A DNA stretch of 24,180 nucleotides from Candidatus Altimarinota bacterium (GTDB lineage Bacteria; Patescibacteriota; Gracilibacteria; Absconditabacterales; Absconditicoccaceae). Positions within the stretch are counted from its first letter, which is position 1. Every line of letters begins with the position of its first letter. Made by a program: the position numbers and the translations under genes. Shown in pieces: positions 1 through 24,180 of the stretch. The stretch is taken from assembly GCA_015489035.1 (NCBI GenBank), contig WFMP01000074.1, positions 1 to 24,180 of the forward strand, read 5' to 3'. The notes under the pieces were generated by a model. The model had not been told where the DNA came from. It ran no database searches and saw only the letters and a list, made by a program, of their open reading frames with translations.

Positions 1-71
1 CATCAAAATAATTCTTTATCTAATTTAAAATATATTTTATCCATAGTTTCTAATAATTGTTTAGTTATCAT
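1..71 (-). CDS. Hypothetical protein, 5' part only (runs off window start)
   Basis: ATG at 71, 21 nt downstream of the HD gene stop. Reads MITKQLLETMDKIYFKLDKELFG (TGA=Gly) with no stop before the edge. Confidence 0.5.
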
Positions 72-92
72 AATGTTTTTTTAGTTATAAAA

Positions 93-680
93 TTATTTCT
101 CCTTATAAAACATATTTTCTTTTTCTGCTTTTTCAAAATATATATCTAAAATTCTATCAAGTCAGAATTCAGAATCTACTTTTGAGTATTGATTTTCTTT
201 TGTTTTTTCTAAATTATAATTCCATTCTCTCCAACCTTTTCAGTTAGCTAAAACATTTTGAATAATAGGATGAGTTTTATCTAAAGAATAAACAAATCTT
301 GCTTCTTTAGAATCTTTTGATTCATATTCTTTAATTAAATCAATTACATTTCATAAAACATTTCAAAATTCTTTTTCTAACTTATCTAAGGCATCTTTTT
401 CTCTTTTTTCTTTAGTTTTTAATCATTCTGTATCAACTACTGCAATCGTATCTCAAGCATATATTTCAACTAAATCATGAATTAAAGCAATTTTAATACA
501 TTTCTCTATATTTAGCTTTGGAAAATCTTCAGCAAAAACAATAACCATCATTGCTAAATGATAACTATGCTCTGCGTCATTTTCTTGTTTTCAATTTTTT
601 AGATAAATTGCTCTATCTATATCTTTCATTTTATCTATTAATTCAATTAATTTCAGTTTATTTCCTAGATTTTTTATCAT
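93..680 (-). CDS. HD-domain phosphohydrolase (YfbR/HDDC2-like 5'-deoxynucleotidase family), 195 aa
   Basis: Open under table 25, ATG 680 to TAA 93. Motifs QENDAEHSYHLAMM, ALIHDLVEIYAGD and ARFVYSLDK are typical of HD_3 proteins. Confidence 0.85.
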
Positions 681-701
681 AATATTTTTTTAATTATAAA
701 A

Positions 702-1973
702 CTAAATAATTTTATCTAAATTTTCATAATCTAAAGTATTAAAATAATCCTTCAAAGTTTGAGCTCTTCTAATTTGTATAACCTCACCATTTTCTTTCAG
801 CAATAATTCCTTTGCTCTTAATTTTGCATTATAATTAAATCCCATAGCATAACCGTGAGCTCAGGCATCATGCAAAACTATATAATCTCAAATTTCAACT
901 TTTGGTAACTTTCTATCTATTGCAAATTTATCATTGTTTTCACATAAAGAACCTGTCACATCATAAGTATAGTCTTTTGAATTATTTTCTTTTCCTAAAA
1001 CTGTTAAATAATGATATGCTCCATACATTCCTGGTCTCATAAAATCTGCCATAGAAGCATTTAATCAAACATATTTTTTATAAGTATCTTTTAAATGGAC
1101 TACTTTTGCAACCAACTGAGCATAAGGTCAAGAAATATTTCTTCATTGCTCCATTACTATATTTAGTGGAATCTTTCTTTTACTATTATCTATCAAACTA
1201 TCATAAACTGTTTTTATTTCTTTTGAAACATATTCTAAATCCACTTCTTTGTCATCTGGATGGTATGGTATTCCTACTCCTCATCATAAATTGATAAAAT
1301 TGAATTCTATTCAAACTTTTTGTTCAATTTCTACAACTAATTCTAAAAGCAATTTAGCAGTTTCTACTAACGAATCTGGATTTAAATCATTTGACATAAC
1401 CATAGTATGAAGTCCAAATTTTTTAGCTCACAGATTTTTTAGTTTTTTATAAGCCTCAAGAATTTGTTTTTTTTTCATTCAGTATTTAGCTTCTGAAGGA
1501 ATTCAAATAATATCATTTCAACCAGTTTTTTCATCTCCTGGATTATATCTACAACAAACATATTCAGTTAATTTTCATACATTTGCCATATAAAAATCTA
1601 TATGAGAAATATCGTCAAAATTTACTATTGCATTTAATTCTTTTGCTTTTTTAAAATCTTCAACTGGTGTATCATTTGAAGTAAACATTATATCAGGTCA
1701 TACATTTCAAACACTTTCTGATAAATATAATTCTCATAAAGAACTACAATCCATTCAACATCATTCTTCTTTCAAAATTTCCAAAATATAAGGATTTGGA
1801 TGAGCCTTTACAGCATAATAGTTCTTAAAATTTGGTACCCAAGAAAATGCTTTATAAACACTTCTTACTTTTTCTCTAAGACCTTTTTCATTAAAAATTA
1901 AAAAAGGAGTTCAAAAATTCTTATCAAGTTTTTTAATATCTTCTAGTGTGTATGGAAGTTTATATCTATTCAT
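702..1973 (-). CDS. lysA: Diaminopimelate decarboxylase (PLP fold III), 423 aa
   Basis: YAVKAHPNP (PLP lysine), MDCSS, CCRYNPG, EAKYGM, GLHTMVMSN, INLGGGVGIPY, EQGRY, RPGMYGAYH, VTGSLCENNDKFA, HDAGAHGYAMGFNYNAKLR. Closely follows the streptococcal/clostridial LysA type as I recall it. Confidence 0.9.
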
Positions 1974-2046
1974 AAATATTTATTAATAATAAATACTATA
2001 ATTTTTAATATTTAAAAAAGTTATTTCAAGGAAAGAATTATCAATT

Positions 2047-3783
2047 TTATTCCAACACCACTCCGTTTTGCAAGTCAACCAATGTTTTGTATATTTTATT
2101 TGTTTTGATAAGATCATTATGTTTTCACTCTCATCAAACTTTTCCATTTTCTAACACTATAATTTTATCTGAATGCATTACTGTTTGGAGTCTATGAGCA
2201 ATTACTATACTTGTTCTTCATTCCATAAGTTCATCAAGTGCTTTTGTAATTTTATGTTCTGAGATACTATCAAGTGCAGAAGTTGGTTCATCAAGTATAA
2301 TTATTTTCGGGTCTTTCAAAAATATCCTAGCTATCGCTAATCTCTGTTTTTCTCATCAACTTAATTTTACTCATTTTTCACCAACTTCAGTATCAAGTCA
2401 TTTTTCTAATTTTTCTATCATATCTACTATCTGTGCTTTCTCCAATGCCTCCCAAATTTTTTCTTCCTTATTTTCTATATTTTCTCCATCAAAAGCATAT
2501 TCCAAATTTTCTCTTATAGTTCCATCAAAAATTCAAGGTTCTTGTGATAAATATCAAATATATTTATATAAACTTTCTATTTTCAAGTCTTTTAAATTTT
2601 GTCAATCTATAAATATTTCTCAACTTTTATAATCATAAAGTCTTAATAAAATCTTTATAATTGTAGATTTTCAATTTCCACTATGACCAACCAATGCATT
2701 TTTCTTTCAATCTAAAAATTCTAAATTTAAATTTTTAAACAATATTTTATCCTTACTATATCAAAAAACTAAATTTCTAATCTTTATTTCTCATTTTTTA
2801 AATACAAAATCTTTTGTTCCATCTTTTATTTCAGTTGGCGTATTCAAGAAATTTTTTAATTTTTTATAAACTTCTAAATCTTCTGTAATTCTATTTATTT
2901 CTCTGATTGCAGTTTCTATAGGATTCCACAAAGTCCATAAATATCAAATTATCATAACTATCATAGCAATAGTCATCTCTCATTTTAATACCAAACTTCA
3001 CAAAAAGAAATATGTACTAAATTCTAAAATCTTTACAAAAAAGAATAAACTAGAATAAAGTATAACTTGATGTTTTCTTATATTTGATCTATATTTTGGT
3101 AAATCTTTTAATATTTGTTTTGAATAATTTAATTCTTGATTTGTTTTTCAAAAAATTTTTATAAGCAAAAATTCATTTATTATTTTTATAATTAATCTGC
3201 TATCTTTTTCATATATTTCATTCTCTGCTTTTACATATTTTTTTATTTTTCTCTTAATATAAGAATTAAGAGAATACATTAAAATAAGAAAAATAATTAA
3301 TATAAACAAAAATAAAGGAAGAAAATAAACAAAAATTATTGATATAACTATAATTTTAAAAACTGTATTTGTCATTATTTCAATAATACCAAGAAAAATA
3401 TTTGCTTGGGCTTGAACTCATCTATTGAATCTGGCAATAAGTTTTCAACTTCATTCATCTATAATTTGACTATAATTTTTCTCTAAAAGTTGTTTCTTAT
3501 AATTTTGATTTATATTTTTTAAATAGACAGCTCGTAGTTTTGATTGTAATATAGATGCTACTACCCAAAACAAGGAAGCCAAAACAACAAAAAATATTCA
3601 CACACTAAACCAAAATAACAAATCATGATAACTTCATTTAATTTCTAAAATATGTATTAATTCTTTACTTATCTGCGGAAAATACAAAAAAATAGATTCA
3701 GTTAAAAATAGAATCAAAACTGTGATATAAAATTCTTTTTTTACAATTTTATAACTTTTTAATATACTTATTATTTCTTTCAT
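2047..3783 (-). CDS. ABC exporter, fused TMD+NBD half-transporter (MsbA/Sav1866-like), 578 aa
   Basis: Hydrophobic N-terminal half. Walker A GHSGNGKST, Q-loop YLSQEP, signature LSGGEKQR (both Gly encoded by TGA, 2353-2358), Walker [14 protein letters not shown]-loop IAHRL. Confidence 0.93.
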
Positions 3784-3788
3784 AAAAT

Positions 3789-4514
3789 TTAATCTTTCTT
3801 AATAAAATTCACATCAATTATATTACCCTCTTCAACTATTTCTCAGCCAAAGTTTTTATAATTAAATATATTTTTTTCACAAACATTTTTTACCAATTTT
3901 CATTTTATTTTTTTAACTCAATGACTAATCTTTTTTCAATCTGGTTTAAGAAAATTTATATTTATTATTTTTATTCAAGCATTTAAGATCTTCTCTAACT
4001 TCTTTTTGTGTCTTGAACAATTAGTTCACAGTCAAATAAGTTTTGCATAATTTATTGGCAGTAAATTTACTATATAATCAGGTTTTAAATCAATAATGGT
4101 ATCTGGGATTTTATCCCACCAAAATTTATATAAATCAGTTTTCTCAAGTGGTAATTTATAGTTTCATATTTTATCAAGTGGTTTCAAAATTCCATACATT
4201 CAAGAAAAGATTAAGAAATTATCTTCAAAAAACTTTTTTCATTGTTCATTCATTCAATTATAATCAATAGCATTATACATCACACCAGAATATCTATTTA
4301 TTGCTTCTAAAAAATATTTCTGCTTTCATTCACACAAAGTTTCGTTTAGTAAAAATCCTTCTTCAAATCTTTTTCAAGTACATTTTAAATTTTTTTCAGA
4401 AACAGAAGTTGCAATTTTACAAGGTTTTCCAAATTTAAAACTTAATTTCTCTTCTTTATAATTTCATCAATTAGTTTTTCCTTCACTTGGAGGAAGTAGA
4501 AATATTATTTTCAT
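3789..4514 (-). CDS. yaaA: YaaA/DUF328 peroxide-stress DNA-binding protein, 241 aa
   Basis: LLPPSEGK N-terminus, AINRYSGVMYNAID, LIFSGMYGILKPLDKIGNYKL, VNLLP, and KISHGVKKIKGKLVK (equivalent of the YaaA 'S..AKKARG' motif). Confidence 0.85.
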
Positions 4515-4516
4515 AA

Positions 4517-4771
4517 TTATTTTTTAAAATTATCTACTAAATCTAATTTTTGTTGTCTTTTTAGTTTTTTAATTTCAATTTCTCTCTTTGTTGCTTTACT
4601 TCTATTCTCAGATTTTTCAAAATAAATAAGTTCTACAGGTTGTCTAGCCTTCGTATATTTTGCTCATCCTAAAATATCTCCATTATGCTGTTTTAACCTT
4701 TTTTCTAAATTAGTTGTAATTCAAGTATAAAGTGTATTATCAGAACATTTTAAAACATAAACAAAATACAT
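4517..4771 (-). CDS. GIY-YIG endonuclease, UPF0213 (YhbQ/YazA-like), 84 aa
   Basis: [30 protein letters not shown]...GAKYTKARQPVELIYFE...A.KRE..IKKL. Confidence 0.92.
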
Positions 4772-4782
4772 AAATAAGTTAT

Positions 4783-4810
4783 TTGACAAAAATAATAAAA
4801 ACTGTATAAT
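4783..4810 (+). promoter_or_regulatory. Sigma70-type promoter for cutA
   Basis: Perfect TTGACA (4783-4788), 16-nt spacer, TATAAT (4805-4810), about 50 nt upstream of the cutA ATG. Confidence 0.75.
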
Positions 4811-4820
4811 TTAATAACAA
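4792..4820 (-). promoter_or_regulatory. Candidate sigma70 promoter for the GIY-YIG/yaaA/ABC operon
   Basis: Minus strand TTGTTA (4820-4815), 17-nt spacer, TATTAT (4797-4792). The AT-rich background lowers specificity. Confidence 0.45.
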
Positions 4821-4859
4821 CTAAGAGTAGTTAAATTTAATTAAATAAAAATAAACAAA

Positions 4860-5306
4860 ATGAAAGAATATTCAACAAGAAAGTATATTAAATATGTTCA
4901 AATAAACATAACTTGTCCAAACATAGAAACAGCTGACAAAATATCTACAGCTTTGGTGAATAGAAAATTAGTAAGTTGTGTTCAAATTACAGATACAATT
5001 AAATCAGTTTATCTATGGAACTGAAAGATAGAAAAAAACCACGAACTTGTTCTAACAGCAAAAACGAGAGCAAGGTATTTCTTAACTATTGAAAGAACAG
5101 TAAAAGAATTACATCCATACACAACACCAGAAATTATTGCTCTACCTATAATTAAATGATCAAATGAATATTTAAGATGGATAGATGAAAGTCTATGATT
5201 AAAAACTGTGGATTTTGAAAATAATACTGTCATTAAAGAAGAAAAAGAAAAAGAAAAAGAAAAAGAAAAAGAAAATAATAGTAAAAAAACTAAAATTAAA
5301 ATTTAA
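4860..5306 (+). CDS. cutA: Divalent-cation tolerance protein CutA with charged C-terminal extension, 148 aa
   Basis: ITCPNIETADKISTALVNRKLVSCVQI, SVYLWNGKIE, E..L.AKT, ELHPYTTPEII.LPI..G..EYLRWI. Confidence 0.9.
5241..5275 (+). repeat. In-frame hexanucleotide tandem repeat (GAAAAA)x5 plus a partial unit, encoding (EK)n
   Basis: gaaaaa gaaaaa gaaaaa gaaaaa gaaaaa gaaaa, read directly in the cutA 3' end. Confidence 0.95.
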
Positions 5307-5315
5307 AAAAATACG

Positions 5316-5954
5316 TTAAGAGAGAAATTCTCTCTTTTTTTTAATATTATATTTTTCTATATCTTTAAGAAATTTATAAATAGGTTCAGAAATCATATTT
5401 TTAATACTTAATAAACCTTTTTCATAATATATTTCTATTATCTTCGAACTACTTAACTCATAACTTGATTGTCATAATTCAATAACTTCTAAATCGAGAC
5501 TAGATGATTTTAAAATATAATTATAATCTCAAACAGGAAATCATTTTCTTTTGAAAAAATAAATTTTTTTAAATTTAAAAGAAGATATTTTACTAAGTCT
5601 AATAGCATTTAAAATTTTAAGGAATTGATCACTTCATAAAGCTATCCCGTCAAAATCTTCTCATATAATTTCATTTCTTGTATCATTTCAAACCGAAAAA
5701 TTTGGATATAATATATTCAGCATAAAAAATACATTTTGAATACCCAAAAAATTTTCTTTCATATTTAATTTCCTTAGATTTTCGTTAAATTTTCAATCAT
5801 TATTTTTATCTAAAAATTTTTTTATGATTTTATCTCATAATTTTATAGAAAAATATATATCATTATTAGTTTTTGAAGCTAATTTTTCTATAAATTCTTC
5901 ATGTCAAAGATGTAAAGGTCAAAATGAACCAGGTACATAAATAGGCTTTTTCAT
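5316..5954 (-). CDS. HxGH cytidylyltransferase-superfamily nucleotidyltransferase, NadD-like, 212 aa
   Basis: GSFGPLHLGH (HxGH), IALGSDQF (cf. NadD IIGAD), FKRKG, ELSSSKII (cf. ISST.IR). Substrate not established. Confidence 0.7.
5318..5342 (+). terminator. Intrinsic terminator after cutA (overlaps the 3' end of the convergent gene)
   Basis: Inverted repeat AAGAGAGAA/TTCTCTCTT followed by a T run. Confidence 0.7.
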
Positions 5955-5956
5955 AA

Positions 5957-6463
5957 TTAATATTTTACTAAACTAATAATCTTTTTATTTCAAAACTTAT
6001 TTCTTCCATTTAAAAAATCTAATTCAATTACAAAACTTAGACTATCTATTTTTCAACCTAATTTTTCGACCAAATCACAAGCTGCTTTTGCACTTCCACC
6101 GGTTGCAAGCAAATCATCAATTATTGCGACTTTATCTCATTTTTTAATTGCTGTTTTTTGCATTTCAAAAGTGTTACTTCCATATTCCAAATCATAAGAG
6201 ATATTCTCACATTCTCATGGAAGTTTTCATTTCTTTCTAAGCATAACAAAAGGTTTTTTCATTTCATATGCTAAAATTGAACCAAATATAAAACCTCTTG
6301 CATCAAGACCTACAATTTTATCTATGTCTCAAATATTTTGTTTAAATTGTTCTATTGTAAATTTCAAAGCATCATAATTTTGCAAAATAGGACTCATATC
6401 TTTAAAACTTATCCCTTCTTTTGGGAAATCTTGAATTTCTGCAATATAATTTTTTAAGTTCAT
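5957..6463 (-). CDS. apt: Adenine phosphoribosyltransferase, 168 aa
   Basis: IQDFPKEGISFKDMSPIL, GLDARGFIFG, MLRKKGKLPG, YDLEYG, PRPP loop IIDDLLATGGS. Confidence 0.96.
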
Positions 6464-6473
6464 AATATATAAT

Positions 6474-8621
6474 TTATAATCCAAAATTTTTAATAACTAC
6501 TCCAGGAAAATACCATTGAATAATTTGTTTATAATTTAATCATTTTCTAGCAAGATATTCTGCTCATTTTCAGCTTAACCCTACTCCATGTCAGTAAAAT
6601 TTATTACATTTTCACAAATCTATGTTATTTACCAAATATGGAGTATCCACCCAACCAAATTTCTGTGCAGCTGACAATGTAAAGCCAGGAGAACAACTAA
6701 AATAAGGTAAAATAGGAATATAATTATCATAAAGTAAATATTGATTTTTTGTAGCCTTAAGTGCCTTCGACCATAACTTTGAAGTTTTCTCATATCCAGC
6801 TCCGACATATTTTTGAAATATTCTTGGATCATCTATAGCATTATAAACAGCTTGTTTAGGTATTGAAGGTTGAATATTTCACTTATCCAAATAAAATAAT
6901 AAATAAGTTTTTGCTAATAAAGCCATTACTTTTATTTTTTCAAAAGGCATCTGATCATCACTTTCTGCAATTCAAGCAAGATAATCATTTATTTTCAACA
7001 TATTAATTACAATAAATTTCCTTTCATATTTTCATCACATTCCTTTTATCAATCCTTTTTTAATAGCAATATTTCATTTAAAACTATTCCAAGGAATTCA
7101 AGCATAAGACTTTCTATGGTAATTTTTAAATATTATTATTCAACCATTACTTAAGATAGTTAAAGAATGAGTAGTTATAGATTTATTTTTAAACCAAACT
7201 ATTAAATTAGAAAATTTATCTACTTCAAAAGATTTTAAATTTTTAAAAATTCATTTACTTGTAATTATTGTACAATTATTTGTACATTCTATGTTATAAT
7301 ATTTTAATTTAGACAATTCATAAAGCAATACTTTCACAGGTTTTTTTATTAAAGTAGAAATCTGATTAAAATAAATTTTATGTTTAATCTTTATTATTTT
7401 ATGGGTATTTACTTTTCATCATAGATATTTCAAAGCTTTTTGTTTCATTAAATATCTTATATTATCCATAAAAATAGGATAAACTTGTATTTTATAATTA
7501 TATTTTGATGAAGATGCAGTTATCCATTTATTTCAAAAAACAAAATATCATCTCCTCTGTAAAGTAATTGTATTTCATTTACAAGTAATTTCTAATCAAA
7601 CTATATTTGAATCACATTTTTGTAAATCTTTTACATTTTTTAATTTAATTACAATTTTATTAGTTAATGAAAATTTTTTTCAAATATAAATAGTTTTATT
7701 TTGTTTAACAAAAGATATATTTTTAATTCTTGGGTTTTCTATTCTTGATTTATAATTTTTTAATCTTAAATAAACTTGTCTTCTAATATAAGGCAAATCA
7801 GCATACAAATATTTACCTGGACAATCAGTATGTCCAGTGTCTCTATGTCAAACTATAGAAAAATGTGTAACATTTTGAATATAAGGAGGTTTCTGGAAAG
7901 ATTCTTTATGATAAACAACTTTATTGTATGGATTAATATTATATTTTCTGGCCAAAGCTGTTGATAATTTTATTAATGAAGCTAACTGCTTTTTTGTAGG
8001 TTTTTCTATATTAAAATTTCAAATCAGAGCTATTCAAATAGAAGGAGGATTATTATAAGAAGAATTCGCACCTACAACTCAAGCTCAACCTTGCCTTCAT
8101 TCGTAAATATTTCAAAATTGATCTATTAAAAAATTATATCAAATATCTCACCATTTCCTAATAATCGCATGATAATAATAAACTCACCTAATATATTTTT
8201 CTATTGCTTGTTTAGTCTTAAATCTCTTATAATCAGCAGCAGTATGATGTATTATTATATCTGTTTTATGGAATTTATATCACAAAGGCCACCAAAGTTT
8301 CTTTCAATTTAAATTATAAACTACTTTATTAAGCTTAATTTGATTTTTCCAATGAGATAACATATACTTTTCTCTATCTTTTTCTATAGTCCTTTCTTTT
8401 AGATTTCGCCAATATTTTTTAGGATCTTCGGTTATCCTTTTATCTAAATCTTTATTTTGTTTAATAATATCTTTATAAATTTTAAAATCTGAAAATAAAT
8501 ACTTATTATTTGCACCCCATTCCTGTCTTGTAATAATTTTTATTCATGGAAGATTCCGCTGAATTGCAAAAGTTGAGGATACGAACAAAAAAAATAACAA
8601 ACAACCTAATAATTTTTTCAT
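6474..8621 (-). CDS. Secreted multidomain peptidoglycan hydrolase: Amidase_2/PGRP-like Zn amidase + SpoIID/LytB-like domain, 715 aa
   Basis: One frame, ATG 8621 to TAA 6474. Signal peptide MKKLLGCLLFFLFVSSTFA. Amidase motifs IITRQEWGA, IIIHHTA, WGDIGYNFLID.FGNIYEGR, VGHRD...TDCPG. SpoIID motifs INDYLAGIAE, KVMALLAKTY, FQKYVG, PYFSCSPGFT, YGHGVGLSGKGAEYLARKGLNYKQIIQWYFPG. Confidence 0.85.
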
Positions 8622-8723
8622 AAAATATTTTTTTTAAATAAATATGTTCAATGTATACAAAATTTAAAAAAATTTTCAACAATAAAAATTATATTCAACT
8701 TAAGTTCAAGCTTAAAAAAGTTT

Positions 8724-9098
8724 CTACCATCTTACTATTTCATATTTGATTTTCTTATCTTTTATAATTTTCTCTATTTGTTTTTCATTCAGATTTTGTC
8801 TAGATTTACCAGTTTTAATCTCCAAAAAAACTATTTGTTTTAAATTTCAATTTGATAATCCATCAAAGATAACATAATCTACTCATTTTCACAAAAAATT
8901 CATATCTTTGGGATGATAGTTTATATCTTGCATAAAAGGAGCTAAAGTTTCGTAACTTTCTCATAAAATAACAGAACGAGATTTTTTTACAGATTTTTGT
9001 CTCTCTTTTCTTAACTCAGTATATTTAATTATTTTTCAAATAAAATATCACAAAAAAAATGAAACTATCACTATTCATCACCAATATATTTTTTCCAT
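8724..9098 (-). CDS. Endonuclease related to archaeal Holliday-junction resolvase (PD-(D/E)xK) with N-terminal TM helix, 124 aa
   Basis: Hydrophobic N-terminus, then KSRSVILGESYETLAPF, FLGKGVDYVIFDGL, IVFLEIKTGKS..N.NEKQI. Confidence 0.8.
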
Positions 9099-9149
9099 AA
9101 TATTTACTTGAATTTATTTACTAAAACATTATTATACTCCTCACTTTAT

Positions 9150-9226
9150 GGTGGTTGTAGTTCAACTGGCAGAGCCCTGGTTTGTGGTACCAGTCGTTGC
9201 GGGTTCAAGTCCCGTCAGCCACCCCA
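9150..9226 (+). tRNA. tRNA-His(GTG), G-1 and CCA encoded
   Basis: Acceptor GTGGTTG/CAGCCAC, G-1:C73, anticodon arm CTGGT-TTGTGGT-ACCAG, T-loop TTCAAGT. Confidence 0.95.
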
Positions 9227-9238
9227 TTTAAGTTATTT

Positions 9239-9312
9239 GGCACCGTACCAGAGTGGTCTAATGGAGGGGCCTGCAAAGCCTTCTTTCACCGGTTCGAATC
9301 CGGTCGGTGCCT
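9239..9312 (+). tRNA. tRNA-Cys(GCA)
   Basis: Acceptor GGCACCG/CGGTGCC, U73, anticodon arm GGGGC-CTGCAAA-GCCTT, T arm ACCGG-TTCGAAT-CCGGT. Confidence 0.93.
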
Positions 9313-9352
9313 TGATCAAAAATCCACAAATTAAAAATATCATAAAATAATT

Positions 9353-9379
9353 AAGAGTAGTAAAATCTACTCTTTTTTT
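9353..9379 (+). terminator. Intrinsic terminator after the tRNA pair (possibly bidirectional for the pilin genes)
   Basis: AAGAGTAG-taaaat-CTACTCTT followed by a T run. Confidence 0.8.
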
Positions 9380-9385
9380 ATTTAA

Positions 9386-9856
9386 CTATTTAACTACATG
9401 TTGAGCATAAATAGAAATTACCCACATAGAGATTAACCAACTTACTCATATTGTAATAATTGCTATTATAGCCATTTTAATAAATTTTCCTCATTTTTTA
9501 ATTCATTCATCAGTTTTCCCAGTAAATACCATAGAGAAACCATAAACAAGGATCATAAAAGCTATAAAAGCTAAAATACTAAGAAAATAATTTATAAATT
9601 TTGAAATATAATAAATGGCAGGATTACCTTCACTACGAAAATCAGTTCATAAAAAACTTTTAGATAACTGATCTAAAGTAGAATTTTTATTGTTTGGAAT
9701 TATAATATCTTTCATAGAATCATTACTATTAATTGAAACTGTTATATGATGACTATCTGTAGATAAAGTGTATGGAAAATTTGCAGCATTAACTATAAAT
9801 AAACTTAAAAATAATCATAAAAAACTAACAATAAATATTTTTATTAAATTACTCAT
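9386..9856 (-). CDS. CPR-type pilin-like membrane protein (TrbC/VirB2-like), 156 aa
   Basis: Signal-like N-terminus ending VNA. C-terminal two-helix hairpin INYFLSILAFIAFMILVYGFSMVFTGKTDEGIKKGGKFIKMAIIAIITIGVSWLI. Confidence 0.65.
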
Positions 9857-10308
9857 GTATTTAAATTTACAAAATAAAATATTAAATTAATAAAAAGATA
9901 AGAAGCTCAAATTCAAACCAGAGCTAATATATAATTTCTTAAATTTACAAAAGCTTCTTTTTTCTTTCATTCATCTCATGCAGATGTTATCATAACAATT
10001 CCATCTTTTATAATTAAAATAATAACTATCAATCATAAAAATCATAAAAAATAATTTATCCATAAACTTAAATAATCAATAAAATCTTTTTTATGATCAT
10101 TTGTTCATGCCGCTATTCATTGCACTCATTGAACAGCTGAGGTTGTTCAATTTCTTAATGGATTATTTATATCATTTGATTTAATAACATTAGTTTGATT
10201 TTGTGTATAAATAGTTTGTGTATCACTATCCCACATATTATTAGCAAATACAAAAATACCAATAAAATTAATAAATGCCAGCAAAAATATAAATAAAGAT
10301 TTTTTCAT
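9844..10308 (-). CDS. CPR-type pilin-like membrane protein (TrbC/VirB2-like), 154 aa
   Basis: Signal-like N-terminus ending VFA. INYFLGFLGLIVIILIIKDGIVMITSAGDEGKKKEAFVNLRNYILALVGIGASYLFINLI. Overlaps the next gene by 13 nt. Confidence 0.7.
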
Positions 10309-10369
10309 TTTAAATACATAATTTATAAAATAATTGTCGTAATTTTACAAAAATATCTTCATTTTACAA

Positions 10370-10939
10370 CTAAAATAATTTTTCTCTTAATTCTTTAAGT
10401 TGTTCCAAATCTTTCCTAATTATATCAATTTTACTAGGAGAATATAAAGCAACTGCCGGATGATATGATGGTAATAAATAAATATCTTCATCAAATGTAT
10501 GTCAATTAAATTCATTCAATTTTAGTATTTTTCCTCTATCCTGTGAAATTTTCAAGTTTGACATAAAAAAGTTCATACTAAATCTTCATAAAGTTACTAT
10601 TATTTTAAACTTTCATTCTATAATTTGTTCCAATAAGTACGGAGAACAAGCTTGTATTTCCTCTTTCTTTGGATCTCTATTTTCAGGTGGACGACACTTT
10701 ACAATATTTGTAATATAATAATCCTCCTGCCTATAAAATCATATTCATTCTAATATTTTCGTAAGTACTTTCCCACTTCTTCATACAAAAGGTTTTCATT
10801 GAATATCCTCTTCAGCACCAGGTGCCTCTCAAATAAATAAAATTTTTGAATTAAAATTCCCATCTCACATAATCGGAGAATTACAAGTTTTATATAATTC
10901 ACATTTTTTACATCATTTAATTATATTCTCTAAATCCAT
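10370..10939 (-). CDS. Uracil-DNA glycosylase family 4 (4Fe-4S), 189 aa
   Basis: C..C.L...C, GEAPGAEEDIQGKPFVGRSG, YITNIVKCRPPENRDP..EEI.AC, LGRFS, YHPA. Confidence 0.93.
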
Positions 10940-10995
10940 AATTTCTTTTATAAACTAAACAAATATAAAATAACAAAAAAAGAAATTAAATCAAA

Positions 10996-11023
10996 CAAAA
11001 AAACACAGACCCTCCGTCTGTGC
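10996..11023 (-). terminator. Intrinsic terminator downstream of rpoC
   Basis: Minus strand CACAGAC-GGAGG-GTCTGTG followed by TTTTTTT, about 10 nt after the rpoC stop. Confidence 0.85.
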
Positions 11024-11031
11024 CTTTGATA

Positions 11032-14856
<3,825 letters not shown>

Positions 14857-14881
14857 AAATATATCATTTTAAAGTATAAAA

Positions 14882-18436
<3,555 letters not shown>

Positions 18437-18459
18437 AATATTGTAAAAATATATTAAAT

Positions 18460-18489
18460 AAAAAAGACCTCACTAAAATTAAGTAAGGT
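18460..18489 (-). terminator. Terminator/attenuator-like hairpin directly upstream of rpoB
   Basis: Minus strand ACCTTACT-TAATTTT-AGTGAGGT (8 bp, one G-U) followed by CTTTTTT, ending 23 nt before the rpoB ATG. Confidence 0.6.
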
Positions 18490-18560
18490 AATAAATATTA
18501 AATACTACTAATTTTTAATATTTTTTCGAACATAAAATTTCTTAATAATTTATAATAAAA

Positions 18561-18716
18561 TTATTTTTTTACAACAGCAAGAGATTTTCTTCATTTTAAT
18601 AATCTTCTTTTCAAAACTCTCCTTCAAGATTTTGTAGATTTTCTAACAAGAAAACCATGAGTAGTACTTCTTTTTCTCCATCTATATTTTCTAATTCTAT
18701 TTAACTTTCCTGGCAT
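18561..18716 (-). CDS. rpmH: 50S ribosomal protein bL34, 51 aa
   Basis: [51 protein letters not shown] (HGF..R..T..GR.VL.RR..KGR..L). Confidence 0.9.
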
Positions 18717-18739
18717 AATTGTCTTTTAATATAATTAAA

Positions 18740-18937
18740 TTATTTTATATATGGTATTAATCCCAATTCTCTAGAATTAATAATTGCTTTTCTAACTCTT
18801 TTTTGGTATTTAACAGATAATTTAGTAAATTTTCTCATTTTAATATTACCAAATCTATTCAAAAAATGTTTCAATAATAGAACTGATTTCCAGTTTATTA
18901 GATGTTCATTATTCTTTGTAAAGATAGATTTATTCAT
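18740..18937 (-). CDS. rpsR: 30S ribosomal protein bS18 (divergent, no Zn-ribbon Cys), 65 aa
   Basis: INWKSVLLLKHFLNRFGNI...YQKRVRKAIINSRELGLIPY; position after rpsF-ssb. Confidence 0.9.
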   Translation of the reverse strand: MNKSIFTKNNEHLINWKSVLLLKHFLNRFGNIKMRKFTKLSVKYQKRVRKAIINSRELGLIPYIK

Positions 18938-18962
18938 TTTAAACTATAATAAAGATATAAAT

Positions 18963-19334
18963 TTATTCAATATTTTTCTCAACATCAGAATTCTCAGTGT
19001 ATTTTCTATTTAACAACAATAAATCATTAACTACAACTTCAGTAAGAATTCTTGCTCTTTCTTCTCATTCTATTTCAACTTTTCTATTATGTAAGTATCA
19101 TTTAATATACACTAAATCTCATTTGTGTAAAAGATTAACAGCTCTCTCTGCTAAATTTCCCCAACATACTAATTTATGGAATTGAGATTCTTCTCTTTTT
19201 TCTCCATCATTAGTAGTCCAAGTTCTTTTAGTAGCAAGATTAAACACTGTTAAACTTTGAGAAGTTTGTGTTTCTTTTAATAATGGATCATTAGCAATCC
19301 ATCATAATAATGTTACTTCATTTAATGTTCTCAT
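18963..19334 (-). CDS. ssb: Single-stranded DNA-binding protein (OB fold only), 123 aa
   Basis: LNEVTLLGWIANDP, FNLATKRTW, QFHKLVCWGNLAE, KGDLVYIKGYLHNR, TEVVVNDL; lies between rpsF and rpsR. Confidence 0.95.
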
Positions 19335-19360
19335 ATTGTTTACTTAATAAGTAAATAACA

Positions 19361-19753
19361 CTAAGCTTTTATTTCATTAAATATTCATGGTTTTGACAAA
19401 TCAGAGAAATCTATATTTTCTAATTCTTTTTCCATTTCTTTAAACTTTAAAAACTTTTGTGTATCTTTCATTTTAAATACTTTATATCTTACTACAGGTC
19501 AAACTATACCTAACTTTCTTTTAAATTCTTTCATAGAATCTCATTCAAGTTCTGTATGTAAAGAATAATAATAAGGATTTGATGAAGATCAAATTGAATA
19601 TAATGCTTCCATATAACCTATATCGTCTCTATCTAATACTTTTCATCCAAAATCTGAAATTAAAGTTTCAACTTCTTTTTTTGTTTCATCTATTTTATCT
19701 TGAGCATTTGCAGCATCAAATAATACTACAAGTTCATATTTTCATAAAGCCAT
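19361..19753 (-). CDS. rpsF: 30S ribosomal protein bS6, 130 aa
   Basis: KYELVVLFD, GGKVLDRDDIG...Y.I, YY..H.E, VVRY; synteny with ssb-rpsR. Confidence 0.88.
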
Positions 19754-19776
19754 TTTAAATAATTTATTAATTAAAG

Positions 19777-19813
19777 TAACCTTCAAAGGTTAACCTTACT
19801 AAACAGGTAAGGC
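19777..19813 (-). promoter_or_regulatory. Structured leader upstream of rpsF (two tandem hairpins)
   Basis: Minus strand GCCTTAC-CTGTTTA-GTAAGGT then TAACCT-TTGA-AGGTTA. A candidate promoter TTGGAT-N16-TATAAT (19848-19821) lies just upstream. Confidence 0.5.
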
Positions 19814-19821
19814 ACTGTATA

Positions 19822-20637
19822 TTATATAGAATATCTTATAACATCCAATAATTCATAATCTTCAGGGATAAGAGATTTCATTTTTTTTGATTCATCTCTA
19901 ATCCAAGATTGTTCTAATAATACAAGTTGAGAAAAATATTTGTTTGTTTTTCATTTAACTATATTATCAGCAATATTTGCAGGTTTTCAAGAAGCTATAA
20001 CTTCCTCTTTAAATTCTGCTACTTGTTTATCCATAACATCTTGTGGAATATCTTCCATTTTAATATATTCTGGATTCATTGCAACAGCTTGTAAAGCTAA
20101 TTCTTTAGAAACAGAATCTACTTCTGAATTATTAGAATTATACAAAACAACTCATACTACTTTATTTCCTGGGTGATTATAAATATAAGATTGTTTTCAA
20201 GATATTTTAAAAACATCTAACAATTTTACATTTTCTCATACTACAGAAACTGTTTCAGAAACTATATCGTTCAATTCTTTAAGATTTTCTTCAGATAATT
20301 TAGAAATATCAGATACATTTTCTACATCTAAAGATAACAATTTATCTAATATTTTATCAGCAAATTCTATAAATTGTTCATTTTTAGCTACAAAATCTGT
20401 TTCACAAGCTAATTTTACTCATACAACGATTCAATTTTCAGATTTTACTCTTACAACTCATTCATTAGTATCTCTATCAGCTTTCTTAGCAGCTTTGATA
20501 GCTCATGCTTTCTTTAAAACTTCTTGAGCTAAATCTAAATCTCAATTTGCTTCAATTAATGCAGATTTACAATCTTTTAAAGGAGCATTTGTAATTCATC
20601 TTAACTTTTTTAATAATGCAATATCTACTTTTGCCAT
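19822..20637 (-). CDS. tsf: Translation elongation factor Ts, 271 aa
   Basis: LLKKLRGITNAPLKDCKSALIEANGDLDLAQEVLKKAG..KAAKKADR.TNEG, LACETDFVAKN, GENVK, YIYNH.GNKV, LQAVAMNP. Confidence 0.97.
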
Positions 20638-20667
20638 ATTATTAATACAATTAATATAATAAATATA

Positions 20668-21096
20668 TTATTTAACTTTAAATTTAACATCAAATAATTC
20701 TAATATCCAATTACCTATTCACACAAAAAATGGTGCTAAAATTTTTTCTTTTCAATTTATCTCTATAACATATTTTCATTCCCAAGCCTGTTTTACAAAT
20801 ATAATCCACAAAACAAATATAGCTATAAACAATAATATTGGAATTATTCTTATAAATGGAATAAAAATAAATACCATAGATATGATAAAAAACAGAAAAA
20901 AGACAGTCCACCATCAAATAGATTGTCTTAAGTGAAATATTTCATATTTTGTAATTTCTTTTTTACTAAGAAATATAACTATTCATAATAAGAAATAACA
21001 TACTAACACTTTTTTTCTCTCTGATTCTGATGGTATATAATTATTTTGTAACATTTCTGTTACTCATAAATCTAGACTATCTTTATTTTCTGTCAT
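20668..21096 (-). CDS. Integral membrane protein, DUF4870/Tic20-like, 142 aa
   Basis: Three hydrophobic segments with YEIFHLRQSIGWW and AWEGKY...PFFVGIG. These resemble the 'FHAKQGL...A..G....P' pattern of DUF4870 proteins. Confidence 0.6.
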
Positions 21097-21102
21097 AAAA
21101 GA

Positions 21103-21780
21103 TTATTTTAATAAATAATTCAATATATACATAATACTTTCATACGAATTAGTATTAGCTACAATTAAATTATTTGTAGATAACCATCTAGACAAATCAG
21201 TATTAGCAATAGCTATATACTCAATTTTTGCCTTTTCTAATTCTTTAATAACTCAAGTATTATATTCAGCATCAACAACAATTACTAAATCAGGAACTTT
21301 TCTCAAATTAGTTACACCTTTATAAACTAATTCAAATTTAGCCAAATTTCTTTTAGTAATTAATTGTTCTTTTTTAGTTAACTTAGTAAATTTATCTGAA
21401 GAAATAAGCTTACTAAGACTATTCATTGCTCCAATACTTTTTGAAAAAGTTGAAAAATTTGTAAATAATCAACTTGGAACTTTATTATTTAAGAACAATG
21501 TATTTGAAGAATTACATATATCTTCAACATCATCTCTAAATACTTCTTTATCCAAAACTAATAATACATTTTTTCAAGCTTCCTTAAGTTTTTTGATTTT
21601 TTCTTTAGCAGACAACAACATTTCTGCTGTAACAGAAGGATCAATAACCATTTCTTTATTAACAACACCTAATGTACTTTTTTCAGTAATCTTAGGGAAG
21701 AATTTAGATCTAGTAGTTCAAATATAAACTTTATTTGAAATTAATCATTCTATTAATGCCTCCTTATTTAATTCAGACAT
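21103..21780 (-). CDS. rpsB: 30S ribosomal protein uS2 (highly divergent), 225 aa
   Basis: GLFTNFSTF (cf. GMLTNW.T), LTKKEQ, YKGVTNLRKVPDLVIVVD, IKE..K..I..IAIANTD, ANTNS..SI; upstream of tsf. Confidence 0.88.
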
Positions 21781-21810
21781 ATAAATTTATATTAAATTTT
21801 TAAATTCTAC

Positions 21811-22188
21811 TTATTTTAAATTAACTACTGCACCAGCTTCTTCTAGTTTAGCCTTTAATTCATCAGCTTCTTCAGCAGAAATTTTTTCTTTAATTACAGC
21901 AGGTACTTCAGCTATTTTTTCTTTAGCTTCTTTTAAACCTAATCATAAAGCTTCTTTTATAGCTTTAATTACAGCTATTTTTTTATCACCAATTTCAGCA
22001 ACTTCTACAGTAACTTTATCATCACCAGCTTCTTCAGCTCAAGCAGCAGCAGGACCAGCAACTACAGCAGCTGCAGCAGCAGAAACACCAAATTCTTCTT
22101 CTAATGCCTTAACTAAATCTGCTAATTCAACAACTGTTAATTCCTTTACCAAATCCATAATTTTTTGACTATTTTCTGTTAATGCCAT
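21811..22188 (-). CDS. rplL: 50S ribosomal protein bL12 (L7/L12), 125 aa
   Basis: [62 protein letters not shown]. Confidence 0.98.
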
Positions 22189-22217
22189 TTTAATTTTCTA
22201 ATAATAAATATAAATAA

Positions 22218-22754
22218 TTATTTTTGTTCCTTAATTTGATCTAATACCCTAACAAATCATGATAATAAGTTAGAATTAACTGTAACAAATCAAGTAATAG
22301 GGTATTTAACCATATACATAAACTTTCAAATAAGTTCTTCTTTTGACGGTAATGTAGCTAATACTGATACATAATCAGATTCTTGCCAGTTTCATTCAAA
22401 CCATCCTCCTAAGTACTCCAATTTAGAAAGAGCTTTTTCTTTTTTCCATATCTTCTTAAATTCCTCTACTATTTTTAAAGTTGAAATTCAATCATCTTGT
22501 AAAAACAATACAGATACAGAAGATGGTAACTTAGATAAGTCTACATTATATCATAGACTTTCAATTGCTCTAGAAAAAACTTTTTTCTTAACAACTTTAT
22601 AAGTAGCTCAATTATTTCTAAATTGTCTTCTCATCGCAACTGATTCTCATACAGGAATTGCGTCATATCACAAAACAACCATATTAAGAGAATCTTTAAT
22701 TAGTTGCTCATACTCACTAACTAATCTAATTTTATCTTTTTTAGTAAGAGCCAT
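22218..22754 (-). CDS. rplJ: 50S ribosomal protein uL10, 178 aa
   Basis: MALTKKDK...V, MRRQFR, YKVVKKKVF.RA, GGWFEG, LATLPSKEELIGK; directly upstream of rplL. Confidence 0.95.
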
Positions 22755-22771
22755 AACAAAGATTTAAAAAT

Positions 22772-22857
22772 AAAAAAATTCTCCATATCGGAGATAATAC
22801 TATAAAAAATATATAATACATCTCCCTTAGGATTTACAAATTACCTAAGATCTTCAA
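22772..22857 (-). promoter_or_regulatory. L10-leader-like RNA with downstream attenuator hairpin
   Basis: Minus strand GAAGAT-CTTAGG...CCTAAG-GGAGAT, resembling the Firmicutes L10 leader GAAGAC-AGUAGG...CCUAC-CGAGGU. It is followed by TCTCC-GATAT-GGAGA and ATTTTTTT. Confidence 0.7.
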
Positions 22858-22875
22858 TTTAATTTTAATAACAAA

Positions 22876-22949
22876 TGGGCCAGGTAGGACTCGAACCTAC
22901 GACCCAACGGTTATGAGCCGTTTGCTCTAACCAACTGAGCTACTAGCCC
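22876..22949 (-). tRNA. tRNA-Ile2(CAT) (lysidine type; elongator Met not excluded)
   Basis: GGGCTAG/CTGGCCC acceptor, anticodon arm AACGG-CTCATAA-CCGTT; body resembles Bacillus tRNA-Ile(CAU) as recalled. Confidence 0.85.
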
Positions 22950-22954
22950 TTAAA

Positions 22955-23031
22955 TGGTGGGTAATACAGGACTCGAACCTGTGACCCTCTGCTTGTAAGG
23001 CAGATGCTCTCGCCAACTGAGCTAATTACCC
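22955..23031 (-). tRNA. tRNA-Val(TAC), CCA encoded
   Basis: GGGTAAT/ATTACCC, arm TCTGC-CTTACAA-GCAGA. Confidence 0.96.
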
Positions 23032-23040
23032 ATATAAATA

Positions 23041-23112
23041 CAACCCTACGGGGAATCGAACCCCGATCTTCAGGATGAAAACCTGATATCCTAGCCGTTA
23101 GACGATAGGGTC
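23041..23112 (-). tRNA. tRNA-Glu(TTC)
   Basis: GACCCTA/TAGGGTT, arm TCAGG-TTTTCAT-CCTGA. Confidence 0.94.
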
Positions 23113-23120
23113 AAATGACT

Positions 23121-23192
23121 AGCCAGATGCGAGACTTGAACTCGCGACCCTTCGCTTACAAGGCGAATGCTCTACCACTGAGCTAATCTGGC
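23121..23192 (-). tRNA. tRNA-Thr(TGT)
   Basis: GCCAGAT/ATCTGGC, arm TTCGC-CTTGTAA-GCGAA. Confidence 0.95.
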
Positions 23193-23199
23193 AAAATGA

Positions 23200-23276
23200 T
23201 GGCGGGACTGACGAGACTCGAACTCGCGACCTCCTGCGTGACAGGCAGGCGTTCTAGCCAGCTGAACTACAGCCCC
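23200..23276 (-). tRNA. tRNA-Asp(GTC), CCA encoded
   Basis: GGGGCTG/CAGTCCC, G73, arm CCTGC-CTGTCAC-GCAGG. Confidence 0.96.
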
Positions 23277-23289
23277 ACAAAAGCGAAAG

Positions 23290-23547
23290 TTAAGAAACCT
23301 TCTTTGCTAATCTAGATTTTTTTCTACTTGCTGTTTGTTTTTTTAATAATCATTGTCTAACAGCTTTATCTATTTTTGAATATGTATCTGATAATATTAC
23401 ATTTAATTCTTTAGATTCTGTACCATCATCAACATTCTTCAAAAAAGATTTAACACTTTTTTTCATTGCTAACTTCACAACAAGATTAACTTCGTAATTT
23501 TTTAAAGCTCTTTTTGCTGCTTTTTTAGCAGATTTTTTAATAGCCAT
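23290..23547 (-). CDS. rpsT: 30S ribosomal protein bS20, 85 aa
   Basis: MAIKKSAKKAAKRALKNYEVN...MKKSVK...YSKIDKAVRQ-G(TGA)-LLKKQTASRKKSRLAKKVS. The conserved C-terminal helix appears only if TGA is read through. Confidence 0.95.
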
Positions 23548-23582
23548 TTAGTATATTTCAAATATTAAATTATTTAATCAAA

Positions 23583-23655
23583 CTCCGAGAGAGGGACTCG
23601 AACCCACGACCCAGTGGTTAACAGCCACTTGCTCTACCAGCTGAGCTATCTCGGA
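23583..23655 (-). tRNA. tRNA-Asn(GTT)
   Basis: TCCGAGA/TCTCGGA (U1:A72), G73, arm AGTGG-CTGTTAA-CCACT. Confidence 0.95.
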
Positions 23656-23665
23656 ATACCCCTGT

Positions 23666-23693
23666 AGTATAAAAAATACAAAGAAAAAATCAA
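23666..23693 (-). promoter_or_regulatory. Candidate internal promoter upstream of tRNA-Asn/rpsT
   Basis: Minus strand TTGATT (23693-23688), 16-nt spacer, TATACT (23671-23666), in the longest tRNA-tRNA spacer of the array. Confidence 0.45.
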
Positions 23694-23699
23694 GTCAAA

Positions 23700-23781
23700 T
23701 ACCGAGAGTGGGACTTGAACCCACACACTATAAAGCACCTGGTTCTAAGCCAGACGTGTCTACCAATTCCACCACCTCGGC
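23700..23781 (-). tRNA. tRNA-Leu(TAG)
   Basis: GCCGAGG/TCTCGGT, arm TCTGG-CTTAGAA-CCAGG, long variable arm. Confidence 0.94.
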
Positions 23782-23785
23782 ACAA

Positions 23786-23857
23786 TTGCGGGGGTAGGAA
23801 TTGAACCTACGATCTCCGGGTTATGAGCCCAGCGAGATACCACTTCTCCACCCCGCA
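23786..23857 (-). tRNA. Initiator tRNA-fMet(CAT)
   Basis: Anticodon stem with three consecutive G-C pairs (GGG-CTCATAA-CCC) and A11:U24; acceptor TGCGGGG/CCCCGCA. Confidence 0.93.
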
Positions 23858-23866
23858 TTAAACGAA

Positions 23867-23939
23867 CTGGGATGGTAGGACTCGAACCTACGAATACTGG
23901 ATTCAAAGTCCAGTGCCTTACCAGCTTGGCGACATCCCA
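23867..23939 (-). tRNA. tRNA-Gln(TTG)
   Basis: TGGGATG/CATCCCA (U1:A72), arm CTGGA-CTTTGAA-TCCAG. Confidence 0.95.
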
Positions 23940-23945
23940 ACAAAA

Positions 23946-24019
23946 AGCGGATGACGAGACTCGAACTCGCAACATTCTGCTTGGAAGGCAGATATTCTAG
24001 CCAATTGAACTACATCCGC
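23946..24019 (-). tRNA. tRNA-Gly(TCC)
   Basis: GCGGATG/CATCCGC, U73, arm TCTGC-CTTCCAA-GCAGA. Confidence 0.96.
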
Positions 24020-24104
24020 ATAATTTATTTTTTAAAGTTTAATATATATAGAAGGTAAAAGGCCGAAAAATTTGCTTGGTTATATTTCTTTTATTTGCAC
24101 TTGT

Positions 24105-24180
24105 TAGATAAGTAATCCATCTCCACGTTCTCGTAGAGATACCTTGTTACGACTTCACCCCAGTCATCAATTTTCTCCTC
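24105..24180 (-). rRNA. rrs: 16S rRNA, 3'-terminal ~76 nt (rest outside window)
   Basis: Minus strand TGATGACTGGGGTGAAGTCGTAACAAGGTA (universal 1492 region), helix 45, then GGAT. The 3' end is placed by alignment to E. coli 1542. Confidence 0.95.

Follow-up and report, generated by a model that had tools for sequence, protein, structure and literature searches.

A candidate two-step peptidoglycan hydrolase of Patescibacteria combines a predicted amidase and a SpoIID/LytB domain in a single chain

Introduction

In Bacillus subtilis, the amidase LytC acts on the cell's own wall with its modifier LytB, a partner that carries a SpoIID/LytB domain; LytC itself belongs to the Amidase_3 family and bears repeats that bind the wall. 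For SpoIID of Clostridioides difficile, E101 was described as the catalytic residue, mutation of which abolishes activity, and the protein was reported to be inactive on peptidoglycan without the amidase SpoIIP (PMC6221140). SpoIID of Waddlia chondrophila was described as a septal protein that digests peptidoglycan together with AmiA, and like SpoIID of B. subtilis it also freed anhydro-muropeptides from Gram-negative sacculi (PMC6635528). A first-pass annotation of the locus analyzed here had stated that SpoIID cleaves only peptide-denuded glycan. This agrees with the report that on intact Gram-positive sacculi an amidase has to act first (PMC6221140), but in view of the activity on Gram-negative sacculi the word "only" is too strong (PMC6635528).

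Division, wall remodeling and host breaching of Patescibacteria are little known. No account of SpoIID in Absconditabacteria or Patescibacteria was found in the literature, and in the titles and abstracts of candidate papers no description of an amidase-SpoIID fusion was found. Here we describe such a fusion from a window of 24,180 nucleotides (the whole stretch of DNA that was analyzed) of a Candidatus Altimarinota bacterium. As judged from sequence, the one amidase that could be detected in these cells is joined with a putative glycan-cutting SpoIID domain in a chain that is predicted to be exported and would unite two wall-degrading steps that are split between two proteins in other bacteria. 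The fusion is a compact and testable candidate for a part in either division and wall remodeling or host breaching.

Results

Translation of the region 6474..8621 (minus strand) with table 11 yields only fragments of up to 80 aa, whereas table 25 (TGA=Gly) gives a single frame of 715 aa, in which 33 of the 50 Gly codons are TGA. At conserved TGA columns, 49 homologues show G or W only, with W clustered in some of the deposited sequences. The 13 homologues without W at TGA positions mostly show G in the conserved columns, which argues that reading TGA as Gly is correct. On this alignment evidence, the source bacterium decodes TGA as glycine. A pseudogene, or a set of standard-code fragments, was ruled out since the 33 TGA codons match Gly of the homologues, including those in DIGYN, GHRD and GHGVG.

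The encoded protein consists of a putative signal peptide followed by an Amidase_2 domain, an Ig-like beta-sandwich and a SpoIID/LytB domain (Table 1). The fused architecture claimed by the first-pass annotation was borne out by Pfam, by structure matches and by invariant catalytic positions, and the domain and structure prediction that it had proposed recovered both enzyme folds. When its motif coordinates were recomputed, those of GHRD (7839-7850), CPG (7815-7823) and the Glu of YLAGIAE were correct, whereas the span given for HHTA (8244-8249) contains the HH but the full motif lies at 8238-8249. Among the precomputed labels of the best 120 database relatives, Amidase_2 was present in all 120 and SpoIID also in 34. 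One likely reason for the missing SpoIID labels is that some deposited translations give TGA as Trp; with these labels missing, the architecture is easy to overlook in annotation.

Table 1. Coordinates of the fusion gene and its features in the window.
Feature	Residues	Coordinates	Strand	Basis or detail
Whole CDS		6474..8621	minus	715 aa + stop, TGA=Gly; 33 in-frame TGA
Putative Sec-type signal peptide	1-19	8565..8621	minus	MKK, 15 hydrophobic residues, TFA/IQ
PGRP/T7-lysozyme-type Amidase_2 fold	25-283	7773..8549	minus	structure match and Pfam
Helical insertion within amidase	~46-98	8328..8486	minus	helices 47-62 and 67-90; consensus mostly x
First Zn ligand position	H125	8247..8249	minus	PGRP-LB H42
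Catalytic Tyr position	Y162	8136..8138	minus	PGRP-LB Y78
Zn ligand positions 2 and 3 and Thr position	H259/T265/C267	7821..7847	minus	PGRP-LB H152/T158/C160
Ig-like beta-sandwich, seven strands, then helix	~305-400	7422..7709	minus	structure model; Cys pair C336/C347
SpoIID/LytB fold	422-714	6480..7358	minus	structure match and Pfam
Catalytic Glu position, in YLAGIAE	E553	6963..6965	minus	C. difficile SpoIID E101
GHGVG, conserved C-terminal SpoIID signature	677-681	6579..6593	minus	H678 and V680 invariant

At the N-terminus, the family consensus reads SxxFA followed by WNLPGI, and the structure model contains a helix of low confidence. The fusion protein would thus be exported via a Sec-type signal. 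A lipoprotein signal (LLGC, residues 4-7) was considered and dropped, as the Cys would be too N-terminal and the family keeps SxxFA instead.

The amidase domain was matched by PF01510 (Amidase_2) at residues 122-270 (E 7e-20, 72.1 bits versus a cut-off of 26). Its structure model (26..283), with pLDDT mostly above 85, superimposed on PGRP-SD (2rkq) with a Z score of 19.2 and an rmsd of 2.1 Å over 162 of 169 residues, on the LysC endolysin (6ssc) with Z 17.6 and on T7 lysozyme (1lba) with Z 12.5. Just 162 residues of the model align to PGRPs, and the helical insertion is weakly conserved in sequence within the family. H125, Y162, H259, T265 and C267 align to the corresponding positions of Drosophila PGRP-LB and are invariant in the 50 aligned family members over which invariance was judged, in line with the full set of Zn ligands named by the first-pass annotation. 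Cys rather than Ser at the Zn-ligand position is the mark of catalytic PGRPs. Judged by these positions, the amidase domain looks catalytically competent.

For the C-terminal domain, the model (422..714) matched C. difficile SpoIID (5i1t_A, 70..354) with Z 18.8 and rmsd 2.3 over 186 aligned residues and 4rwr with Z 14.2, and the Foldseek match of the domain had an E-value of 5.9e-11. PF08486 (SpoIID) was found at residues 533-631 (E 4e-8, 34.3 bits versus a cut-off of 23), while TIGR02669 (SpoIID/LytB, NCBIfam) scored slightly below its cut-off (78.2 versus 83.3 bits). The equivalog model of sporulation SpoIID, TIGR02870, gave 62.5 bits versus a cut-off of 234.75, so that the domain is not a sporulation SpoIID proper; this lineage of Patescibacteria is not known to sporulate. 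In the phmmer alignment to 5txu/5i1t, E553 is opposite E101, and it is invariant in the 50 members. In that to 4rwr a two-residue shift places the template Glu opposite D555, and the invariant residue is E553 only. D659 and D668 are further invariant polar residues (50 sequences). The Glu at the catalytic position and the GHGVG motif, both noted earlier from the letters, are thereby confirmed, and the SpoIID domain looks catalytically competent by its conserved residues.

Between the two enzyme folds, a linker of ~200 aa had been left unassigned by the first-pass annotation. The SpoIID fold already starts at ~422, so that the supposed linker takes in the N-terminal half of that fold together with an Ig-like sandwich; what is left over (~284-421) is the sandwich and its helix. 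A disordered linker was ruled out, as the region is ordered in the model except for residues 292-303. In Foldseek, the module resembled Ig-like or VirB9-N-terminal structures only weakly (best E 5e-4, TM ≤0.45). C336 is invariant in 14 sequences, and the module is otherwise poorly conserved and variable in length, with 85-181 aa among relatives in the region aligned to residues 288-428. The placement of the domains relative to each other in the structure model is uncertain (pTM 0.59).

Within the order, 32 of the 41 genomes, representing 21 of 23 genera, carry the fusion as a single frame of ~600-800 aa. Among the matches listed, one open frame comprised both parts in at least 22 of the 24 genomes from elsewhere in the class, and longer frames (1150-1414 aa) with both parts were seen in at least 14 genomes from at least five additional families of Patescibacteria. 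In this class and family survey often two candidates were scored per genome, and 57 further matches lie outside those listed. The survey counts take in genomes flagged as unpublished (G154, G526, G543, G573 and G623), and none of the individual examples depends on these. In the ESM Atlas, both Pfam families occur in the nearest named clusters, with SpoIID on 21%, 99% and 100% of members; the phylum labels most often attached to these clusters are Absconditibacteriota, Portnoyibacteriota and Altimarinota. The orthologue of the predator Vampirococcus lugosii (P0023) shares 43% identity. A search for split or shorter forms returned 46 matches, which were mostly fragments on short contigs; the only likely real SpoIID-only forms were two Peribacteria proteins on long contigs, P0123 (375 aa) and P0125 (391 aa).

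The fusion gene was not found in any of the eight genomes of genus g324 nor in the single g334 genome (93-100% complete). A recheck of the g334 genome and of four from g324 with family models detected no Amidase_2, SpoIID or Amidase_3. All nine genomes without the fusion retain FtsW/RodA, and the enzyme is therefore dispensable in wall-bearing close relatives. A co-loss of the fusion and wall synthesis was looked for in the survey and not found, and action on the producer's own wall is not favored by this test.

In the source genome (88.6% complete), Amidase_2 and SpoIID were each matched once, both times within the fusion gene, and Amidase_3 was not found. Transpeptidases were matched four times in this genome, twice in frames that contain TGA, and a single FtsW/RodA gene (32 TGA) is present; the source cell makes its own wall. 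The fusion gene is surrounded by apt, a resolvase-like nuclease and tRNAs, and the flanking genes of the window were beside the orthologue in none of 23 order-level loci (within ~1.5 kb). With Pfam and NCBIfam, neither SLH or LysM nor any other wall-anchoring domain was recognized in the fusion.

Outside Patescibacteria, no same-frame fusion was present among the matches listed for 295 sampled genomes of Bacillota, Actinomycetota, Chloroflexota and Cyanobacteriota (51-122 genomes per phylum), as searched with a profile built from Patescibacteria, which detects distant SpoIID domains poorly, and with 150 of 326 matches listed in one of the searches. The first-pass annotation had suggested this survey and had named, as grounds against its reading, an architecture common as a housekeeping division enzyme across free-living phyla; as a fusion, it was seen in 0 of 295 genomes among the matches listed. 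In the Actinomycetota genomes G577, G563 and G532, however, an Amidase_2 gene is followed by an adjacent SpoIID gene on the same strand, and both genes carry SLH domains in G577 and G532. Through SLH domains, proteins are tethered to the wall of the cell that makes them. In P0203, which is named from an Anaerolineae MAG and belongs to a protein cluster with one member so named, the order is reversed, with SpoIID before Amidase_2. This is probably an independent fusion event, and none was seen in 61 sampled Chloroflexota genomes. Since the pairing is found again elsewhere as a reverse-order fusion and as neighboring genes, it is functional rather than accidental.

Discussion

That this gene encodes an exported bifunctional amidase and SpoIID hydrolase is highly probable, and we lean slightly towards the full statement that it is a secreted single-chain, two-step peptidoglycan hydrolase acting on the producer's own wall. 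Domain content, folds, conservation at the catalytic positions, occurrence among genomes and repeated pairing are shown, while export, the sequence in which the two steps run, the way in which glycan is cut and the target in the own wall are what we infer here. Sec export and cleavage of the signal peptide would come first. The N-terminal zinc amidase would then cut the MurNAc-L-Ala bond and remove the stem peptides, and the C-terminal SpoIID domain, one Ig-like spacer away, would subsequently cut the glycan thus laid bare; by analogy, it would be a lytic transglycosylase or a muramidase. The proposal of the first-pass annotation that an amidase and a glycan-cleaving step are combined in the fusion is supported by both domains, with their predicted activities, and by the recurrent pairing. 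Fusion would ensure a 1:1 stoichiometry and co-location, which elsewhere call for a scaffolding protein (SpoIIM) or for individual wall anchors. The target would be the cell's own Gram-positive-type wall, with a role in daughter-cell splitting, wall turnover or remodeling, and the protein may be the main yet not indispensable autolysin of a genome without another detectable amidase. This reading is backed by the wall-synthesis genes of the source genome, by the core-like occurrence of the fusion in the genomes surveyed and by systems in which the two activities are coupled on the wall of the producing cell, such as the Actinomycetota pairs with SLH domains and SpoIID with AmiA of Waddlia (PMC6635528).

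The fusion is dispensable in g324 and g334, it has no recognized wall anchor and its gene context is not helpful, all of which speak against a target in the own wall, as does the fast-evolving middle, which is expected of surface or host-interaction proteins. The same observations can be read in terms of a weapon directed at a host, secreted where an epibiotic or predatory cell attaches and opening the host peptidoglycan in one pass, with the peptides removed before the glycan is cut, to reach the cytoplasm. An export signal without a recognized anchor, a variable Ig-like middle and the lack of synteny with wall or division genes are consistent with this, as is the accessory-like absence from g324 and g334, which retain wall synthesis. 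Moreover, the predator V. lugosii is among the relatives, and for Vampirococcus host-wall degradation by its two secreted peptidoglycan hydrolases, of which P0023 may be one, was proposed (PMC8080830). However, the pairing also occurs outside Patescibacteria, where it comes with SLH domains and tilts the balance towards a function in the own wall. The gene is single-copy and near-universal in the class and in several other Patescibacteria families (among the matches listed), the cell, which has its own wall to split as well, was found to have no other amidase, and the outer membrane of a Gram-negative host would have to be crossed first. We therefore regard such a weapon as unlikely, and the weight that it keeps comes from the sister genus g324, which lacks the gene and keeps wall synthesis. 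The broader version, in which epibiotic and predatory Patescibacteria use the fusion to open host walls, the Ig-like middle sets reach or host specificity and the loss in g324 reflects a change of host or lifestyle, is slightly less probable still; if true, it would give a direct molecular handle on host breaching by ultrasmall cells.

The SpoIID/LytB domain might alternatively bind peptidoglycan and stimulate or target the amidase without cutting glycan, like LytB does for LytC. The family includes so-called amidase enhancers, family fragments are named "peptidoglycan hydrolase-like amidase" by JGI, the TIGR02669 score is slightly below its cut-off and the SpoIID domain is short, with 186 of 285 residues of 5i1t aligned. 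Yet the invariance of E553, the GHGVG His, D659 and D668 in 50 sequences is hard to reconcile with a pure binding module, and mutation of the equivalent E101 kills SpoIID activity (PMC6221140), which makes this reading improbable. Least probable of all is a scavenging enzyme that digests free or foreign wall fragments, from hosts or dead cells, for amino sugars and peptides. It would fit a protein that is predicted to be secreted and is unanchored, a gene that is dispensable in some relatives and the description of Patescibacteria as metabolically reduced (PMC8080830), but the gene neighbors are unrelated housekeeping genes and nothing specific favors scavenging over the other readings.

Comparison with known systems

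Taken together, amidase and SpoIID are coupled in three modes, namely fused in the order described here, fused in reverse and as neighboring anchored genes, which provides comparative evidence that the two cooperate well beyond sporulation. With catalytic PGRPs (such as PGRP-LB, 1oht/7nsx), T7 lysozyme and Amidase_2 endolysins, the fusion shares the His/His/Cys set and the Tyr and Thr positions, and the fold is the same (Z 17.6-19.2 for PGRPs and LysC 6ssc; 12.5 for T7 lysozyme 1lba). Unlike in these proteins, the amidase has a helical insertion of ~50-60 aa and two more modules attached.

The logic of removing stem peptides before the bared glycan is cut would be shared with SpoIID-SpoIIP(-SpoIIM) of Bacillus and Clostridioides (PMC6221140), as are the fold of C. 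difficile SpoIID (Z 18.8 to 5i1t) and the position of the catalytic Glu. The engulfment machinery, however, consists of two or three separate membrane-anchored proteins within a sporulation program, whereas here a single, putatively secreted chain is found, with an Amidase_2/PGRP partner instead of SpoIIP and, in the aligned stretch, without a counterpart of the zinc motif C140/H145 of C. difficile SpoIID. SpoIID and AmiA of Waddlia likewise belong to a non-sporulating bacterium with a reduced genome and act on its own septal peptidoglycan (PMC6635528). They are separate proteins of a Gram-negative intracellular bacterium, and their localization and activity were measured, while the fusion is known from its sequence and model. 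LytC and LytB, too, are separate proteins, unlike the fused chain. The Actinomycetota pairs comprise the same two families in the same order, adjacent on one strand, but as two unfused genes of ~590-775 aa each, which in G577 and G532 both bear SLH. In P0203 and P0182, both catalytic families are again combined in one chain and are flanked by Ig-like modules; these proteins differ in their SpoIID to Amidase_2 order, their length of 1242-1446 aa and their CarboxypepD_reg and Big_7 modules, to which P0182 adds a dockerin.

Reading frame and genetic code of the amidase-SpoIID gene

When translation table 25 (TGA = Gly) was applied, the amidase-SpoIID gene formed a single open frame containing 33 TGA codons, and with the standard code only ORFs of at most 80 aa were found in this region. 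The other genes of the window, which is AT-rich (G+C about 0.19-0.31 across most of its length), also required readthrough of TGA to form open frames. TGA made up 33 of the 50 glycine codons, including those for the glycines of DIGYN, GHRD and GHGVG, and strongly conserved TGA positions held only G or W among 49 aligned homologues. W at these positions was clustered in some deposited homologue sequences. Thirteen homologues had no W at any TGA position, and these mostly carried G in conserved columns. Thus, both the share of TGA among glycine codons and the homologue residues at TGA positions support the TGA = Gly reading internally.

Features of the window
Feature	Position	Strand	Remarks
Amidase-SpoIID gene	6474..8621	-	715 aa
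Helical insertion in the amidase domain	8328-8486		residues about 46-98
tRNA-His and tRNA-Cys	9151-9312		T4SS_pilin-like pair (9386-10308) just upstream
Two adjoining small membrane proteins	9386-10308	-	156 and 154 aa; weak T4SS_pilin matches (E 5e-4 and 1.5e-4) that fall short of the Pfam threshold
Two very long ORFs	11032-18436	-	1274 aa (64 TGA) and 1184 aa (46 TGA); in length alone comparable to RNA polymerase beta' and beta subunits
Ten clustered tRNA genes	22876-24019	-	coincides with a G+C rise to 0.42 at the window's end

On three short contigs of the assembly carrying the window, C110, C71 and C135 (loci L007, L009/L011 and L003), M23, transpeptidase and SLT matches lay in long frames free of TGA, in which these contigs differ from the rest of the genome. 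They may be contaminants; the stated contamination of the assembly is 4.64%.

Domain architecture

Amidase_2 was matched at residues 122-270 (Pfam, E 7e-20, above cut-off). In structure comparisons of the AlphaFold2 model, residues 25-283 resembled PGRPs (Z 19.2, rmsd 2.1 A, 162 residues aligned to 2rkq), and the domain also matched clostridial LysC and T7 lysozyme (Z 17.6 and 12.5, respectively). Since the PGRP fold match spans 25-283, the amidase domain is larger than the Pfam match. The helical insertion within it is poorly conserved and may regulate or occlude the active site; inhibitory helices occur in division amidases belonging to another family. In a HMMER alignment, H42, Y78, H152, T158 and C160 of PGRP-LB (1oht) stood opposite H125, Y162, H259, T265 and C267. 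Judging by their titles, PDB entries 7nsz and 7nsy describe mutants at Y78 and C160.

The SpoIID match at residues 533-631 was above the Pfam cut-off (E 4e-8), the NCBIfam model SpoIID_LytB fell narrowly short of its own (78.2 vs 83.3), and the sporulation equivalog TIGR02870 scored far under cut-off. Over residues 422-714 the fold resembled that of C. difficile SpoIID (5i1t; 186 residues aligned at rmsd 2.3 A, Z 18.8), and Foldseek gave E 5.9e-11 for the SpoIID region. Sequence alignment placed C. difficile E101 opposite E553, and mutation of E101 leads to loss of activity and sporulation (PMC6221140). The B. anthracis SpoIID alignment was offset by two residues in this region, where only E553 is invariant.

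H125, Y162, H259, T265, C267, E553 and H678 of GHGVG were invariant in 50 family members of 35-75% identity. The motif coordinates of the first-pass annotation were all correct on recomputation, save that its range for HHTA spans HH only. The AlphaFold2 model, built with 50 homologues, was confident, with a mean pLDDT of 89.8 and low values confined to residues 1-21 and 292-303; its pTM of 0.59 leaves the placement of the domains relative to each other uncertain.

The middle of the protein had been described as an unassigned linker of about 200 aa. About half of it turned out to be the N-terminal SpoIID fold and the rest (about 305-400) an ordered module, which, refolded alone with 14 orthologues, reached a pLDDT of 80 overall and >90 in the core. 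The predicted structure comprises seven strands, a helix and a Cys pair, of which C336 is unchanged in all 14 sequences. The Foldseek matches were all weak, either Ig-like or VirB9-N-terminal (best E 5e-4), and as modelled the module is a generic Ig-like sandwich with no narrower assignment. The region aligned to residues 288-428 varied from 85 to 181 aa within the order; in longer relatives the Ig-like modules N_BRCA1_IG, CARDB, Big_7, Big_13 and CarboxypepD_reg occupied the middle position.

Distribution of the fusion

In a protein-collection search, 8000 candidates were scored and 1252 matched at E 1e-3 or better. The best 120 of these were 529-798 aa long and all carried Amidase_2 (120/120). 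All 14 matches with a named organism came from Absconditabacteria/SR1, Gracilibacteria, Peribacteria, Vampirococcus lugosii or 'uncultured bacterium (gcode 4)'. A precomputed SpoIID label was present on just 34 (our own count) of the same best 120 relatives. Some deposited translations read Trp where TGA stands, at as many as 28 of the 33 positions in the relative P0005, and such translations probably contribute to the absent label; P0005, P0006 and P0007 agree with this cause, whereas P0003 and P0004 do not.

Within the order, the fusion was found as one TGA-containing frame in 32 of 41 genomes, spanning 21 of 23 genera, and 22 of 24 other genomes of the class had both halves in one open frame (756-1212 aa). 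In five other Patescibacteria families, the two halves shared a frame of 1150-1414 aa in at least 14 genomes; many further families had a SpoIID-type or an amidase-type frame only. With the homologue P0083 as query, the three closest named clusters of the ESM Atlas contained both families, SpoIID being present on 21%, 99% and 100% of their members. The phyla most often given as labels in these clusters were Absconditibacteriota, Portnoyibacteriota and Altimarinota.

The family profile was also run on samples of four other phyla, 295 genomes in all. No frame with both halves was found in 61 Actinomycetota, 61 Chloroflexota or 51 Cyanobacteriota genomes, nor, among the matches listed (150 of 326), in 122 Bacillota genomes. 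Nevertheless, the pairing is not confined to Patescibacteria. Six Actinomycetota genomes (G532, G533, G535, G563, G577, G578) carried both genes a few kilobases apart; in three verified pairs the Amidase_2 gene was followed by a directly adjoining SpoIID gene on the same strand, and in G577 and G532 both paired genes bore SLH domains. Among longer matches to the fusion, 21 of 30 contained both families. Five of the 21 were checked with Pfam: three were amidase-then-SpoIID and two, P0182 and P0203, had the reverse order. P0203 belongs to the cluster of P0187 and bears the name 'SpoIID/LytB domain-containing protein [Anaerolineae bacterium]'. The occurrence of the same two families in three different genetic arrangements argues for joint action.

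Small genomes (1.6-2.2 Mb) of the Cyanobacteriota sample (e.g. G697, G709, G712, G730) encoded compact SpoIID proteins in open frames of ~290-335 aa, which matched the profile's SpoIID half unusually closely (E 1e-17 to 1e-24), better than Bacillota sporulation SpoIID genes did. In two small genomes of the Actinomycetota sample, SpoIID halves lay in open frames of 1298 aa (G585:C40:3961-4608; E 3e-35, a strong match to the Patescibacteria profile) and 1355 aa (G574:C15:34679-35215; E 1.5e-14). The profile search reported no amidase half in either frame; G585 had a separate amidase frame on another contig.

Own wall or host wall

We lean slightly towards the fusion being an autolysin of the cell's own wall. 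In the assembly carrying the window (88.6% complete), the genes for penicillin-binding transpeptidases and for FtsW/RodA lie in frames that contain TGA; its sole Amidase_2 and SpoIID matches are both in the fusion gene, and Amidase_3 was not found in it. Also counted for the autolysin are the core-like presence of the gene across the class and the SLH domains on pairs outside the phylum, as such domains tether proteins to the wall of the cell that makes them. The SpoIID systems described in the literature act on the producer's wall (PMC6635528, PMC6221140). Counted against the autolysin, or at least against an essential role, are the fast-evolving middle of the protein and the absence of a recognised wall-anchoring domain and of conserved gene neighbours.

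On the same side of the argument, the fusion gene was absent from all eight sampled g324 genomes (G649, G652, G653, G673, G676, G677, G682, G685) and the one of g334 (G665), genera of the same order (g324 also of the same family) whose genomes are 93-100% complete; five of these (four g324, one g334), rechecked by HMM, had no Amidase_2, SpoIID or Amidase_3. FtsW/RodA was kept in 9/9. Since amidases can often be lost in other bacteria without loss of viability, the g324 loss weakens an 'essential division enzyme' more than an own-wall autolysin. Action on a host wall, which the Vampirococcus paper proposes for that organism's secreted peptidoglycan hydrolases (PMC8080830) and which likewise counts against the autolysin, appears less likely here. 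That the SpoIID domain acts as an enhancer only is improbable, and a scavenging enzyme more improbable still.

Comparison with known systems

Our literature search found no account linking SpoIID with these lineages or describing such a fusion. The two domains and the way they co-operate are established knowledge. What seems to lack an earlier description is the single-chain secreted form, how widely it occurs in Patescibacteria, and the probably independent fusion in reverse order.

Follow-up and report, generated by a model that had tools for sequence, protein, structure and literature searches.

The window, i.e. the whole stretch of DNA that was analysed (24,180 bp), corresponds to the complete contig C74 of MAG G000 from an uncultured hydrothermal-vent SR1 (Absconditabacteria) bacterium. 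It ends inside a 16S rRNA gene, with the 5′ side of the 16S match missing (Table 1). A cluster of tRNA genes lies downstream of the 16S rRNA gene, and no 23S rRNA gene was found there. The spacer that leads from the 16S rRNA gene to the tRNA cluster contains blocks that are conserved in the two related genomes G061 and G062, namely AAGUGC directly after the 16S rRNA tail and CCUUUUACCUUCUAUAU further on. All long open reading frames (ORFs) in the window require TGA as a sense codon (genetic code table 25). Matches of the window proteins to Pfam domains begin at residues 4-14, and from this we conclude that the start codons in the window were placed correctly. An ORF of 142 aa between the genes for uS2 and EF-Ts (window 20668-21096, minus strand) had no Pfam match. 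One of the tRNA-Met genes (window 23786-23857, minus strand) is initiator-like, and its acceptor ends UGCGGGG...CCCCGCA form a U1:A72 pair. Bacterial initiator tRNAs usually have a C1xA72 mismatch.

Table 1. Features of the window with their coordinates, strand and the basis of their assignment.
Feature	Coordinates	Strand	Basis
16S rRNA 3′ tail GGAUUACUUAUCUA in place of the anti-Shine-Dalgarno sequence GGAUCACCUCCUUA	24105..24118	-	Rfam alignment
Conserved 16S rRNA 3′ minor domain (1492 region and helix 45), truncated by the contig end	24119..24180	-	RF00177 positions 1458-1519, posterior probability maximal throughout
Spacer from 16S rRNA to tRNA-Gly, 85 nt	24020..24104	-	Blocks conserved in G061 and G062
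Ten tRNA genes (Gly, Gln, Met, Leu, Asn, Asp, Thr, Glu, Val, Met) and bS20	22876..24019	-	ARAGORN, Rfam; Pfam for bS20
24 protein genes with leaders: bS20, uL10, bL12, uS2, EF-Ts, bS6, SSB, bS18, bL34, RpoB, RpoC and others	93..23583	- except 4860-5306 (+)	ORFs, Pfam

Window positions 24180 to 24105 on the minus strand aligned to positions 1458-1533 of the bacterial SSU model of Rfam (RF00177) with 51.7 bits. In this alignment the tail GGAUUACUUAUCUA is set opposite the consensus GGAUcACCUCCUUu, and two of the five positions of the anti-Shine-Dalgarno (anti-SD) core CCUCC survive. The initial annotation had reported the loss of this core at 24118 to 24105; its letters and coordinates proved exact, and CCUCC was absent in every copy seen. 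CCUCC was also not found in the 85-nt spacer 3′ of the tail. The 16S rRNA gene is present in MAG G000 with 76 nt only, and no further pieces of 16S or 23S rRNA were found in this MAG besides the end in the window. Further copies were available from relatives. The sister genome G061 (JALUXR01, a MAG labelled Candidatus Gracilibacteria) has an RpoB that is 93% identical to that of the window, and the RpoB of G062 is 74% identical. G061 encodes two 16S rRNA 3′ ends on different contigs, each with the tail and the spacer of the window, and these two copies diverge only near the equivalent of window position 24030. In G062 both 16S rRNA ends read GGAUCACUGAUCUAG and are likewise without CCUCC.

The window stretch was furthermore found in hydrothermal-vent metagenomes from at least seven studies. 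Logan contigs from three independent vent studies span positions 24041-24165 with an unchanged tail free of variant letters, and over this range they differ from the window only by a C>T in the spacer (24088). In two runs the depth of the contig with the tail was 1017-1025 compared to 540-583 for the flank on the tRNA side (about twofold), and loose ends of Logan contigs branch at 24030. The doubled depth of the tail together with the branching points to two rRNA copies with identical tails, and these data indicate that the organism would have two 16S rRNA copies sharing tail and spacer up to approximately 24030. RNA run X17 did not cover 24014-24123.

For the analysis of start sites ORFs of at least 100 aa were called with TAA and TAG as stops and the first ATG as start. 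MAG G000 (1.25 Mb on 267 contigs, rated 88.6% complete) turned out to be a mixture, as in-frame TGA rates per contig were bimodal. Set A, to which the window belongs, consists of 137 contigs (772 kb, 24.0% GC) with about 40 TGA per 1000 codons, and set B of 105 contigs (412 kb, 28.5% GC) with 0-4 TGA per 1000 codons. The CheckM contamination of 4.6% does not reveal this mixture. TGA-free genes of at least 200 codons occurred on no set A contig, and only 11 of 275 set B proteins had a homologue in set A. Set B carries its own tRNA cluster (on contig C58) and accessory-looking genes such as those for dynamin-like GTPases and a type I restriction-modification (R-M) specificity subunit. The largest set B contig had no DNA match in the sister genomes, which with 0.8-0.9 Mb are about the size of set A. 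Set B was treated as foreign to the chromosome, i.e. as a contaminant, phage or plasmid. On the TGA-sense contig C262 of the same MAG a tRNA with the anticodon UCA was identified at about position 1749; it was labelled SeC by ARAGORN and is presumably a tRNA-Gly that reads UGA under code 25.

In the unsplit MAG, 16.5% of the genes had an SD-like 4-mer, with a positional peak of AAGGA/AGGA at -14 to -8. This signal follows GC content and TGA use of the contigs and was traced entirely to the TGA-free contigs, and the figure of 16.5% is misleading as a property of the window organism. Set B starts were preceded by an SD-like 4-mer at -18 to -5 in 128 of 273 cases (47%), compared to 20-24 in controls, and therefore provide an internal positive control that the method detects SD sites where they are present. 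Before set A starts the 4-mers AGGA, GGAG, GAGG and AAGG were depleted, with occurrences at -18 to -5 in 8 of 549 cases (1.5%) versus 32-33 in two upstream control windows. None of the 24 window genes had any of them at -20 to -5. The canonical anti-SD sequence reached a mean duplex energy of -0.22 kcal/mol on set A leaders versus -2.00 kcal/mol in the control region. Moreover, G makes up 3-5% of the letters from -24 to -1 in set A, so that no C/U-rich rRNA partner anywhere could find a purine-G-rich site. SD-free starts, as claimed in the initial annotation, were thus found throughout the window, and genome-wide the claim is true only after the bin has been split. An enrichment of SD motifs across the genome, which would have spoken against it, was seen only in set B.

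How far the loss of the core extends was surveyed by pattern in 401 genomes of the class, with CCUCC being sought at the canonical distance. Among the 275 genomes with a 16S rRNA end, 99 keep CCUCC and about 64% are without it at the canonical place. In the GTDB family of the window CCUCC was found in 1 of 44 genomes with a 16S rRNA end. Other families are mostly without it as well (0/13, 0/17, 0/3, 9/55 and 3/31), and further families of the class keep it (15/20, 6/7, 9/9, 5/5, 5/6, 8/11 and 8/10). The initial annotation had regarded the loss of the anti-SD as rare; it is the normal state in the SR1 family and common in the class. The co-occurrence of the loss with recoding (code 25), also put forward there, is supported. 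Full 16S rRNA genes from 15 genomes of the same family have degenerate tails that are nearly all different, and 10 of 14 class members outside the family keep CCUCC. Altogether about 20 decayed tail variants are spread over about 25 genera of the window's family. Across 17 genomes of the family, two to three letters occur in each of the five core columns, and conservation reaches at least 80% in the flanks (helix 45, GAYCAY and the CUA that comes next). Variable core columns between conserved flanks would be consistent with relaxed selection on the core. The window tail UACUUAUCUAAC differs from the common family form CACCAUCCUAAC by C>U changes and a swap of AU to UA, and it appears to be an AT-shifted derivative, as expected of unconstrained letters at 24% GC.

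Start sites of relatives were scanned over 400 kb from each of six genomes. The family genomes G016, G024 and G031 had SD-like motifs before 2.5-4.7% of starts, below their own controls. No SD enrichment was found in the 400-kb scan of G057, which belongs to another code-25 family and has the tail UCUCC, and G052 (tail CCUCU) showed a slight excess of GGAG/GAGG (25 versus 9). G038 keeps CCUCC (tail CACCUCCUUU), and its SD-like motifs were not enriched (36 versus 44 and 37 in controls). This suggests that the use of SD sites was given up before the tail decayed, with the order of events resting on this one CCUCC-keeper, whose starts are less certain at 46% GC. When GGAG-N5-10-ATG was compared to the reversed pattern in 61 genomes, SD-free genomes already reached ratios of 1.6-2.0; this control is not neutral, and the comparison was discarded.

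The leaders of set A are A/U-rich and little structured, as the initial annotation had described. The start window folds with -2.11 kcal/mol versus -4.00 kcal/mol inside genes (p = 2e-35). Off-frame AUG is under-represented from -30 to +14, with an observed/expected ratio for ATG of 0.57-0.9 near starts versus 1.1-1.3 in gene bodies, and 24% of the genes have AAA as their second codon. The preference for A at -3 that had been noted in the window is real (p about 1e-7) but modest, with 60% versus 48% at neighbouring positions, and A is also raised at -10 and -11. The leaders are, however, not featureless A/U tracts, and here the initial annotation had missed a position-locked element. At least three Ts occur within -30 to -14 in 93% of set A genes versus 40-52% in other windows, and the word TTTA, with its A at -28 to -14, was found in 490 of 544 set A genes (90%) compared to 28-30% in control windows of equal size and 28-34% over all controls. 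In 422 of these 490 genes the A lies at -17 to -22. When leaders are aligned on TTTA, the next five positions are occupied by A or T only, followed by T, A and A at 61%, 62% and 72%. The leader pattern can thus be written as UUUA-N5-UAA, about 9 nt and AUG, with UAA near -12. In the window UUUA (A at -28 to -14) precedes 23 of the 24 genes (e.g. 23548-23583, 22755-22790 and 18437-18472). It occurs regardless of how far away the upstream gene lies, and operon-internal genes with spacers of up to 30 nt have it just as often. To our knowledge, based on the literature searched, this element has not been described.

The UUUA element is conserved in genomes of the SR1 family from 24% to 41% GC. Motif and control frequencies were 81% versus 23% in G016, 69% versus 15% in G024 and 51% versus 5% in G031 (41% GC), and G057, G052, G038 and set B showed the element weakly or not at all. 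We considered whether it might be an element of sigma-70 promoters and rejected this. The tRNA genes of set A have classical TTGAnn-N17-TATAAT promoters without UUUA-N5-UAA (e.g. upstream of tRNA-His at window 9151 and on contigs C112, C158, C143 and C97). Before protein genes, matches to TTGAnn-N16-18-TAnnnT numbered 188 versus 74 in reversed sequence, and the ends of their -10 hexamers peak at 30-39 nt before the ATG. UUUA starts 7-13 nt after the -10 hexamer, i.e. downstream of it at the 5′ end of the predicted transcript, and of the 441 genes lacking a promoter match, 391 carry it as well. Hexamers at this distance predict leaders of about 23-32 nt, which implies that leaders would be uniform and about 25 nt long rather than absent. 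We also rejected a pairing between UUUA/UAA and CUAA, the conserved end of the tail, as the complement would be UUAG and a G follows UUUA in only 11% of the genes; in addition, G016, G024 and G031 have the motif and no UAAA in their tails. Judged from its position and distribution, UUUA is best described as a putative signal at the level of the mRNA.

Several other explanations for the altered tail and the SD-free starts were weighed. The tail might be an artefact or belong to a non-functional copy, that is a chimera at the contig end or a pseudogene, with the working 16S rRNA retaining CCUCC. The contig does stop 62 nt past the tail, MAG G000 is without other rRNA, and the bin is demonstrably mixed. 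On the other hand, the tail shares its contig with 24 kb of unique code-25 sequence, occurs identically twice in G061 and as a related CCUCC-less form twice in G062, and reappears in the contigs of three independent studies at a depth of about 1000 with zero variant letters. A second 16S copy with CCUCC or an assembly error had been named in the initial annotation as findings that would overturn its claim; all ends in G061 and G062 are CCUCC-less, and the same tail is present at both G061 ends and in the contigs of the three studies. As CCUCC is also missing in 43 of 44 family genomes, we consider an artefact extremely improbable. Only slightly less remote is the idea that pairing-based initiation persists with a co-evolved new SD, in which leaders would have acquired a new partner of the tail UUACUUAUCUAA, for instance UAAGUAA or UUAGAUAA. 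In the window, (U)AAGUAA does precede the AUG of two genes (ssb at 19334 and a gene at 9098) by 5-6 nt, and TTAGATA occurs 10 times at -22 to -3 in set A leaders versus 3-4 times in controls. However, AAGTAA was found 10 times versus 12-13 times in control windows and ranks in the middle among its own permutations, and TAAGTAA 4 times versus 5-6 times. The TTAGATA cases lie at -22 to -18 inside the U-rich element, where TTAGTT (18) and TTAGAA (15) are about as frequent. None of AAGUAA, UAAGUAA and UUAGAUA is therefore enriched as a complement of the tail. The duplex energies agree with this. Paired with positions -22 to -1 of set A, the real tail gave a mean of -1.61 kcal/mol, equal to that of shuffled tails (-1.58 +/- 0.32 kcal/mol; z = -0.1), and it binds the upstream control region better (-2.70 kcal/mol). 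Relatives with different tails moreover share the same leader architecture, and a co-evolved new SD is already largely refuted.

Leaderless initiation, with most mRNAs beginning at the start codon or beside it and promoter elements accounting for the upstream signals, appears unlikely, though less so than a new pairing. The peaks of T, A and A at -12/-11/-10 might represent the beginning of a -10 box. There is, however, no T peak at -7, and the predicted canonical hexamers end too far upstream (30-39 nt before the ATG). The tRNA promoters, TTGA-N17-TATAAT and not UUUA-N5-UAA, also argue against this reading, as does the presence of UUUA in operon-internal genes and in most genes without a promoter match.

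A number of ribosomal proteins, translation factors and readers of the 16S rRNA tail were searched for. bS1 (358 aa, about four S1 domains) and IF3 are encoded on TGA-using contigs of MAG G000. With regard to the platform proteins, which the initial annotation had taken as diverged, bS6, bS18 and uS2 are present in the window. The four-domain S1 proteins of Firmicutes have no known role in driving initiation. A search for bS21 (PF01165) gave no match in any of 36 family genomes or in MAG G000 at its completeness of 88.6%, and 12 of the 24 genomes searched from other families encode it. Full-length Era was likewise found in 0 of 36 family genomes, where only paralogues of the GTPase domain match, and its full-length form was detected only in five genomes, all of other families. 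The KH domain of Era reads GAUCA plus CCUCC (PMC10582724). YbeY was not found in MAG G000, in agreement with a 2026 preprint.

We therefore propose, with a probability of roughly 80%, that the 16S rRNA tail decayed because the SR1 (Absconditabacterales) lineage no longer initiates translation by SD/anti-SD pairing. Once mRNAs were recruited without pairing, selection on the CCUCC core would, as judged from sequence variation, have lapsed. With two other readers of the tail, bS21 and Era, also not found in the family, the core may have been free to drift. Ribosomes most likely load on the nearly structure-free, G-poor leaders of about 25 nt, probably with help of the four-domain bS1, and the start might then be fixed by the initiator tRNA and IF3. 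The candidate positive signal would consist of UUUA with its A at -17 to -22, UAA near -12 and A at -3. UUUA would most likely be read by bS1 or a platform protein, for which it could serve as a docking site where the mRNA leaves the 30S subunit; as the second choice it could be a processing site, at which cleavage would leave all cistrons with the same short leader. That the lost SD was replaced in the SR1 family by such a protein-read or processing-linked leader code of UUUA and UAA near -12, lacking in standard-code relatives, is a tentative proposal, which we hold for plausible but rather less than an even bet. If set B belonged to the same cell (as plasmid, phage or islands), its AAGGA sites would be without a reader, which the proposed decay of SD/anti-SD pairing leaves unexplained. 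The initial annotation had suggested a distinct translation-initiation system; such a system may exist, and no new pairing partner for the altered tail was found. Its interpretation is partly right, in that there is no SD system here and initiation is lineage-specific.

The loss of the anti-SD itself is already published for SR1, to which the window adds one more genus. SR1 RAAC1 (2% SD) and SR1 Aalborg_AAW-1 (7% SD) are listed as 'SD-scarce, lacking CCUCC' in a PLoS One study from 2024 (PMC10783764). The tail given there for Aalborg_AAW-1, AATCACCTTTGTACA, equals that of G024 exactly, and the tail of RAAC1, GACCACCACCCTAAA, is identical to those of four family genomes. These matches identify the window's family as SR1/Absconditabacterales. 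Both published organisms share with the window the GTDB family, the absence of CCUCC and code 25, with SD genes at 2-7% there versus 1.5% here; the window differs by its genus and its own, more AT-shifted tail. With no CCUCC, 1.5% SD and the variant in all copies and close relatives, the window organism falls in class iv of that study (SD-scarce, lacking CCUCC). The parts of the study considered here give no account of the family-wide diversity of tails, the missing bS21 and Era, the leader architecture or UUUA.

Similarities also exist to other SD-poor bacteria. Bacteroidia have mRNAs without SD and with AUG depletion near starts, and their initiation is tuned by low structure and by A at -3 (Baez et al. 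2019, PMC6847099; Jha et al. 2021, PMC7797042); SD-less mRNAs, AUG depletion, low structure and A at -3 were all found here. Bacteroidia mostly keep the anti-SD, hidden in a pocket of bS21, bS18 and bS6, whereas in the window organism the canonical anti-SD is decayed and bS21 was not found, and a position-locked UUUA at about -20 does not appear in the account given for Bacteroidia. Anti-SD loss in a subgroup of Parcubacteria and the frequent absence of bS21 in Gracilibacteria and Absconditabacteria were reported by Tsurumaki et al. 2022 (PMC9297842). These Parcubacteria resemble the window organism as CPR members with reduced ribosomes and a lost anti-SD motif. They belong to a different class, however, and here promoters are predicted about 30-39 nt before the ATG, with leaders of about 25 nt. 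Reduced insect endosymbionts, among them Carsonella, Hodgkinia and Nasuia (PMC10783764), are similarly AT-rich with a degraded anti-SD and few SD sites, and their genomes are tiny. In contrast, the loss described here is ancient and family-wide, and it occurs in an environmental (vent) lineage with a conserved alternative leader motif.

Two results deserve follow-up, the UUUA element in the leaders and the clean separation of SD-bearing contigs by genetic code. UUUA at about -20 is a testable candidate for the marking of starts in a recoded, SD-less bacterium, and it would also improve the prediction of gene starts in SR1 genomes. Code 25 provides a clean internal control, since SD-bearing genes in this bin are found only on TGA-free contigs, and it illustrates that 'SD genes without an anti-SD reader' can stem from binning. 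The approximately 20 decayed tails between conserved flanks furthermore represent a natural experiment on the non-SD constraints that act on the 16S rRNA 3′ end. With regard to these flanks, the loop region of helix 45 (window 24129-24133) reads CGAGAACG in MAG G000, G061 and G062 versus CGGGAACG in other family members, a G-to-A change in the window's genus that adjoins the two dimethylated adenines.
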